NCBI GenBank assembly: GCA_041666325.1 | Contig: JBAYHC010000003.1 | Span: 95,102 to 159,101, forward strand | DNA length: 64,000 bases | Source of the DNA: Patescibacteria group bacterium | GTDB taxonomy: Bacteria > Patescibacteriota > UBA1384 > XYA2-FULL-43-10 > 1-14-0-10-43-13 | Direction of reading: 5' to 3' | Shown: positions 1-64,000 of the stretch, in pieces | Layout: every line of letters begins with the position of its first letter | How positions within the stretch are numbered: the first letter of the stretch is position 1 | The notes under the pieces: generated by a model | Told to the model about the DNA's origin: nothing | Database searches by the model: none | The model's input: the letters and a program-made list of their open reading frames with translations, nothing else | Translations under genes and position numbers: made by a program

Positions 1-144
1 TGAAGTGAGCTTTCAACTTGTCAGCATCTTCGGCATCAAGAATGTCCTGTAAAACAAAAATGTCCAGTATGGACTGGCCTGCAAGAACGCTCTCGGATAA
101 ACCCTTGAGAGTTTGAGAATTTTTGTATTTTACGTCAGGCATAA
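1..144 (-). CDS. hypothetical protein, N-terminal part (gene continues off the window at the left edge)
   Basis: Reverse complement from 144 gives MPDVKYKNSQTLKGLSESVLAGQS... and is open to the window edge. It sits at the end of the minus-strand pilus-like gene string. Confidence 0.3.
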
Positions 145-189
145 TGTGGGAGAATTGACTATTTATACATGGGCAGCAAGCAAACCGTT

Positions 190-450
190 TTACTCGGTTG
201 GATCAAAGGGATTGCTGCGCCCCATTTTGTCTATAGGAGTCGCGAGCGGGATGTTAGCGTTATTTTCAAGATCGCCAATCAATAGCGACGACTCACTTTT
301 TAAGCTACGTATCTCAACCGGTTTGAGATTCTCGGGAACAACAAATGTATTCTGTATTCCCCTGGTCCCAGACCAAAGCCAGAAAAAGAGAACAACTGTT
401 GTTGCCAAAATCGCCAAACTGCCCACAAGATTTAACAATCGATAATTCAT
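190..450 (-). CDS. small membrane protein, possibly a pilus-assembly (PilP-like) component
   Basis: 86 aa with one N-terminal TM helix (LVGSLAILATTVVLFFWLW). It lies directly downstream of the PilO-like and PilN-like genes on the same strand. Confidence 0.4.
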   Translation of the reverse strand: MNYRLLNLVGSLAILATTVVLFFWLWSGTRGIQNTFVVPENLKPVEIRSLKSESSLLIGDLENNANIPLATPIDKMGRSNPFDPTE

Positions 451-475
451 ATATCTCCTAACTGGCTTTCCGACA

Positions 476-1042
476 CTACTCTAAAGGTACGGCCGGAAGC
501 TGTGTTGATGACCCCTGACCAGACAACGAACTACTAGTGCGCTTGTAGGCATCCACCTCAAGCGAAAGAGTTAAATCATCGTCATTCGAGGAAACACTAA
601 ATGTCTTGATATTCATGTAGCGAATATCATTTTCTATTGATGAGATAAACTTACTTAATTTTTCGAAGTCACCCTTAATGTTAAAAACTATGCCGATAGT
701 ACTGCCAGCAGAAGTATCATCAGAGATTTGCAAACTTGGCAGCGATGCTTCGTTCTTGATTGCCAATGCTTCTAGCTCCGTAATAAGGTTAGGCATATCT
801 GTGTCTGCTGGTACAGAGAGCAATAGCTTGTCGACAGTGTCGCCAAGCTCCTCAAGGTCAGCTTGTGCCCCTTTAAGAGAATCGAGCTTATCTCTGGAGG
901 ATTCAATCTCGCTTGTTAACGCTAGCATTTGGGACTTATCGGTCTTGTACTGCGGAACAAGCACTTTCCATGAAAAGATAAAACAGCCCGCGATCAGCAG
1001 TAAGGCGAAAGCAAAGTATTCTGTTTTGAGATTACGATTCAT
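476..1042 (-). CDS. type IV pilus assembly protein PilO-like
   Basis: 188 aa with an N-terminal TM helix followed by a coiled-coil and a C-terminal domain. This size and topology are typical of PilO, and it is operonic with the PilN-like gene. Confidence 0.5.
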   Translation of the reverse strand: MNRNLKTEYFAFALLLIAGCFIFSWKVLVPQYKTDKSQMLALTSEIESSRDKLDSLKGAQADLEELGDTVDKLLLSVPADTDMPNLITELEALAIKNEASLPSLQISDDTSAGSTIGIVFNIKGDFEKLSKFISSIENDIRYMNIKTFSVSSNDDDLTLSLEVDAYKRTSSSLSGQGSSTQLPAVPLE

Positions 1043-1051
1043 TGATTATCC

Positions 1052-1798
1052 TCAAAAATTACTTACACTGTCAGAGGACAGGCTATCCGTATCCACAGAT
1101 TGGCTGGAATCATCAAGAATTGACGATGAATCTATGACTGTACTACCTGCAGTGTCTTCAATAATTTCTTCAGCAGCGCTGCTGCCAGTCTCGGCTGCCA
1201 ATCCCTTGGTGGTATCGACGCTAGCAGATATCACAAAAGATGCCTTGGGGTTAGTCTCATCCGCATCATCAGCCACACCAAAGGACTGAAGTTTGACACC
1301 AGAAAGAACTTGCCATGATTGCAGCGCCATCATCAGCTCAGCGATAGAGCGGTATGATTTAGTTGACCCTGTTATCGTAATATTGTTATCAGAATTGAAG
1401 GAAAGATTGCTAACCTGAACGTCGTTAGTAATGTATTTGAAAAATTCAGGCAAAAATTCATTTACTGCATATCGCTTTGACGCCGCGTCCTTTAGCATGG
1501 TTACGGCGTCCTTAAAGTCTGCCGCACGCTTCTCAACCTGGCTGTAGGTTGGACTAGTAATCTCTTGAATAATTGTATCCTTCTCGTCCTGTTTGCTGAT
1601 GACCGCACTAGCCAAGTTTCGATTAGTCCACCAAAACATAAATGTAACAACAACAGAAATAACAACCGCAAAAACGATAATTATTGTACTGTAATCAAAG
1701 CTCTCCTTGTCGGAGAACTTGATAATTTCCCCCATCTCCGGTGGCTTGGCAGCGGACTTGCCCGCTGTTTTTTTAGAAAAAACCCCCGCCAATTGCAT
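1052..1798 (-). CDS. type IV pilus assembly protein PilN-like
   Basis: 248 aa with a short cytoplasmic N-terminus, a single TM helix (IIIVFAVVISVVVTFMFWW) and a periplasmic domain. It sits immediately upstream of the PilO-like gene. Confidence 0.45.
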   Translation of the reverse strand: MQLAGVFSKKTAGKSAAKPPEMGEIIKFSDKESFDYSTIIIVFAVVISVVVTFMFWWTNRNLASAVISKQDEKDTIIQEITSPTYSQVEKRAADFKDAVTMLKDAASKRYAVNEFLPEFFKYITNDVQVSNLSFNSDNNITITGSTKSYRSIAELMMALQSWQVLSGVKLQSFGVADDADETNPKASFVISASVDTTKGLAAETGSSAAEEIIEDTAGSTVIDSSSILDDSSQSVDTDSLSSDSVSNF

Positions 1799-1955
1799 TT
1801 ACGACCCTCCTAGAACTTGATGCTATCTACTCTATTTTAAAAGCTTATTTACCGTTGGTCAATAGCCACCGGGTATAAAGTTGATAGTAGATAGCGGAAG
1901 ATACAAGGGGGGTTATATTTTTATCCCCCACCCTCTACTTTCTACTATCTGCTTT

Positions 1956-3152
1956 CTACTCTTCCGCTTGGGGCATGTTGAGATAACGAAAACCAGAAGG
2001 CCAATCCTGGCCCAAGCTGTAATCATAATAAAAGGCGCTATTACTAGCAGAGCTAATGTTAAAATTCTTTGCCACAAAAGCACCGCTAAAAATTGTATTG
2101 TTGCGCTGAACCGTGAAGGTATCCCGAGAGAAGATGGCTGCTTGAATCTTGTTGTTGCCAGCAAAGGTAATATTGCCCGTAACGATGATGCCAAGCCGGC
2201 TGTTGCGATCGCCATGTTCGATAGACACGCCATCACCAATAGTCATGTTACCCTTAACAATTATGGTTCCCTTGCCGTAATACAAATGGTCATGATTTGT
2301 AAGGTTTAGGTCGCCATCGACAACCCAAACCTTGCCTTCTGGATAAGCACTGGCCTCACTTGGGGTAGTGCTCGTATAAATTCCCGCGCCTTTATTAATA
2401 TCAGTTCCAGAGGGAACACCAGCATTTTGCAAATACCAATTATACAAATTAATTGCGTTCATATTCTGCAAACTGTGGGTAGCATCATTGATCACCACAC
2501 CCTCGCTAGCGAGAACATCAATCTTTTCTTTGTATTGCTTGTAAACTTCGGTCTCAGTTGCACCATCACCCTTAAGCCAAGTCGATTGAGCTTGCGGATT
2601 GAGTGTATAATTTCCCAGTTTCCAAGCGGAATCAGCCTTTGGTAAGCCATTGGTTTGAGATTGGGCAAGATTTTTGCCCCAATACTTGAAACTATCAGCC
2701 AAACCATCTCTTGAATAAATATCGCCCAAAGCAAGGCTTTTAGGATACACCGTAGCCGCGACCTCAATCATTGCTTTATTGCTCTGCTCAGGATCAGAAA
2801 ACAAAGTTCTGCTAGTCATTAGCTGAATGCCATTTGCAATACTAGGAAATGTTTCGAGGATAAAACAGGCCGTAGTGACACTCAATCCACAAGATGATAT
2901 CGAACGAGCAAAGCCTAATTTAAACGTTGGGGGAGTGAGAACGTTAATGTCATCTGAGGAATAATTAACAACCGCCTCGTTACCATTGAAGCTACCGTAG
3001 TATGTATCCTTACCATCAACAATAACGCTTGCCTGGCCAGCCATGACATCTGGTAACTTACCCGAAGAGGCAAAAGTAGGTGTGGGCAAAACAGAAAGCA
3101 ACAAAGCCAGTGAGGTTAAGATGAGTCTCATTAATTCCTCGTTACAGTACAA
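1956..3152 (-). CDS. secreted protein with beta-helix-like repeats (possible pilus-associated or adhesin-like)
   Basis: 398 aa with a signal peptide (LTSLALLLSVLPTPTFASS). The C-terminus carries repeated G-N-I/M-T-I-G/F-A-G-N turns typical of parallel beta-helix proteins. Its 5' end overlaps the 3' end of the glycine-rich gene, suggesting translational coupling. Confidence 0.5.
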   Translation of the reverse strand: MYCNEELMRLILTSLALLLSVLPTPTFASSGKLPDVMAGQASVIVDGKDTYYGSFNGNEAVVNYSSDDINVLTPPTFKLGFARSISSCGLSVTTACFILETFPSIANGIQLMTSRTLFSDPEQSNKAMIEVAATVYPKSLALGDIYSRDGLADSFKYWGKNLAQSQTNGLPKADSAWKLGNYTLNPQAQSTWLKGDGATETEVYKQYKEKIDVLASEGVVINDATHSLQNMNAINLYNWYLQNAGVPSGTDINKGAGIYTSTTPSEASAYPEGKVWVVDGDLNLTNHDHLYYGKGTIIVKGNMTIGDGVSIEHGDRNSRLGIIVTGNITFAGNNKIQAAIFSRDTFTVQRNNTIFSGAFVAKNFNISSASNSAFYYDYSLGQDWPSGFRYLNMPQAEE

Positions 3153-5509
3153 TTATAAGACAGCTTTATCGAATTAAGACTGGGATCAAGAAGGCGAAAT
3201 TTCCAATAAACATGGTTGGTTTCATTTGTCTGACGAATAATTCTCAGCTTGGCAGCATCGTTTGGAACGGAATTATTAATTGTACCTATTTGACAAGAGG
3301 CACCAGAAATAAGTGGATTTGTCGCCAAAATATAGTCCCGAACCTCGGTATCTATCCCGGCTACCAAATTAGAGACGGTTAGCTCGACGGTAATGACATC
3401 ATTCGCCTGGAGTGAATACGGGTTGAAGCCAAGGCCTGTCCCCGGCCTATCGTATGGCACTAAAACTTTACTTATAGTCACAGCTGGCTGGCTTAACTTT
3501 TTGATTATTATCCGACCCCCGCCTCCTCCTCCACCAGTATTTTCACCACCGGCAGCGCCATTCGCCTCAATACCAACTGGAGTATGTATGTCAGAAAGAA
3601 TGTAACCATATTGACCACCAGATAGTCCGTTCGAAGTGGCGACTGCATTGGCTTTGTTTGACGGCATTTGGTATTGGCTTGCCTCAAGCCAAATCATGCC
3701 GCCCGATCCGCCGCCAGACCACCCGGGCATATCATCACAGTCCGTTGCAGCACCGAGCCAGCTATCGTGGCAATCCCGTCCATTCACTCTGCCACCACCA
3801 GTACCATTTGCCTGAATCACAGACCCGTCATTCAAGACTATCCTCGCGGCCCGAAAATGGATTCTTCCCCCTCCAGCGCCACCAGAGGTTCTACCGTCAG
3901 CGCCTCCATCACGTCCCACAACCCAAACTCCACCACCACCGGACCCGAAGTGGAATTGATTCGCATCATATGTTGAGTAGCTTGTTGTCGCAGGATAAAT
4001 CTTACCGTTTGTACATGTTGTTGACCCATCGGCGCAACCGTTGGACCCACCGACCCCGCCAAAACCACCGCCACCGGAAATCTGATCCCTAGCAGCTGCA
4101 TATTTTCCTACGCCCCCTCCCGGACCGCAGCCACCATTTCCATTTATGCCACCCGGTCCACCGGAAGCATTGGCAGTAACCTTGCCATTGCTCTCAAGTA
4201 TAAGGTCTGTATCTAGCTCAATATTGATGCCCTGGTTGCCGCTACCGTTATTCCATGACGAACAATCCGTCAAAGCAGAATTAGTCCACTGATAAAGCTC
4301 ACCGTTGTTTCGAATGGTTAAGCTCTTGTATCTGACGGGAGTAGTTCCGTTGGCAACCCAGACGCGCTTGTTGTCAATAATCACATCTTTGCCCACACAC
4401 GAAGGCGGGATCCAGTCATTAGTACTGCTGCTTGTTATGGTACAGAGCTGAGTTACGCTATTAAACTCCAAGCGGATTCTGCCACCGCCACCGCCACCGC
4501 CACGAGCATTGTTATCAACCGTGTTGCCACCCTTGGCCTGAATATTGCTACCATAATTTCTTTCTGTCGAGATTCCGCCATAAGATACTGTGGCCGATTC
4601 CCCATCATTCCCCCCATCTCCACCGCTTGCATTAGGCGATAATCCAGCATTGATTTCTGTTATCAGGGCACTTGCAGTAAGCCAAACAGTTCCGCCTGCG
4701 CCACCACCACCGCTTGCCCGATAATCAGCTGTGCCATCACCACCATTGGCGGTAATTGATGAGGTAGAGTCAATAGCGATTGTACCAGCAGTAACGCGGA
4801 TAATTCCACCGCCAGCTCCACCCCAACCAATACGATTGTTGTTGCGACGACGGGCTGTTCCCCCGCCGGAACCGTGCTGAAACGGAGCGTCAGCAAGTCC
4901 ATACTCGCCGCCGCCTGGATTGCTCCCATCTCCACCTTCACCACCATAACCGCCGCCGCCGCCGGAGGTACCCGACTCGTAGATGCTATACCCCTGCCCA
5001 CCGCCTGGGCCCCAACCATCACACGCCGTCTCGCGATTATGCGCTGCTTCCGCACAGTCTATTTCACCGCCAGGGAAACCCTTGGCATCCGCATTAATCT
5101 TTGCATTATTTTCGAGCTTTAAATCTTGAGTAACCGTAATTTCGATCTTTTTTCCAGAGCCAGACGCTGTTATATTGCCATCATAATTGGTGTCTGTTCT
5201 GCGAACTAGTGGATCATGAACAAGCTTTCCGTTGTTCTTGATTGTTAGGTTCCTAAATGTATGAGGACCCGTAATCGTAACGATGACTCCATCAATAATA
5301 ACATCGTCATTTGAGTAATCGGTAGTGGTACCCATGGTCCTGTTGCCGGCAGGAGTGGTTGAGTCAAAGGTCGTCGCCTTTGTTTGTGTTGGGTTCTTGA
5401 CTACCAGTATTTGAGACAAAAATACTACAACCAAAGCCGAGGCCAAAACCGTCAACAGACGTATCTTGAACCTGAGATCTAGTGCTCGCGAAATTGAGTG
5501 CTTTGACAT
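3131..5509 (-). CDS. large glycine-rich cell-surface protein with beta-helix repeats and a DUF11-like C-terminal domain
   Basis: 792 aa starting at MSKHSIS, preceded by a GAGGGG RBS. It has an N-terminal TM/signal segment and many ITA(N/S)G...GGxGG repeats. The C-terminus resembles a conserved-repeat (DUF11) domain. Antisense frames are open only because of Gly-codon periodicity. Confidence 0.6.
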   Translation of the reverse strand: MSKHSISRALDLRFKIRLLTVLASALVVVFLSQILVVKNPTQTKATTFDSTTPAGNRTMGTTTDYSNDDVIIDGVIVTITGPHTFRNLTIKNNGKLVHDPLVRRTDTNYDGNITASGSGKKIEITVTQDLKLENNAKINADAKGFPGGEIDCAEAAHNRETACDGWGPGGGQGYSIYESGTSGGGGGYGGEGGDGSNPGGGEYGLADAPFQHGSGGGTARRRNNNRIGWGGAGGGIIRVTAGTIAIDSTSSITANGGDGTADYRASGGGGAGGTVWLTASALITEINAGLSPNASGGDGGNDGESATVSYGGISTERNYGSNIQAKGGNTVDNNARGGGGGGGRIRLEFNSVTQLCTITSSSTNDWIPPSCVGKDVIIDNKRVWVANGTTPVRYKSLTIRNNGELYQWTNSALTDCSSWNNGSGNQGINIELDTDLILESNGKVTANASGGPGGINGNGGCGPGGGVGKYAAARDQISGGGGFGGVGGSNGCADGSTTCTNGKIYPATTSYSTYDANQFHFGSGGGGVWVVGRDGGADGRTSGGAGGGRIHFRAARIVLNDGSVIQANGTGGGRVNGRDCHDSWLGAATDCDDMPGWSGGGSGGMIWLEASQYQMPSNKANAVATSNGLSGGQYGYILSDIHTPVGIEANGAAGGENTGGGGGGGRIIIKKLSQPAVTISKVLVPYDRPGTGLGFNPYSLQANDVITVELTVSNLVAGIDTEVRDYILATNPLISGASCQIGTINNSVPNDAAKLRIIRQTNETNHVYWKFRLLDPSLNSIKLSYNCTVTRN

Positions 5510-5596
5510 AAACCCCTCGTCTTTATGCAAAAAAATTGTGGACGATTTTCCTATCTACTATGTTATCCAATTTGTGTCCAATCGGTCAACTGCCTA

Positions 5597-6874
5597 TTAA
5601 TGGATAATGTCATAGCGCGGCCTGCCAAAGGGAATTCGGTCAGGAGCGCTATCGCGGCCATAAAACATAGAAGCCGGATAAGCCACACCCGGACCGAACT
5701 TATTGTCTATTTCATCAAGAACATGAGAAATCTGGCGAGATTTATGAATTTCTGAAAAGAGAGAAATCTGTTCGCCCCTCATTCGAACCAATCCGAAGGC
5801 TGACACGGAAACAAAAATTGGCTGACGCTCCCTAAACCCTAACTGATCCGGGCTATCGAAGTCATTCCACAAACATTTCCTAAGCAAAAATTCAACATGC
5901 TGACGAAAACTATTGTTGTCGCAAAAAGGATCCACCCTTTTGCTCTGATGAAAATTATTATGATCCGTGAAACCGATAGCGACTGATACACCGCTGGCCC
6001 AACAGCCACATTGCCTCAATCGATACCCCGCCTTGTAGATAAGCTTGTCCAAAACTGATAATGCCCCTTGTTTTGTCCTAAGATCAGGAGAAAGGACATG
6101 AGAGTGACCAATTGTTTTACCCTTGGCCTCAAACCTATCGACCTCATATCCCCTAAGCCGAAAATACCAAAGACGGCCTGGGTGATTGAGGATCTGGCGC
6201 AACTCAGACAAGGTCATATGATATAGGGAAAGAGGTGTAAAAACTCCCTTCGCCTTCAAAAATTTTTCCATGCGCCAATTTATCCCGGGCAGGTCAATCA
6301 GTTGCAGACAAGAGTAAAAAGATTCTAGTTCATCAAGCTCCAGAACTGTCATCCCGTCGGGTTTTTTGCTCTCACCTGCCACCTTGGACAAAAAATAGTT
6401 CGGACCAATACCGATTGAGCAACGAAGATAGTCCCCGACATCTTTCGCCATCTTTGCCTTAATACTTAGCGCTAACACGGCAGAAGACTTCTTGTTCTGC
6501 TCCCTTGGCGTCAAGCGCAGCAAAAATTCATCAATGCTCAACGGTTGGTAAAAGGGCGTGAAACTTTCAACAACCTTTTTTATCTCTTTGTGATAGATCA
6601 TGTAGAGAGCGGGGCGCGACTCTAAAATAGCAACTTTGGGATAAATACTCTTGGCCTCCCCGACTTTAGTACCAGTTTTTATGCCCAGAGCCTTTGCCTC
6701 AGAGGAGGCCGCGATAATGCAACCGCTGTTACCGGTATAGGGAGCAACACCAACCGGCTTCCCTCTTAGCTCTGGTCGGACCTGCTGCTCAACAGAGGCA
6801 AAGAAGGAGTTCATATCGAGAAAGAGAGTTCCATAATCCTTTGGAGGATTATGGAACAAGTTAATAAAGTTCAT
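5597..6874 (-). CDS. dinB: DNA polymerase IV (Y-family translesion polymerase)
   Basis: N-terminal FLDMNSFFASVEQ motif followed by the GKPVGV...SYEAKALGIKTG palm region, which is diagnostic of the DinB/UmuC family. Length is 425 aa. Confidence 0.85.
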   Translation of the reverse strand: MNFINLFHNPPKDYGTLFLDMNSFFASVEQQVRPELRGKPVGVAPYTGNSGCIIAASSEAKALGIKTGTKVGEAKSIYPKVAILESRPALYMIYHKEIKKVVESFTPFYQPLSIDEFLLRLTPREQNKKSSAVLALSIKAKMAKDVGDYLRCSIGIGPNYFLSKVAGESKKPDGMTVLELDELESFYSCLQLIDLPGINWRMEKFLKAKGVFTPLSLYHMTLSELRQILNHPGRLWYFRLRGYEVDRFEAKGKTIGHSHVLSPDLRTKQGALSVLDKLIYKAGYRLRQCGCWASGVSVAIGFTDHNNFHQSKRVDPFCDNNSFRQHVEFLLRKCLWNDFDSPDQLGFRERQPIFVSVSAFGLVRMRGEQISLFSEIHKSRQISHVLDEIDNKFGPGVAYPASMFYGRDSAPDRIPFGRPRYDIIH

Positions 6875-6887
6875 AAGGTTTATAAAG

Positions 6888-7238
6888 TTAATTCTTGATC
6901 GCTTTAATCAGGGCCGATAAAATTCGACAAATATCAATAGTCTCCCGATGAAATTCATCAAACAAATTCTTGTCGATGTAATTTAATTCAAGTGCCAAAT
7001 ACAACATTGACCTAACTTCAGCACAGGACCCCTTAGCAATATAAAGAAATTTGCCAAACTCTTTGTTGCCCTTTCGCTCAAAACCCTCAGCAATATTATT
7101 CATACTCGACACCGAGGCGCGCCTTATCTGGTCTCTAAACGAAAAGTCTCGCCAACTATTACTTATTGAGTAAATATTAATGGCTAGCTCTTTTGACTTT
7201 TGCCAAGCAATAATATCTTCAAACTTTTCGATCTTCAT
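6888..7238 (-). CDS. four-helix-bundle protein (TIGR02436 / 23S rRNA-IVS protein family)
   Basis: 116 aa containing ...WQKSKELAINIY...IRRASVSSMNNIAEGFERKGNKEFGKFLYIAKGSCAEVRSMLYLA..., which is the signature of the four-helix-bundle family (the same fold family as DGR Avd). Confidence 0.8.
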   Translation of the reverse strand: MKIEKFEDIIAWQKSKELAINIYSISNSWRDFSFRDQIRRASVSSMNNIAEGFERKGNKEFGKFLYIAKGSCAEVRSMLYLALELNYIDKNLFDEFHRETIDICRILSALIKAIKN

Positions 7239-7445
7239 GTTCCCCCCTGCTTAGTACTTTATGAACCTTACGAACTTTATAAACTTAATGGTATCATCAT
7301 TCCGAACAAAAACCAAACAAGTTATCAACAGAATGTTTTTTCCAAAACGGGTAGAGCTTTTCAACAATAAAGATTTTCTTTGGCCATTAAACTCTTCTAA
7401 ACTTCTTTCTCATTGTTACTATGGATATAGGGGGAGAGGAGGATT

Positions 7446-8264
7446 ATGAATAAAGTAAACACAAGAAAATTATTTTCTTTTGCTGGGTTCGGGCAGAAAG
7501 CAAAAGGCTTGGTGGCTGGGTTTATAATGCTATCGTCAGCAGGACAATTCAATCCTGCCGCGTTGGCTGGATATACTAATGCTGCATACAACAGCTACAA
7601 GCCACGATACGATTACTACCAGCCAGACACTAATAGATATGATAGCAACCCGACCGTTTTCCAATCAGAGCAGTACTATGGCGGCGACCCACGCAACTAT
7701 GTGGCGCAAGGTCAACGCTATGGTGCATATCTAACACCAGAACAAGCAGCGCTGCGCTTCCATGATCGTAACTTTGATTTTCGTTTTGATAATACAAACA
7801 AGGACATGGTTACACCGCTAACTCTCCAGCCGATAGGATACAATCCTTATGATTATTATCAGTACAGCAGATCGGCCCGCTGGCGCTATGGTCAGCCCGC
7901 CCACAAGATGGTTGTTTATCAAAACATGTATCCCAATGTAGATGTTGCATACCAGGGAGACCAACGGCGATTTGGATATGACTTCTGGGTTCGTCCCGGC
8001 GGCAATCCTAACAATGTAGTGCTAGCATTTAATAATGTCGGACAGGTCAATGTGGCACCAAACGGAGAACTTGTGCTGGTGATAGACGGCAGGCAACTTC
8101 GCTGCGCCAGACCAAGCGTTTACCAAAATTACAACGGGGCCAGGCAAACAGTCCCTGTCAACTACCGGGCTTACCCCGACAATCGTGTTGGATTTGATTT
8201 CGGACAATACGACCCTAATCAGAATCTCTACATGGACCCAATTTACTTCGACCCCATCTATTAA
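7446..8264 (+). CDS. secreted Tyr/Asn/Asp-rich protein (hypothetical)
   Basis: GGAGGA RBS at 7434-7439. Signal peptide, then 272 aa with strongly biased composition (Y/N/D/Q/P/R) and a C-terminal beta-rich block. Confidence 0.6.
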   Translation: MNKVNTRKLFSFAGFGQKAKGLVAGFIMLSSAGQFNPAALAGYTNAAYNSYKPRYDYYQPDTNRYDSNPTVFQSEQYYGGDPRNYVAQGQRYGAYLTPEQAALRFHDRNFDFRFDNTNKDMVTPLTLQPIGYNPYDYYQYSRSARWRYGQPAHKMVVYQNMYPNVDVAYQGDQRRFGYDFWVRPGGNPNNVVLAFNNVGQVNVAPNGELVLVIDGRQLRCARPSVYQNYNGARQTVPVNYRAYPDNRVGFDFGQYDPNQNLYMDPIYFDPIY

Positions 8265-8378
8265 ATGAAATAAAAAACTGACACCAGGTTAGTGCCAGCA
8301 TGGAAAGAATCAAACAAATAGATAGATCAGCGAGAAACAGTAAGCAGGCTACCTGCTCAGGGTCTTGCCAACAAACAA

Positions 8379-8960
8379 TTATCGGCAGGAGTTGATGTAG
8401 GTAGCCAGAGAAAGCAGGTCCAAGTGTAGCCCCACTTCGCGAGCCTCACACTCGAGTGAGCGACACCGATAGAAGAGTTCACCCAATGTCGACAGGGCAA
8501 AGTACACCTGCTCATTCGACAATGTTGCTTCATCATTCACGGCATTTGTCATGATCCCGACAGAACGACGATAGTGAAAGACACGGGTATTCATACCGCG
8601 AAGCTCAACGTCTAGCCGACCCAACATTTCAACCGCTCGTATGCGTGGCTTATCGAAAAGAGGCCAAAGTTGAGTTTTATCAGTAACACCAGCTCCCATC
8701 TCCCTCCACCAAGCAGCGGTAAATGCCATAACCTCACGGCCATCGCCTGACACTTTTACCGATTGAGGCAATCTCAAATCCGAAACCATGCTCTCGGCCG
8801 TCTTCTGCCGTTCCAATAATGCTTTATGGTTATCGCAACAGTGAAACGTATCAAATCCTGCCCTTCTCCCACAACCGGCCTCAAACAAACGCGCAAGCCA
8901 ACAAGTGGCTGTGTGATAGTTGTAAAGGATACCGATTTTGTCCTTCCGACCTTGTTCCAT
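8379..8960 (-). CDS. hypothetical protein (Cys/His-rich N-terminus)
   Basis: 193-aa ORF with noticeably higher GC than its neighbours; no recognisable motif. It is divergent from the GspE-like gene. Confidence 0.45.
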   Translation of the reverse strand: MEQGRKDKIGILYNYHTATCWLARLFEAGCGRRAGFDTFHCCDNHKALLERQKTAESMVSDLRLPQSVKVSGDGREVMAFTAAWWREMGAGVTDKTQLWPLFDKPRIRAVEMLGRLDVELRGMNTRVFHYRRSVGIMTNAVNDEATLSNEQVYFALSTLGELFYRCRSLECEAREVGLHLDLLSLATYINSCR

Positions 8961-9120
8961 CGCACATTCCTCCCTTTGCCTAAGATAGGCAAGACGCGGT
9001 TATAATAGCCCAAATATCCCAAATGATCAATACAATTTGTTGACATCTAAATGAAACAATGGTACAAACGATCAGATGCTATGCGCGAGATCTAGCACAG
9101 CATCTGCAGGGAGGAACCCA

Positions 9121-10410
9121 ATGGATATGGACGGATCTTCGTCTCAACAGAACTCTGTTATCGATGTTGATCCTCGGCGCTTTGGTTTTAATACGGAGAA
9201 AAACCCGGCGCTCGAGATACTCCGCCACACCATCCAAATTGCAATTGATATGCGAGCGTCGGATATTCACCTTGAACCTATGGGCGAAGGTATGCGCATT
9301 CGACTTCGCGTAGACGGGCGACTCCAAGAGTTCAGGCAGCTAAGTGCCCTGGAAGAGCCTCCGGTTGTCAATGTTTGGAAAATAGCCTGCAATATGAAGA
9401 TCGAAGAACACAGGCGCCCGATGGATGGACGTTTCAGCGTCATCCGAGAAGGTAAGAATTATGATCTTCGAGTAAACGTTTCCCCCGTACAGGCCAGCAC
9501 AGGAATCAACCGAATGGGTATTACTGCGCGCATTCTACCCAAAGAGGCCGTCATGATCGACCTCGAGCAACTTGGGTTCAGCGCTTCTGTTCGAAAAAGC
9601 ATTGAAAGAGTTATCGGCCACAGTCATGGTATGCTGCTGGTAACAGGTCCTACCGGCTCGGGTAAATCGACCACGCTCAGCTGTGTCCTTGCTATGCTCA
9701 ACAGCCCAGCCAAAAAGATCATCTCGATCGAAGATCCTGTAGAGATCATGGTTCCAGGAGTTGAGCAAATGCAGGTGAACAATGCCGCGAAGGTTGACTT
9801 TAACTTTGCGACTGCACTGAGAGCAATGCTTCGCAGAGACCCAGACATCATCATGGTCGGTGAAATTCGCGACCTGGAAACAGCAGAGATGACACTGCGC
9901 GCTGCGCTTACTGGCCACCTTGTTCTTTCTACCTTGCACACTAACGATGCCACCTCAACGGTCTTGCGCCTGATTGACATGGGGATAGAGCCTTTCCTAG
10001 TTGCCGACATCCTTGTCGGCGCCTTGGCACAACGGCTTGTGCGACGTATTTGCACCCAATGCAAAGAAGCGGTTGAGATAAATGCCAGCCAGCTAATTCC
10101 ACTTGGACGAAGGCCTTCATCGCCAGAGGAGAGAATCAAGGTTGGCAAAGGGCGTGGCTGTGACGCTTGCCGCAACACTGGCTACAAAGGGCGCGTCGCC
10201 CTTGCAGAGATCATGATGGTTACACCATCGATTGTCAGGCTGATCACTCAGGGCGCCGGCCAAGCAGACATTCAAGCCGCCGCCATCAACAACGGAATGC
10301 GCCCGCTCTTACTCGACGGGCTTGATAAGGTCCTTGCAGGACTGACAACGATCGAAGAGGTTATGGAGGTTGCCACTACTCTCGAACCAGACGAAGAAAC
10401 AGAAGAGTAG
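9121..10410 (+). CDS. type II/IV secretion system ATPase (GspE/PilB family)
   Basis: Walker A LLVTGPTGSGKSTTL, Asp box, Walker B DPDIIMVGEIRD, His box LVLSTLHTNDA, and a C-terminal CxxC...CxxC zinc motif. AGGGAGG RBS lies before the ATG at 9121. Confidence 0.85.
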   Translation: MDMDGSSSQQNSVIDVDPRRFGFNTEKNPALEILRHTIQIAIDMRASDIHLEPMGEGMRIRLRVDGRLQEFRQLSALEEPPVVNVWKIACNMKIEEHRRPMDGRFSVIREGKNYDLRVNVSPVQASTGINRMGITARILPKEAVMIDLEQLGFSASVRKSIERVIGHSHGMLLVTGPTGSGKSTTLSCVLAMLNSPAKKIISIEDPVEIMVPGVEQMQVNNAAKVDFNFATALRAMLRRDPDIIMVGEIRDLETAEMTLRAALTGHLVLSTLHTNDATSTVLRLIDMGIEPFLVADILVGALAQRLVRRICTQCKEAVEINASQLIPLGRRPSSPEERIKVGKGRGCDACRNTGYKGRVALAEIMMVTPSIVRLITQGAGQADIQAAAINNGMRPLLLDGLDKVLAGLTTIEEVMEVATTLEPDEETEE

Positions 10411-10435
10411 TAGCGCCTTGATTTGATTAGTTCGC

Positions 10436-10470
10436 CTGGCCTACCCCATTGGGGTAGGCTCGTTTTTATT
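10436..10470 (+). terminator. rho-independent terminator after the GspE-like gene
   Basis: CCTACCCCATTGGGGTAGG hairpin followed by CTCGTTTTTATT. Confidence 0.6.
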
Positions 10471-10658
10471 AACACGCGAAAATACCATGCCTCGATTAAC
10501 TAGCAATCCTCCACGGTATTAAGATTGCCACAATGCTCACCACCATAGTAAATACAGACTGTGCGATTCAAAACAGAGCGCCAAGAGTGTTGTATTGGCA
10601 AGCCATAAATAATAAAATCAAATTGTTTATCAAGATAATCGCGACACAGGGAGGATAG

Positions 10659-11144
10659 ATGACAACGGCCAGCAAACCCGAATGGGCAAGAAAACTTGAT
10701 AATTTGGGCGAACGATTTAACTCCAGTCCGAAGAACAAACGCAAGAACAGAACCATCGAATATATAGTCGCTATTGTCATTAATATTGTACTGATCGCAA
10801 TTTGGGGTCGATTGCCACAATGGCTACCCTTCATCACCGACTCTTTTGCGGCCGTCTTGCCGCTTTTCTATATTTCGTTCGCAGCCACGATTGCCGCCAA
10901 CATGCTCTTTCTTGTCTATGACGAAGTCCTTTTCAAGGCAACCATAAAGGCGGCCCTGAATATTCTCAGCATCGTAGTACTAATCACTCTCGATTATGTC
11001 TTCCCCTTCGATTTCTCCGCCTACCCGGGATCCGAATGGGAAATAGTTGCGAGAATTGTGCTCGTGGTTAGCATAATTGGAACCGTAATTGGCACCGTAG
11101 TGGAGTCTCTGCAAATTCTTTTTGGCCCAGAAAAATCGTCTTGA
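10659..11144 (+). CDS. integral membrane protein (hypothetical)
   Basis: GGGAGGA RBS; 161 aa with 4-5 predicted TM helices. Confidence 0.5.
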   Translation: MTTASKPEWARKLDNLGERFNSSPKNKRKNRTIEYIVAIVINIVLIAIWGRLPQWLPFITDSFAAVLPLFYISFAATIAANMLFLVYDEVLFKATIKAALNILSIVVLITLDYVFPFDFSAYPGSEWEIVARIVLVVSIIGTVIGTVVESLQILFGPEKSS

Positions 11145-11174
11145 TCGTCTTGTGACAAGTAACAGAGGAGAAGA

Positions 11175-11345
11175 ATGAAAAACACTGCCCCCAATAGTGC
11201 AGTCTATGGCCTTGGCTTTATCGGAGCGCTTGTTTATTACATCAGTACGGCTACATCATTCGGCATGGGTGTCTTGGGAGTCTTGAAGGCAATCGTCTGG
11301 CCGGCAATACTGGTTTATCAAGCCCTCGAGCTCTTGGCCAAATAA
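11175..11345 (+). CDS. small membrane peptide (56 aa, hypothetical)
   Basis: AGAGGAG RBS 7 nt upstream. Encodes MKNTAPNSAVYGLGFIGALVYY...VLKAIVWPAILVYQALELLAK with two TM-like segments. It is below the ORF-track length cutoff. Confidence 0.3.
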   Translation: MKNTAPNSAVYGLGFIGALVYYISTATSFGMGVLGVLKAIVWPAILVYQALELLAK

Positions 11346-11415
11346 GAGAAAAGGTTCCTCATTAAAAAAGGGGCTATGGGCCCCGTCAATGATAATTGAT
11401 CCGGTAAATACTATA

Positions 11416-11850
11416 CTAGCCTTTTCCGGCGGCCAGCTTGTGACTAAGTGCACCCTTCTCGGGAAAAGTAAACTTGTGTAATTTGTCGTAAGTAAGAGTG
11501 ACGAGTTCCACCTCATTAATCCCAATGCCCTGCTCGTAAAACAATTTCCACTTAATGGGCAAGTTCGCTCGATTAAGGAAATCGATAGGATAGCCAGCCA
11601 CATCATAAAGCAACACATTCTCGCCAAAATCACGATCGATTCTGATGGTAGCGCCCTCCTCAAACCTCCAAATAACCATACTGTCAGTAACAGAACGGCA
11701 TGTTTGCTCTGTAGCTGATGTAAGCAAAGACCTATCAGTCGCCAAAAAACTAAAGATGGTGTTGCCGCCCTTAAGTGCAGCTTCACGCCGCGATAATGGC
11801 CTTGACCACATAGCCCTAACCTTAGCCAGGGCCCACACTAACCACCCCAT
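11416..11850 (-). CDS. hypothetical protein
   Basis: 144 aa, starting at MGWLVW, which is preceded by a GGAAGGGAG RBS. No recognisable domain. Confidence 0.45.
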   Translation of the reverse strand: MGWLVWALAKVRAMWSRPLSRREAALKGGNTIFSFLATDRSLLTSATEQTCRSVTDSMVIWRFEEGATIRIDRDFGENVLLYDVAGYPIDFLNRANLPIKWKLFYEQGIGINEVELVTLTYDKLHKFTFPEKGALSHKLAAGKG

Positions 11851-12049
11851 TCGCGCTACTCCCTTCCGTTTGGTACAGCACAACAATACTCAAAGAGAAC
11901 AGAATAATCAACTAACAAATATCATTATAGAAATTTACGCAATTATTGATGTTCCCCAAATAGTTCCGGATGCATGCGACACATGCACGCGCTTGAACTG
12001 GTAAACCGTTGGGGCTAATATCATAAGTATAAAATAATACCTCACAAAA

Positions 12050-12613
12050 ATGGAAACAAAGAATATTTTTCTATATGGCTCTCCTGGATCAGGCAAGACA
12101 ACCATCTCGGAAGCACTTCAAAAGCTTCTTCAGTGGGACTACCTGGAACTTGATAAGGTTAGACACTCTGCCCAAACCGGCAAGAGCCAAAAGTCTAACC
12201 CCTTTCTTTTCTATTACACAACTACCGCCTGGCAAGCATTTGGCGAGCTTACAAACGAGAGTGCTATTAAGGGTCTGCTGGAAATCAGAAAGGCGCTACA
12301 ACCATTCGTTCTGAACGAGATCAAGCACCACGACAGCCCAATAATTGCCGAAGCTGCATTTCTCGATCCGAACGTTCTACTGAGCAAGGGCAGTATTGTT
12401 TTGGTGGCCTGCCCCGACACAACCAAACATCATAACCAATTCTTTGTCCATCGCCCAAGATGCGCAGAATCTGAGACACAATTCAAAGCAGCCTGCTTCA
12501 TCGATCAATTCCTTCTTGGTGAAGCCAAGAGTCTTGGTGCAGTGATATACGATAATTCAGCCCAACCATTAGAGGAGCCGGAAATAATTCTTCAAAAGAT
12601 TGGCATGGCATGA
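12050..12613 (+). CDS. P-loop NTPase / nucleotide-kinase-like protein
   Basis: Walker A LYGSPGSGKTTISEAL at the N-terminus; 187 aa. Its stop overlaps the next gene's start (ATGA). Confidence 0.6.
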   Translation: METKNIFLYGSPGSGKTTISEALQKLLQWDYLELDKVRHSAQTGKSQKSNPFLFYYTTTAWQAFGELTNESAIKGLLEIRKALQPFVLNEIKHHDSPIIAEAAFLDPNVLLSKGSIVLVACPDTTKHHNQFFVHRPRCAESETQFKAACFIDQFLLGEAKSLGAVIYDNSAQPLEEPEIILQKIGMA

Positions 12614-12993
12614 AATCGATCGACGAACAACTTATTGCTCCGTGTGGTATGGATTGCGGTGTATGCAAAGCACATTTGCGAGAGAAAAATCCTTGCCATG
12701 GATGCAATTTTGCGGATGACAGCAAACCAAAAACTCGCGTCAATTGTAAAATTAAGAACTGCCAAGAACGCAGGGGCAAGTTTTGTTTTGAATGCAGCAA
12801 GTTCCCTTGCGAGCTATTAAGTCATCTGGATAAGCGTTACCGGGAAAAGTACGGCATGGGTCAGATCGAAAACCTTGAATGTATTCGCCGTGAAGGCATG
12901 TGCGCCTTCCTTGAGAGCGAACGCAAGAAGTACGAGAGCGAAAAAGGCATCTATTGCGTCCATGATAAGAAATACTATTCGCAGCCAGATTGA
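12610..12993 (+). CDS. cysteine-rich DUF3795-like zinc-binding protein
   Basis: CGMDCGVCKAH...CHGCNF...CKIKNC...CFECSKFPC pattern. Translationally coupled to the upstream P-loop gene. Confidence 0.6.
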   Translation: MKSIDEQLIAPCGMDCGVCKAHLREKNPCHGCNFADDSKPKTRVNCKIKNCQERRGKFCFECSKFPCELLSHLDKRYREKYGMGQIENLECIRREGMCAFLESERKKYESEKGIYCVHDKKYYSQPD

Positions 12994-13065
12994 TCTGTTC
13001 TCTTTCAGCTATCTCAATTAGTACGCCATAGCTTGTTATTTGGAATGTTTAAAGTGGAGCATGGA

Positions 13066-13836
13066 ATGGATATAGACACGACATTAAAGGTTGTTCGACA
13101 TAAGATTGCCCAACTGCCAAAAAAGATGATGAGCAATGAAGAGCAGGCATTTGTGCAGCGATACATGGGCAATAACCGAAGATTTCTTGGGGCCAAAACC
13201 GGTGATCTGGTCAAAATTTCCAGAGAAGTAGTCAAAGACCAGAACAACCTGGAAATTGATGAATTGGTTGCCCTGATTAGCACGCTATTTGCCGCAGATA
13301 ATTTCGAGGAATATGTTATTGGCGGCAAAATTATTACCTTTCTGAAACCAGATACTCGAGCAAAGATCTCTTTTGATCAGCTAGAGACGTGGCTCTCCGG
13401 GGCCAAAGGGTGGGTTGAGGTTGATGTTATCTGCCAATCATCCTACACCGGCCAAGAGGTGTTAGATCGTTGGGACGAGTGGCAAAAAATGATTAAAAAA
13501 TTTAGAGAGAGCGACATCATCTCTCTCCGCCGGGCAAGTCTAGTGTTACAAAACCTTTCTATTCGAAAAATTAATGACAAAAGATTGCGCCAGCTTGCCT
13601 TTGCCACCATTGAAGAACTAAAGAGTGAAAAAGATGTTCTCATCACCAAGGCAATCTCCTGGCTTCTGCGAAGTCTCTCTGATCTGGACAAGAAGGAGGT
13701 CAAAGACTACCTATTGAAGAACGAATTGACTCTTCCGCGCATCGCCTTCCGCGAAACGATGAAAAAGATCGAGACTGGCAATAAGAACGGCAATACAAAA
13801 AAACGCCGCGGCTCCAAAGAGCCGCGGACGCGGTAA
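13066..13836 (+). CDS. DNA alkylation repair enzyme (AlkD-like HEAT-repeat glycosylase family)
   Basis: Blocks YMGNNRRFLGAKTGDLVKISREV, W..VDVICQS, ISLRRASLVLQ and KAISWLLRSLS match the DNA_alkylation (AlkD/AlkC) repeat pattern. Start chosen at the in-frame ATG after a GTGGAG RBS. The last ~12 codons run through a terminator hairpin that serves the convergent gene. Confidence 0.6.
   Translation: MDIDTTLKVVRHKIAQLPKKMMSNEEQAFVQRYMGNNRRFLGAKTGDLVKISREVVKDQNNLEIDELVALISTLFAADNFEEYVIGGKIITFLKPDTRAKISFDQLETWLSGAKGWVEVDVICQSSYTGQEVLDRWDEWQKMIKKFRESDIISLRRASLVLQNLSIRKINDKRLRQLAFATIEELKSEKDVLITKAISWLLRSLSDLDKKEVKDYLLKNELTLPRIAFRETMKKIETGNKNGNTKKRRGSKEPRTR
13796..13828 (-). terminator. rho-independent terminator (minus strand) for gene 13845..14447
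   Basis: Minus-strand sense reads CCGCGGCTCTTTGGAGCCGCGG followed by CGTTTTTTT. Confidence 0.55.
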
Positions 13837-13844
13837 GTCCTATC

Positions 13845-14447
13845 TTAATCAAGAAAGAATATCTGGGCAGGACGCTCGTCCTGGCCAAACCTGGGCCCAA
13901 CCTGCCACCATGGGCGAAGATCATCGACTCTCTCGTCCGAACCGACCCCGGGAGCAGTCGGCGTAATGTAAAGCTCTACCGGGCCAGAAGTGTTAGAGGG
14001 TCCATCAACTATCACAAAGAAAACCATCTTATCAGGGGTCCAGCGCGTCCGGACAACAGTTTCAAAGCGAAGGTTCCCGATTGACACCTGAACAACCTGC
14101 CCAACCCTGGGAATAATGGCATGCCAACCGCTAAAACGCGAATTATCACCCGTGAGCAGAAAGAGAGAAACAAGCCGATCTCCTCTGCTGACAGGGGCAA
14201 ACTGCCAAAAAGGTCTGCGATCGTTAGCCTGATCAACCATTCCAATTCGCGATGCACCAGGGGTGATGTAAAACTCATGCAACCCCCCAGTGACAGAAGG
14301 TCCCTCAACAATGACTGAAAAGGTTTTCAGATCCCTTGTTGCTCGAGATCGAACCGTCGTTTCAAAGATCCGTCCCCAAGCATGCACCTGAACAACCTCT
14401 CCCACACTAGGGATACAGGCTGGCCAGTCACTGAATCTTTTAGCCAT
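13845..14447 (-). CDS. hypothetical protein built from two tandem ~95-aa repeats
   Basis: AGGAGAGGAGG RBS. The two halves align as W..IP.VG.VVQV...FET.VR.R......F.VIV.GPS.T.G..E.YITP.A.G......D.RP.WQ..P. GC-rich. Confidence 0.55.
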   Translation of the reverse strand: MAKRFSDWPACIPSVGEVVQVHAWGRIFETTVRSRATRDLKTFSVIVEGPSVTGGLHEFYITPGASRIGMVDQANDRRPFWQFAPVSRGDRLVSLFLLTGDNSRFSGWHAIIPRVGQVVQVSIGNLRFETVVRTRWTPDKMVFFVIVDGPSNTSGPVELYITPTAPGVGSDERVDDLRPWWQVGPRFGQDERPAQIFFLD

Positions 14448-14584
14448 ATGGCCTCCTCTCCTGTGTCCAGCTGTTGTACCATACTATAATTAGCTTTGTT
14501 TGTCAATAATATTCCCCTTTCTACCACCAGACTCTCTGCAACATGATATAATCGAGGGCCCATTTTCGTTTGAAAGGAAACAAG

Positions 14585-15073
14585 ATGACAAACAAAAAAA
14601 TTCTAATCGATTGGCTTAATGACGCTTACAGAATGGAACAAACAGTTGTTAAAATTCTTGAGGGATATGAGATTGACGCTGAAGATTATCCTGAGATAGT
14701 CATCATCATCCGAGACCAAATAAAGCAAACCAGAAAACAATCGATTGTAGTTCGATCCGAGATAGAAAGGCTCGGCGGACAGATAGTTGAGTCAGAATCA
14801 ATGGAGCTGATAGATCTGACTTCCCCATTTCAATACACGGCCGGCAACATCGACCGAGACAGGGTGGTCAAGAATGCAATGACCCAACACGCCTTCGAGC
14901 ATTTTAATCATGCCGCCTATACTGCCCTGATCAAAGCGGCTGAATTTTATAATGAGCCGCAAACCATCACGATCTGCCACAAAATAATGGCCGAGGACAA
15001 GGAGATGGCTCAGACAATTCAATCGAAACTATCCGGATTGGTAGAAAGGTTCCTGGGAAAACAAGCTAATTAA
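14585..15073 (+). CDS. ferritin-like (DUF892, YciE/YciF family) protein
   Basis: LIDWLNDAYRMEQTVVKILEG..., then four-helix ferritin-like spacing with conserved E/H positions. AAGGAA RBS before MTNKK. Confidence 0.55.
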   Translation: MTNKKILIDWLNDAYRMEQTVVKILEGYEIDAEDYPEIVIIIRDQIKQTRKQSIVVRSEIERLGGQIVESESMELIDLTSPFQYTAGNIDRDRVVKNAMTQHAFEHFNHAAYTALIKAAEFYNEPQTITICHKIMAEDKEMAQTIQSKLSGLVERFLGKQAN

Positions 15074-15168
15074 ATATAATTTACTGACTATGCCGTTAAA
15101 CAAAATGAGATTACCGTTAAGTAATCTCATTTTGAATACAGTTTTAAGGCTGTTAGCAAGTCTGGATA

Positions 15169-15483
15169 CTAGTATCTTCTATCTCTTGAGTATCCGCCGC
15201 CGCCTGATCCCTCGCTGCGCTCTTTAGGCTTAGCAACATTGACGACAATCTTGCGACCATCAACCTCTTTGCCATCGAGCTCAGCAACGGCTTTCTGAGC
15301 CATCTCTTCTGTCTCGACTGTGACAAAACCGAATCCTCTTGGTCTCTGGGTCTCTCTGTCGAGGATAAGTGCTGCGTCAACCACTACAACTCCCTCAATT
15401 GCCTCGAACAATGATCTCAGTTGGTCCTGATCAATGCCGAAAGACAAGTTGCCAACGAACAATTTGTTCTTTTCGCTTTCCAT
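15169..15483 (-). CDS. glycine-rich RNA-binding protein (RRM domain)
   Basis: RNP-2 motif LFVGNLSF and RNP-1 motif RGFGFVTV, with a C-terminal GSGGGGYSRDRRY tail. GGAG RBS before MESEKNK. Confidence 0.8.
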   Translation of the reverse strand: MESEKNKLFVGNLSFGIDQDQLRSLFEAIEGVVVVDAALILDRETQRPRGFGFVTVETEEMAQKAVAELDGKEVDGRKIVVNVAKPKERSEGSGGGGYSRDRRY

Positions 15484-15845
15484 TCTTTCTCCTTCTAACA
15501 ATCTTATTTTAGATAAGATTCTAATTAACATAAATATATTTTATACGCACCCGGAAGAATTGAGCACCAATGCTGTTCTTTGAGTCAAAACGTTGGCGTC
15601 ATCTATCGACGTAAAGCATTAATCGATAGTTCTGTCCGCAGATTTAGGCTGCAACAGCTACAACATTTTTTATCTAACCGATTCATAATACTCTTAATTG
15701 TTATAAATAGATAGTCGTGAGCGATAATTTGAGGTAAAAATGCAACACAGCATCAATTTCGGCTATCTTGCGCCAAAAAATCACAACCTATTGACCGAGA
15801 TAATTTAGCAAAATATGACACGAAATGAGATCAGAACATACACTA

Positions 15846-16583
15846 CTAACCCATATAGTAAGAATTCCAACCATTTATTATGTCATCGAAGCCTTTTTTA
15901 CGAAAAATATCTTTCACTTTATTAAAAACTTCTTTTTGGACTTCTACGTCGCCCATACAAACAACTGCTCTTAGTTTACCGATAAATTCTTCACTACCCC
16001 AGACCAGATTGACCAGTGGATAATTCTTAAGCTCCCATTCTAAATACTTATTGTAGGGCTTCACCCTGCCCTCAAGGGCAAAGAGCGCCACTAGCAAGAG
16101 AGGAACAGATTCGGCTGCATCAAGCAGTGAGGCAATTGCATTGTTATCCCTACAGTTTTTCATCGAGCGATGAAAGCTATTTATATATGCATCCAAATTT
16201 CCCGACACAACTTCTTTTATCTTCTCCTCTGGTAATTTTCCTTTTTCCTCAATCAGTTTTTGGATCTCGCCCGCTTTGTCGATCTGAGCTTTTAGGTGGG
16301 TAAAATTATATCTATCCCATTCAAACCCGCTACCCCAATTGGCGTAATCCCTAAACTCGGCCAGCGACAGAACCTTAATATAGACATCACTTGTATCGGT
16401 AAAACCGCTATATTTTTCCCGATACTCTATCTCGCGACCATCATTTACTACAATGATGACATCGTAATCGGAGTGCTCCGTTGAGAAACCCTTGCCACGG
16501 CCAGCCACTAAGATGAATCCGATGATATTGGGATCACTCTCTGCTTCCGCCTGAACGCTCTCAAACATGAGATCTTTGTCCAT
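15846..16583 (-). CDS. nucleotidyltransferase-fold protein (ANT(6)/AadK-like, putative)
   Basis: N-terminal IIGFILVAGRGKGFSTEHSDYDVIIVV resembles the minimal nucleotidyltransferase motif of aminoglycoside 6-adenylyltransferases. 245 aa. Confidence 0.5.
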   Translation of the reverse strand: MDKDLMFESVQAEAESDPNIIGFILVAGRGKGFSTEHSDYDVIIVVNDGREIEYREKYSGFTDTSDVYIKVLSLAEFRDYANWGSGFEWDRYNFTHLKAQIDKAGEIQKLIEEKGKLPEEKIKEVVSGNLDAYINSFHRSMKNCRDNNAIASLLDAAESVPLLLVALFALEGRVKPYNKYLEWELKNYPLVNLVWGSEEFIGKLRAVVCMGDVEVQKEVFNKVKDIFRKKGFDDIINGWNSYYMG

Positions 16584-16739
16584 AATTCTCTACTCCAGTT
16601 AGTTCTTTTCTTTATCAGATCTATTCGAATATATCACAAACCGTATATTGCTTTGATTTTTACACTTCTAAACATAAAATATCCAGTATCACACTGGACA
16701 TTTTATGGCATGGACCAAATGAATCGTCCCGATAGTTTG

Positions 16740-16813
16740 TGGCAGGGGTACGAGGAATCGAACCCCGATCGACGGTTTTGGAGACCGTTGTTTTACCGTT
16801 AAACTATACCCCT
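16740..16813 (-). tRNA. tRNA-Trp (anticodon CCA)
   Basis: Minus-strand sense AGGGGTATAGTTTAACGGTAAAACAACGGTCTCCAAAACCGTCGATCGGGGTTCGATTCCTCGTACCCCTGCCA. It has a 7-bp acceptor stem, a CUCCAAA anticodon loop and an encoded CCA, and is very close to E. coli tRNA-Trp. Confidence 0.9.
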
Positions 16814-16943
16814 AAAAAGTGTGAAAGGCCTGCCCGCAGTCGCTTCGCTCCAGGCGATGCAGGCGGGCGAAAGCATGAGAGTACTAAGCTGGCAGAATAC
16901 AGATCTAATAAAAGATCTGTCTCGGCTAACAGTGCTTTCACAC

Positions 16944-17111
16944 TTACTTTGTCTCTTTGTGTACAGTCTTCTTGCGATCGTGTGGGCAGTATTTTTCGAA
17001 CTCCAAACGAGCAATAACGCCCATTCCCTTGAGGCGCTTCTCTGTGTGGTAATTCCTGCTTTTGCAAACTGTGCATTCGAGTGTAACTAATTTTCTTGCT
17101 TCTTTGGCCAT
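16944..17111 (-). CDS. rpmG: 50S ribosomal protein L33
   Basis: MAKEARKLVTLECTVCKSRNYHTEKRLKGM...RLEFEKYCPHDRKKTVHKETK, 55 aa, with the C4 zinc-ribbon typical of L33. The rpmG / tRNA-Trp linkage is also typical. Confidence 0.85.
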   Translation of the reverse strand: MAKEARKLVTLECTVCKSRNYHTEKRLKGMGVIARLEFEKYCPHDRKKTVHKETK

Positions 17112-17221
17112 TTTGTCCTTAATTTGTCGTCCCGAAACCCGAAGATAGCCCCGGGCTCTTGATTCAGGATCTATTCTAATGACTGGATTCCAGATCAAGT
17201 CTGGAATGACAATATATATTA

Positions 17222-17296
17222 TGGAGCCATCTATCGGATTTGAACCGATAACCTACTGTTTACAAAACAGTTGCTCTACCGTTGAGCTAAGATGGC
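17222..17296 (-). tRNA. tRNA-Thr (anticodon TGT)
   Basis: GCCATCTTAGCTCAACGGTAGAGCAACTGTTTTGTAAACAGTAGGTTATCGGTTCAAATCCGATAGATGGCTCCA; acceptor GCCATCT/AGATGGC, anticodon loop UUUGUAA. Confidence 0.9.
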
Positions 17297-17560
17297 CTAC
17301 CCTATCAAGCCATCAATCAACCCTTGCTTTTTCTCTGACCGCCAACCCTTAATCTGCATTTCCCGCTTGCGAGCCTCCGATTTGCCTGGGAAGACGCCGG
17401 AAATGTAAACGATTTCCATTGGGCCCTAATCGATCACAAATTTTGCGCCTTTGCCACTATTGTGCAAGGATAATCTTCTGATCGGATCAGGCGAGATTCC
17501 AGTGTAATACCGCTTTGTCTTGATCGATTGAGCGATGTAGACTTTCCACTCCTCCGTGTT

Positions 17561-17680
17561 GGCCCTTCGACTTCACTCCGTTTCGCTCAGGGTCACTCGA
17601 CTTACGCAACTTAATACTATTGCCAAGACAAGTGGTTTACCGCGAGCGAGGCATTAACTTGTTAATGACGAGTCGAGTGG
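17561..17680 (-). repeat. structured tRNA 3'-trailer element, copy A (downstream of tRNA-Tyr)
   Basis: RNA sense: ...CCA-CUCGACUCG...GCUCGCUCGCGGUAAACCAC...AGUCGAGUGACCCUGAGCGAAACGGAGUGAAGUCGAAGGGCC. A 10-bp stem pairs CCACUCGACU (including the tRNA CCA) with AGUCGAGUGG about 100 nt downstream. A homologous copy follows tRNA-Thr(GGT). Confidence 0.5.
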
Positions 17681-17763
17681 TGCTGGGAGTAGGACTCGAA
17701 CCTACGAAGGCGTGAGCCGTCTGATTTACAGTCAGATGCGTTTGACCACTTCGCTATCCCAGC
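17678..17763 (-). tRNA. tRNA-Tyr (anticodon GTA)
   Basis: GCTGGGATAGCGAAGTGGTCAAACGCATCTGACTGTAAATCAGACGGCTCACGCCTTCGTAGGTTCGAGTCCTACTCCCAGCACCA; long variable arm, anticodon loop CUGUAAA, encoded CCA. Confidence 0.9.
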
Positions 17764-17772
17764 ATAATATTA

Positions 17773-17897
17773 AAGGCCCTTCGATTTCGCTTCGCTCCAC
17801 TCAGGGTCATTCGACTCTCGTGCTCAGCTAAACTATGTTTGCAAGAATGGTTCACCATGAGCGAGCCGTTGAGCGTTAGTGATGGCGAGTCGAATGG
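17773..17897 (-). repeat. structured tRNA 3'-trailer element, copy B (downstream of tRNA-Thr-GGT)
   Basis: Homologous to copy A, sharing the blocks GGCCCTTCGA, CAGGGTCA(C/T)TCGACT, TGGTT(T/C)ACC, GAGCGAG and GAGTCGA(G/A)TGG. The stem CCAUUCGACU/AGUCGAAUGG has a compensatory change at the position where A has C:G. Confidence 0.5.
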
Positions 17898-17970
17898 AGC
17901 CGTTGACGGGAATCAAACCCGTGACCTCACCCTTACCAAGGGTGTGCTCTGTCAACTGAGCTACAACGGC
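17895..17970 (-). tRNA. tRNA-Thr (anticodon GGT)
   Basis: GCCGTTGTAGCTCAGTTGACAGAGCACACCCTTGGTAAGGGTGAGGTCACGGGTTTGATTCCCGTCAACGGCTCCA; acceptor GCCGTTG/CAACGGC, anticodon loop UUGGUAA. Confidence 0.9.
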
Positions 17971-18118
17971 AGCTAGTATTTGAGAATAAACGTCCGAAAC
18001 CCATGATATTTTATCGGTAAAGCTTCTCTGCAGAATTTTATCAACAGGCTGCGCGAAACCCTTAATCAACGTCTGTCATTGTATCATATTGTACAAAACA
18101 AAGCAATGTGTACGTAAG

Positions 18119-18173
18119 CTCATATCGAATCAAAAAAGCCCCACACTTAGGGCCTTTTTTGACTCGATATGAG
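18119..18173. terminator. palindromic, probably bidirectional, intrinsic terminator
   Basis: CTCATATCGA ATCAAAAAAGCCCCACACTTAGGGCCTTTTTTGAC TCGATATGAG. The GC hairpin is flanked by A-run and T-run and enclosed in a 10-bp outer inverted repeat. It lies just downstream of minus gene 18182..18412. Confidence 0.6.
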
Positions 18174-18181
18174 CAGAATCG

Positions 18182-18412
18182 CTAGGCAGCACTCACTGCC
18201 TGTCTTGCGTCCTCTTCATCAACCTGAGCTTGAATTGCACCCAGGTCCTCAGATGCCTTATCGATAGCATCAAAGGCATCGCCTGCTGCTTGTTCAACTT
18301 TTTGCTTAATCTCAACAACCACACTCTTTAATTCGGTTGTCTCTGCTTCCAAGCTTTCAATGACAGCCGTGAGTGTTCGAATGTCTTCATCTAATTGATT
18401 TAAATCTGCCAT
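18182..18412 (-). CDS. small acidic coiled-coil protein (hypothetical)
   Basis: 76 aa, all alpha/coiled-coil (MADLNQLDEDIRTLTAVIESLEAETTELK...). Probably operonic with 18434..19120. Confidence 0.5.
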   Translation of the reverse strand: MADLNQLDEDIRTLTAVIESLEAETTELKSVVVEIKQKVEQAAGDAFDAIDKASEDLGAIQAQVDEEDARQAVSAA

Positions 18413-18433
18413 ATGCCTCCTCTTAATCGTAAA

Positions 18434-19120
18434 TTAGACCTGTTTCATCGCTTCCATGCTGCTCAACTGACCACGCATAGTTGCGATTGCCTGTTCTCTT
18501 AGTGCCACTCTTTGCTGCATAACCTCAAGCATCTTAGTGTCTGAAGCTAGCTTTGTCTCTTCCTTGGTAATCTGTTCCAACATTTCGTGAATTTTTTTGC
18601 CTATTGCACCATCATTAAATCTTCGAATCAGACCGGTTCGAACTTCCCGGCCGGTATCGCAAGCACGATTGAAACGCTCGGTTCCCCAATCAACGGCATC
18701 GTCTTTAACTTCGACAGCTCTATTATAGCCATCAACCAATGTTCTACCAGCTTCCTGTGCTACAGCGACAGTTGTCTCTTTAACTAGCTTCACGTCTTCT
18801 ACTGCCTGTTCTTTTAGATCCAGGCCGATTTCCTTGCCAAGAGCCACAGTTTCTGCTGCTAAATTTTTTGCTGCCTGGTCTGCACCGAGCACGCCATCGA
18901 TTGCTTTTCCTCCGGCATCAACAGTTAAGCCACCAAGAAATCGTAAACCTTTTCCGACCTTTCTTGCCGCACCAGAAAACCTATTGCTAAGCCAACCTTT
19001 TGCCTGTTCGTACTGCTGGCCCACAATTTCTTTAGCTCCCTCAACCTGCCGCCCCAGAGCTTCCTTTCGCTCTCTTCCAACTTCGCTTGCAGCCCTTCGA
19101 TCTACAGATATCTCAGCCAT
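18434..19120 (-). CDS. hypothetical coiled-coil protein
   Basis: 228 aa, Ala/Glu/Lys-rich, helical; no catalytic motif. Confidence 0.5.
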   Translation of the reverse strand: MAEISVDRRAASEVGRERKEALGRQVEGAKEIVGQQYEQAKGWLSNRFSGAARKVGKGLRFLGGLTVDAGGKAIDGVLGADQAAKNLAAETVALGKEIGLDLKEQAVEDVKLVKETTVAVAQEAGRTLVDGYNRAVEVKDDAVDWGTERFNRACDTGREVRTGLIRRFNDGAIGKKIHEMLEQITKEETKLASDTKMLEVMQQRVALREQAIATMRGQLSSMEAMKQV

Positions 19121-19308
19121 CGATCCTCCTAGATTAATATCTTTCTCATGTAATAAATTATGGCCTAATTATTGTAGCAATAATTTATTTTGTCAATGTG
19201 GATAACTCAAATTGTCCTAATCAGCTTCAAGCGGTCCACGAAATGGTTATTCAGATTTTGTTGGTAATCCAAAAGAAGATTAAAAATACATGTCTAATCC
19301 ATCGCCTG

Positions 19309-20037
19309 TTATCTGGTTCGAAAAGCCTGAGCATGAGTACGCTGCTTTTCTTCGGCCTGCATTGCCAGATCACGGTAATCTTTGTTGTCAATATCGAGGA
19401 CTGTTGCCCGCTTCAACGCTTTTGCTGCCTTTGCAAATTGTCTCACCTCCATGAAAGCGCGACCTAGCGCCGCATGCCAAGCAGATTGGCTTCGATCAAG
19501 AATAACTGCTTTCTGCAAATGCTCTATTGCTTGAGTAAAATCTTCGCTACGAAGCTCAATTTCACCCAAGCCAAAGTATGCTTCGCCCAATTCATCGTTA
19601 CTCTTGATTGCCGTCTTGTATGCCTCTTTGGCATCCTCAAAATGGCCTCGCAGAGACGCGACTCTACCGATAACAACATAAGCCTGAGCACTGCGCTTAT
19701 CTTTTTTTAATGCCTCCAAGGCCAAATCTTCAGCCGCCCGTAGGTCGTCTGAATCAAGGGCCTGGTCAGCCTCAAATAAAATTCTCGCAAGCTCAGGATC
19801 AAGCTCCATAAATCTTTTTTGAGCCTCATTGATGTCGCGGGGCGGAACAATATTATCCTGACCCTTGACGATCTCTTCCTGAATTTTTTCCAGTTCCTTT
19901 TCCCGTTTCTTGGCAAATCTACCCCAAAAAGAGACTGCCGGTTTGTCAGCAACCACTTCTGTGCCTGTTCGGGGGAAGTTACGCAACATCAAGAACAAGG
20001 CAAAGGCCAAACAAATTATGATCAGAATTTCTAGCAA
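19309..20037 (-). CDS. TPR-repeat protein with N-terminal membrane anchor
   Basis: N-terminal TM (MLEILIIICLAFALFLML) followed by several 34-aa TPR-like repeats (AYFGLGEIELRSEDFTQAIEHLQKAVILD etc.). Confidence 0.7.
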   Translation of the reverse strand: MLEILIIICLAFALFLMLRNFPRTGTEVVADKPAVSFWGRFAKKREKELEKIQEEIVKGQDNIVPPRDINEAQKRFMELDPELARILFEADQALDSDDLRAAEDLALEALKKDKRSAQAYVVIGRVASLRGHFEDAKEAYKTAIKSNDELGEAYFGLGEIELRSEDFTQAIEHLQKAVILDRSQSAWHAALGRAFMEVRQFAKAAKALKRATVLDIDNKDYRDLAMQAEEKQRTHAQAFRTR

Positions 20038-20088
20038 GTTTACTCCAAGCCCACTTCTGGTGATTTAAAACATATCAAGCACTTAATT

Positions 20089-20787
20089 TTACCACACTTT
20101 TTCCAATGAAAGAACCAGGTCCTCTAACGCAAGACGTGCATTGGCGTTACCATCAATTGCTCGACGGCACTGGTGCAGCAAGATCATTGCTTCGGCGTAT
20201 TTTGCTTCTTTTTTTTCAAGCAACTGCTGACGCAGATAACTTTCGATCGATTCTAGCAAAGCTTTTGTCTTGCCATCTTTTGTCATATCACCAATTGTTT
20301 TAGAGGCTAGCGCAAAGCCACCTTTTATCCACTCGATTGATATTGATTCTACAGACTCATTGTCTGCACCGGAATCAATGCGCGAGACTCTGCAACGCGA
20401 AATAATAGTGGGCAAAACTGCAGAGTTAGCAGAAAATAGAATGAAAGTCGCCCCTCGTGGCGGTTCTTCCAAAGTTTTTAGAAGAATATTGGCCGATGAA
20501 TCATTTAGCTTTTCACAGTCGTGTATGACTGCCAGTCTCCCGCCTCCCTGTGGGGACAGATTGATCTCATGGATAAGTCTGCGGACGTCTTCAACTTTTA
20601 TCTCTCCACTCTTGCCGGTATCAGAAGATGGCGCAACAACAGAAATATCCTCTGATAGTATTCCCTTACTTTCAGTAAAGTAGCCAACCAGCTTTTCGTT
20701 TTCCTGGTCCTTCCCGCCTATAAACAAATAGGCATGAGACCAGGAATTTTGCTTGGCATCATTCTCTAGAACCTCTTCTGCTTTCAT
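20089..20787 (-). CDS. holB: DNA polymerase III delta-prime subunit
   Basis: Hallmark motif NILLKTLEEPP plus HAYLFIGG and SRCRV blocks. Start placed at the internal MKAEEV. Confidence 0.75.
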   Translation of the reverse strand: MKAEEVLENDAKQNSWSHAYLFIGGKDQENEKLVGYFTESKGILSEDISVVAPSSDTGKSGEIKVEDVRRLIHEINLSPQGGGRLAVIHDCEKLNDSSANILLKTLEEPPRGATFILFSANSAVLPTIISRCRVSRIDSGADNESVESISIEWIKGGFALASKTIGDMTKDGKTKALLESIESYLRQQLLEKKEAKYAEAMILLHQCRRAIDGNANARLALEDLVLSLEKVW

Positions 20788-20924
20788 CACCCACACTCTA
20801 GCAAACACACCCGAAATTGACAAGAGAAAAACAGGCGGGTAAATTAATAATGAATACGATCGAAAATTGTATAATCCAGACACTAAAGCCCGGGATCTAG
20901 CTTTTACTAACAGAAAGAAGTCAA

Positions 20925-21257
20925 ATGGAAGGTGACACCTCCAAACTTGAAGATAAGGTTCTATTGTGCAAAGATTGCGGCAAAAGATTTCTTTGGACGG
21001 CCGGAGAGCAAAAGTTCTTCATCGACAAGGGGCTCCAAAACATTCCAAAACGCTGTAAGATCTGCACCGCAAACTACAAAGAGAAACTGAGAGAAAAACA
21101 TCCGATCTGGGAGATTAAATGTAAGGTCTGCGGCAAAAAGGCCGAGGCACCATTTGAGCCAAAGGGGAGCGATATTTTGTGCGAGAGTTGCTTCAATCTT
21201 GAAATAGAAAAGAGAGACAAGGCAATTGAGGCCATAGGAGAAAGAGTTCCTGAGTAG
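20925..21257 (+). CDS. zinc-ribbon domain protein (zf-trcl-like, probable)
   Basis: Two CxxC pairs, twice (CKDCGKRFLWTAGEQKFF...KRCKIC and CKVCGKKA...CESC). The pattern matches the probable zinc-ribbon family seen in small-genome bacteria. Confidence 0.55.
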   Translation: MEGDTSKLEDKVLLCKDCGKRFLWTAGEQKFFIDKGLQNIPKRCKICTANYKEKLREKHPIWEIKCKVCGKKAEAPFEPKGSDILCESCFNLEIEKRDKAIEAIGERVPE

Positions 21258-21313
21258 GAACCGGATGATTAGCCAACCGACAAAAAACGCGTTTGAGTTC
21301 TAAGATAGCGCGT

Positions 21314-21508
21314 CTATTCGCTTTTTTCTGTTTGTGCTACCTTTTCGAGATTCTGGTACTTTTTGAGAGTACGAAGACATTGAGTGCACACAAGAATACC
21401 GCCAACTTTTTGGAGGTTAGGTTTGAATTTTCGCTTGGTATGATTTTGAGCGTGAGAAACGAGACTCCCTGTATGGGCTCTCTTTCTGCAAATTAAGCAC
21501 TGGGCCAT
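21314..21508 (-). CDS. rpmB: 50S ribosomal protein L28
   Basis: MAQCLICRKRAHTGSLVSHAQNHTKRKFKPNLQKV...VCTQCLRT matches the L28 signature (C.V.GK...GN.VSHAN..TKR.F.PNLQ). Confidence 0.8.
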   Translation of the reverse strand: MAQCLICRKRAHTGSLVSHAQNHTKRKFKPNLQKVGGILVCTQCLRTLKKYQNLEKVAQTEKSE

Positions 21509-21745
21509 AGTCAAGTCCTTTGTGTCTATGGTAAACTGTTACTGTCTGAATATAGCACGAAAGTGACTTTAAATCAAGACCAAAAAGCACGAAGGGTCTC
21601 AATGAAAAATCACGCTCTTGCAGCCTCGCTTAAAACTTAGCACTTTCCGGCCTTGGCTCGAGCTTTGGCCAGTCTCGGCTTGTCTAAGCCAAAAGGGCCG
21701 AGACAGGTCATGCTTCCTTAACTTTCACACTTTTGAGAATTTATT

Positions 21746-22399
21746 ATGTTTCTACTCAACCTACTTCAAAATCCAATCTTTTTCGTTGTTTTCCTAGTCG
21801 CCTTAGTGGTTGCGATTACTGTTCATGAGTATGCCCACGCCTTAGTGGCTAATAGACTCGGTGACAGCACACCCAAATATATGGGGAGAGTTACGCTTAA
21901 CCCACTTGCCCACTTGGATCCGCTTGGAACCCTGTTTCTGTTTATTGCCGGATTCGGCTGGGGCAAACCCGTGCCAATCAATCCCCGCAACTTTCGAAAA
22001 AGAGAGGATGAGATCAAGGTTGCGCTCGCCGGCATCATCGCCAACATCCTAATGGCCATCATAATCGGCATTCCAATACGGATAGCCATCTTGCAGGGAA
22101 TACCGATCGAGAGTTCTACCTTCCTCTCAGTCCTGAACTTCGCAGTTGAGATCAATATTGTGCTTGCAGCATTCAATCTATTGCCGATTTACCCACTCGA
22201 CGGATCACACCTCATCGAATACCTCTTGCACGATTCCCCCGCCATCCAGTACTACCGCGAAATCGGCCCCTATCTACTCTTCATAATGGTATTCCTGGGC
22301 AGAACTAGCGGGCTCTCGGTTATCTCGATTATCCTCGAGCCGCTAATGAGAGTATTATCATTTATCGCCAAGGGCACCTTCTCTCTCTATAGTTTCTGA
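21746..22399 (+). CDS. site-2 protease family zinc metalloprotease (M50)
   Basis: HEYAHALVANRLGD (HExxH) and the LLPIYPLDGSHL motif; multi-TM, 217 aa. Confidence 0.8.
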   Translation: MFLLNLLQNPIFFVVFLVALVVAITVHEYAHALVANRLGDSTPKYMGRVTLNPLAHLDPLGTLFLFIAGFGWGKPVPINPRNFRKREDEIKVALAGIIANILMAIIIGIPIRIAILQGIPIESSTFLSVLNFAVEINIVLAAFNLLPIYPLDGSHLIEYLLHDSPAIQYYREIGPYLLFIMVFLGRTSGLSVISIILEPLMRVLSFIAKGTFSLYSF

Positions 22400-22695
22400 T
22401 ACCACAGGCTTGAGTCCAGGTCCACTCTATCACCCGCAAAAATAACTCCCTCCGTCAGGAGTTTTTTTGTTTGAGATTCTGCCCCGCCGAAGGCGTATTG
22501 GGCAGATACTCTACCCAGACTATTCACCACTCGATGGCAAGGAATTGAGCTGGGGTCAGGGTTCTTGTGTAAAATATTTCCGATCGCCCTGGCGCTTTTC
22601 ATACCGCACAATTTTGCGACCTGGCCATAGGTGGCAACTTTGCCCGGAGGAATTAGCGACACGCAGCGATAAACTTTTTCAGTCATGACAGACAT
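22387..22695 (-). CDS. methylated-DNA-[protein]-cysteine S-methyltransferase family protein (MGMT DNA-binding domain)
   Basis: Conserved active-site PCHRVV plus the ATYGQVA and GNILH helix-turn-helix blocks; 102 aa, i.e. C-terminal domain only. Confidence 0.8.
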   Translation of the reverse strand: MSVMTEKVYRCVSLIPPGKVATYGQVAKLCGMKSARAIGNILHKNPDPSSIPCHRVVNSLGRVSAQYAFGGAESQTKKLLTEGVIFAGDRVDLDSSLWYQKL

Positions 22696-22703
22696 CGGAT
22701 AAA

Positions 22704-22976
22704 TTAAAGCTTGCTTGCTTCCTCGATAGTCGGAGGTCTATTTGGCCCAACGGCCTTATTGTTATTGTCTTTCTTCTGCTCGGATTCAATTGGCTGTTGA
22801 TCGGCTTGCTTTTCATCTTTGGAAGCGTCAGAAGATTGGTCGGCGCTGCTCTCCATGGAGGCTTGGCCCGAGGAACTTTTTTCAAAAAGCCCCTGTTGCG
22901 CAGCCAAAGCAACCCCAGCCGCTGTTAGGAGCAGGATGATAATTATAATTAACAAAATTTTTTTAGACATGTTCAC
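22704..22976 (-). CDS. small secreted low-complexity protein (hypothetical)
   Basis: Signal/TM segment KKILLIIIIILLLTAAGVALA followed by an S/Q/D/K-rich tail. Confidence 0.4.
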   Translation of the reverse strand: MNMSKKILLIIIIILLLTAAGVALAAQQGLFEKSSSGQASMESSADQSSDASKDEKQADQQPIESEQKKDNNNKAVGPNRPPTIEEASKL

Positions 22977-23124
22977 CCCAAGAGCTATTAACTAATGTTT
23001 CTGAGACACAAACAAGCGCAACTCAATTTAGGGAACACAGGTGGACCCAGAATTACTTATACCACAGAATACTACTTCGCACAATAAAAAAAGACGGCTT
23101 GAATTCCAAGCCGCCGGAAATTCT

Positions 23125-23355
23125 CTACCAAGCCCCATGGAAACGAGGCCTCGTTTGGCTGATAATTGCTCTGGCCACATTGGCCGGGAGAAAACGACCA
23201 ATCGGTCGAAAACGCCAATCCAAGTAACGATAAAGTTGACCGCTCTCGTCGATCGCTTTGGTTGGATTACCGTTGGCTGCCGAATAGAGTGTTGTACAAT
23301 CACCCACAACCACAACCTCTGAAACAAGGCCGTCACCGCAAAGAAGCCTTGCCAT
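23125..23355 (-). CDS. hypothetical protein (downstream member of a translationally coupled pair)
   Basis: Its ATG overlaps the stop of the upstream ORF (ATGA). GC-rich, no motif. Confidence 0.35.
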   Translation of the reverse strand: MARLLCGDGLVSEVVVVGDCTTLYSAANGNPTKAIDESGQLYRYLDWRFRPIGRFLPANVARAIISQTRPRFHGAW

Positions 23356-23597
23356 CAGTTGGACTCAGAAAGAAAATCGATAACTGTCAATGTTGCAGCG
23401 CCAATTCCTAAAGACGAGTAAACTCGGCGCAAAGACGGTCGAAGACGCTCATTGCTATTCCAAATATGACGCAAGGTAAGCATTCCATTCGAACCGTCGA
23501 TGGAGTCTTCAGCTCGCCTCACCATCTCAGCCAACCCTGGGCCAAGAGTAGTCCAAGCATCTTCAAGTGTCATTTCGGGACAAAGTATATCTGTCAT
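23355..23597 (-). CDS. hypothetical protein (upstream member of the coupled pair)
   Basis: 80-aa ORF in a GC-rich segment; stop/start overlap with 23125..23355. Confidence 0.35.
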   Translation of the reverse strand: MTDILCPEMTLEDAWTTLGPGLAEMVRRAEDSIDGSNGMLTLRHIWNSNERLRPSLRRVYSSLGIGAATLTVIDFLSESN

Positions 23598-23650
23598 TCT
23601 TCTTTCCTCCCTCTTCGTTCACGTTGCCGAACCCTGACCTGAACCAGAAT

Positions 23651-23750
23651 CCGGCCAGTAAACAAAAAACCGCGGACATCCGCGGTAATTCTCACTCTTA
23701 TATCTAACCAAAAATTACCGCGGTGCCTCGGTGGTAAAATAATAAAACCA
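23651..23750 (-). repeat. ~90-bp intergenic repeat, copy 1, carrying a CCGCGG-hairpin terminator (serves pheA)
   Basis: Minus-strand sense AATTACCGCGGATGTCCGCGGTTTTTTGTTT is an intrinsic terminator. About 80% identical to the copy at 24841..24935. Confidence 0.55.
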
Positions 23751-23908
23751 ATAGTTTACTGAAGTTTGGTAATCTTTAGTCATATTGCTCTTGTGCAGAT
23801 TTTAGCATTAAGTAATTTTTTCGTCAAGAGAGCGAGCCCGAACCGCCGCACAGGTAGTTCGGGCACGAATCTCTTGAATTATCATGTTGATAATTTCGAT
23901 GGTCTCTG

Positions 23909-24775
23909 TCAATTGGCCGGGTATGAACCCAGAATATGAAAACAACTCGACTGCATGCGCATTCCAGAGATTGACCAACTAACCTTCGGCAAACTCTGGT
24001 GTCCATCCAGAACGGCAACGAAGTAATACGAACTGTTTCCACCCTCATTGATGTCAATCTGGAAACTGCTTTGCATGCTGATGTTAACTCCAGAAAGGGC
24101 TGGCGGCCCCAAAACCCGCCAGAGCGAACCAGGCACCTGCGGTGGGCACTCGAAGATCACTAGCGTCTTATACTCCACGCCTTCTTCAGGATAAAGATTG
24201 TTGTGCTCACGTGAGAAAAGCAAAAACCTGGTTCGATTGCCTTCTGTGTCATGAATGTTTGGCAACAATACCTTGAGACTATAAATCTCAGCCGCAGCCT
24301 CTGACGCAATTGCCGCGACCGTTTGATCGCCCATGGCAGCCACTATGCTTGCACCTTCTGCCGTACTGGAGGCAGAATCAAATCCAAGTTTCATTGGACC
24401 CAGATTACGCCGGCACTGCCGCCATGCCTCGAAGTGCGTTTTGACGGTTGAAATATGGTCGATTTCTGCCTCAGGCAAAGCCAGCAATTGATGTCGAATT
24501 GGCAGAAAAACGGACTTGCAGGCGTAAACCGGACGGTTGCCTTGCCAGACCTCACGGAGAGCGCCAATCGTTTCGCCAACCGGACCTGTCGTGTTCTCGA
24601 TTGGTGCAATGCCCCAACGGGCACGGCCACTGGCAACGGCTTCAATGACAGACGCATTGCCCCCACTGCATGCAAGACCTCTCGCTTCAACTTCTTTTGA
24701 ACCAAAAAGCTTAAGAGCTGCCTGGTGACCATTTGTTCCAGCCGGACCAAGATAGGCAATATCACCACTAGTCAT
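23909..24775 (-). CDS. pheA: prephenate dehydratase
   Basis: IAYLGPAGTNGHQAA N-terminus, conserved TRF motif (TRFLLF) and C-terminal ACT domain. AGAGGAG RBS before MTSGDIAYLGP. Confidence 0.8.
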   Translation of the reverse strand: MTSGDIAYLGPAGTNGHQAALKLFGSKEVEARGLACSGGNASVIEAVASGRARWGIAPIENTTGPVGETIGALREVWQGNRPVYACKSVFLPIRHQLLALPEAEIDHISTVKTHFEAWRQCRRNLGPMKLGFDSASSTAEGASIVAAMGDQTVAAIASEAAAEIYSLKVLLPNIHDTEGNRTRFLLFSREHNNLYPEEGVEYKTLVIFECPPQVPGSLWRVLGPPALSGVNISMQSSFQIDINEGGNSSYYFVAVLDGHQSLPKVSWSISGMRMQSSCFHILGSYPAN

Positions 24776-24840
24776 TCGCTTCTCCTCTCTGCACAGTACT
24801 CCATCATTTATTGCAGCCAATAAACAATGGAAGCTGAGCA

Positions 24841-24935
24841 AACAAAAAACCGCGGCTACCCGCGGTTAATTTCGTCTTGTTAGGTCGTTATGACTTTATC
24901 AAAAAATTACCGCGGGAACTCGGTGTAAAAAAATT
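24841..24935 (-). repeat. ~90-bp intergenic repeat, copy 2, carrying a CCGCGG-hairpin terminator (serves the EamA gene)
   Basis: Minus-strand sense AATTAACCGCGGGTAGCCGCGGTTTTTTGTT. Homologous to copy 1, including a second imperfect ACCGCGG..CTCGGTG hairpin. Confidence 0.55.
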
Positions 24936-25037
24936 AAAGCAAAACCACACACACGAAACATTTGCATAATTTTTTGATAAACAATCTTTCATTGATAATC
25001 ACTTTAGCGCACGAAGCATATCTTGTCAACACTGGGA

Positions 25038-25460
25038 CTACTTCAATGACATCAGCACCGCTCCAGCCGCAACCAAGGCAGCGCCAATCCCCGACTTCCA
25101 TGTCAGGTGTTCACCCAAGAACAAGACGGCAAGCACCAAAACAAAGACAACACTGAGACGGTCAATCGAAGCTACAGATGATGCTGGGCCGTGCTTGAGA
25201 GCGAAAAAATAGAAAAGCCAAGATGCGGCACCGGCTATGCCGGAGAAAAAAATAAAAGCAAAGGCGCGGCTGTTGATGGTATGAATCATGTCGGCCTTGC
25301 CCAAAGAAAGGGACAGTGCCAATAAGGAAATTGCCATGACTATTGCTCTTGCCGTAGTGGCGAGGGTTGAGTCGATATTGGCAATACCAACTTTGCCGAG
25401 TATCGCTACAAGCGCCGCGAAGAAAGCGGATAAGATTGCATATATTATCCAAATTTCCAT
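25038..25460 (-). CDS. EamA-like (DMT superfamily) small transporter
   Basis: 140 aa with 4 TM helices and the single EamA domain pattern (ILSAFFAALVAILGKVG..., ...FLGEHLTWKSGIGAALVAAGAVLM). Confidence 0.7.
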   Translation of the reverse strand: MEIWIIYAILSAFFAALVAILGKVGIANIDSTLATTARAIVMAISLLALSLSLGKADMIHTINSRAFAFIFFSGIAGAASWLFYFFALKHGPASSVASIDRLSVVFVLVLAVLFLGEHLTWKSGIGAALVAAGAVLMSLK

Positions 25461-25469
25461 ATCGCACCT

Positions 25470-25949
25470 CTAGGCTCTGCCCTTTTCGACAGCCCTGTCT
25501 AAGCGCATAAAGCCAGCTGCCAAGACGACAATCAAGCCGATTGTCGCAACGGCCAAATTGGTCACACCAGACTGAGTTGCCGCCGACGAAACAATTTTCT
25601 CTGTGCCATAAAGCGCGATAATTCCACCCAACAGAAGTCCGTTGCCGACTTCTTCAATGCTTTTGACAATGATCAAACCAGCGATTGCGGACAGGAGGGC
25701 AAAAATTACGACGATCATAAATGAGTTCTTGTAATAACGATCCGATCTATCATTATACTGTTGCAAGTCCTCATTGTACTTATCTAAGGAGGATTGCTGT
25801 TCGGCCGTTAATTCGCTCGCACTATCCTGAATTCCCAATGGATATGTCGGGTAATTTCCCGGGGCCTTGTAAACGTAGCTTACGCAGGCGCTAATAAAAT
25901 ATGCCGCCAAAAAGCTAAGCAAAACAGTGTAGAGCAAACGCGTGATCAT
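25470..25949 (-). CDS. membrane protein (hypothetical)
   Basis: 159 aa, 3-4 TM helices, no motif. Confidence 0.5.
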   Translation of the reverse strand: MITRLLYTVLLSFLAAYFISACVSYVYKAPGNYPTYPLGIQDSASELTAEQQSSLDKYNEDLQQYNDRSDRYYKNSFMIVVIFALLSAIAGLIIVKSIEEVGNGLLLGGIIALYGTEKIVSSAATQSGVTNLAVATIGLIVVLAAGFMRLDRAVEKGRA

Positions 25950-26089
25950 ACATCCTCCTTATAGATCAAATAGTTAGTGAATCGGTTTTCTCTATTATTC
26001 TTAATTGCTCCAATAAAATCAAGGGCTGCATTTACCGATAAAATGATATTTCGCAGCCCTTGATACTCTCGCCCTCTTGAATTGTTCAA

Positions 26090-27148
26090 CTATACGGCCA
26101 GAACTATTTCCTCCCATGGCAATCCGGCCTTGCCGAAGTGACCATAAGCTGCCGTTTGCTGGAAGATGGGCTGACGCAAATTTAACTTTTCAATAATTTT
26201 GCCTGGACGAAAATCAAAGTGCTTTTTGACCTCCTCTGCCAGACTCTCGCCCTTTTCATTGATGGCTTCGATCATCAGGGGTTCGGCCCGACCGATAGCA
26301 TAAGCCACGGAAACAAGACACTCTTTGGCCAGTCCGGCAGCCACAAGATTCTTGGCAACGAAACGCGCCATATAAGCAGCAGAGCGATCAACTTTGGTCG
26401 CGTCTTTGCCTGAGAAAGCCCCTCCGCCATGCGGTGCCAATCCACCGTATGTGTCAACCATGATCTTTCGACCTGTTAATCCTGTGTCAGCATAGAATCC
26501 GCCCTGAACAAATCGTCCGGTTGGGTTGACCAAAATCTCAACACCCTCCAAATCCTTGATAACCGGCTTGATCAGGTGCTCGACAATCTTCTCCCTGATC
26601 TCTTCCTGGGAAACGTCCTCGTCATGCTGAGTACTGACGAGCACCGAGGCAATCTTACCATCTTGCATCGTTACCTGGGTTTTGCCATCCGGACGAAGCC
26701 ACTTCATCTCCGGATGAGTTCGGCGCAAGTTCTCAAGCTCGGAAGCAAGCTTCTGAGCATACATAACCGCATCAGGCAGATAAGCATCATTGTCATTACA
26801 GGCATAACCATACATAATACCCTGATCTCCCGCTCCGCCCGTGTCCACGCCCTGAGCAATGTCAGGGGATTGTTGAACTACCTTGGTGATGATCTCCAGG
26901 TCATCGTTGTGACCGATCTCCTTGTAAACCTTTCTTGCGATCTTGGCGAAGTCAACTTTGGCATCGGATGTCAGCTCACCACCAATTACCAGCAATCCGT
27001 GCCCGCCGAACGTCTCGATTGCTACGCGGCTTCGCGGATCCTGGCGCAAACACTCGTCCAGAATTGCGTCGGAAATCTGGTCGCAAATCTTATCGGGATG
27101 ACCCGAAGTCACACTCTCCGCTGTCACAATCTTCGACTTGTGGAACAT
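26090..27148 (-). CDS. metK: S-adenosylmethionine synthetase
   Basis: GHPDKICDQISDAILD, GGGAFSGKDATKVDRSAAY and DTYGG signatures; 352 aa. Confidence 0.95.
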   Translation of the reverse strand: MFHKSKIVTAESVTSGHPDKICDQISDAILDECLRQDPRSRVAIETFGGHGLLVIGGELTSDAKVDFAKIARKVYKEIGHNDDLEIITKVVQQSPDIAQGVDTGGAGDQGIMYGYACNDNDAYLPDAVMYAQKLASELENLRRTHPEMKWLRPDGKTQVTMQDGKIASVLVSTQHDEDVSQEEIREKIVEHLIKPVIKDLEGVEILVNPTGRFVQGGFYADTGLTGRKIMVDTYGGLAPHGGGAFSGKDATKVDRSAAYMARFVAKNLVAAGLAKECLVSVAYAIGRAEPLMIEAINEKGESLAEEVKKHFDFRPGKIIEKLNLRQPIFQQTAAYGHFGKAGLPWEEIVLAV

Positions 27149-27231
27149 GTTTCTCCTTCCTATTAATAAAAAATTTTAATTAGTCGGCTAATCCGTTCTC
27201 AGCCTGGTATATTGCCCAGCCGTGCCGATAA

Positions 27232-27255
27232 CAAAAAACTCTCCACAAAGGAGAG
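27232..27255 (-). terminator. attenuator terminator of the metK leader
   Basis: Minus-strand sense GCUCUCCUUUGUGGAGAGUUUUUUG, lying between the riboswitch aptamer and the metK start. Confidence 0.6.
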
Positions 27256-27259
27256 CATA

Positions 27260-27402
27260 CTTATGCGGCATCTTTCCTTTGCGACCCCCGATTTGTCGGG
27301 GTAAAGGCTAGAGTTGGCACCCACACTTCTCGTCTCGCCAGAGGCGGAACAGACAGGGTTGTCGGCAGTTAATAGCGGGCTAGTTCCCGCCCCGCATAGC
27401 CC
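27260..27402 (-). promoter_or_regulatory. SAM-I (S-box) riboswitch aptamer upstream of metK (putative)
   Basis: Minus-strand sense contains, in order, CUAUGCGG (P1 5'), GGCGGGAAC...AGCCC (kink-turn/P2), GCCGACAACC (~GCAACC), GGGUGCCAACUCUAGCC (~GGUGCCAAUUCCAGCAG), the P4 hairpin CCCCGACAAAUCGGGG and AAAGAUGCCGCAUAAG (P1 3'). The order matches RF00162. Confidence 0.5.
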
Positions 27403-27744
27403 ATTCGGGCGACGTGGGGTCACTGCTCTCTTGATACTATTTTGTTGTCTAAACCATCATAGCGGCCTTAGCCCGCATGATCAATCCCCTTGCTGTGGAT
27501 AACGAGGATTGAGCTCAAGTTACACGCCCGTGAATCCGGAAACTACTTTAGTCCCCAATTGTCATTCTGATCCGCCAGCTGGCCATGTACCGTTCTGGTG
27601 CGTGGCTGGCGGAGAAAAATCCAGATCACAAAGTGATCGAAACTATTTGTGCGCTGCGCTAGATTCTTCACTTCACTTGTTCAGAATGACAGAAGAAAAA
27701 TGAACAAAGCACAAATTGAATTAGTTTTAAGATTCACACGCTAT

Positions 27745-27773
27745 TTGACATTTTTACATAAATATGATATAAT
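27745..27773 (+). promoter_or_regulatory. perfect-consensus sigma70 promoter (TTGACA-N17-TATAAT)
   Basis: TTGACA at 27745-27750, a 17-nt spacer, and TATAAT at 27768-27773. It precedes the GC-rich gene at 27898. Confidence 0.6.
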
Positions 27774-27897
27774 GCACGCATGTTCGGAGTAGTCAGGGGC
27801 GTCCATGACGCGCTCTGGCATCCCGCCCATGGCGGGAACGTGAGCCTGGGGAGGCTGTCCAAAACATACCCACCCCCGATCCGTATCGGGGCGGAGA

Positions 27898-28707
27898 ATG
27901 GAAATGTCAAGAGTCGCAAACGTCGGAACAATCGAGTGGACAACTGGTGTTATCTTCGAGAAGGACAGGCTGAAGTCGCACATCGCCGCCCTCGCGGCTA
28001 CTTGCAGCGACAACGTGCCAGAAGTGATGGCAAGGTATCGCGATGAAGCGATTCGGGAATTGAGCCAAGACCTGCTGCCGCTCCGCATCTTCGTCCGCCT
28101 TGACCAGCCAGTCCCGGATGATCAGTTCCCCGGGATTTGGACGGAAGATGACGGCTCGCGTCTCTGGGTCGCCAACGGACAAAGCCCTCACGATGGGCAG
28201 CAAGTCCATCCCTTCTTGTACATCCTGCGTGGGCTTGCGCGCTGGAGCGGCCACGCAGTACAGATCAGCCTGTCCCAGTTCGGCCATGCGGCCTACGTCA
28301 CGTTCATCTCGAACGAAGACATCAGGCAACCGTCCGCCTACCTCAACGCCCTGGCCAGCAAGATGGCACGCTGGGCCGCCGAGGGTCGGTGGGAGATCCT
28401 CAACGACTACACTCGCCAGAAGGTCGAGGCCATACTCGCTGACCTGGAAACGGCCGCCGGCACCATCCGTACCTTCCTCGCCATGGTCAAGTTCCTGCAG
28501 TCCCACGGCGTTAGGCCAAGTGGAGAGGCAATGAACATCCGACGGATATTGGCACTCCGGTCACCGGGTGGGTCCGCCGGACCCAGCAGCGACATCTGGG
28601 ATATTGCCAACATTTTCCAGCAGGAACAGCAGAATCTCGCCCAGGTCGTGCCGCCCGAGTTGAGGCGCGAAATGGATGCGCTGCAGAAGCGCGGCTGGCA
28701 GGAGTAG
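27898..28707 (+). CDS. hypothetical protein (269 aa, GC-rich, no recognisable domain)
   Basis: GGAG RBS (GGAGAATGGAAATG). About 60% GC, well above the flanking DNA. Bounded by the consensus promoter and a strong terminator. Confidence 0.6.
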   Translation: MEMSRVANVGTIEWTTGVIFEKDRLKSHIAALAATCSDNVPEVMARYRDEAIRELSQDLLPLRIFVRLDQPVPDDQFPGIWTEDDGSRLWVANGQSPHDGQQVHPFLYILRGLARWSGHAVQISLSQFGHAAYVTFISNEDIRQPSAYLNALASKMARWAAEGRWEILNDYTRQKVEAILADLETAAGTIRTFLAMVKFLQSHGVRPSGEAMNIRRILALRSPGGSAGPSSDIWDIANIFQQEQQNLAQVVPPELRREMDALQKRGWQE

Positions 28708-28737
28708 CGCCCCTGCCGCCACCACGTTCGACACACT

Positions 28738-28772
28738 CGCCCTGGGACCTCACGGTCCCGGGGCGGTTTTTT
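28738..28772 (+). terminator. rho-independent terminator of the 269-aa gene
   Basis: CCCTGGGACC-TCAC-GGTCCCGGGG (10-bp stem with one G-U pair) followed by CGGTTTTTTATTT. Confidence 0.7.
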
Positions 28773-28801
28773 ATTTAGAGACAAATGTTTTTTGGCACGA
28801 C

Positions 28802-28836
28802 CAAAAAAATAGGCTGCCCTTAGGAGAGCAGCCAGC
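28802..28836 (-). terminator. rho-independent terminator of the SPFH gene (minus strand)
   Basis: Minus-strand sense GGCTGCTCTCCTAAGGGCAGCC followed by TATTTTTTTGG. Confidence 0.55.
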
Positions 28837-28870
28837 CAAATGGTTAGACTTCGCTTCGTTCTGGAACATC

Positions 28871-29704
28871 TCACTTCCGGGGAATGGTGTAGTTGGTCCC
28901 ACCACCGCCGTCGTTGATGATGACGGTCACGTCCTTACCCGTCAGATCCTTGACCGTTTCCCATTTCTTGTACTCGAGGTAGCCCGGATTGGCGCGGATG
29001 GCGCGGCCCACCTTCTCTATCGCCACGACTTCAGCGTCGGCGGAGGCTTTCCTATTCTCGGCCGCCCAGAGGGACTCGTCCACCTTGACGTTGGAGAGCT
29101 GTCCCCCGATCAGCTTGAGTGGCACCTTGTTGCGTTCGAAGGTGCTGATGATCATGGCCGCGACTTCTTTGTTGATGCGGTTGTAGTTGCCCATGACCTC
29201 ATCGTAGTCACGGTATTTGGCGAAGATCTCCCTCGCCTTGCCCCGGATGGTCATCTGGGCAAACTGGTCATACACCGCCTGGAGAGTGATCGTACTGACG
29301 CGATCTTTCCCCGGCAGTGGCACAGGGGTGACCTGAGCGAAGATGCTGTCGCGCATCTTCTTGTCGTCAGGCAGCATCACCTGAATGTAGATGTCAACGG
29401 CCAAGGGCACGCGACTCTTGGTGATGATCCTATGATCCTCGGACTTCTTGGGATCAGATGACTTGGCGAACTCCTCCTTGACGGTGTAGCTCGTCGCCTC
29501 GCAGGTCACCAAGCGATTGCAACTTCCGTCAGTACTAGTCGCGCCGATCTCAGCCTGACCCGCCTCGCGGATACCGCCGTCCCACCCAGAAGGCGACAAC
29601 ACGCGACCGATATAGCCGGGCGGAATGTCCTCGACATGTCCGCAGCCAGCGAATCCCATAGCGGCCATGGCCGCAAGAACCAGAGCGAATAGCTTCCTTC
29701 TCAT
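28871..29704 (-). CDS. SPFH/band-7 domain lipoprotein (putative)
   Basis: Lipoprotein signal (LAAMAAMGFAGC). The core resembles SPFH: ...ITLQAVYDQFAQMTIRGKAREIF...EVMGNYNRINKEV...KLIGGQLSNVKVDESLWAAENRKASADAEVVAIEK. GC-rich. Confidence 0.55.
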   Translation of the reverse strand: MRRKLFALVLAAMAAMGFAGCGHVEDIPPGYIGRVLSPSGWDGGIREAGQAEIGATSTDGSCNRLVTCEATSYTVKEEFAKSSDPKKSEDHRIITKSRVPLAVDIYIQVMLPDDKKMRDSIFAQVTPVPLPGKDRVSTITLQAVYDQFAQMTIRGKAREIFAKYRDYDEVMGNYNRINKEVAAMIISTFERNKVPLKLIGGQLSNVKVDESLWAAENRKASADAEVVAIEKVGRAIRANPGYLEYKKWETVKDLTGKDVTVIINDGGGGTNYTIPRK

Positions 29705-29715
29705 TGTGTCACCTC

Positions 29716-30015
29716 TCAGTGCTTCGGCTCGGTCTTGGAATCGTTCCTCAAGATATCTGCTCTCTCGTTGGCGACGCTGCGGTCGATGACCGATTGCGGA
29801 GCCTTGTTCACGACTGCCGTCTTCACGGCATAGCCGCCGAATCCAAGGACCGCAAAGATGATCAACGTAAGGCAGACGGCTGTCGCCACCCCCCGCTCTT
29901 CGTCGGTCAGGCCACTGTTCTTGCTGCGCAAGCTTAAGCCGACCAGCACGACAACGGCGACGAACACCACAAGCCCGAAAAATGGCATCGTCAGTTGCCT
30001 GTAGATGTCTTCCAT
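29716..30015 (-). CDS. small 2-TM membrane protein (possible NfeD-like partner of the SPFH protein)
   Basis: GGAGGGAGG RBS before MEDIYRQ. Two TM helices; immediately upstream of, and co-directional with, the SPFH gene. Confidence 0.45.
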   Translation of the reverse strand: MEDIYRQLTMPFFGLVVFVAVVVLVGLSLRSKNSGLTDEERGVATAVCLTLIIFAVLGFGGYAVKTAVVNKAPQSVIDRSVANERADILRNDSKTEPKH

Positions 30016-30193
30016 GTTTCCTCCCTCCAGAGCGAAGTCAGCACCATTTTGGCATAGACACGAGTACGTTATCACAAATTGGTCATAACGTCAATAACCA
30101 CCCGCAGCGTCGTCATTGCGAGTGTTCTTGTGATGAGAGCGAATGAAAGCACTCAAGGCGGTTTTTGTATTTTCCCCTTCCGATTTCTCCCTT

Positions 30194-31630
30194 CTACCCT
30201 CTACTTTCTCCCTCGTTCTTGTAGTACTCAATCCCCTCTTCAACCGTGGAAAATTTGCCCTCGAGCTGGGCTTCGAATAGTTCGTCCAGCACTTGCCCGA
30301 AGCCCGGACCGGGCTCAAGTCCGAGTTCAATGAGATGACGCCCCATAACGAGTGGCTTGGGCTTCGTGTCTTCGAGCGAAAGCTGCTTGGCTCGTTCAAG
30401 CAATGCCTCACCCTCAGGAAAACCATGCCATGGTATGGCCCGACCGCGCCGGTCCACCTCTGACGACCAGACCAACTCCTCAATTGTGGCCGGAGCAAGC
30501 CGCAGGGCCAACCGCCGAATGGCGGCATCACTAAGATCTTTATTAAAAGCCGGATACATATGTTCGCCAGCAAGCAGGAGAACATGCTTGATCATCTCAT
30601 CAGGCAGAGAGAGAGAACGCATGAACTTCTCTGCCGGCTGGATGCCGGCCTTGGCATGACCATAAGATGTCACCTTTTCATCTTCAACCACCGTAGTTAC
30701 CGGTTTGCCCATATCGTGTGTCAGCGCAAAAAACATGAAAATCAATGACCTTTTCTCGTCAAAGTTTTTCTGTCGAATCAGCTTCGCTGCTTCATCGACG
30801 ACCATGAGCGTATGAGTCCAGACATCACCCTCCGGATGCCATCGAACCGACTGCGGAGTACCGACAAGCTCCAGGAGTTCGGGATGGAGTTTGTTGATAA
30901 TTCCCAGGTCCAGCGCAAGACTCAACCCCTTGCTCGGTTTTTCCGATTTCAGCAGCAGCTTCTTCCATTCGTCACCAATCCGTTCGGGAGACAGTTCCGA
31001 AAGCTCCAATCCTCGGCACAAATCGGCTGTCTTTGCCTCAATGCGCAAATTAAATCTTCCAACAAACTGCATCGCCCGAAGAGCTCGAAGCGGGTCATCG
31101 CCGAAGGTTTCTGGATCAGTTGCCTGCAAAACACCCTCCTCTAAATCATCAATCCCGCCATGGGCATCGATAATTTCGCCCGTCAACAGATCAAGAGCCA
31201 GGGCATTGATCGTAAAATCACGGCGCTTGGATGCTTCACTGAAGGATAAATCTGGCTCGCCGGTAATAGCAAACCCGCGATGGCCCTTGCCGATTTTAGA
31301 TTCACGGCGAGGCAAGGCAATATCGAGATCACCAAACTTGATAACGCTAAATTGCGCCCCGACAACATTGACGGGCCCCAACGGCTCGAGCAATTCCCGT
31401 ATCTTGTCGTACGCTAGCCCATAAACCTCAAGATCAATGTCCTTGGGCTCAACCGAGTAGCCAAGATCTTTGAGCAGAAGATCTCTGACATAACCACCCA
31501 CAATTAATGTCCGCCCCCCGCTCTCCGCGACTAGCTTCACCACTGCCAAAGCCATCTTGACTTGATTTTTGGTCTGAGGATCAACCGCTTGTTCAATTAA
31601 TTTATCAAAATTGATTGTATTGTTTTCCAT
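30194..31630 (-). CDS. cca: CCA-adding tRNA nucleotidyltransferase with HD domain
   Basis: Pol-beta head (LIVGGYVRDLLL...DIDLEV), RRDFTINALA motif and a C-terminal HD domain (LTHDMGK...H). 478 aa. Confidence 0.85.
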   Translation of the reverse strand: MENNTINFDKLIEQAVDPQTKNQVKMALAVVKLVAESGGRTLIVGGYVRDLLLKDLGYSVEPKDIDLEVYGLAYDKIRELLEPLGPVNVVGAQFSVIKFGDLDIALPRRESKIGKGHRGFAITGEPDLSFSEASKRRDFTINALALDLLTGEIIDAHGGIDDLEEGVLQATDPETFGDDPLRALRAMQFVGRFNLRIEAKTADLCRGLELSELSPERIGDEWKKLLLKSEKPSKGLSLALDLGIINKLHPELLELVGTPQSVRWHPEGDVWTHTLMVVDEAAKLIRQKNFDEKRSLIFMFFALTHDMGKPVTTVVEDEKVTSYGHAKAGIQPAEKFMRSLSLPDEMIKHVLLLAGEHMYPAFNKDLSDAAIRRLALRLAPATIEELVWSSEVDRRGRAIPWHGFPEGEALLERAKQLSLEDTKPKPLVMGRHLIELGLEPGPGFGQVLDELFEAQLEGKFSTVEEGIEYYKNEGESRG

Positions 31631-32101
31631 TTATTCATCACTCCCTGATTGATGTTTCCTTCCATTGCGAGAATACAGCCCGACCAACTCCGCCTCTGCC
31701 ATGACACGATCACTCATGGCGTCTGTAATATCATGCAGAGATGAGTCTGGCCGAAGCTCAAGAACTTTATCCACAGCATAGAGGGTAAAAACATAACGAT
31801 GCTCCCCTGTCGGAGGACATGGCCCGCCATAACCAGGTTCATTGAAGCCATTGATTCCCTCGATTGCGCTCTCGGGCACATCACCTTCGGGGATTGACTC
31901 TGTTCCAGGGTCGATATTCCAAACAACCCAATGCAAGAACTCTCCGCCTGGAGCGTCGGGATCGCTTACGACTAAGATTAAGCTTTCTGCGTCTTCTGGA
32001 ACGTCCTCTATCTCCAGCGGTGGACTAATATTTTCTCCAGCGCATGTATACTTGGCTGGCATCAGACCAAAGTGTTCAAATTCAGGACTTGATAATTCCA
32101 T
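31631..32101 (-). CDS. YbhB/YbcL family Raf-kinase-inhibitor-like protein (PEBP)
   Basis: DPDAPGGEFLHWVVWNI and GPCPPTGEHRYVFTLYAVD signatures. Confidence 0.8.
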   Translation of the reverse strand: MELSSPEFEHFGLMPAKYTCAGENISPPLEIEDVPEDAESLILVVSDPDAPGGEFLHWVVWNIDPGTESIPEGDVPESAIEGINGFNEPGYGGPCPPTGEHRYVFTLYAVDKVLELRPDSSLHDITDAMSDRVMAEAELVGLYSRNGRKHQSGSDE

Positions 32102-32245
32102 AATGCCTCACTTTCTGTTTCTACTAAGCCCATTAGTATACCCCATGCATTTAATAATGCAAAGGCAGATTGCCAAAGAGTAGAACACCTATGCGCCTAG
32201 CACTTTTTCCCCCAAAATGCCTCACCCCTATTCTGATCTTTCAGC

Positions 32246-32869
32246 CTAATATCGTCGAGTGAAAAACTGGAGAACCAGATACAGTACAATCGCACCAGCA
32301 ATAATGGCTCCAACATATTGTACGATCAAGGCTAAGAAAAGAAAAAGCATCGGAATTGACATTATCATCAAAAATATCAGGGCGATCCGTGGCTGAACAG
32401 AAAGCAAAGCGATGCCAAAAGCAGAGATCAGGCCAGCCACAGCGACTATGGCAATATAGGGAACACCGCCAGTAAAGCTTCTGTTGAGACAAAAACCAAG
32501 ATCAAGATACCTGCAACCGACAATCAGCCCGGAAATTATCAGGTAAGTTACAGCTGTGATGGCAGCAATATATCGGCATGTGCCACTCCAGCAAATTGCT
32601 AATTCGTGCCTATATTTCCCGATAGAGTGCCGCATTTTGCTTTGGCTTTCGACGCTGCCCGTGCTTATCCCTCTCTCTGCCAGCCTCTCCTCCACCTTCT
32701 CGCGAATTACCTCCTTCACATCTCTGGAGACGGCGTCCTTGACATCGCGTTCTATTTCTTGATCAAGCTCTTTGTCTATCTCTGTCTCAATCTCTTCAAC
32801 CAGCTCCTTCTCGTGCTGCTCAATGTCTTCTTCGACTCTCTTCTCAATGTTTTTGTTCTCTTCTTTCAT
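32246..32869 (-). CDS. membrane protein with acidic coiled-coil N-terminus (hypothetical)
   Basis: E/K-rich N-terminal ~90 aa followed by 3 TM helices. Confidence 0.5.
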   Translation of the reverse strand: MKEENKNIEKRVEEDIEQHEKELVEEIETEIDKELDQEIERDVKDAVSRDVKEVIREKVEERLAERGISTGSVESQSKMRHSIGKYRHELAICWSGTCRYIAAITAVTYLIISGLIVGCRYLDLGFCLNRSFTGGVPYIAIVAVAGLISAFGIALLSVQPRIALIFLMIMSIPMLFLFLALIVQYVGAIIAGAIVLYLVLQFFTRRY

Positions 32870-32970
32870 GGCAAAGTTTCGACTTAAAAACTGTTCGGCT
32901 GTTCATCATACCACAAGAAAGATTGACTTTTGACCATAATTAGATATCTAATATCTACAGGAGGGTCGAG

Positions 32971-33345
32971 ATGAAAGACCGGAAGAAACGCTATATTTTC
33001 ACTGTGTACTATCCTGGCGTGGAATCACTCTTTAGTACTTGCGCCATCGTAGCATCTACTGTCTGGGAAGCAATCTCCATTCTGAAACCAGACCTCGGCG
33101 AAGCAAAAATAGCTCCCGAGGGACCACATTACCTCAACATTGGCGATGTGCCGATATCAACTCCTGAAGACCTCCGACGTTTACCGCGCGTCTTCGCCGA
33201 CATTCACACCGAGTACATTTTGCTCGATGGAGATAGGCTGCCACCAGCTGCCCTTGAGCATGTTCTGGGTGACGATCACGGCAACTTCTATGTGCCAGTA
33301 ATGATGGCCGAACTATTGATTCAAAACGGTCACCACATTCTCTGA
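32971..33345 (+). CDS. hypothetical protein
   Basis: 124-aa ORF with a GGAGGG RBS; no motif. Confidence 0.4.
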   Translation: MKDRKKRYIFTVYYPGVESLFSTCAIVASTVWEAISILKPDLGEAKIAPEGPHYLNIGDVPISTPEDLRRLPRVFADIHTEYILLDGDRLPPAALEHVLGDDHGNFYVPVMMAELLIQNGHHIL

Positions 33346-33388
33346 CGCTCGACTTTTCCCACCGTCCTGCCACTTTGGCAGGCGTTTT

Positions 33389-34879
33389 TCATTGAGATAC
33401 AAGAGACCTAAGCTCGTCCAGTGCTTTTTGGATTGAGTCGATCTTTGACCTGATATCGCTGTTCTTGTCTGTAGGTGCGGTTGTATCAGCGGGCAGAGCA
33501 GGGGTGCCAGCCAGAAGTGCCTGCAATTGGGCTTCATTGTCAACACCGACAACCTTATTGGTTTTAGCATTGAGAAGTACGGTCTTGGCAATACCAGCAG
33601 AGTCATTGGGAATAATCGAGAGGAGCCAATTGAGATCTCCAGCCACCTTAACCGGCCGCGGCTCAGACAAACTAAACCCGCTCCAGTCATAAGTTGGAAA
33701 CTCTCTCTTGATATAATCAGCGGCAGCAATCGGCCCGGTCAATTGGGAATTCTGATCGAATTCAACAATCTCACGCTTGCCGGTAGTTGCGTCAAAAACA
33801 AAAACCTTGAAGATGCCGTATGATCGGCCGTACGGCTCAGCGACAATAACCTGTTTAAACCCCTCTGCCGTTGCTGAATGTATCACACTCTCATCGGATG
33901 GAAGGCTGACTATCTCGGTCTGATTGCGATGCAAGAACCACTTGTTCAATATTCCCCCGTTGTAGGCATAGGAATCAGCATAGTACAGAGCTAACTCCTT
34001 GGGATAAATACGATTACCCTTCAAGTACGAAATTGACTCCGCCTCTGCGGGGGTATAATCGTTGATCGTACCATCAGCACTGACAACCATAACTCCGCCC
34101 CACTCCGGGATTCTGAATGGAAAGCCCTTGTAGGTCATATACGGCACGACAGTAACCCACTCGCCGGAATCATTGCGAAGATATGTCGGCTCGCTGCTAT
34201 AAGTGGCAAAATACCTCTTGAGCGGCAAACGGAAATAAATGTTATCGAAAACACCAACGCCCTCGGAATATTTGAACTTTTGATCATAGATGTTTACTTT
34301 TCGTTCAAGGGTATCAACCTGAACAGTCACAAAACCATTCATCTTGTTGACCAAATAAAGCAATCCCCCATCAGGCAATCTGGGAGAAACTCGCACCAAA
34401 CGTCCCTGATCCAAGACTATCTGTGAATCCCCCAAATGCTCTTGGGGATTTTGAAATGAATCTTCGGCATATCGCGTCGCAACCGGCTTCGGCGTGAGAC
34501 GAATTGGGCTGAATTCAGGTAGTTCTGCTCTCTTGATGTAATCGATTTTCTTGGCAGCCAAGGTGTAGCGAATTTCGTTCTGCAAAAAGAGACCGATAAA
34601 AACAACGGCAAGAACACCAAGATAAGCAACGATCCATCTTGTTGAAATCTTGTTACTGCTCTTCAGGCTATAGCTAGCAGGGGCAAGCTTTACAACCTGG
34701 AAAGGACCTATGCGTTTGATAAGAGAATAGACACCAAAGGCTAATAACAACACGAAAATCAGGGAAAGTGGACTAATAACAAGAGTCATGACTAGGCCGT
34801 GCCACCAAGGTCGCAAAAACCATGCCAACGCGAGAACTAATGTGAGCCACACGATTCGTCCCAATTTGATTCTACTCAT
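33389..34879 (-). CDS. multi-pass membrane protein with a large extracytoplasmic domain (hypothetical)
   Basis: 496 aa with 3 N-terminal TM helices and a ~350-aa beta-rich domain. Confidence 0.55.
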   Translation of the reverse strand: MSRIKLGRIVWLTLVLALAWFLRPWWHGLVMTLVISPLSLIFVLLLAFGVYSLIKRIGPFQVVKLAPASYSLKSSNKISTRWIVAYLGVLAVVFIGLFLQNEIRYTLAAKKIDYIKRAELPEFSPIRLTPKPVATRYAEDSFQNPQEHLGDSQIVLDQGRLVRVSPRLPDGGLLYLVNKMNGFVTVQVDTLERKVNIYDQKFKYSEGVGVFDNIYFRLPLKRYFATYSSEPTYLRNDSGEWVTVVPYMTYKGFPFRIPEWGGVMVVSADGTINDYTPAEAESISYLKGNRIYPKELALYYADSYAYNGGILNKWFLHRNQTEIVSLPSDESVIHSATAEGFKQVIVAEPYGRSYGIFKVFVFDATTGKREIVEFDQNSQLTGPIAAADYIKREFPTYDWSGFSLSEPRPVKVAGDLNWLLSIIPNDSAGIAKTVLLNAKTNKVVGVDNEAQLQALLAGTPALPADTTAPTDKNSDIRSKIDSIQKALDELRSLVSQ

Positions 34880-34889
34880 CTAGACCCTT

Positions 34890-35351
34890 TCACTTAATAT
34901 CGCTTTGCCATAATATTGCTATCACCTCTCTCTTACCATCGAATTTCCAGTCATGGAAAACAGGACACTTCTTCTCTGAGCTATTACTTATTGCCCTGCG
35001 GTTTCCGATATAAAACCCTATATGTTTATGCTCTTCACCATCAAATTGTAGTCTTTCCCAAACAATAACACTCCCAACCTTAGGCCGCTTGATCTCTTTC
35101 CAGCCCGAAGCAACTAAATCTTTGACTGTTCTATCAACAGTGAGATGAATTCGTTCGATCAAACCAAACATGGTCAGAATTCCTGAGACAAAGTAAGCGC
35201 ATGCCGCGTCACCGTTGCTTGCAGCGTCGAATATTTCGCCGTCTCTCGTGGCGTAGAAATTACGAAAAATCTTGCTACCTTTACTATTCTTGATAGAAGC
35301 TATGTATGATTTTTTAATCAGTTTTTTAATTTTAGGAGTTTGTTCCATCAC
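34890..35351 (-). CDS. putative papain-like (C39-like) cysteine peptidase domain protein
   Basis: Candidate Cys (NGDAACAYFVSGIL) and His (HIGFYIG) motifs spaced as in the papain fold; 153 aa. Weak call. Confidence 0.35.
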   Translation of the reverse strand: MMEQTPKIKKLIKKSYIASIKNSKGSKIFRNFYATRDGEIFDAASNGDAACAYFVSGILTMFGLIERIHLTVDRTVKDLVASGWKEIKRPKVGSVIVWERLQFDGEEHKHIGFYIGNRRAISNSSEKKCPVFHDWKFDGKREVIAILWQSDIK

Positions 35352-35359
35352 TGTCGTTG

Positions 35360-36652
35360 CTAAAGATTTATCAAGCCGACAAAAACACCACCATTGAAAT
35401 CAAATTTTTGGATAGTTCCATCTTTAACATTAATCAGGTAGACCTTATTTTCCTTGCTCTTGGCCTCTTCTGGTTTGTAGTATCGTTCTTTGGCAACAAC
35501 CAAATAATCGCCCTCTTGACCGTAAGAATAGAGATAATCAAACTCACCCGTAACTGAACCCTCCAGCTGAACCTTCACCAAACTCTTGTCTCTCACCTCG
35601 TACAGAAATTTATTGGTCGCCAGAAAAGCCTTGCCGTTTGTAGAGTAAATGACGTCAACGATATCTTCCTTGCCTCGATCTATGCTCGAAAATTCACCCA
35701 ACAGCTCGTTTTGTTTCTTGGCATCATCGTAAACAAAGACTTTGGTTGGAAGTGTCTCGCCAACGCCAGAGCCATAATTACCGACATGGCCAGCCACAAC
35801 AAGCCTGTTATCATCGATGAAATCAGCTGCAAGAAATTCAAAATTATCATCATCTATTCTAGGTGCGCCACTGACTCTGTCCCAATCAACATCTGCAAAC
35901 TTGCTAATGTCGCCGCTTGGCGTTAGAGCAAAGCTGTTGCCCGTCGCAATACCGGCTGATGTTGACCTGACCAGTCGCATGCCGCTCTTTGACCACTTGG
36001 TAGACCCACACCAGAGGGCTTCAACGCTTGCCCTCGCTCCCTTTTCAAGATTGAAATACCTATCCTCACAGAACTCCCAACCCGTGAAACCATATGTAAT
36101 ATAACGGTCGTGAGGCGAAAAAAACTTGATTCTATCGAATGAGGTACTGCTTACCTTGTCACCTGTTTTATTCATAACCTGCTGATCGATAACAGTATTT
36201 GACAACTGCTCGATAGTGGAATGATAAAGATAGCTCGTACCATTTAGCTCTGAGATCCAGGCGATTTCTTTGCCACTATTTGATATCTTGGCGTCCTGAA
36301 ACAATCCATCTCCCTGCGTTACAAAGTAGTTGTTCTCTGCCCTGCTATTGAGATTGACTTTTACGATACGATTAGTCGTCTTATCAAGATAGAGCATACT
36401 CTTCTCTTTGCCCTCTTCGGCGTCCAATACGTATGTATCGTCATTGGCCACAGCCCCACTTGATTCCTCGCTATCCGGATCCGAAACGGCCTCCGCAACA
36501 AGCGATCCATCGCTCGAAGCGACAAGACCTTCAGCATTCTTGCTCTGGATATACAAGCCTAGAAAATATGTGGCACTGCCAAAGATAACCATAACGAGAA
36601 CTATCAGACCAAAACTTTTCCAAACAAGCGTATTTTTCATATTAGTACTCAC
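35360..36652 (-). CDS. secreted/anchored beta-propeller-like protein (hypothetical)
   Basis: N-terminal TM/signal segment followed by 400 aa of beta-rich sequence. Follows the previous two genes in the same orientation. Confidence 0.5.
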   Translation of the reverse strand: MSTNMKNTLVWKSFGLIVLVMVIFGSATYFLGLYIQSKNAEGLVASSDGSLVAEAVSDPDSEESSGAVANDDTYVLDAEEGKEKSMLYLDKTTNRIVKVNLNSRAENNYFVTQGDGLFQDAKISNSGKEIAWISELNGTSYLYHSTIEQLSNTVIDQQVMNKTGDKVSSTSFDRIKFFSPHDRYITYGFTGWEFCEDRYFNLEKGARASVEALWCGSTKWSKSGMRLVRSTSAGIATGNSFALTPSGDISKFADVDWDRVSGAPRIDDDNFEFLAADFIDDNRLVVAGHVGNYGSGVGETLPTKVFVYDDAKKQNELLGEFSSIDRGKEDIVDVIYSTNGKAFLATNKFLYEVRDKSLVKVQLEGSVTGEFDYLYSYGQEGDYLVVAKERYYKPEEAKSKENKVYLINVKDGTIQKFDFNGGVFVGLINL

Positions 36653-36890
36653 TAATTTATCAAGCTATAGTATACCACAAAAGCCGAGTAGGCTGTACAG
36701 CAGTAAGGTAGCAGAAAAATAACGATTACTAAAAAATGTCCTGACCACAAAATGGCTCTAGCGGTTTCCCGAGGGTGTTGCGCCTCCAATCATCGGCCAC
36801 CTTGTCTTGGGCTCATTTAGCTCTACCTCACGACTAACGTGACCGATCTCAAGCCCCCTTGCCAACGGTGGCAAATGCCACCGCTTTTTT

Positions 36891-37496
36891 TTATTTGGCT
36901 TTGCGAAGAATTATCTCGAACCAATCCTGTCCCCTTAGATTGTTATGGTCGACTAGAATAACCTCATAATTATCACCCGCCAACCTTGCCACATCCCCTG
37001 GTGTGTAATAATAGTACGTTCGCACGCCAAAATTATCAGTTCTCGTGAATTCATGATATGGCCCGAGTTTTAATGAGATCAGAAAAATTCCACCAGGAGT
37101 CAGCGCCGAATGTGCCCGCACTAGAATATCTTCAAAATGTTCTTCGTCCATATGGATAAGAGAGGCAAAGGCGAAGATTATATCGATATCTTCGGGGAGA
37201 TCGCAATTCTCGATGTCCGCAACTTCGAATGAAGCCTCGGGTATTCTCTCCTTCGCAATTGCAATCAGCTCTGATGATAAATCAACTCCAAGATACTCGT
37301 CTGTTAGTTTGATAATTTCGGCCGCGTCGCGTCCCGTCCCGCAACCAATCTCAAGAACAGAAGGGCTGTCTTTTTTTACCAGAGCAAAGGCTTTCTTGAT
37401 ATCTTCAATTCGCGCACCCGCCTGATCAAATTTGTTAGCAAATGCCCGGGCGTTTTGGTCATAAGTCGCAATTGTTTGAGCCTTTTTATCCATTCC
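36891..37496 (-). CDS. class I SAM-dependent methyltransferase
   Basis: Motif I VLEIGCGTGRDA and post-I DLS; start placed at MDKKAQT. Overlaps the upstream rdgB by 11 nt. Confidence 0.75.
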   Translation of the reverse strand, partial: GMDKKAQTIATYDQNARAFANKFDQAGARIEDIKKAFALVKKDSPSVLEIGCGTGRDAAEIIKLTDEYLGVDLSSELIAIAKERIPEASFEVADIENCDLPEDIDIIFAFASLIHMDEEHFEDILVRAHSALTPGGIFLISLKLGPYHEFTRTDNFGVRTYYYYTPGDVARLAGDNYEVILVDHNNLRGQDWFEIILRKAK

Positions 37497-38031
37497 GTTT
37501 ACTCTCCAAATACTCGTTGAGCTTGCCAAAAGCAATTTTGCGCATAGATAAAGAGTTCTTTTCCACGCGCTCCATTTCGCCGAATGTCTTGTCGTGACCC
37601 TCCGGCACAAAAATAGGTCCCCAGCCAAAATCCAAATCACCCCGCGGCTTCACAATCGTGCCGCTTAGCGTTCCTTCGAAATAGTTTATCTCACCATCCA
37701 TGTCAATGTGCCCAACCATGACCCGAGTAATAGCCTGGTTGTCGCCCAGCTTCTCTGCCATGTTGGCCAGACCGTCGTTGCCGATAGTCTTTACAAACCA
37801 TTTAATAAAGGGTCCGGGCAAACCACCAAGACAATCCAAGCAGAGGGATGTGTCCTCAACCACAAACTCACCTGAGTGGTGCTTCCTGGCCTCCTTCAGC
37901 TTTTCCTCAATAATCTTCCTCGGATCAGTCTCCTGGATTTCCGGCAAATCAAGATCAAGCTGCTCAAGATCGGGAATCATCGCTTTAGCCTCGCTAAACT
38001 TATTAGCGTTGCCGGTAATAAAATAAATCAT
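37486..38031 (-). CDS. rdgB: non-canonical purine NTP pyrophosphatase (RdgB/HAM1 family)
   Basis: MIYFITGNANKFSEAK N-terminus, with EDTSL...GGLPGPF and FGWGPIF blocks. Confidence 0.8.
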   Translation of the reverse strand: MIYFITGNANKFSEAKAMIPDLEQLDLDLPEIQETDPRKIIEEKLKEARKHHSGEFVVEDTSLCLDCLGGLPGPFIKWFVKTIGNDGLANMAEKLGDNQAITRVMVGHIDMDGEINYFEGTLSGTIVKPRGDLDFGWGPIFVPEGHDKTFGEMERVEKNSLSMRKIAFGKLNEYLESKRNG

Positions 38032-38124
38032 TTTTCTCCTTGAATAATTAAGATAATCATATTGGTAACAAGTAAAACTTACAAGAACCAGAAAAGCCCG
38101 GCGGGGTTCCGCGCGGGCCATGCT

Positions 38125-39117
38125 TCACCTAAGGTGATTGAGCGGCAAGCCGTCGATCCAGCTGCCAATGAAATGGGCAAGGATAACAATTACCAAAGCG
38201 AGCGTAAGCTTCTGGCCGACCTCCTTGACCCAGGGTTTCCATGTCGCAAGAGCCAGCATGGTTTGAATCAAAGCTATGGTCAAAAATCCGACAAACAAAT
38301 TGACCACGATTGCCGACCTGAGCGGCATGAACAAGACCGGAAGCAACATGACTATAGCCATAAGAGCCTTGCCGGCAAATGTACCCAACGCATATCGCAC
38401 GGATTGACGCTTACTTGCGCCTTCGGCGATTTTGCTGAAATACATGCTGCCGCCATCGGCCAGCGAATCTGCGAAGGCGGCGGCGGCCATTGCCTTGATA
38501 ACAAACTCCTTGCCAGTGCCACCAGACGCGACGCCAATAAGCACGCCGGCAATAGTCATGACTCCGCCACAAACACCAAACATCGCTTCGCCAATCAGAC
38601 CATGCACCCTGATAACACTCTGGCGCCAGGCCGGAATCTTCAGCTCAAGCACCATATCAAGGTAGCTCTTCTTGATGGCCTGCTCCTCGGCAAAACCAAG
38701 TAAAGCCAGGATTCGAAAGAGTTCTTCCTCAGAGTCAACTTCGCTCACCTCAACAAAGCTACCCAATCGCTCGACGCAATCGATGGAGATGACAGCGCCT
38801 TGAAATCGGTACATCTGACTAGCGTTGCGTACTTGAGCCACAACACCATGCCGACGCTTCATCTGCTCTGCTTGGGCAGTAGTGATTGGCTGTTCCTCAA
38901 GAATGTCCTTGACCCGCCCCACTACACCAACATCGCTACCCTTGACTGCGTAAGTGCGACGATCACCCTCTTCACGAATGCGATGGCTGTTGCCATCATC
39001 GATTGCAAGGTAAGAGTCAACGCTAAAGGTATCAGCAAGATGAGTAGCGCCAAGGCCAAAAAGGACTTTGGGATCAATCGTACCAGAAACCTTAATCTGA
39101 TATTCCCGCCGAGGCAT
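38125..39117 (-). CDS. CYTH-domain / VIT1(CCC1)-family membrane domain fusion protein
   Basis: N-terminal EYQIKV...CYTH (triphosphate tunnel) signature. The C-terminal ~150 aa have 4-5 TM helices resembling the VIT family. AGAGGAGG RBS. Confidence 0.55.
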   Translation of the reverse strand: MPRREYQIKVSGTIDPKVLFGLGATHLADTFSVDSYLAIDDGNSHRIREEGDRRTYAVKGSDVGVVGRVKDILEEQPITTAQAEQMKRRHGVVAQVRNASQMYRFQGAVISIDCVERLGSFVEVSEVDSEEELFRILALLGFAEEQAIKKSYLDMVLELKIPAWRQSVIRVHGLIGEAMFGVCGGVMTIAGVLIGVASGGTGKEFVIKAMAAAAFADSLADGGSMYFSKIAEGASKRQSVRYALGTFAGKALMAIVMLLPVLFMPLRSAIVVNLFVGFLTIALIQTMLALATWKPWVKEVGQKLTLALVIVILAHFIGSWIDGLPLNHLR

Positions 39118-39393
39118 CTCGCCCTCCTCTCTGGTACAAGCCTCTGTCAGAAAAAAAGAGGCACCGCCTCCGAGATAATACAATAACATATTTTGTCTGT
39201 TTTGACTAGACCATATCTAGGGGATCTTCTTGCCAGTTACCGCTCACTTTAGTATGTAAGATTTTATAATTATCAAACACTGATTTCTCGGCCAATGATT
39301 CCTTTGCGACAATTGCGTGGTGCATGCCTGGCCCTTGTTTTAATATAAACGCTTACTTACAATATATTATATAAGAAATAATAAAGGAGACCA

Positions 39394-40023
39394 ATGAATT
39401 ATTTGCCAGAGTTTGTGACAGTTGTGCTGATCCATCTCCTAGCAGTGATGAGCCCTGGCCCTGATTTTGCCATGATCAGTCGCAACAGCCTGGTCTATTC
39501 GCGCAAAATAGGCATCTACTCAGCCCTCGGCCTAGCGCTTGGTATCATGATCCATGTTACCTACTCCCTTGTCGGTATTGGCTTCATAATTTCTCAATCA
39601 ATCATTCTTTTCTCGACCATCAAACTACTAGGCGCGGCCTATCTAATCTGGATCGGCTACAAATCTCTTAAGGCTAAACCGGTCCAGCAGAGCGCTGAAC
39701 GAAATTCTCAGAGCAAAGTCATCAGCAGAAGCAATGCTATTCGCATGGGCTTGCTTACTAATGCGCTAAACCCAAAAGTAACCCTCTTCTTCTTGGCACT
39801 ATTTACGCAGGTTATCAATCCGGCCACACCGCTCGTGCTCAGAATCGCCTATGGCCTCGAGACATCCCTGATGACATTCCTCTGGTTCTCGTTTGTTGCC
39901 ACCGTTCTTTCCCATCGTAAAATAAAAGAACGCTTCCAGGCCGTTCAACATAAAGCCGAAAAAGTCTTTGGGGCATTATTATTTGCCCTTGGTCTCAAAA
40001 TCGCCCTCTCTAAATCGCGATAG
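39394..40023 (+). CDS. LysE/RhtB family amino-acid exporter
   Basis: The N-terminus FVTVVLIHLLAVMSPGPDFAMISRNS is the classic LysE motif; 6 TM helices. Confidence 0.8.
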   Translation: MNYLPEFVTVVLIHLLAVMSPGPDFAMISRNSLVYSRKIGIYSALGLALGIMIHVTYSLVGIGFIISQSIILFSTIKLLGAAYLIWIGYKSLKAKPVQQSAERNSQSKVISRSNAIRMGLLTNALNPKVTLFFLALFTQVINPATPLVLRIAYGLETSLMTFLWFSFVATVLSHRKIKERFQAVQHKAEKVFGALLFALGLKIALSKSR

Positions 40024-40085
40024 ACTCACCAGATCAGTTGATATCCTAAAGATAATTCTGATAATATTGGCTCGGGAGGACAAGA

Positions 40086-40228
40086 TGACGGTAGGAATGC
40101 GGCTTCTTATCGCTGGATTACTCTATGTTGCCATCTGCATAGCTAGTTCAAAGTCTTATCCAGGCCGGACAGAAACGCCCCTTCTCTTCTTTCCTAACAG
40201 TGCAAAGATTATTACGCACAGCCGTTGA
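40086..40228 (+). CDS. small membrane peptide (47 aa, hypothetical)
   Basis: GGGAGGA RBS. Encodes MTVGMRLLIAGLLYVAICIASS... and is followed by a terminator. Confidence 0.25.
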
Positions 40229-40249
40229 TTGTTCTCTCTTGCACGGCCG

Positions 40250-40277
40250 ACGCAGACACTTGTCTGCGTTTTTTTGT
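40250..40277 (+). terminator. rho-independent terminator
   Basis: ACGCAGACA-CTT-GTCTGCGT followed by TTTTTTTG. Confidence 0.6.
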
Positions 40278-40318
40278 AACAAAAAGGAGAGCAATGACAC
40301 TCTCCACAAGAAAACCAA

Positions 40319-41182
40319 TCAACCAGTGACCGGCGAAAAATCCGGCTCGAGTCCATAGTCATTCCATGCGCCCAAGACACCAAGGGCTATCTCGTCTGGA
40401 CTGTGGAAATCAGAACCAGCTGTTTCAATCAACCCCAGTTTTTGAGCCTGTGCATGAAGATTTAGGGTCAATCCCTCGCTGTGTGAAGTATAGAAAACCT
40501 CAACGCCGTCAATGCCCAGACTCTTCATATGACGCAACTCTACGCCACAATTCCAATCAAAGTTGCGGTATGTCCAGCCGGGGTGAGCCAGTATAGCCAG
40601 ACCAGATGCACCATGGATCAATTCAATCGCCTCCGACAGCGAGAGCTTTTCCCTGATCACATAAGCAGGCTTGCCCTCATTGAGATAAGCGTCAATGAAT
40701 TGACCGGTGTTCGCGATCCCCTCTCGCCGCAACCTCTCTGCGTTCTCCGACCTGCCAAGTATAGCCTTAGCAATATGAGGCTTGCCAGGAGATTGACGTC
40801 TCCGTGAGCAAATCTTCGGCGTATCTACGACAAAGCCAAGATCTTGCAAAATACCGAGAATGGTCCCAAAACGCTTAATCCTGGATTGGCGCACCTGCTC
40901 AAGTCTATCTCTCAGTGCGCTATTGTCAGGATCAATACGGTAGCCGAGGATATGGTAATCGTCCAGGCACCCCATCGTAGCCGAAATCTCGACAGCTGAG
41001 ATAACACGAATACCCATTGTCTGGCCAAGCAAAAGGGATGGCCGAACCTGCTCCAACGTGTCATGGTCAGATATGGCCAAAGTCGTGACGCCAGACTCAT
41101 GCGCCCTCGCCATCAAATCAGGAACAGACAACGCACCGTCGGAACAGTCTGAATGCGTATGAAGATCAACCGTGTGCAGCAT
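40319..41182 (-). CDS. PHP-domain metal-dependent phosphoesterase (TrpH/YciV-like)
   Basis: VDLHTHSDCSDG...ISDHDT N-terminal PHP motifs; 287 aa. Confidence 0.8.
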   Translation of the reverse strand: MLHTVDLHTHSDCSDGALSVPDLMARAHESGVTTLAISDHDTLEQVRPSLLLGQTMGIRVISAVEISATMGCLDDYHILGYRIDPDNSALRDRLEQVRQSRIKRFGTILGILQDLGFVVDTPKICSRRRQSPGKPHIAKAILGRSENAERLRREGIANTGQFIDAYLNEGKPAYVIREKLSLSEAIELIHGASGLAILAHPGWTYRNFDWNCGVELRHMKSLGIDGVEVFYTSHSEGLTLNLHAQAQKLGLIETAGSDFHSPDEIALGVLGAWNDYGLEPDFSPVTG

Positions 41183-41314
41183 ACAGCTTTCCTCCCTCTC
41201 TTTGTTGCGCGGTTATTAAATTAGAGCATATTTTTGGCCTGTTATCAAGAGGGCTATCTTGACATCGGTCAGGAAGGGAATATAATGTCTTTTCAGAGCA
41301 AGAGGAGGTACAAG

Positions 41315-41770
41315 ATGCCACGGCCATCATGGAAAGCCCTGACTGAGCTTGCATCCGAAGCGATGTTCAGCGCTCTCGAGCAGGAATATGGGATTGCCCA
41401 ACAGATCGCCGAACAAGTTGACGGTTACTGCATCGACTGGATTGATCGTTTGCCAAAAAGAAGCCCGAATGTCAATTTGGCGCTCGATGCCTTGATGAAT
41501 TTGGGCTGTTATTTCTGGCCGCAGTGGCCTGAGGGCATTCACAGAGTAGTGATGGAGTACGGCGGCATCGCAGTAGCCGCAAACTTTATCTTCAACAATA
41601 TCCCCCACTGGTCGATTAAGGGCTATCCAACCGATAAGCCAGATAAGCTTGTCTACTTGGTTGCGGAACGCACGGTCATTGCCAGCCTGGACAGCGCAAT
41701 CTTTTGGTCACAAATCCCAATGGTATCCGGCGTTCAGCTAACTAATTGGGAGATGGCCAATCTTCACTAA
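41315..41770 (+). CDS. hypothetical protein
   Basis: Strong AGAGGAGG RBS before MPRPSWK; 151 aa; no motif. Confidence 0.5.
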   Translation: MPRPSWKALTELASEAMFSALEQEYGIAQQIAEQVDGYCIDWIDRLPKRSPNVNLALDALMNLGCYFWPQWPEGIHRVVMEYGGIAVAANFIFNNIPHWSIKGYPTDKPDKLVYLVAERTVIASLDSAIFWSQIPMVSGVQLTNWEMANLH

Positions 41771-41774
41771 CCGA

Positions 41775-41801
41775 CGCCCCAGTCCTTTGGGGCGCTTTTT
41801 T
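41775..41801 (+). terminator. rho-independent terminator
   Basis: CGCCCC-AGTCCTTT-GGGGCG followed by CTTTTTT. Confidence 0.6.
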
Positions 41802-42015
41802 AGAGCCTGTTTAATAACTGCTCCTGAAGGCAGAAGCGAGCAGATTTCGAGCCCCACCGAGAGTCTCCAAGACTGCCATTTGGGCGGGCCCCTCTGTGGG
41901 GCGAAAAACAGGAATTGAGAGGAGAGCTAGCCAAAGCTAACTTAACGAACAATTCGTGTTTTGCAGCCGGAATATGCCGGTTATGGCTATCGGATGTAGT
42001 TATTAAACAGGCTCT
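41802..42015. mobile_element. MITE-like element with 20-bp terminal inverted repeats (putative)
   Basis: Left arm AGAGCCTGTTTAATAACTGC (41802-41821); right arm GTAGTTATTAAACAGGCTCT (41996-42015); 19 of 20 complementary. The 173-bp non-coding core contains internal hairpins. The element fills the whole gap between two convergent genes. Confidence 0.45.
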
Positions 42016-42019
42016 TAAA

Positions 42020-42643
42020 TTAAGATTTACCAAGAGTACCAAAAAATGCCGGCGAAAGATCTTCGGCATCCGATAAATTAACGGAACATAGTTGGAACAC
42101 CTCGTCCAAGATGGCAAAAGTTGACCTGAGTGCCGCAAGAACAGTGTCAGACACATCGTACGCGATCTCTATCCGATACAGCCAGCGAGGATCCTTCCTC
42201 CAATTCCAAGTCGTAAGTCCGCGGATGTTATCAACGCTACCGTCCATCTGGCTTATTATCTCGATTAGAACATGCTCAAAAACATGAGCGACCTCAGTAT
42301 CAAGTAGCTCATCGGCAAAAGAATTACCCAAACCATTATCGCATTTATGGAATCGTAGTTCCGGCATCTTCGATAAAATCGCTTCACGAAACCCCGGCAT
42401 CTGCGAAGTTTTAATCGAATCAGGTGAAACAAGAAGAGCAATAAAAGACTTTCCTTGTTGAAAGTCGATAGCACTTATATGCAAATAGACTCCTTTGTGA
42501 TCGAGGATATCACAAAGCGTTTTTTTCTTCCAAGAAGAGACAAACTGATAGATGTTGATAATTAGTACGACTAACTCTTTTTTGCTACGAATTAGGGGTC
42601 GAGCAAACGCTGAGGTCTCTGCCTGACCGAAGGTTTCGAGCAT
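42020..42643 (-). CDS. hypothetical protein
   Basis: 207 aa, no motif; adjacent to lon. Confidence 0.5.
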   Translation of the reverse strand: MLETFGQAETSAFARPLIRSKKELVVLIINIYQFVSSWKKKTLCDILDHKGVYLHISAIDFQQGKSFIALLVSPDSIKTSQMPGFREAILSKMPELRFHKCDNGLGNSFADELLDTEVAHVFEHVLIEIISQMDGSVDNIRGLTTWNWRKDPRWLYRIEIAYDVSDTVLAALRSTFAILDEVFQLCSVNLSDAEDLSPAFFGTLGKS

Positions 42644-42656
42644 GACGGAACCAATG

Positions 42657-44954
42657 TCACTTCAAGGCAACATCAATCGCCTCATCAGCGTTTTCAATTA
42701 ACATAAAGTCAATCTTCAGCCTGGCCTCTTCTGGCACATCAACAAGATCTTTTTCATTTGCCTTCGGCATAACGACTTTTTCTACTCCGGCACGATATGA
42801 TGCTATAATTTTTTCCTTTATACCTCCTACCGGCAGAACCTTTCCTCTCAACGTTATCTCGCCTGTGAAGGCGATCTCTTTTCTAACTTTTCGCCCCGAG
42901 AGAGTCGAAGCTAGAGCAACAGCAATCGCCACTCCGGCAGAAGACCCATCTTTGGGCACCGAACCGGCCGGAACATGAATGTGCACATCAGAATCTTGAT
43001 AAAATTTTGGATCAAAAGCCAATTTCTTGCTTTGAGACCGAACATAAGTTAGGGCAGCTTTGGCAGACTCCTTCATTATATCCCCAAGCTGGCCAGTAAG
43101 TGTTAGCGCTCTCCTGCCCGGTATCACTGATGACTCTATAAATATTATCTCTCCCCCAACCGGCGTCCAAGCCAAACCAGTTGCTACACCAATCTCGTCC
43201 TTAATCTGCCTGACTGTCACCTCAAATACCTCAGGGCCCAGGTATCTGGCTAGATCTTGTACAGAGATAACTAAGGCAGTGTTGCCGCTCTCCTCTTTTT
43301 CCACAATAGACCGAGCGACCTGGCGAGCGACTTGGGAAATTTTGCGCTCAAGATCGCGGACACCTGCCTCCCGAGTATAGCGAGAAGCTATTCTTTCTAT
43401 GGCTTCATCAGTCAGCAAAAAACCGGTATTTTCCAATCCGGTATCTTTGATTACTCTCGGAAGCAGATACTTTTTAGCGATCTGAAACTTCTCCTCATTC
43501 GTATAGCCAGAAAACTCGATCAGCTCCATCCGGTCTAGCAATGGCGCCGGTATCGTATCGGCAATGTTAGCCGTTGTAATAAAAAACACATCAGAAAGAT
43601 CAAACGGAACATCGAGATAATGATCAGTAAAACTATTGTTCTGTGCGGGATCAAGCACCTCCAGAAGAGCAGAAGCAGGATCACCACGGTAGTCAGCCCC
43701 GACCTTATCAATCTCATCGAGCATAAAAACCGGGTTTTTGGTTCCAGCGCGACGTATGCCCTCGATTATGCGCCCAGGCATAGCACCGACATAAGTTCGG
43801 CGATGACCCCGTATCTCACTCTCGTCTCGTATACCGCCGAGCGACATGCGAGCAAAGCTCCTGCCCAAGGCCCGTGCTATCGATTGACCAACCGAAGTTT
43901 TGCCCGTTCCTGGAGGACCAATGAAACAGAGAATGCTACCGTGGGCATGATTTCCAGTTAGCTTCTGGACAGCCAAGTACTCCAAAATTCTCTGCTTTAC
44001 TTTGTCCAAACCGTAATGATCATGATCAAGAACTTGCTCAGCCTTGTGTATGTCAATTTTGCTTTCGCTCTTCTTGCTCCAAGGTAGATCCGAGAGTAAC
44101 TCAAGGTATGTAGAAATATACGGAGCCTCGGGACTCACTGCTGGCATCCGCCGCAACCGCTCAAGTTCCTTAAGTGCCTGATCCAGAACATCTTGTGACA
44201 TACCGGCATGTTTCAGCTTATCCTCCAATTCGGCATATTCACCCAAACCCTCGGTATCACCTAGCTCCCGTTCAATCGCCTTCAATCTCTCGCGCAAGAT
44301 AAATTCTCTCTGAGCCTTGTTGACCTCATCGCTGACTTTCTTCTGAATCGTCTCCTCTGTTTGAGCAATATTTATCTCTTTAGCCAATTTTTCATTAAGA
44401 AAATCCAATCTCTGCTGAAGGTCTAGTGTTTCAAGAAGGTGAATTTTGTCCTCAAACTCCATCTTCATCGCCGAAGAAATAATGTCACTCATCTTCTCAG
44501 GTGGCAAGCTCTGATCCTGCAACACACTCGCTGTCTCAGCCGAAAGGGTCCCCTCAATCTTCACCAAGCGGTTAAATTGGTGAAAAACGCTCCTGGCCAA
44601 AGCCTCAAGCATTGTACTCTGCGACTGTTTCTCCGGAATTAACTCTAATACCTCAGCCTTCTGGATTATTCCCTCTTTATAAAGGCGAGATATTTTTACC
44701 CGTCGTATCCCCTCAAGTGAGGCTCCCATGATCTGAGGATTGACTGCCCAATACTGGAGTATCCGGCAAATCACACCAATGTCGCTACTGCGATCGCCCC
44801 TGCTAAAATTAAGCACCACCTGGCGATCACTGTTGGCAGCGGTATTGAATGTATCGACAATATCTTGACCCTCGAGGATCATGGGGACGACCGTAGAGGG
44901 AAAAATTACTGTCCCACTCAAAGTAATGGCAGGGTAGATATTTCTATGGAGCAT
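42657..44954 (-). CDS. lon: ATP-dependent Lon protease
   Basis: Lon N domain, AAA+ module (GPPGTGKTS Walker A, DEIDK Walker B) and the S16 catalytic PKDGPSAG-type motif (VPKDGSSAGVAIAVAL). Confidence 0.95.
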   Translation of the reverse strand: MLHRNIYPAITLSGTVIFPSTVVPMILEGQDIVDTFNTAANSDRQVVLNFSRGDRSSDIGVICRILQYWAVNPQIMGASLEGIRRVKISRLYKEGIIQKAEVLELIPEKQSQSTMLEALARSVFHQFNRLVKIEGTLSAETASVLQDQSLPPEKMSDIISSAMKMEFEDKIHLLETLDLQQRLDFLNEKLAKEINIAQTEETIQKKVSDEVNKAQREFILRERLKAIERELGDTEGLGEYAELEDKLKHAGMSQDVLDQALKELERLRRMPAVSPEAPYISTYLELLSDLPWSKKSESKIDIHKAEQVLDHDHYGLDKVKQRILEYLAVQKLTGNHAHGSILCFIGPPGTGKTSVGQSIARALGRSFARMSLGGIRDESEIRGHRRTYVGAMPGRIIEGIRRAGTKNPVFMLDEIDKVGADYRGDPASALLEVLDPAQNNSFTDHYLDVPFDLSDVFFITTANIADTIPAPLLDRMELIEFSGYTNEEKFQIAKKYLLPRVIKDTGLENTGFLLTDEAIERIASRYTREAGVRDLERKISQVARQVARSIVEKEESGNTALVISVQDLARYLGPEVFEVTVRQIKDEIGVATGLAWTPVGGEIIFIESSVIPGRRALTLTGQLGDIMKESAKAALTYVRSQSKKLAFDPKFYQDSDVHIHVPAGSVPKDGSSAGVAIAVALASTLSGRKVRKEIAFTGEITLRGKVLPVGGIKEKIIASYRAGVEKVVMPKANEKDLVDVPEEARLKIDFMLIENADEAIDVALK

Positions 44955-45047
44955 AGTCTCCTATCTGTCGAGGGTCAGTATCTGATAAAGCGATGGTCAG
45001 GCAACCCCTGGCCTCGCATCGGGTAATTCGATTGTCTTAATGGTGCA

Positions 45048-45187
45048 TATCACTTTCTTTTATTGCGCCGCCCCTCCTGCTCTTGGCGCTTGCCTTCCTC
45101 GATCCATTGCCTCACTTTCTCTCCGCCCTTTCGGCCAGCTTCTTTTACCGACATATTTCTCTCATCGTCTCCCTTTTTTCGAACCAT
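45048..45187 (-). CDS. KGG-repeat stress-induced small protein (45 aa), paralog 2
   Basis: GGAAGGAG RBS. Encodes MVRKKGDDERNMSVKEAGRKGGEKVRQ...; shares MSVKEAGRKGGE with the upstream paralog. A ~40-bp DNA direct repeat (45117 / 45318) underlies the duplication. Confidence 0.5.
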
Positions 45188-45188
45188 G

Positions 45189-45380
45189 TTATCTCCTTCC
45201 GCTCTCGGCGCGTTTCCCGGCTTCAATCAGCTCTTTCACCCTCTGGCCGCCCTTTGCGCCGCCCTTCCGACCGATCTCTTCATAGAAATCTCGACCGTGG
45301 GTCTTACTCGTTCGCTCTCCGCCCTTTCGGCCAGCTTCTTTTACCGACATTTCACCAGACATATTGTTTTCTCTTTTCAT
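45189..45380 (-). CDS. KGG-repeat stress-induced small protein (YciG/GsiB-like), paralog 1
   Basis: AAGGAG RBS. Encodes MKRENNMSGEMSVKEAGRKGGERTSK...GRKGGAKGG...; KGG motifs are typical of general-stress proteins. Confidence 0.6.
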   Translation of the reverse strand: MKRENNMSGEMSVKEAGRKGGERTSKTHGRDFYEEIGRKGGAKGGQRVKELIEAGKRAESGRR

Positions 45381-45493
45381 CTTTCTCCTTCATTTTAACT
45401 CCCCCTACCATTGTAAATGACTTCTCATATAGGGCTAGTTTTTGTTATAAAAATTGACCACTCCCCTTCATGCGTTTATCCGTTAAGGAAATA

Positions 45494-46996
45494 TCATCTC
45501 CGAGCGAACAGAATAGCGTTTGGCATGTTTCTACCTGGCCCGAGCTTGTACTCATCATCATAAATCAATGCAGTCGTCCCTCCTCCGTCTAGAGCCATTG
45601 CATTATCAACACCAAGAGAGGTCATGATCGCAGCCATATCGACAACCGTTACATCTGACCCAACTACCGCATACAGTGTCTCGCCCCGAAGACCTAGTGC
45701 TCCCCATTTTATTTTGTGGTTCCTCTGCTTCTCGTCCAAAGCGTCAACATTCAAAATATTCTGACCGTTCTCAACCAGCGCCGGTTTAGAATTAATCCCT
45801 GCATAAATCGGAAACCCCGAAGTTTTGAAATCGGTCCACCTTGTAAAATATCGAGGGTGACCGCCAGAATCGAAAGCAAGGAAATGATCATTCTCCCCCA
45901 GGCCGTTATTCTCATTGATCATTTTACCCAAGCGCGAATTGTAAACCTTCCAGAAAAAATAATTGATACTACTTTGGCATGAATCGTAGTCGGGCGGACA
46001 AAAATATGCACCGGTCAGACCAGCAAAGGCACCGTTTTCCCGAGCGAATTCACTCAACGCTTTTGCTGAACAATTATTGGCACACTCACTATTTTCGGCA
46101 GTGTCTGTAATCACCCGGATGCTGCCGCTAGCAAGATCAAATGTCATCATGTCCACACCAAACTCGCCGCGTGAAGTCCGAAGAGTCCCAGACCCATAAG
46201 AAGAATGTTCTCGTTGTTGTGTTCGTTGCTGGGCGGGCCTGGCAGTTGGGACATTATATGAAATGTCTAAGACCTTCTCCTTCCCGGCACTAATCTCCAC
46301 CTTTCTCTGAAATAGAATACTGCCAGACGATGAACCAATGATAGCCTTGTACTCACCGCCTTTGATGTTAACTGAATAATTGCCCTCATGATCGATATTA
46401 GTGTCCGCGACTTTTTCGTCGCCATTATAAATTTCAATTTTTCCCTCAACAACCGCTTTTGAGTTTATGGCAACGTGCCCCCTGATCGTTCCTCGCTGCC
46501 TGGCTTCTTCCTCCGCTGCTTCCCTGCGCCTCTCTTCCTCCTCTCTGGCAAGCCGCTCCGCCTCCTCTTTTGCTTTGATGCGGTTAAGTAAATCCGAATC
46601 TATCAGTGCAACGACAGCATTGGCCTCCGCATACTCTCCATTAATTATATGCGTCCTGACTTGTGCTTTCTGTTGTTCGAGATCTTCTACCGCAATCCCC
46701 CTGTCCTTGCCGCGCTTTATTGCGCCTGAGATATTCGCATATCTCCGGACAGAAAGGGAAGATCGCATCTCCGAAATTGTTATCTCTTCGTTTGATGGAC
46801 CATTCTGTTCTGCTTTGATAACTTCAACAAATGCAAACGGCAGAGAGACAAGCACTAGCAAGACCAGAAATATGGAAAGCATGTACCCTGGCCTCCTCCT
46901 TAATATCCTGTATCTAACCAATCTCATCATGGCTCCAACCAACTTAGCGAATAGCAACTGATTATATCGTCTTTGGTTTTGGCTAACGGAGAACAT
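45494..46996 (-). CDS. membrane-anchored phosphodiester glycosidase family protein (DUF2233/NAGPA-like)
   Basis: N-terminal TM, central coiled-coil and beta domain, and a C-terminal ...ALDGGGTTALIYDD... signature of the phosphodiester glycosidase family. Confidence 0.55.
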   Translation of the reverse strand: MFSVSQNQRRYNQLLFAKLVGAMMRLVRYRILRRRPGYMLSIFLVLLVLVSLPFAFVEVIKAEQNGPSNEEITISEMRSSLSVRRYANISGAIKRGKDRGIAVEDLEQQKAQVRTHIINGEYAEANAVVALIDSDLLNRIKAKEEAERLAREEEERRREAAEEEARQRGTIRGHVAINSKAVVEGKIEIYNGDEKVADTNIDHEGNYSVNIKGGEYKAIIGSSSGSILFQRKVEISAGKEKVLDISYNVPTARPAQQRTQQREHSSYGSGTLRTSRGEFGVDMMTFDLASGSIRVITDTAENSECANNCSAKALSEFARENGAFAGLTGAYFCPPDYDSCQSSINYFFWKVYNSRLGKMINENNGLGENDHFLAFDSGGHPRYFTRWTDFKTSGFPIYAGINSKPALVENGQNILNVDALDEKQRNHKIKWGALGLRGETLYAVVGSDVTVVDMAAIMTSLGVDNAMALDGGGTTALIYDDEYKLGPGRNMPNAILFARR

Positions 46997-47119
46997 TTCG
47001 CCTTTAGGGGGATAGAAATATATTAAAGGCCAGAATTATCACTCTGAAAGATATTTGTTAAAACAAAAAAGCCCCGGTGGTTCAGGCCGGGGCCCAGTCT
47101 TATGACTTAGAAACATTTC

Positions 47120-47920
47120 TTACATCGGCTTCGCAATGAACATGGTGTAGTACTGACCATGCACGCCTATTCCAACCTCCTGACCAAATGAGGCAAGAAT
47201 ATTAGCACGATGTCCAGCACTATTCATCCACGCTCTAACCAGCCCATCATCACTACCGAAATCACCCATCGCCAGATTGGCGCCAGCATTGGAATATTTG
47301 TAGCCAACACTGTTGAGGAACGACCAGTCTGTCGTTCCGTCTGGAGCGGTATGAGCAAAGTAGTTTTTCTCAGCCATATGCCTAGATTTGGCGCTTGCGG
47401 CCTGATTTAGACCCGTGTTTCCACGAACTTCAGACAGTCCGTTAGTGCGCCTCTCCGCATTGATAAGGCTGATTATATGGTCAACCTGATTGTTTGAGGA
47501 CACAGGAACAGAAGTCGGGACTGATGGCACGACAACAGCTGGAGCGGGAGTATCAACCGGCGCAGCAGGCGCAGCAGCTACTGGCGCAGGTGCCGGGGTT
47601 TCAAACCGCACCACAGGCTTCGACTGAACAGGCTTCACTGTTGCTTTCGAAGCAGGAATGACATACCGATAACGAACCTTCACCGCCTTGCCGTTACGGT
47701 AAACTATTTTCGTCCTCCAATACACCTGATTTGCCAGTACTCTTTTCGCAGATTTCTTCTTCGTTTTCTTAGCAGCAACCACGCTCTTCTTGGTGGACTT
47801 CTTAGAACTGCCGACACTTTTCGTTTGTGCACTTGCACTTTGTGTTGACAATGCAACGATCAAGAAAAGAAGCAGGACATATGAAAAAAGCTTTTTCCAC
47901 AAAGGGAAATTTCCTTTCAT
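47120..47920 (-). CDS. CAP/SCP-domain secreted protein (YkwD-like)
   Basis: Signal peptide, a K/S/A-rich spacer, and a C-terminal CAP domain (HIISLINAERRTNGL...HRANIL...YYTMFIAK). Confidence 0.75.
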   Translation of the reverse strand: MKGNFPLWKKLFSYVLLLFLIVALSTQSASAQTKSVGSSKKSTKKSVVAAKKTKKKSAKRVLANQVYWRTKIVYRNGKAVKVRYRYVIPASKATVKPVQSKPVVRFETPAPAPVAAAPAAPVDTPAPAVVVPSVPTSVPVSSNNQVDHIISLINAERRTNGLSEVRGNTGLNQAASAKSRHMAEKNYFAHTAPDGTTDWSFLNSVGYKYSNAGANLAMGDFGSDDGLVRAWMNSAGHRANILASFGQEVGIGVHGQYYTMFIAKPM

Positions 47921-48279
47921 ACTTTCTCCTTTAAAAAAATATACCTATCTCTTGTTCTTGCCGGCTTGACACACTTTGAGATGGTCATGTGTGATTATAA
48001 CACTCAATTGGAGCAATCAAGCGTTTTGCCCATCCTTCCCCCACTCTTTCAGTTGCAGATTATGTCTTTAGTAAATATCATCTCTAATAGACCATTATCA
48101 GCCTATGAATGCGACTAAAATCAATCTAGAAATGGCAAAATAATTATTTCTTCGCTCTGGTAAAAGCACCTAAAAAAACAAATATTTTTTCTTGTCCGTG
48201 CAATTCTTGCAACAACACACTGGGACCGCAATTCCAAGGACAATCTATTGACTCTTAGAGTCTGAGTGGTACTATCTAG

Positions 48280-48500
48280 TTACGCTTGGCTAGATAAAAC
48301 CGACACGTAGTGCCTGGGATACCAAGGGAAGGCCTGCTGGAGAGCCAAAAGCAGGCGGGTAATCCCTCTGGGTCCAAGGAGTGTCGGGCCTGCCTGAATT
48401 CGGGCGGGTAAAACAAAAAGGAGATTCGCCGCTCTGCACAGGGTGGCATGACGCCAGGTAGTCAAGCGGTTTCGCGGCGGGGGGACGTTGCCCCCGCCTT
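48280..48500 (+). ncRNA. GC-rich structured non-coding region upstream of the reverse transcriptase (candidate RT-associated ncRNA)
   Basis: No ORF of 60 aa or more. Nested hairpins: CCGACAC...GTGTCGG enclosing GGGAAGGCCUGC-(13 nt)-GCAGGCGGGUAAUCCC. Internal ~50-nt diverged direct repeats. Ends in the terminator hairpin GGCGGGGG-GACGTTG-CCCCCGCC plus T-run at 48466-48496, 30 nt before the RT ATG. Confidence 0.35.
48466..48496 (+). terminator. intrinsic terminator between the structured RNA and the RT start
   Basis: 8-bp GC stem GGCGGGGG/CCCCCGCC with a 7-nt loop, followed by TTCTTTTGTG. Confidence 0.55.
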
Positions 48501-48528
48501 CTTTTGTGAAAAGAGGGGGTGAGCGAAA

Positions 48529-49839
48529 ATGAACGGTTTGTCGCGGCGTCTCTTCTGGGGAGCGCGAGAACTTGAAGAACTATTGTGGATGTTTGACTTC
48601 AAGCTATTTCTTAAGCGACACAAGATTACTCTCGAGCGGAATATCGCCGGTATCCTCAAAGACGGTGTCGAGAACCACTACACCATCAGGCCCAAACCGA
48701 AGAAAAGCGGCGGATACCGCCTAACCTGGGAACCGGACCGGACGCTTTGGGCCTATCAGAAAATGATCTTGGAGATCATTTTGTATCGAGTCGCGCCATC
48801 ACCGGTTGCTCATGGCGGAGTACCCGGAAGAAGCATCTCGACGTGTTTGGATTCGATGCTTGACGCCAAATCAGTTTTTCATGTTGATTTGAAAAACGCC
48901 TTTGAGTCTGTCAGCTTCAGTCAAACTCTCGGACTTAGGACCGATCTTCGGTATGAGCCGCGCTCTGCCTGGGTCAGGGGCTTCGATGTTCGCGTTCCCG
49001 TGATGGAGGCGATCATCGCCCTGTGCGAGATAAAACGCATGACTGCGCACGGATGGTATGAGAACGCATTTTTACCGCAAGGCGCACCAACATCACAGCA
49101 CCTCTTTACGCTTGCACTCTATCCAGTGCATCGGCGGCTCGCCAGACTGACCAGGAACAGAACCGTTCAGTATGGAGATGATTTCTTCCTTCTGTCTCCT
49201 GAGCCATCGATCCCACCCAAGGTGCGGCGCGCCTTCGTTCGCACAATCGAACGTCACGGCCGACTTGAGATCAACTCAAGCAAAACCTACTATCTTACAG
49301 ACACCGGCACAGAGAACAATCCAGTGAGAGGACTTGGAGCAAATATCATTCGCGGCACAGCTCGTCTCCGTCCTCGCCATTTGCATCAACTGCGCATGGA
49401 CATGTACTGTGCAATCCAGGCCGGTGATGAAGCAAAAATTGCCGGCACCAGAGGTTTTGTTAGCCAGATCTATCGCGGTCAACCATGGCCGTCGCAGCTT
49501 GCCCTTATCAAGCCCGACGACTGGGACGACAGGGAACTGGGTGCGGCAAGACACTCAAAGCTGTCTCTGAGTGTCAACATCGGTGACATATTCAACTATC
49601 AGATTGTCTCGAAAACACCGCCCCCGGATATTTGCAAACAAATTTATCCACTCGATATCGAACGCCGAAAGAGAACTTTCGAAACAGACGGGGTTGCCCT
49701 AACTGCCGCAGACCAGGATTTTCTGGGACGATTGTCGGAAGGAGATGTTGAGCCAGAAGAACCTGAATTTGATTCTTTTGCCCCGCCTCTTTTTGACGCT
49801 TGGGGCGAACACATCGTTGGCGAGAACGGCTACTACTAG
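48529..49839 (+). CDS. reverse transcriptase, retron-type (stand-alone RT with ~150-aa C-terminal extension)
   Basis: Motif 1-2 YTIRPKPKKSGGYRLTWEP; motif A HVDLKNAFESV; motif B LPQGAPTSQHLF; motif C VQYGDDFFL; thumb xVRGLxxNI. No maturase/X or endonuclease domain. GAGGGGG RBS. Confidence 0.85.
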   Translation: MNGLSRRLFWGARELEELLWMFDFKLFLKRHKITLERNIAGILKDGVENHYTIRPKPKKSGGYRLTWEPDRTLWAYQKMILEIILYRVAPSPVAHGGVPGRSISTCLDSMLDAKSVFHVDLKNAFESVSFSQTLGLRTDLRYEPRSAWVRGFDVRVPVMEAIIALCEIKRMTAHGWYENAFLPQGAPTSQHLFTLALYPVHRRLARLTRNRTVQYGDDFFLLSPEPSIPPKVRRAFVRTIERHGRLEINSSKTYYLTDTGTENNPVRGLGANIIRGTARLRPRHLHQLRMDMYCAIQAGDEAKIAGTRGFVSQIYRGQPWPSQLALIKPDDWDDRELGAARHSKLSLSVNIGDIFNYQIVSKTPPPDICKQIYPLDIERRKRTFETDGVALTAADQDFLGRLSEGDVEPEEPEFDSFAPPLFDAWGEHIVGENGYY

Positions 49840-49959
49840 TCGACTCGCCATTTTTTTGCTCACAAGATCCCGGGCACGAAAATTTCCACACTAGCAAGGC
49901 ACGACATTACTTGTTAGAATAAACAATGATATTCTCTCATTGCTTTATAAGACAAGGAA

Positions 49960-51558
49960 TTGAACATGGAACCAGAGGTAAATCTCTCATTATCAGACAG
50001 AACATTTAGATTTCTTGAGCAATATTCGGCTTATGCCAATGCCCCCAGACGGGACATTCGCGGTGTCAGCGACAAGACTTTTCAATCTGCCCTGATCTAC
50101 GAAAAATTCAGAACGGCGCTCGAGTACCAAGAAGAGCATCTGATTTTTAAAAATGCTATTTCTCGCATTGTTAGACGAAAGTATGTGCTAGCGCCCTCCA
50201 TTTCTGCAACGAACTTATTCAATGACTTAGTCAGTGAACTCTCTTGGTCTAATTACCTCAACCCCGAAACGCTCCAAACAGAAGAACGCCACCGCATTAT
50301 CGCCATCCTTGAGCGCTACCTGATACTACTCCAAGAAATGAAGTCTGCACGGGCCAATAAGATGGAAGTACAAAAAATCGTCATCGAGTGGCTCGCCTGC
50401 GAAATCAATGAGGTTTTTACCCCTCTCCACGAAAACGATCTGCTCATCGACTATGCTTACGAGGCACTCAAAGACAATCTAAAGACTGAGGGCACAGCGA
50501 TATCACCAGAGGAAAACGAACTTCAGCTCAAAATTGCAATCCATACCCTGGTACTGAAACCCGATATTGCGTTGCTCCAATACTGGACAATCAAACGCCT
50601 TTATTCAAATTGGCAAACAATGACTGTGGAGGAAACAAAGAGTTTTGCACGCAGCTTTGACCCGTATTTTAACAAAGTCGAACAAGCAATCAACCACCCC
50701 CTGAAAACAAGATATTACCAGTACATCAAGCGTAACATCGCACCATTTATTCTCTTGCGCAGCCTTTTCATTGCAAAATCGCCCACTGCCACCCAATTCA
50801 AGGCTAATCCCTCCTCCCTCCGCAGCTCTCTCATGTCAGTCTACGACTCTCTCATCGAGGAGGGCCGCAAGAAGGTCTGGCGCGGAACCATCCGGGCTCT
50901 CATCTTCATCTGCATGACGAAACTCTCTCTGGCATTGATTATAGAAGCCCCAATCGATCGATACCTGGCCGGTGAAGTTGATTATCTATCGCTTACAATC
51001 AACCTGACCCTACCAATCCTACTCATGCTTTTCTCCGGCACCTTCGTCAAATCGCCCCCAGCAAAAAACAGACTTGTCGTATCCGAGGCAATCTCGAACC
51101 TAATGATAAAAGACAAGATCAGCGACAAACCATTCCATCTAACCAAGTCTCGCGAAAGCTCGTCAGAAAATGCATTTAACACTGTCTACTCTTTGTTTAC
51201 GGTCGTCATACTGGTTGGAGTAATTTGGTTTCTGCGCTATCTTCATTTTAACCTGGTGAGCATTGTATTGTTTTTCCTCTTTGTCTCAGCAGTATCCTTC
51301 TTCTCATTCCGCATCCGCAACATTGCACTGGAGCTAGCCATGAAACGATCCCGCGACGACGCACTAACCTCCACGCTAGAATTCATCTTTTTGCCCTTTA
51401 TCAGAATCGGAAAAGCCATCTCCGAAAGGCTTGCCAGAGCTAATCCGTTCATCCTTGCTCTCGACTTTTTGATTGAGGCCCCGCTTAAATCTATCATAAA
51501 AATTATGAACTCGTGGTGGCGTTTCCTCAGTTCAAAAAAAGAAGAGCTCGAGGTCTAA
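49960..51558 (+). CDS. membrane protein, 532 aa (soluble N-terminal ~300 aa plus 4 C-terminal TM helices); candidate RT-system partner
   Basis: No recognisable domain. AT-rich compared with the RT. TM helices at roughly 300-330, 345-365, 400-425 and 430-450. Confidence 0.55.
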   Translation: MNMEPEVNLSLSDRTFRFLEQYSAYANAPRRDIRGVSDKTFQSALIYEKFRTALEYQEEHLIFKNAISRIVRRKYVLAPSISATNLFNDLVSELSWSNYLNPETLQTEERHRIIAILERYLILLQEMKSARANKMEVQKIVIEWLACEINEVFTPLHENDLLIDYAYEALKDNLKTEGTAISPEENELQLKIAIHTLVLKPDIALLQYWTIKRLYSNWQTMTVEETKSFARSFDPYFNKVEQAINHPLKTRYYQYIKRNIAPFILLRSLFIAKSPTATQFKANPSSLRSSLMSVYDSLIEEGRKKVWRGTIRALIFICMTKLSLALIIEAPIDRYLAGEVDYLSLTINLTLPILLMLFSGTFVKSPPAKNRLVVSEAISNLMIKDKISDKPFHLTKSRESSSENAFNTVYSLFTVVILVGVIWFLRYLHFNLVSIVLFFLFVSAVSFFSFRIRNIALELAMKRSRDDALTSTLEFIFLPFIRIGKAISERLARANPFILALDFLIEAPLKSIIKIMNSWWRFLSSKKEELEV

Positions 51559-51572
51559 CTTTCAGGTAGCCC

Positions 51573-51869
51573 TTATCTCAGCTTTTGCAGTTCAGCAAAG
51601 CCCCTTCTTTGATTTTCAATCGCAAGTCTAATACACTCCTTTGGATCATAGCCCAAGTTGCCGGAACAACGAATAGAGCTAAAAATGATATTGCCTAGTT
51701 CTTTTTGCAGTTCGGCATCAGTGTGAACACTACCATCCTTCGAGGCATTTCGCTCCCACCGGCAGATATCACCAAAAATTTTCCCAAGCCGAACGATGAT
51801 CTGCGGCAGCGTCATCTTCTCGTCTTCCCAAATCTCTCGCCCGGTTTTTAATAGTTTTCCTATGGTCAT
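51573..51869 (-). CDS. MazG-like nucleotide pyrophosphohydrolase domain protein
   Basis: 98 aa, MTIGKLLKTGREIWEDEKMTLPQIIVRLGKIFGDICRWERN..., an all-alpha EExx(E/D) MazG-type fold. GGAGG RBS. Confidence 0.55.
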   Translation of the reverse strand: MTIGKLLKTGREIWEDEKMTLPQIIVRLGKIFGDICRWERNASKDGSVHTDAELQKELGNIIFSSIRCSGNLGYDPKECIRLAIENQRRGFAELQKLR

Positions 51870-51953
51870 TTTTCCTCCTGAAACTACACTTATTTGTTGA
51901 CATAAAACAATAAGATTGTTACAACTAACTGCCAGAGTCCGAAAGGGGGACAA

Positions 51954-52487
51954 ATGAATTCAGACAAAGGCAGGGATCTTCTGGTACAGGCCCGCCAATC
52001 ATTCTTGCGAGGACAGATTACACCAGAATCGGCGAACAGAATCATCGACGATTTAATTCTGGTCAACGCCCATTCTCCGCAGAAAGAAATCGTGTTGTGG
52101 CTCGATTCTATCGGCGGCGACAGTGAATCAGCCTTCAAGATTTGCAACACGATAAAAGCCATATCATCGCCAGTGACCGCCAAGGTTATTGGCCAAGCTA
52201 ACTCGTCTGCTTTTCTTGTTCTGCAGTATTGCAATAAACGAGAAGCCGGGCAACTTGCCACTCTTATGCTTCACACTATTTCTCGGAAAAATGTTGAACT
52301 TAAGGATATTCGCGAGAGAGGGCTGAGGGCGCTCGAAGAAACAGAGCGACTACAAGAAATTTATGAACAAATTATCTCCGCAAGATCCGGTCAAGCGAAG
52401 GAAGAAGTTGCTCGCTTATGTATGGAAGGCAGGATAATGTCTGCCACCGAAGCTCTCTCGCTTGGCTTCTTGGATGAGATCTACTAA
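51954..52487 (+). CDS. ClpP-family (S14) serine peptidase-like protein
   Basis: IVLWLDSIGGDSESAFKICNTIKAISSPVTAKVIGQANSSAFLVLQYC matches the ClpP core (I.L.INSPGG...G.A.S.G..L). 177 aa, shorter than canonical ClpP. GGGGGA RBS. Confidence 0.55.
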   Translation: MNSDKGRDLLVQARQSFLRGQITPESANRIIDDLILVNAHSPQKEIVLWLDSIGGDSESAFKICNTIKAISSPVTAKVIGQANSSAFLVLQYCNKREAGQLATLMLHTISRKNVELKDIRERGLRALEETERLQEIYEQIISARSGQAKEEVARLCMEGRIMSATEALSLGFLDEIY

Positions 52488-52519
52488 TTGTCCGATACGG
52501 CCGCCCTGGCCGTATTTTC

Positions 52520-54289
52520 CTACCAACTTCCACCGCCCCCACCCCCAAATCCTCCACCCGAACCACCACCAGAAAAACCACTTCCTCCACTCGCTGCCGA
52601 AGATGGTGCAGCAGCAAACGCACCCTTGGCCGAGGCCGAAAAATCGTTCATACTATTTGTGAAAATAATCGGATTGAATGCTCTCATGCTCGGGTCAGAG
52701 TACCATTGAGGCGGTTGCTTATAAATGTCCTCAAACTGCTTTGCCCAAGCCTTCTCGACACCCAAAGCCATGGCAAATGGAAGCAACTTTTCAAAACGTT
52801 CGGGATTTTTCTCAGGTGCGTTATGAAATTTGATTCTATCCTTCTCTGCTACCTCAAGATAACTCTTCAAGCCCAAGATGTATTCTTTTGCCTCAACGCC
52901 CTTGGCTGTCTTTGCCGGCATGAAGTAACCGATAATTCCTATAGCCAAAGCGGAGATAGCAAAGCTGGCCAGATACAATGTCCCGAGATCAATCAAAATT
53001 ATTCCCAAAAGTAAGACAAAGAAAGCGATACCCAGATAAATCCACCTCGTGGTTTGCGGGCTCCGGGAAAAATACCCTTTGTCGACAGTGCTTTTGTAGG
53101 CCGCGCTAACAATTGCCTGCCAATCCTTGTGAAACTTATATTTTAGATCGGAGAGCAAGACACTCTCTTTGCCGCCCTCAAACAAACTATCAAAAAACTT
53201 TTTCTCGACGCTACTCTTCAGATCACTGCCATCTTTTAGTTTGAGAAACTTGTAGTCAGTCGACTTCAATAGCTTGCCGTCTTTCTCAACTCGAGAAATC
53301 TTAACATAACCGGCAACGGCAAGTCCGATGAGAACGGCAGAAATATCCTTTGAGTCCGCTCTCTCATCCACAAGAATGCCGATCTCTGCTGGCGTTAGCC
53401 CTGGCGGAGCGTCGTATTGAGGTACGATTGTGTCTCGTCCCTTCGCATCCCGTCCAAATTTTCTCCAACGATAGAGCATAAAAAGTGAGACAATAATCGG
53501 CAAAGCCAAGACTACATTATCCTTCGTTGTCTCACCCGCTTTTTGCCAAAATGACGGCTCGGCAACGACGTGCTTGGGAAATCCTGCCACCACAGTGAAC
53601 GCCTGTCCTGGCGCTAATTCCCCGTTAGAAAAATCGATATGGTCAGTCATCTGGTCGTCGCTATACCCGACCATCCAACCGCCGCATTTATCTGTGCTAC
53701 CGAATTCCCCCTTGAAACAAGTCGCGCTGATACTGCTCTTGTTAATTTTCTTGGGCAGAATGATGCTGGCCTCAGCTTTTTCAATTGTTACATCCCACTT
53801 ATCCCCCACAACATTCCAGTAAATCTCATCTTGGTCATCAGAGTAATTAACGGCTCGATTAACGGTGTACTCGACCGTGTAAACCTGACGACCACTGAAA
53901 ACTCTACTCTCGTCGCCGATCATTATCTTGCGATAAGACCCATCATTAGAAACTTGAAATGGCAGCGCATCACCGTTCTGATTGCTCACCCGGATATCGC
54001 TAATCCTCAAGTTGTAGCTTCCACCCCTTGCCTTGTATCTATACGGCAGAGTTCGATAGATTCCATGCCTCCTGTTTTCGGCAAAATCGTAGTCGATCCG
54101 CTCCTTAACTCGAAGCGACGAATCAGCACTGAGCACGATGTCCGATCTAATACTCCTAACCTTCTCCTGAAAATAATACGGTACATCTTCGGCGCGAGCA
54201 CCTCGTGGAGCCAGTAGAACAAGAAAAAATACCCCACAAACAAGGACTGCCAAGATCCTAATCGCATTAGCACGAAACGTTGCATGCAT
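52520..54289 (-). CDS. DUF2207 domain membrane protein with Gly-rich C-terminus
   Basis: Signal/TM, a DUF2207-like extracellular domain (DVPYYFQEKVRSI...LRVKERIDYDF), 2 TM helices and a C-terminal GGSGFSGGGSGGGFGGGGGGSW tail. Confidence 0.7.
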   Translation of the reverse strand: MHATFRANAIRILAVLVCGVFFLVLLAPRGARAEDVPYYFQEKVRSIRSDIVLSADSSLRVKERIDYDFAENRRHGIYRTLPYRYKARGGSYNLRISDIRVSNQNGDALPFQVSNDGSYRKIMIGDESRVFSGRQVYTVEYTVNRAVNYSDDQDEIYWNVVGDKWDVTIEKAEASIILPKKINKSSISATCFKGEFGSTDKCGGWMVGYSDDQMTDHIDFSNGELAPGQAFTVVAGFPKHVVAEPSFWQKAGETTKDNVVLALPIIVSLFMLYRWRKFGRDAKGRDTIVPQYDAPPGLTPAEIGILVDERADSKDISAVLIGLAVAGYVKISRVEKDGKLLKSTDYKFLKLKDGSDLKSSVEKKFFDSLFEGGKESVLLSDLKYKFHKDWQAIVSAAYKSTVDKGYFSRSPQTTRWIYLGIAFFVLLLGIILIDLGTLYLASFAISALAIGIIGYFMPAKTAKGVEAKEYILGLKSYLEVAEKDRIKFHNAPEKNPERFEKLLPFAMALGVEKAWAKQFEDIYKQPPQWYSDPSMRAFNPIIFTNSMNDFSASAKGAFAAAPSSAASGGSGFSGGGSGGGFGGGGGGSW

Positions 54290-54366
54290 ATTACAGTCCC
54301 GTCGTAATTATTACAAAATACTAAGTAAAACGACATGAATCCAGGGCACAAAGAGGGTGCGCCCCT

Positions 54367-55113
54367 CTACTTCAGTAAAGAGATTATGTCTTTCCTCGAA
54401 AATGGCGGCAGAAAATTTAATTCTACTTTATCAGAAATTACTTGCTCTTTGAATTGTTCGTAACTTCTTATGTGCAAAGCCGGATCCTTGTGTTCGATCC
54501 ATCGAGTCCCGCCCGGGGCAATAGTCAGAACATCTATCGGCCCACCGATTGTCTGCCAGCGTTCACCCCGCCCGGCGTAATCCTTGATTATATTTTTTGC
54601 CAACGCGATAGCCTGAGACAAGGGCAATCTACCAAAATCAGTTGGCAAAATAGTTCTTTTGTCTGGCTTATCACTTGAGATCAACCCATGTCCCAAGCAA
54701 AAAGAAGGATCAGGCTGTCTCACGCTAAACGAGCAGAGAAACGGAGCCTCATCTCGGTATCCAGTAACCATAAAAACAAATTCGTCCAAGTGTTCCAGTG
54801 TTTCAGAGAGACGGTGGCTGAAACGCTCTTCCACCATTCTGGTCAAGACATCCTCCGGATCCATGGCCACCCCCGGATGATCATAACCCTCGATGAAGTC
54901 CTCTATAATTGCGGAGGTAAACTGACTGTTTGCTAGGCCGACACCAGTGGTCGCAATACCAATGGGATGATTTTTGAAAGAAAAAACCTTAAACGAACGA
55001 TCAAAATAAGCAATGGGACGTTGAGTCTTGTCGCCGGTTGCAAAAAAATAACCTCGGCTATCAGCAGCCAGGACTATCCCCTCCTCCGTCGCAATTCCAA
55101 CCATAAATGACAT
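54367..55113 (-). CDS. proteasome-type Ntn-hydrolase family protein (Anbu/HslV-like, putative)
   Basis: The N-terminus MSFMVGIATEEGIVLAADSRG resembles the proteasome beta/HslV start (TT.VGI...G.VLAAD.R); 248 aa. The position after Met is Ser rather than Thr. Confidence 0.45.
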   Translation of the reverse strand: MSFMVGIATEEGIVLAADSRGYFFATGDKTQRPIAYFDRSFKVFSFKNHPIGIATTGVGLANSQFTSAIIEDFIEGYDHPGVAMDPEDVLTRMVEERFSHRLSETLEHLDEFVFMVTGYRDEAPFLCSFSVRQPDPSFCLGHGLISSDKPDKRTILPTDFGRLPLSQAIALAKNIIKDYAGRGERWQTIGGPIDVLTIAPGGTRWIEHKDPALHIRSYEQFKEQVISDKVELNFLPPFSRKDIISLLK

Positions 55114-55264
55114 AGCACATCATATTAGGCCGTAGTTAAGATATTTTCAACATCCTCCCATGATTCAGTTCTACCAACTCTTCTTCGGTAAGTTATCTCT
55201 CCAGGAGGAAGAATAACCAAACCAACACCTCGCACAACAACAATCACGGAAATTTGACGATGAG

Positions 55265-55876
55265 TCACGAACAAATAAAAGCCCTGAGTTGCTTGTTATA
55301 AATCTTAGAATTTGGGCAAATTTTTTCGAGTTCGGCCCAGAAACGTTTTGAATGGTTAAACTCTCTCAGATGTGCCAGTTCGTGGCAGATGACATAATCT
55401 CGGAGTTCATTCGGCAATAGAAATATTTTCGCATTGAGCGAAATGGTGCGGCGGCGAGTACAGCTTCCCCAATTACTCTTCTTGCGCCGAACCTGAACTC
55501 CGTCGAAGGAAAAGTTGTATCTATCTGCTAGCTCGACAGTTATTTTGACAAGAAAGTTTTTGACGTAAATAGCTACAGCATCCCCGGTTAGCCGAATGTC
55601 GCCAATAACAAGTGATTGAGGGAAAACCAGATGCTCTCTTTTGTTCTCCAGCGCTCTTTGCCAATGTTTCTCGATCCACGCCTTGTGCGTATTCAATAGA
55701 TCGATAGCCGCCTGATCCTTTTGTCTTGCTCGATAAGGAACAACAATATAAATCCCCTTTTCGGAGCAGATTCGCACCCAGCTCCGGCGAGCTCGACGGC
55801 TTTCGTAAACATTACAGCTTACATCTTCGCCCAAATAGGGCAGAGGAATAGTTTTTAACAGGGTTAGAGTTGGCAT
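55265..55876 (-). CDS. YgjP-like metal-dependent hydrolase (DUF45 / WLM-like)
   Basis: HELAHLREFNHSKRFW zinc-binding motif near the C-terminus; 203 aa. Confidence 0.75.
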   Translation of the reverse strand: MPTLTLLKTIPLPYLGEDVSCNVYESRRARRSWVRICSEKGIYIVVPYRARQKDQAAIDLLNTHKAWIEKHWQRALENKREHLVFPQSLVIGDIRLTGDAVAIYVKNFLVKITVELADRYNFSFDGVQVRRKKSNWGSCTRRRTISLNAKIFLLPNELRDYVICHELAHLREFNHSKRFWAELEKICPNSKIYNKQLRAFICS

Positions 55877-55910
55877 AAAAAAATAGGCTCTTAAAAATTA
55901 TTTCCCAAGC

Positions 55911-56480
55911 TTATTTAAAAAGAAGAGATTTCACGTGTTCCCATTTTATCACCACGGTCAATATGAGAACAATGTTAATCAAGGTAAATACGACAAGGTT
56001 TTCAAACCATTTGCCTGTCACAATGCGGAAACCCTGGAATGGCTTTGGTGGAAAACCGACCATTTTTGAATAAGGGAAAAACAACGGCACGCCCTCAACG
56101 GTAACCATGTCAGCCGTTATGTGACTTAGGTAGGCCGCCATTATTGCCCCAAATGTAATAAACCGATCGATGCCCCAGTAATCTGGAAATGCACCAAGCA
56201 AAAAGTACAGACAGACGGAAAACAGAAAAGCACCGAGCAGAGAGTGAGAAAAATTTCGATGCTCGATAAATGGATCAGCTACGCGCCCGATCACCTTGCC
56301 AAGAGGAACTGACTGCCAAATCATGGCAGTACCTTGATCAAGATCAGGCAAAAGCGCAGCTAGATGAGATCCAACCAAAACTGCACCCAAAGTCGCAGAC
56401 TGATATTCGGGTTTACTTACAGTAAGCAAATATCCAAGCCCCGTTGTTATACCCAAAATTTGGTGAGTTTTTCCTGCCAT
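55911..56480 (-). CDS. membrane-bound metal-dependent hydrolase (YdjM/DUF457 family)
   Basis: N-terminus MAGKTHQILGITTGLGYLL plus several TM helices and conserved His, typical of the family. Confidence 0.6.
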   Translation of the reverse strand: MAGKTHQILGITTGLGYLLTVSKPEYQSATLGAVLVGSHLAALLPDLDQGTAMIWQSVPLGKVIGRVADPFIEHRNFSHSLLGAFLFSVCLYFLLGAFPDYWGIDRFITFGAIMAAYLSHITADMVTVEGVPLFFPYSKMVGFPPKPFQGFRIVTGKWFENLVVFTLINIVLILTVVIKWEHVKSLLFK

Positions 56481-56547
56481 ACTTCATACTAGCACTTAGG
56501 CAGCTCTCAAAATATTGTTTAGAAAAGTAAGCCACATGTCCCTGTCA

Positions 56548-57936
56548 CTAGCTATTACTCTTTTCTGGCAGCAAGACACCGATTCTTCTGGCCAGCATTG
56601 GCACGAGCGGCATCTCAACCAAGAGCGAAATGAATATTATCCAAACTCCGACAGCAAGCGCATAACTGGAGCTTACGATTTCATAGTTGGAAACGATGAT
56701 AAGTAGGATTGCCGCAACAACCCCTGCCTCGCGAGTCAAACTTAGGAAAAATGTTTCACGCCATGAAAGCTTTCCGCTCGACACCCATGGCATGAGCGAT
56801 ATAAGTGTTACTGCCGGCCGAACAAAGAATAAAAATATTGCCGCAGACAATATTCCTATTGGTGCGAGATAGATCAAGGTATTCACAGGAACAATCAGGC
56901 CGAGAACAACAAACACAAATGGCTTAACAAGATGATCGAGTAGTTTGTCGTAGAACTTGTATGATTCTCGGAGATTACCGAAAAGATCAAGAAGTAAGCC
57001 GGCAATAAATACAGCCAAAAAGCCAGCCCCACCGGCAATATTAGCGATGACATAAATCAATATCGGCGCAGAAAGAAGCAAGGCCGGGTCCTCAGGCTCC
57101 TTCTCCTTAAGATCAGAGCAGTAAAGCCTCTTCAGAGCCAGATAGCCCAGAAACCCAACCGCCAATCCGACAACAACCTGAACAATAAAGGTAATCAGTG
57201 CTCTGTCGCCCAACAGAGGAACAAAGTAGGCAAAAACAGAATTCCTGTCAGCAATACACACCGGAACAGCGACGAGCAACAGCACTCGAGCCACAAGGCT
57301 ACCACTCACATCAGTCAAGGCGCTATCGGAGGTTGCAATTTGGCGTAATGCTTTTTTCTTAAAATGAAGTTGATTTAGAACAGGAGAGATAGTGGCAGGA
57401 TCAGTCGAGGCCAATATTGCTGAAATTATAACCAGTGAGGTCAGAAAGCTCGTTTCAGATATACCAAAATAGGAGGCGATGACATATAGAATCAGCGAGA
57501 AAGCGACAGTTGAAACCAAAACGCCGGCCAAAGAAAGTGAGGCAACCGGAAAAAAGAGATGCCGGATCTTTTTGAATGGGGTCTCTAGGCCATTGGTAAA
57601 TAAAATTATCGCAACAGCAATCTCTGCAGTCAGCTTAAACATTGAAAAATTTTGCCACAACGTGCCAATCAAAGGCTGTAGCACAAAACCGAATATGAGA
57701 GCCCAAACACAAACCGGGACAATTGTCTTGGATGATAGCCGGCCCACTGCATAGCAAAAGAAAATCGCCCCGCCCAGAACTAACAACTGTACGTCAAACT
57801 TGTTTAGACGGGTTGCGAATCCATCTTTATAGTTAACACCAGCGTAAAAAACCAGGAACAAAAAAAGAAACAACGCAACATAGGGTGCGAACGCTCGTAA
57901 TAGAGAACCTCTCATCATCCCTCCGCCGTATGACAA
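56548..57936 (-). CDS. cation:proton antiporter (CPA1/NhaP-like)
   Basis: 462 aa, 11-12 TM helices, Gly/Pro-rich helices typical of Na+/H+ exchangers. Confidence 0.6.
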   Translation of the reverse strand: MSYGGGMMRGSLLRAFAPYVALFLFLFLVFYAGVNYKDGFATRLNKFDVQLLVLGGAIFFCYAVGRLSSKTIVPVCVWALIFGFVLQPLIGTLWQNFSMFKLTAEIAVAIILFTNGLETPFKKIRHLFFPVASLSLAGVLVSTVAFSLILYVIASYFGISETSFLTSLVIISAILASTDPATISPVLNQLHFKKKALRQIATSDSALTDVSGSLVARVLLLVAVPVCIADRNSVFAYFVPLLGDRALITFIVQVVVGLAVGFLGYLALKRLYCSDLKEKEPEDPALLLSAPILIYVIANIAGGAGFLAVFIAGLLLDLFGNLRESYKFYDKLLDHLVKPFVFVVLGLIVPVNTLIYLAPIGILSAAIFLFFVRPAVTLISLMPWVSSGKLSWRETFFLSLTREAGVVAAILLIIVSNYEIVSSSYALAVGVWIIFISLLVEMPLVPMLARRIGVLLPEKSNS

Positions 57937-57985
57937 AATATCAGTTATTCAAAACCAGAATAACACCTTCTTGCGCCATCTTCAA

Positions 57986-59200
57986 TCAATCTTGTTTGAC
58001 CCGGTTTCGGAGATACCTCTTGATATCCTCCGGAAAAACAAGCCCGACTACCCTCTTCTCCTCACACACTGGGACGGCTATGACATCATTCTGATAGAAC
58101 ACTGAGACGACGTCCTCTGCTGTTTCCTTAGCCATTACACAAAGTTCCTTGTTTATTCGCTTCGCTCTGCTCGTCACTTTCGTTTTACTCCACTCCTCCT
58201 GCGGCACCCCATTCAATGCCGCCGAATTAATATAGCCCATAATTCCATCCCTATTGCCAATCGGATATCTATGTTTATGAGACAGCTCTTCTCTCTCTGA
58301 TAGATCACGAAGAGTGGCACCTGGTTGCAAAGCCCTATCTTCTCCAGACATAACGCTTTCTATCGACGCGTCACGCAATAGCGCGTGAACAACTGACTGG
58401 GCCAAACTTGATGAAGCTGCGCTCCACAGGAAAAGCCCAATCATTGCGAGCCATATTCCGCCAAAAAGATTCCCGCCAAAAGACTGCAATACTCCAAATA
58501 TTATCATCGCTCCGGCAATAAGTTTTCCGATAGATGAGGCATATCGGGTTGCTCTAATCATGTCTCCACTTCTCCACCACAACAAACTTCGAAGAATTCT
58601 CCCGCCATCCAGAGGAAAGCCAGGCAAAAGATTGAAACCAGCTAGCAAGAGATTAATAAAACCAATCGACTGAATCAGCATGGCAATTAAATTAGTATTG
58701 TTTGCCAGCAAAATCAAATCACCGGCGCCAAACAAAGCGCCCGCAATAGCAATGCTCGCAAGAGGGCCGGCTACCGCCATTTTGAATTCAGTCAGTGGCG
58801 ACGAGGGTTCCTTGGTTAGGTTGGAGGCGCCACCAAAGAGAAAAAGTGTGATTTTCTTAACAGGCAAATTATTCGATCTGGCAGATAGAGTATGGCTCAG
58901 CTCGTGCAATATTACCGAACCAAAAAACATCACTGACGCCAGGACTCCGAGCACCCCGTATACAAACAGCGATCTGCCTGGCTGCAAAATCGGCAGCAAA
59001 TTCGTTGCAAATGAAAAACTAACCAGCAGAAAGATCCAAAACCACGAATAATCGAGTGCTATTTCAACTCCACTTATTTTTCCAATGCTAATTTCACGAT
59101 TCATGTTATTATTCCTTCCCTCGGCGGAGCTTAGACTGGAGTGTCGCAAGATTTGCGAGACAATGCTCCGTCCTTCCAAAAGTACAACAAAAAGCGACAA
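57986..59200 (-). CDS. M50 site-2 protease family metalloprotease with tandem CBS domains
   Basis: HELSHTLSAR (HExxH), LLPGFPLDGGRIL, and a C-terminal CBS pair. Confidence 0.8.
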   Translation of the reverse strand: MSLFVVLLEGRSIVSQILRHSSLSSAEGRNNNMNREISIGKISGVEIALDYSWFWIFLLVSFSFATNLLPILQPGRSLFVYGVLGVLASVMFFGSVILHELSHTLSARSNNLPVKKITLFLFGGASNLTKEPSSPLTEFKMAVAGPLASIAIAGALFGAGDLILLANNTNLIAMLIQSIGFINLLLAGFNLLPGFPLDGGRILRSLLWWRSGDMIRATRYASSIGKLIAGAMIIFGVLQSFGGNLFGGIWLAMIGLFLWSAASSSLAQSVVHALLRDASIESVMSGEDRALQPGATLRDLSEREELSHKHRYPIGNRDGIMGYINSAALNGVPQEEWSKTKVTSRAKRINKELCVMAKETAEDVVSVFYQNDVIAVPVCEEKRVVGLVFPEDIKRYLRNRVKQD

Positions 59201-59234
59201 ACCAAAATGTCGCTTTATTCTGCCGTCACCAGAA

Positions 59235-59720
59235 CTATCTCAGCACAAATATAATGAACAACACAAGAAAGAGAAGTGAGAGAGCAAGATTTATCACCAT
59301 TCCAGCCACAGATCCGATGACACCACCTGTCGCCGCCTTAGCAGCCTGACCACGACTGCGTTTTTGCGCAGTTTCAGAAAGATAAATTCCGACAAAAAGT
59401 CCGACCAGCCCACCGAATGGCGGGAAGAGCACGAGTCCGATAATCAATCCAATAAAGCCATAATAGAGAGCGCTCTTTGAGGCGCCGCCAAACCTTGCTC
59501 CCAGAATGCCGGAGAAATAATCGACAGCCATCGAAGCGGCAGCGATAATGCCAAGCACAAACAAATCAGAGGTAGTTAGATACCAAAATTTCTCGATAAG
59601 CGCAGCAATAAGAGCAACAACAAACATGTAGGGGATACCAGGAAGTACCGGTACCAAAATTCCCACTATGCCCGGCAGCATTAAGACAGAGGAAATAATT
59701 ACAATAAGTGTGTGCGACAT
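59235..59720 (-). CDS. DUF456 family membrane protein
   Basis: 161 aa, 4 TM helices, GxxxG-rich (LVPVLPGIPYMFVVALIAAL...). Confidence 0.55.
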   Translation of the reverse strand: MSHTLIVIISSVLMLPGIVGILVPVLPGIPYMFVVALIAALIEKFWYLTTSDLFVLGIIAAASMAVDYFSGILGARFGGASKSALYYGFIGLIIGLVLFPPFGGLVGLFVGIYLSETAQKRSRGQAAKAATGGVIGSVAGMVINLALSLLFLVLFIIFVLR

Positions 59721-59726
59721 AGTCTC

Positions 59727-60056
59727 TTAATTATTTTCATCAAGATAATCCGCTAGACGCAGGGACAACTTCGTCAGATCTCCCGAAACCAGATAGAATT
59801 CCTGAACGGCACCATGAGACCTGGCCAAACATCTCAAGCTAACGCTTGTTTGGCCTTGCAGCGTAATTCTCAAATGGTCATTATGCCGGCACAGCTTGAT
59901 CTCACCGGGATTAACAGCGGATATCTCCGGCCATCCCTCAATCTTTCTCAAAAAGGCATCAAGCTCAGGGAGAATCTGATGTTTCTTCTTAATCTTTGAA
60001 TTTCCGCGATACCTCATCATCAACTTCATTACAGGCCAAAACGATCGAAAATTCAA
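59727..60056 (-). CDS. hypothetical protein
   Basis: 109-aa ORF abutting the DUF456 gene; no motif. Confidence 0.4.
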   Translation of the reverse strand: MNFRSFWPVMKLMMRYRGNSKIKKKHQILPELDAFLRKIEGWPEISAVNPGEIKLCRHNDHLRITLQGQTSVSLRCLARSHGAVQEFYLVSGDLTKLSLRLADYLDENN

Positions 60057-60082
60057 GGCTTATTGAATCTTTATCGAGACGG

Positions 60083-60523
60083 CTACTCAGCCAAGCCATC
60101 GTCCTTTGCGTACTTGCCATAGTCGTCACGATCACCAAATTTACCCTTTTTGGGCAGCAACTTCACCATGAGCTTGAATTTGCGTAACGCACCGTTCTGA
60201 TCCTCGATCTCCTCCTGCTTGCTCTCCTCCCAAACCTGGACAAGCTCAGCGGACAAAATCTCTTTGAGGGTGGTTATCTCCTCCAAATTTTCTTTGATTT
60301 CTGTCACCAACTTTTCGTTTGGGCCTCGCCCCAGGATCGCGTCCTTGATCTGTTTCTTCTTTACATTTGACGCTCTTGTCTCCTCTACTGCCTGCACATA
60401 AACCGGATCACTCTCGAGTTCAGACTTAAGCATTTCACGGGAAGCCCTATTCTGCTGCTCCAGCTGATCAATCTGTGTCAATCTCTTTTGTATCGTCAGT
60501 AAATCCATGTTCTCCTCCAACAA
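60083..60523 (-). CDS. hypothetical acidic coiled-coil protein
   Basis: 146 aa, E/K-rich. Confidence 0.45.
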   Translation of the reverse strand: MLEENMDLLTIQKRLTQIDQLEQQNRASREMLKSELESDPVYVQAVEETRASNVKKKQIKDAILGRGPNEKLVTEIKENLEEITTLKEILSAELVQVWEESKQEEIEDQNGALRKFKLMVKLLPKKGKFGDRDDYGKYAKDDGLAE

Positions 60524-60550
60524 ATGTACCTTAAGTTATATAGCGAGCAC

Positions 60551-60919
60551 CTATCCGTCGATAGTTCTATCGTCGTCATCACCAAAGCTCAGCCCCATCA
60601 GTGCTGATTCATACTGACTTCTGAAGCCAGTCAAATCTTCAAGCGAGAGCTGACCCTCTCTAAATCTAATAGCCATTCGCCGCGCCTTCTGTGATAAGGG
60701 CTCCATGTTTTCGGCTGAAATTCTATCATTGAGACCTTCCAGACTTGTAACCAAGTCGTTAAGTGCCGTTTGAACATTTTGCGATACTTCCTGATCAGCT
60801 TGGCCTCGAACGACCAATTCGAAACCTTCAAAGGCTCGATTGAATGAGTCCATCACATGTTGTTCGGCGATAGAGTCTCCCGCGCCTTCCGGCGCACTGG
60901 ATCCTTGAAATTCGACCAT
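60551..60919 (-). CDS. hypothetical acidic protein
   Basis: 122 aa; operonic with the gene above. Confidence 0.45.
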   Translation of the reverse strand: MVEFQGSSAPEGAGDSIAEQHVMDSFNRAFEGFELVVRGQADQEVSQNVQTALNDLVTSLEGLNDRISAENMEPLSQKARRMAIRFREGQLSLEDLTGFRSQYESALMGLSFGDDDDRTIDG

Positions 60920-61057
60920 AAGTCCTCTCTTCCTTTGTTAGCCCGCAACAATGAAAATTAGTTACGGAAAGTAAATCTTTGTAATTGTAGCAACTTTTGT
61001 TTTTTTAAAAAAGGCCCGGACTCAAGTCCGGGTTGCAGTAGAAAAAACGAAATGTTC

Positions 61058-61249
61058 TCAAAGTACCTTTTTGGCCTCGCCAACCATGACGAGTCCTGAC
61101 AACTCAAACGGATCTTCAAGTTTGCCCTCATGATAAGGGACAGAAACAAAGTCTCGACCTGGCGGCACAACCCGTTCAGCCTCAACCGAAGCAAAAGACA
61201 CGGTATAAGACGCAAGAGACAACAATACCACATGAAACAGTGTGCGCAT
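61058..61249 (-). CDS. small secreted protein (hypothetical)
   Basis: 63 aa with a signal peptide (LFHVVLLSLASYTVSFASVEA). Confidence 0.35.
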   Translation of the reverse strand: MRTLFHVVLLSLASYTVSFASVEAERVVPPGRDFVSVPYHEGKLEDPFELSGLVMVGEAKKVL

Positions 61250-61409
61250 GTCTCCACCTCCTTAAAAGATTAATAGCAGAAAGACAAATAACTGTAAAGC
61301 AACATACCAAAAAGACCCGGGAGATGACCGGATCTTTTTGGTGAAAGTTGTTAGATATTTTCTACTCTGCCCAAACAGCAAGCTTCGACGCCGTGCCACA
61401 AAACAATAG

Positions 61410-62387
61410 TCATTTGCTCGTAGTGACAACCTTGCTCCGCAGCTTAGGATCCAAGGAAACAGAGTGTTTAGAAAGATAGTTGAACACCCCCCGTGCCGCA
61501 ATTGCACCTTCAGAACAGGCTGTTACAACTTGCCTAAATTGATCGGAAGCATTAGTTATGTCACCGGCAGCAAACATGCCTGGTATATTTGTTGACTGAT
61601 CGCTTCCAACTTTTATATAGCCGGCATCGTCTGTCGATAATCCAAGCGGCTTGATCAGCTCATTGCCAGGCTCAACTCCAATCTCTACAAAAACGCCATC
61701 TACGTCCAGCCGATCACGCCCCTGATAGCTTGGATCGACCTCAATGGAGTGAACAAATTTATCGCCGAAAATTTCCTTTACCTCTGTGTTGTAGATTATC
61801 TCGATATTATCTCTCTGTGTCGCCAGATCTGCCCAGACGGGCTCACCGCGAAGCTTTTCTTTTCTATAAATGAGATAGACTTTTTTGGCGATATCGCTCA
61901 GATAGACGGCGGAGCTGATAGCAGAATCGCCGCCTCCAACAACGGCAACTGTCTTGTCATAAAACAGGGCACCATCACAAGTGGCGCAATACGCCACTCC
62001 CCGACGAGAAAAATCCTTCTCACCAGGAACGTTCAGCTTCCGATGACGAAGCCCCATCGACAACAAGACTGCTCTGGCCCAGAATGTGCCGTTTCTTTGC
62101 GTGGTCACCTTATATCCGTTGTCGAATGAACTTATTTCTACAACACGGTCCAGAATCTCCGCTGCGCCTGCGCTCTTGGCATGCCGTTGCATTTTTGCTG
62201 CCAACTCCAGACCTGTGATCTCGTCTTCGGTCGGATAGTTGCAAACCTTATGCGACTCGCCGATGAGTCCGCCCGCAGACTCGCCGATAAGAAGATTTTT
62301 CACCTTATAACGGCTGGCATAAATACTGGCCGTATAACCCGCCGGACCAGTACCGACAATTATCAGATCATACTCATTCTCCGGCAT
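61410..62387 (-). CDS. trxB: thioredoxin-disulfide reductase
   Basis: FAD motif DLIIVGTGPAGYTASIYA, redox-active CATCDG, and the NADPH GGGDSA motif. Confidence 0.9.
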   Translation of the reverse strand: MPENEYDLIIVGTGPAGYTASIYASRYKVKNLLIGESAGGLIGESHKVCNYPTEDEITGLELAAKMQRHAKSAGAAEILDRVVEISSFDNGYKVTTQRNGTFWARAVLLSMGLRHRKLNVPGEKDFSRRGVAYCATCDGALFYDKTVAVVGGGDSAISSAVYLSDIAKKVYLIYRKEKLRGEPVWADLATQRDNIEIIYNTEVKEIFGDKFVHSIEVDPSYQGRDRLDVDGVFVEIGVEPGNELIKPLGLSTDDAGYIKVGSDQSTNIPGMFAAGDITNASDQFRQVVTACSEGAIAARGVFNYLSKHSVSLDPKLRSKVVTTSK

Positions 62388-62455
62388 TTGATATCCCTTA
62401 AATAATTGTAGTGAGAAACATTATCGCAACAAAACTCGACCAGAGTGCCTCTGCC

Positions 62456-62716
62456 CTATTTGATATTCAAGAGCCGGTCAATGGCCTCTTGGTCAAAGCC
62501 AACCACAACTTCATTACCGATCCAAAGCTGCGGCACACCCATTTCGCCGGACTTATCAACCATTTGCATGGCAGCAGCGCGATTAACTGAAACGTCGACC
62601 TCTTCAAAGCTAACTCCATTTTCGTGCAAATACTCCTTCGCCCTCACGCACCAAGGACAAGTTGGCGTTGAAAATACAGTAACCTTCTTGTCACCCTCTC
62701 TTTTTTCTTCGGCCAT
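62456..62716 (-). CDS. glutaredoxin-like protein (NrdH/YruB type)
   Basis: VTVFSTPTCPWCVRAKEYL with the CPWC active site; 86 aa. Confidence 0.8.
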   Translation of the reverse strand: MAEEKREGDKKVTVFSTPTCPWCVRAKEYLHENGVSFEEVDVSVNRAAAMQMVDKSGEMGVPQLWIGNEVVVGFDQEAIDRLLNIK

Positions 62717-62727
62717 ATGGCTCCTTT

Positions 62728-63012
62728 CTATAGCAGGTCGACTGCCTTTAATATCACTCTAACTTTTTCTAATGAATTCGTGGCAATTCGATACTGCTTG
62801 CTCTTCCCGCACTTAACTTCCTCAATAAAGCCTATCCCACGCAAATATCGAATATGGTAAGATAACAAATTTTTAGGCACCGAAAGAGTTTCAAGCAAGG
62901 TGCAGCCACAAACATCCTCACCGCACTGAAACAAACTTTTCAATATCAAAAGACGGTTTTTCTGAAAAACTCGCATCAATTCTCGATTGTTTTCTCTAAA
63001 TATGTCTGGCAT
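62728..63012 (-). CDS. ArsR-family transcriptional regulator
   Basis: Winged-HTH pattern (LRVFQKNRLLILKSLFQCGEDVCGCTLLETLSVPKNLLSYHIRYLRGIGFIE). Confidence 0.7.
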   Translation of the reverse strand: MPDIFRENNRELMRVFQKNRLLILKSLFQCGEDVCGCTLLETLSVPKNLLSYHIRYLRGIGFIEEVKCGKSKQYRIATNSLEKVRVILKAVDLL

Positions 63013-63137
63013 TATAGTTCAATCCTTGTTGAACTATAACTCAACGTTTGCCTTGAAGTCAAGTATCTAGATCAGCAAAATATCGTATCGCGGCAAGCGA
63101 CTGCACGAACCTAGCAATTTGGGCCGATCACACAGCC

Positions 63138-63917
63138 CTAACGACGCGAGATATCTAGACTCGAAGCGCCAATATTGAACTCAAAATCAATTTTTCTGAG
63201 AGCGGTAGCATAGTCGTCCGTTTCATAAGTATCAGAATCAATTTGCTTGAATCCTTCAAAGTTTTTCGACGATAGACCGGAGTCAATCTCGATCCTGGCT
63301 CCAACATTTTCCGGAACCTCAATATTGATTGAACTTGCTCCGGCCTTGATGGTGACCCTGGCACGGTCAACCTCTTCGCCCATAACCAAATTTAAACTGG
63401 ACGCGCCAGTATTGATATTGATTTCTTCTGCTTTTACACCAGAAAGATCAATGCGCATATCCATCGCACCTGTGTCGAGTGTCAGCATCATCGGAACGAC
63501 CGAGTTGAGACTAAGGTCCAACTCATTAAATTGGCGGCCAAACGGACGGGTAGTTCCCTCGCCGACAAGCTTAACCCGCTGCACATCGCTGGTGATGGTA
63601 TTTTGCGTATCAAGTCGGAGAAATTGCGATGCAAAATTTCCACTCACAAGATCACTTGATCCACCATCAATATTTAGTTTTCCGGCACCCATTTTAACAT
63701 CAATCTCTGCCCTACTGATACCAGGACTCTTGCCTATTGAAATTGCCTGCTCAGTGCGACTTGTGTTCGTGACACGGTCGTCGGGAATACCTGTTTTGCC
63801 AGTAATTACAGCCGAGACCAATACCGCAACCACAATCAAGGTCGCCAGAGCACCGATAATGACAGCAACCGTGCTCCTTCCAGAGAGCATAGAGAGACCA
63901 ATAAAAATAATTATCAA
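63138..63917 (-). CDS. membrane-anchored DUF4097/LiaG-like repeat (toast-rack) protein
   Basis: N-terminal TM, then repeated ..G.G.L.I....G.S.. beta-strand units (GAGKLNIDGGSSDL, GASSLNLVMG, GASSINIEV, GASSLDIS). Confidence 0.5.
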   Translation of the reverse strand: MIIIFIGLSMLSGRSTVAVIIGALATLIVVAVLVSAVITGKTGIPDDRVTNTSRTEQAISIGKSPGISRAEIDVKMGAGKLNIDGGSSDLVSGNFASQFLRLDTQNTITSDVQRVKLVGEGTTRPFGRQFNELDLSLNSVVPMMLTLDTGAMDMRIDLSGVKAEEININTGASSLNLVMGEEVDRARVTIKAGASSINIEVPENVGARIEIDSGLSSKNFEGFKQIDSDTYETDDYATALRKIDFEFNIGASSLDISRR

Positions 63918-64000
63918 GGGCCAAAGCCTTGACCAGTCGAGGTCGAAGTCTATAACCCCAAAATTGCGCAGCAGATAAAGCGCGCCAATGGCAATTATAA

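Follow-up and report, generated by a model that had tools for sequence, protein, structure and literature searches.

The question raised by this locus is what kind of element occupies the G+C-rich, highly structured region directly upstream of a reverse transcriptase (RT) gene in a member of the Patescibacteria (CPR): an RNA partner of the RT, a leader that controls its expression, or a fortuitous fold. A sequence-only reading of the window (the entire 64-kb stretch of DNA analysed here) listed several stems, two diverged direct repeats and a terminator-like hairpin in this region. Comparison with homologous loci reveals a real RNA gene of about 225 nt (approximately 48282-48506, + strand), which is very likely the cognate RNA partner of the downstream RT. 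That it is a retron-type primer/template RNA of a divergent, effector-less, CPR-associated clade appears probable, albeit with considerably less assurance. The main interest of the case is that a retron priming architecture is kept across a whole clade without an effector and, in most members, together with a YxDN active site.

Layout of the RNA gene

The + strand of the segment 48270-48510 folds with a free energy of -110.2 kcal/mol (z = -4.65, with none of 200 shuffled sequences folding as well), and the - strand of the same segment gives z = -2.27; the core from a1 to a2, taken by itself, reaches z = -5.6 in the window. The elements are listed in Table 1. Transcription is predicted to start at about 48282. 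The terminal arms a1 and a2 are complementary over 10 nt (90% complementarity, the one exception being a G.U wobble) and close the RNA in the way that complementary ends close a retron ncRNA. Inside this helix, P1 is closed by the stem CCGACAC/GUGUCGG (48300-06/48381-87) and contains cross-pairing between CCUGGG and CCAAGG as well as an inner hairpin, GCCUGC/GCAGGC (48332-37/48351-56). The exact sequence of P2 occurs once in the 64-kb window. P3 includes a short hairpin (48428-35/48440-47 or, alternatively, 48444-47/48453-56) and the conserved GA-N6-RG block at 48450-58. P4 is also detected by a terminator scan, and its stem ends 30 nt before the ATG of the RT gene (48529).

Table 1. Features of the RNA gene, the RT gene and the adjacent genes in the window
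Feature	Position	Strand	Description
CAP/YkwD-family gene	47120-47920	-	upstream neighbour, divergent from the RT gene
Promoter-like site	48248-48275	+	TTGACT (48248-53), 16-nt spacer, extended -10 TG-n-TACTAT (48267-75); promoter scan
a1	48283-48292	+	CGCUUGGCUA; 5' arm of the terminal long-range helix
Candidate priming (branch) G	48293	+	directly 3' of a1, in the invariant UAG
P1 domain	48300-48387	+	MFE folds
P2 hairpin	48389-48408	+	8 bp, CCUGCCUG-AAUU-CGGGCGGG; invariant U.G wobble; abuts P1
P3 stretch, candidate msd-like template	48409-48458	+	about 50 nt; A-rich linker, short hairpin, GA-N6-RG
a2	48459-48468	+	UAGUCAAGCG; 3' arm of the terminal helix; conserved G (48458) just before it
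P4 hairpin and U-run	48476-48506	+	8-bp G+C stem (48476-83/48491-98), U-run TTCTTTTG (48499-506)
Shine-Dalgarno-like site	48513-48522	+	GAGGGGGUGA, 6 nt before the RT start; read from the sequence
RT ORF	48529-49839	+	436 aa; Pfam RVT_1
Membrane protein gene	49966-51558		530 aa; downstream of the RT gene; without a Pfam family
Short ClpP-like protein	51954-52487		177 aa; downstream of the RT gene

Several further pairings can be drawn in this region. The hairpin CUAUCUAG..CUAGAUA at 48273-48296 shares nucleotides with the -10 box and with the 3' portion of a1 and could rival the a1/a2 helix only if transcription started upstream of the predicted start. Nucleotides 48346-48359, in the inner hairpin of P1, are complementary at 13 of 14 positions to 48493-48506, i.e., the 3' arm of P4 and the U-run; considered as an antiterminator, this pairing was rejected because it is conserved neither in L001 nor in L002 (the loci of the two closest RT relatives, see below). 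The hexamer GGCGGG occurs three times, at 48354, 48403 and 48476.

Most of the elements named in the sequence-only reading exist, but at coordinates about 10 nt higher than those it assigned. The 7-bp stem that it placed at 48290 and 48371 is the closing stem of P1; the two-part hairpin GGGA-AG-GCCTGC, 13 nt, GCAGGC-GGGTAA-TCCC lies at 48326-48366, not at 48318-55; and the 8-bp G+C stem with a T-run, assigned to 48466-48496, is P4. A further proposed stem, GCCGC (48428) with GCGGC (48474), has to be discarded: it crosses the a1/a2 helix, overlaps the terminator stem, is broken in L001 (GCCTC) without compensation, and is absent from both the RNAfold and the RNAalifold structures. The small hairpin TGGC-ATGAC-GCCA that it was thought to enclose (48444-56) does exist and is picked by RNAalifold, but its stem is invariant between the window and L001 and so gains no support from this comparison. 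The 10-bp helix 48283-92/48459-68 and the promoter-like site at 48248-75 were absent from that list.

The two direct repeats of about 50 nt (48312-66 and 48367-414) are genuine, if modest: aligned globally, they score 5, compared with -8.5 +/- 3.8 for shuffled sequences, and 1 of 2000 shuffles reaches this score. The blocks common to both copies are CTGGG-T-CCAAGG and GGCGGGTAA. What is repeated is a P2-like hairpin, copied into the variable P1 domain; only the window and L001 show the repeat clearly, and the wider RNA family in the ten loci compared lacks it.

Conservation and covariation in ten loci

The window RT is rare. A word-indexed protein search retrieves only two close relatives, P0002 (64% identity) and P0003 (44%), and an HMMER search over 1.84 billion representatives yields 3 proteins at E <= 1e-30, followed by a tail of RTs of 300-340 aa with about 30-35% identity. 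The ten loci compared here are the window and the DNA around P0002, P0003 and seven more distant RTs; in the nine further loci, the RTs are 28-64% identical to the window RT, and the RNA layout is common to all. The RT-RNA clade comprises about 30 representative clusters. The 90% cluster of one RT relative contains a Candidatus Berkelbacteria protein, so that the RT family is apparently CPR-associated.

Some details of these loci bear on gene calling and local context. The recorded P0002 starts at an internal Met (L001 1587) of an ORF (L001 1528-2951) in which a homologous start, MNGLPPRLFWGARELEEL, is found at 1528 and matches that of the window RT. In L002 (positions 3792-3794), and also in L003, an in-frame TAA splits the RT of the second-closest relative into 287 and 152 aa; gene calls for both ORFs exist in L002 and L003, three contigs carry a record of the 287-aa product, and the alignment of the 152-aa ORF with the RT covers residues 290-327. 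This could be a pseudogene, a split gene or a case of read-through. Other RNAs in the same loci are a SAM-I/IV riboswitch upstream of a SAM synthetase gene (L002 1970-2097, - strand), a weak T-box-like match ahead of an aminoacyl-tRNA synthetase gene (L002 6510-6676, + strand) and a tRNA gene about 250 nt upstream of a1 (L045 1998-2071).

In all ten loci, the RT gene is preceded by an intergenic region of about 280-730 nt in which the elements occur in the order a1-UA|G, P1, P2, P3, G|UA-a2, P4, Shine-Dalgarno site, RT start; ahead of them, a TGnTAnnnT box is located 4-10 nt upstream of a1 in nine loci. The unconstrained MFE fold contains the a1/a2 helix in every locus, with core z values from -3.4 to -5.6. 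The trinucleotide UAG directly follows a1 throughout, the fourth base being A, U or C, and the junction ...CUA|G / G|UAG... is likewise common to all ten loci, the base before UA being C in nine of them and U in L044. P1 is the variable part (32-178 nt, with a closing stem that differs in sequence between loci). P2 follows 0-3 nt after P1 and conforms to the consensus CYUGNCNG-RRYU-CNGNCGRG, with an invariant U.G wobble; P3 is constant in length, at 43-60 nt, with a conserved GA..RG block ahead of a2; and 54-93 nt separate a2 from the RT start.

The covariation in this family is best seen in alignment A4, which was trimmed to the a1, P2 and a2 blocks and holds nine distinct sequences. In this alignment, 96.5% of the cells pair, and 12 of the 16 base pairs show changes on both sides (6 of 8 in a1/a2 and 6 of 8 in P2), a conservative count given that the L041 row is offset by one column in P2. 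None of 500 shuffles matches the pairing, the covariation score or the number of two-sided changes, and 3' partners slid out of register leave at most 3 pairs with two-sided changes. RNAalifold run on the window, L001 and L002 recovers a1/a2, the P1 closing stem (with two compensatory changes), P2 and P4. The sequence-only reading offered a discrete ncRNA as one of two possibilities, and this one agrees with the folds and the covariation: a structured RNA tied to the RT, not an unstructured 5' UTR, is conserved upstream of homologous RTs in all ten loci. The a1/a2-type inverted repeats and the branch-point G, for which that reading advised a search, are present as well, the G as a candidate by position and context, and are conserved or covary in all ten.

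Neither the RNA of the window nor those of the nine relatives match any family in Rfam 15. A scan of public collections with GGGCCTGNNNGAATTCNNNCGGGTA returned 17 matches in genome contigs, 17 in metagenome contigs and none in viral contigs; these 34 matches were rejected as family members because they lack the flanking ncRNA elements and lie mostly in G+C-rich, coding-like sequence of unrelated bacteria. The P2 family consensus has a single match in viral contigs, within an ORF.

The covariation across ten loci and the fixed position relative to the RT gene in each of them make it extremely improbable that the region is a G+C-rich fold formed by chance, or that it merely holds an unrelated small RNA or a small ORF on one strand or the other. 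ORFs of 33-65 aa do overlap the region, mostly on the - strand, but they lose frame or length in L001, and the - strand folds less well.

The layout itself lends some substance to a different interpretation. A promoter followed by a helix-closed multi-stem junction, a terminator hairpin with a U-run and a Shine-Dalgarno site is typical of cis-regulatory leaders, which counts against the retron-type reading, and the earlier reading had suggested attenuation control of the RT. Under this interpretation, the region would be a riboswitch-like leader or a protein-binding attenuator that only controls RT expression, with the a1/a2 junction as the sensor and P4 as the expression platform; the partial complementarity of the 3' arm of P4 to both the Shine-Dalgarno region and 48346-59 would fit such a switch. 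In the window, L001 and L002, where a U-run directly follows the P4 stem, the hairpin looks like an intrinsic terminator. A strong hairpin is found at the same place in all ten loci, with unrelated sequences (the tail segment from a2 to the start codon has an MFE of -19 to -36 kcal/mol and z = -1.5 to -6.2), but the seven more distant ones have the U-run displaced or lack it. Since the hairpin is kept in these distant loci and the U-run is not, the conserved element is the hairpin and not necessarily termination. Furthermore, no conserved antiterminator is found, the best alternative partner of the P4 3' arm being different in the window, L001 and L002, so that the pairing expected of a riboswitch, conserved and mutually exclusive with the terminator, is absent from these three loci. 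Attenuation of RT expression is thus not borne out. Given, in addition, that the invariant UAG/GUAG junction matches the retron priming site, that the RNA travels only with the lineage of the window RT and that it matches no Rfam family, a purely regulatory leader seems distinctly unlikely; a leader role would in any case be compatible with an additional template role.

The reverse transcriptase and its gene neighbourhood

Both sequence and fold place the window RT in the retron lineage, with low scores. Among the 25 best PADLOC matches listed, 24 are retron RT models (at the top RT_outgroup, RT_other, RT_XIII and II-A, with E values of about 1e-24), and the retron-model scores are low and below the NCBIfam cut-offs. 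The solved structures in the PDB that match the window RT by sequence are those of retron RTs only. A Foldseek search with the AlphaFold2 model (mean pLDDT 76; the C-terminal 100 aa, residues 336-436, are predicted to be disordered) puts retron RTs in all of the first 15 ranks, followed by DRT9 at rank 16 and DRT2 at rank 40; group II intron and DGR RTs also rank behind these 15 structures.

Two motifs, NAXXH and VTG, define retron RTs (Mestre et al. 2020, PMC7736814). In the window RT, region X reads STCLDSM (TCLDSM) where retrons have NAXXH, and region Y reads VRG-LG in place of VTG. Among the 16 aligned RT relatives, at least 9 keep NAxxH, and the family consensus of region Y, RLxGVN, retains the G alone.

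The catalytic motif of the window RT is YGDD (residues 215-218), and the other invariant catalytic residues, D120 and D217, are kept. YxDD is also present in P0002, P0003 and P0020, whereas 12 of the 16 relatives in the alignment and 33 of the 151 best matches among representatives have YxDN instead. We know of no described retron-type RT with YxDN. This substitution casts doubt on polymerase activity in much of the RT family and, because the RNA is conserved in the YxDN members too, raises the possibility that the RNA accompanies an RT-fold protein that has lost polymerase activity, the complex acting by binding and not through a cDNA. However, a GDN motif is compatible with activity in the RNA polymerases of negative-strand RNA viruses, and DN is thus not necessarily a sign of an inactive enzyme. 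Considering also the intact active site of the window RT, a non-polymerising partner is a quite improbable explanation.

In the gene neighbourhood, no effector is conserved. An all-against-all comparison of ORFs in the ten loci, extending at most a few kb to either side of the RT gene, finds nothing in common except the RT, and hence no linked effector gene or domain of the kind that retrons carry. The 530-aa membrane protein encoded downstream of the RT gene was considered as an effector and rejected: it has more than 100 full-length homologue clusters in Patescibacteria, and on three other contigs its homologues adjoin genes for a methyltransferase of the Methyltransf_5 family and a response regulator in the absence of an RT. 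It is a conserved CPR gene of unknown function that is unrelated to the RT. The 177-aa ClpP-like protein scores far under the NCBIfam ClpP cut-offs and shows a weak match to phage head-maturation protease models; a canonical Lon protease is encoded elsewhere in the window (42657-44954).

A solitary RT with an upstream ncRNA and without an effector is also the arrangement of DRT2 and DRT9, which suggests that the RNA could be a template or scaffold used in a non-retron way, i.e., for rolling-circle synthesis (DRT2), for homopolymer or protein-primed synthesis (DRT9), or with DGR-like priming 3' of the template, possibly involving P4. Several other features are compatible with such a use. The enclosed segment has a UAG at each end, P4 is conserved without an obvious function, and residues 184-190 of the window RT read QGAPTSQ, with the SQ that is typical of DGR RTs. 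The same residues are found in P0002, and most other aligned members have SP. The two UAGs, however, follow from a palindromic helix end with a G on each side, as in Ec86; no DRT model is among the 25 best PADLOC matches listed, all but one of which are retron RTs; the DRT9, DGR and DRT2 structures rank below 15 retron RTs; and the family as a whole does not share the internal repeat. Within the 64-kb window, 48240-48528 has no second copy, complete or partial, and a DGR was therefore rejected, there being no VR-like copy. Taken together, these observations make a non-retron template unlikely.

Proposed mechanism and comparison with known systems

From the conserved junction, the nature of the RT and the layout of the RNA, we infer the site of priming (G48293), the extent of the cDNA, termination at P4 and a possible biological role as follows. 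Transcription would begin at about 48282, from the extended -10 promoter. The 5'-terminal a1 would pair with a2, some 165 nt downstream, and close a junction with P1, P2 and P3; the resulting helix would serve as the primer-template duplex, with the RT probably docked on P2, the candidate binding hairpin. From the 2'-OH of G48293, the RT may then begin to copy the bases immediately 5' of a2 into cDNA, with approximately 48457 as the first template base, and copying would proceed through P3. Should a1/a2 form the primer-template duplex, copying could begin only on the side next to a2, i.e., in P3; it is this geometry that points to P3 as the putative template. P4 with its U-run is expected to end most transcripts, giving a discrete RNA of about 225 nt in excess over the RT mRNA, in which case read-through transcripts would be the source of the RT; in distant relatives, P4 may only insulate or stabilise the 3' end of the RNA.

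The folding properties of P3 differ from those of a typical msd. Hairpins in P3, the a2-proximal stretch, are only 4-13 bp long, so that there would be no long msd hairpin if copying stays within P3. The hypothetical P3 cDNAs, folded as DNA, reach -2.8 to -9.6 kcal/mol (z = -0.1 to -1.7), no better than shuffled sequences. The G.U content, taken as a sign of the part that folds as DNA, does not separate P1 from P3 in six loci.

Because there is no effector gene, the role may rest with the RNA-protein complex or with the cDNA itself. A solitary RT-ncRNA lineage, mostly with YxDN, that is spread across CPR/Patescibacteria among housekeeping genes and uses retron-style self-priming with no protein effector, its output being the cDNA or the RNA-protein complex, can be put forward only tentatively, as a possibility that we consider plausible but not likely. 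Searches of the literature on retrons or retron-like RNAs in CPR lineages and on YADN found nothing relevant, and a retron-like, effector-less CPR branch with a hairpin between the RNA and the RT is apparently undescribed. Retrons are understood as three-part defence systems akin to toxin-antitoxin systems. Here, a whole clade in reduced CPR genomes retains an RT, together with an RNA that covaries and has the priming junction of retrons, but no effector, which raises the question of what the role of a bare RT-RNA pair is. Should self-priming without an effector prove true, the lineage would be related to retrons but follow another biological logic, namely defence without a toxin or a role outside defence. 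As an RNA family outside Rfam 15, it is open to testing, with defined ends, candidates for the priming G and for a protein-binding hairpin, and a natural contrast between YxDD and YxDN. Interest also attaches to compact RT/RNA pairs that prime themselves, as tools for in-cell DNA production.

With respect to known systems, the locus resembles DRT2 and DRT9, whose RTs belong to the UG/Abi lineage, in that a single RT gene is accompanied by a structured upstream ncRNA and no separate effector gene. It differs from them in the RT lineage, in the retron-type a1-UA|G junction and in the lack of a conserved template repeat. Accordingly, the earlier impression that the direct repeats recall the repeat-containing template RNAs of DRT systems does not hold, the repeat being clear in two loci only and the RT being nearest to those of retrons.

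DGRs are reported to account for about 80% of the RTs in CPR genomes (PMC8632793). The likeness to DGRs consists in a template RNA upstream of the RT, priming from a 2'-OH in both and the SQ motif of the window RT; the differences are that the window contains no TR/VR pair and that the RT fold is closer to retron RTs.

Orphan retrons such as those of the Retron-Eco5/Ec107 branch (PMC7736814) similarly combine an RT and an ncRNA without a linked effector, but there the effector was lost inside typed retron clades, whereas here an entire divergent clade, sampled at ten loci, is without one.

Compared with retrons in general, the differences are considerable. Classical retrons carry an effector gene, and none is conserved in these ten loci; P3 has no long stable msd hairpin, in RNA or in cDNA form; P1, on the 5' side, is variable and far bigger than typical msr stem-loops; NAXXH and VTG are degenerate in the window RT, and most relatives have a YxDN catalytic motif; and the hosts are CPR bacteria. 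In Retron-Eco1 (Ec86, type II-A), moreover, 6 nt separate a2 from the ATG, compared with the 54-93 nt with a strong hairpin (followed by a U-run in the window) found here. The contiguous msr-msd-RT cassette of retrons, with no terminator inside, is thus interrupted, and the sequence-only reading was right to regard a hairpin with a U-run at this place as unlike classical retrons.

The similarities to Ec86 concern the priming architecture. In retron RNAs, msr hairpins and a long msd hairpin lie between two complementary ends, a1 and a2 (Mestre et al. 2020, PMC7736814), and the priming G immediately follows the 5' arm of the terminal stem, usually in TAGC (Simon et al. 2019, PMC6868368); G48293 corresponds to it in both position and context. 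The Ec86 junction, read from the E. coli genome, is TGCGCACCCTTA|G ... CTGAC-G|TAAGGGTGCGCA, 6 nt, ATG. As in Ec86, the ncRNA lies upstream of the RT gene on the same strand; a terminal a1/a2 helix of 8-12 bp ends in the a1-UA|G and G|UA-a2 junction, position 48293 being equivalent to the Ec86 branch G; hairpins follow this G, and a single-stranded stretch precedes a2; and the RT is nearest to retron RTs by both sequence and fold.
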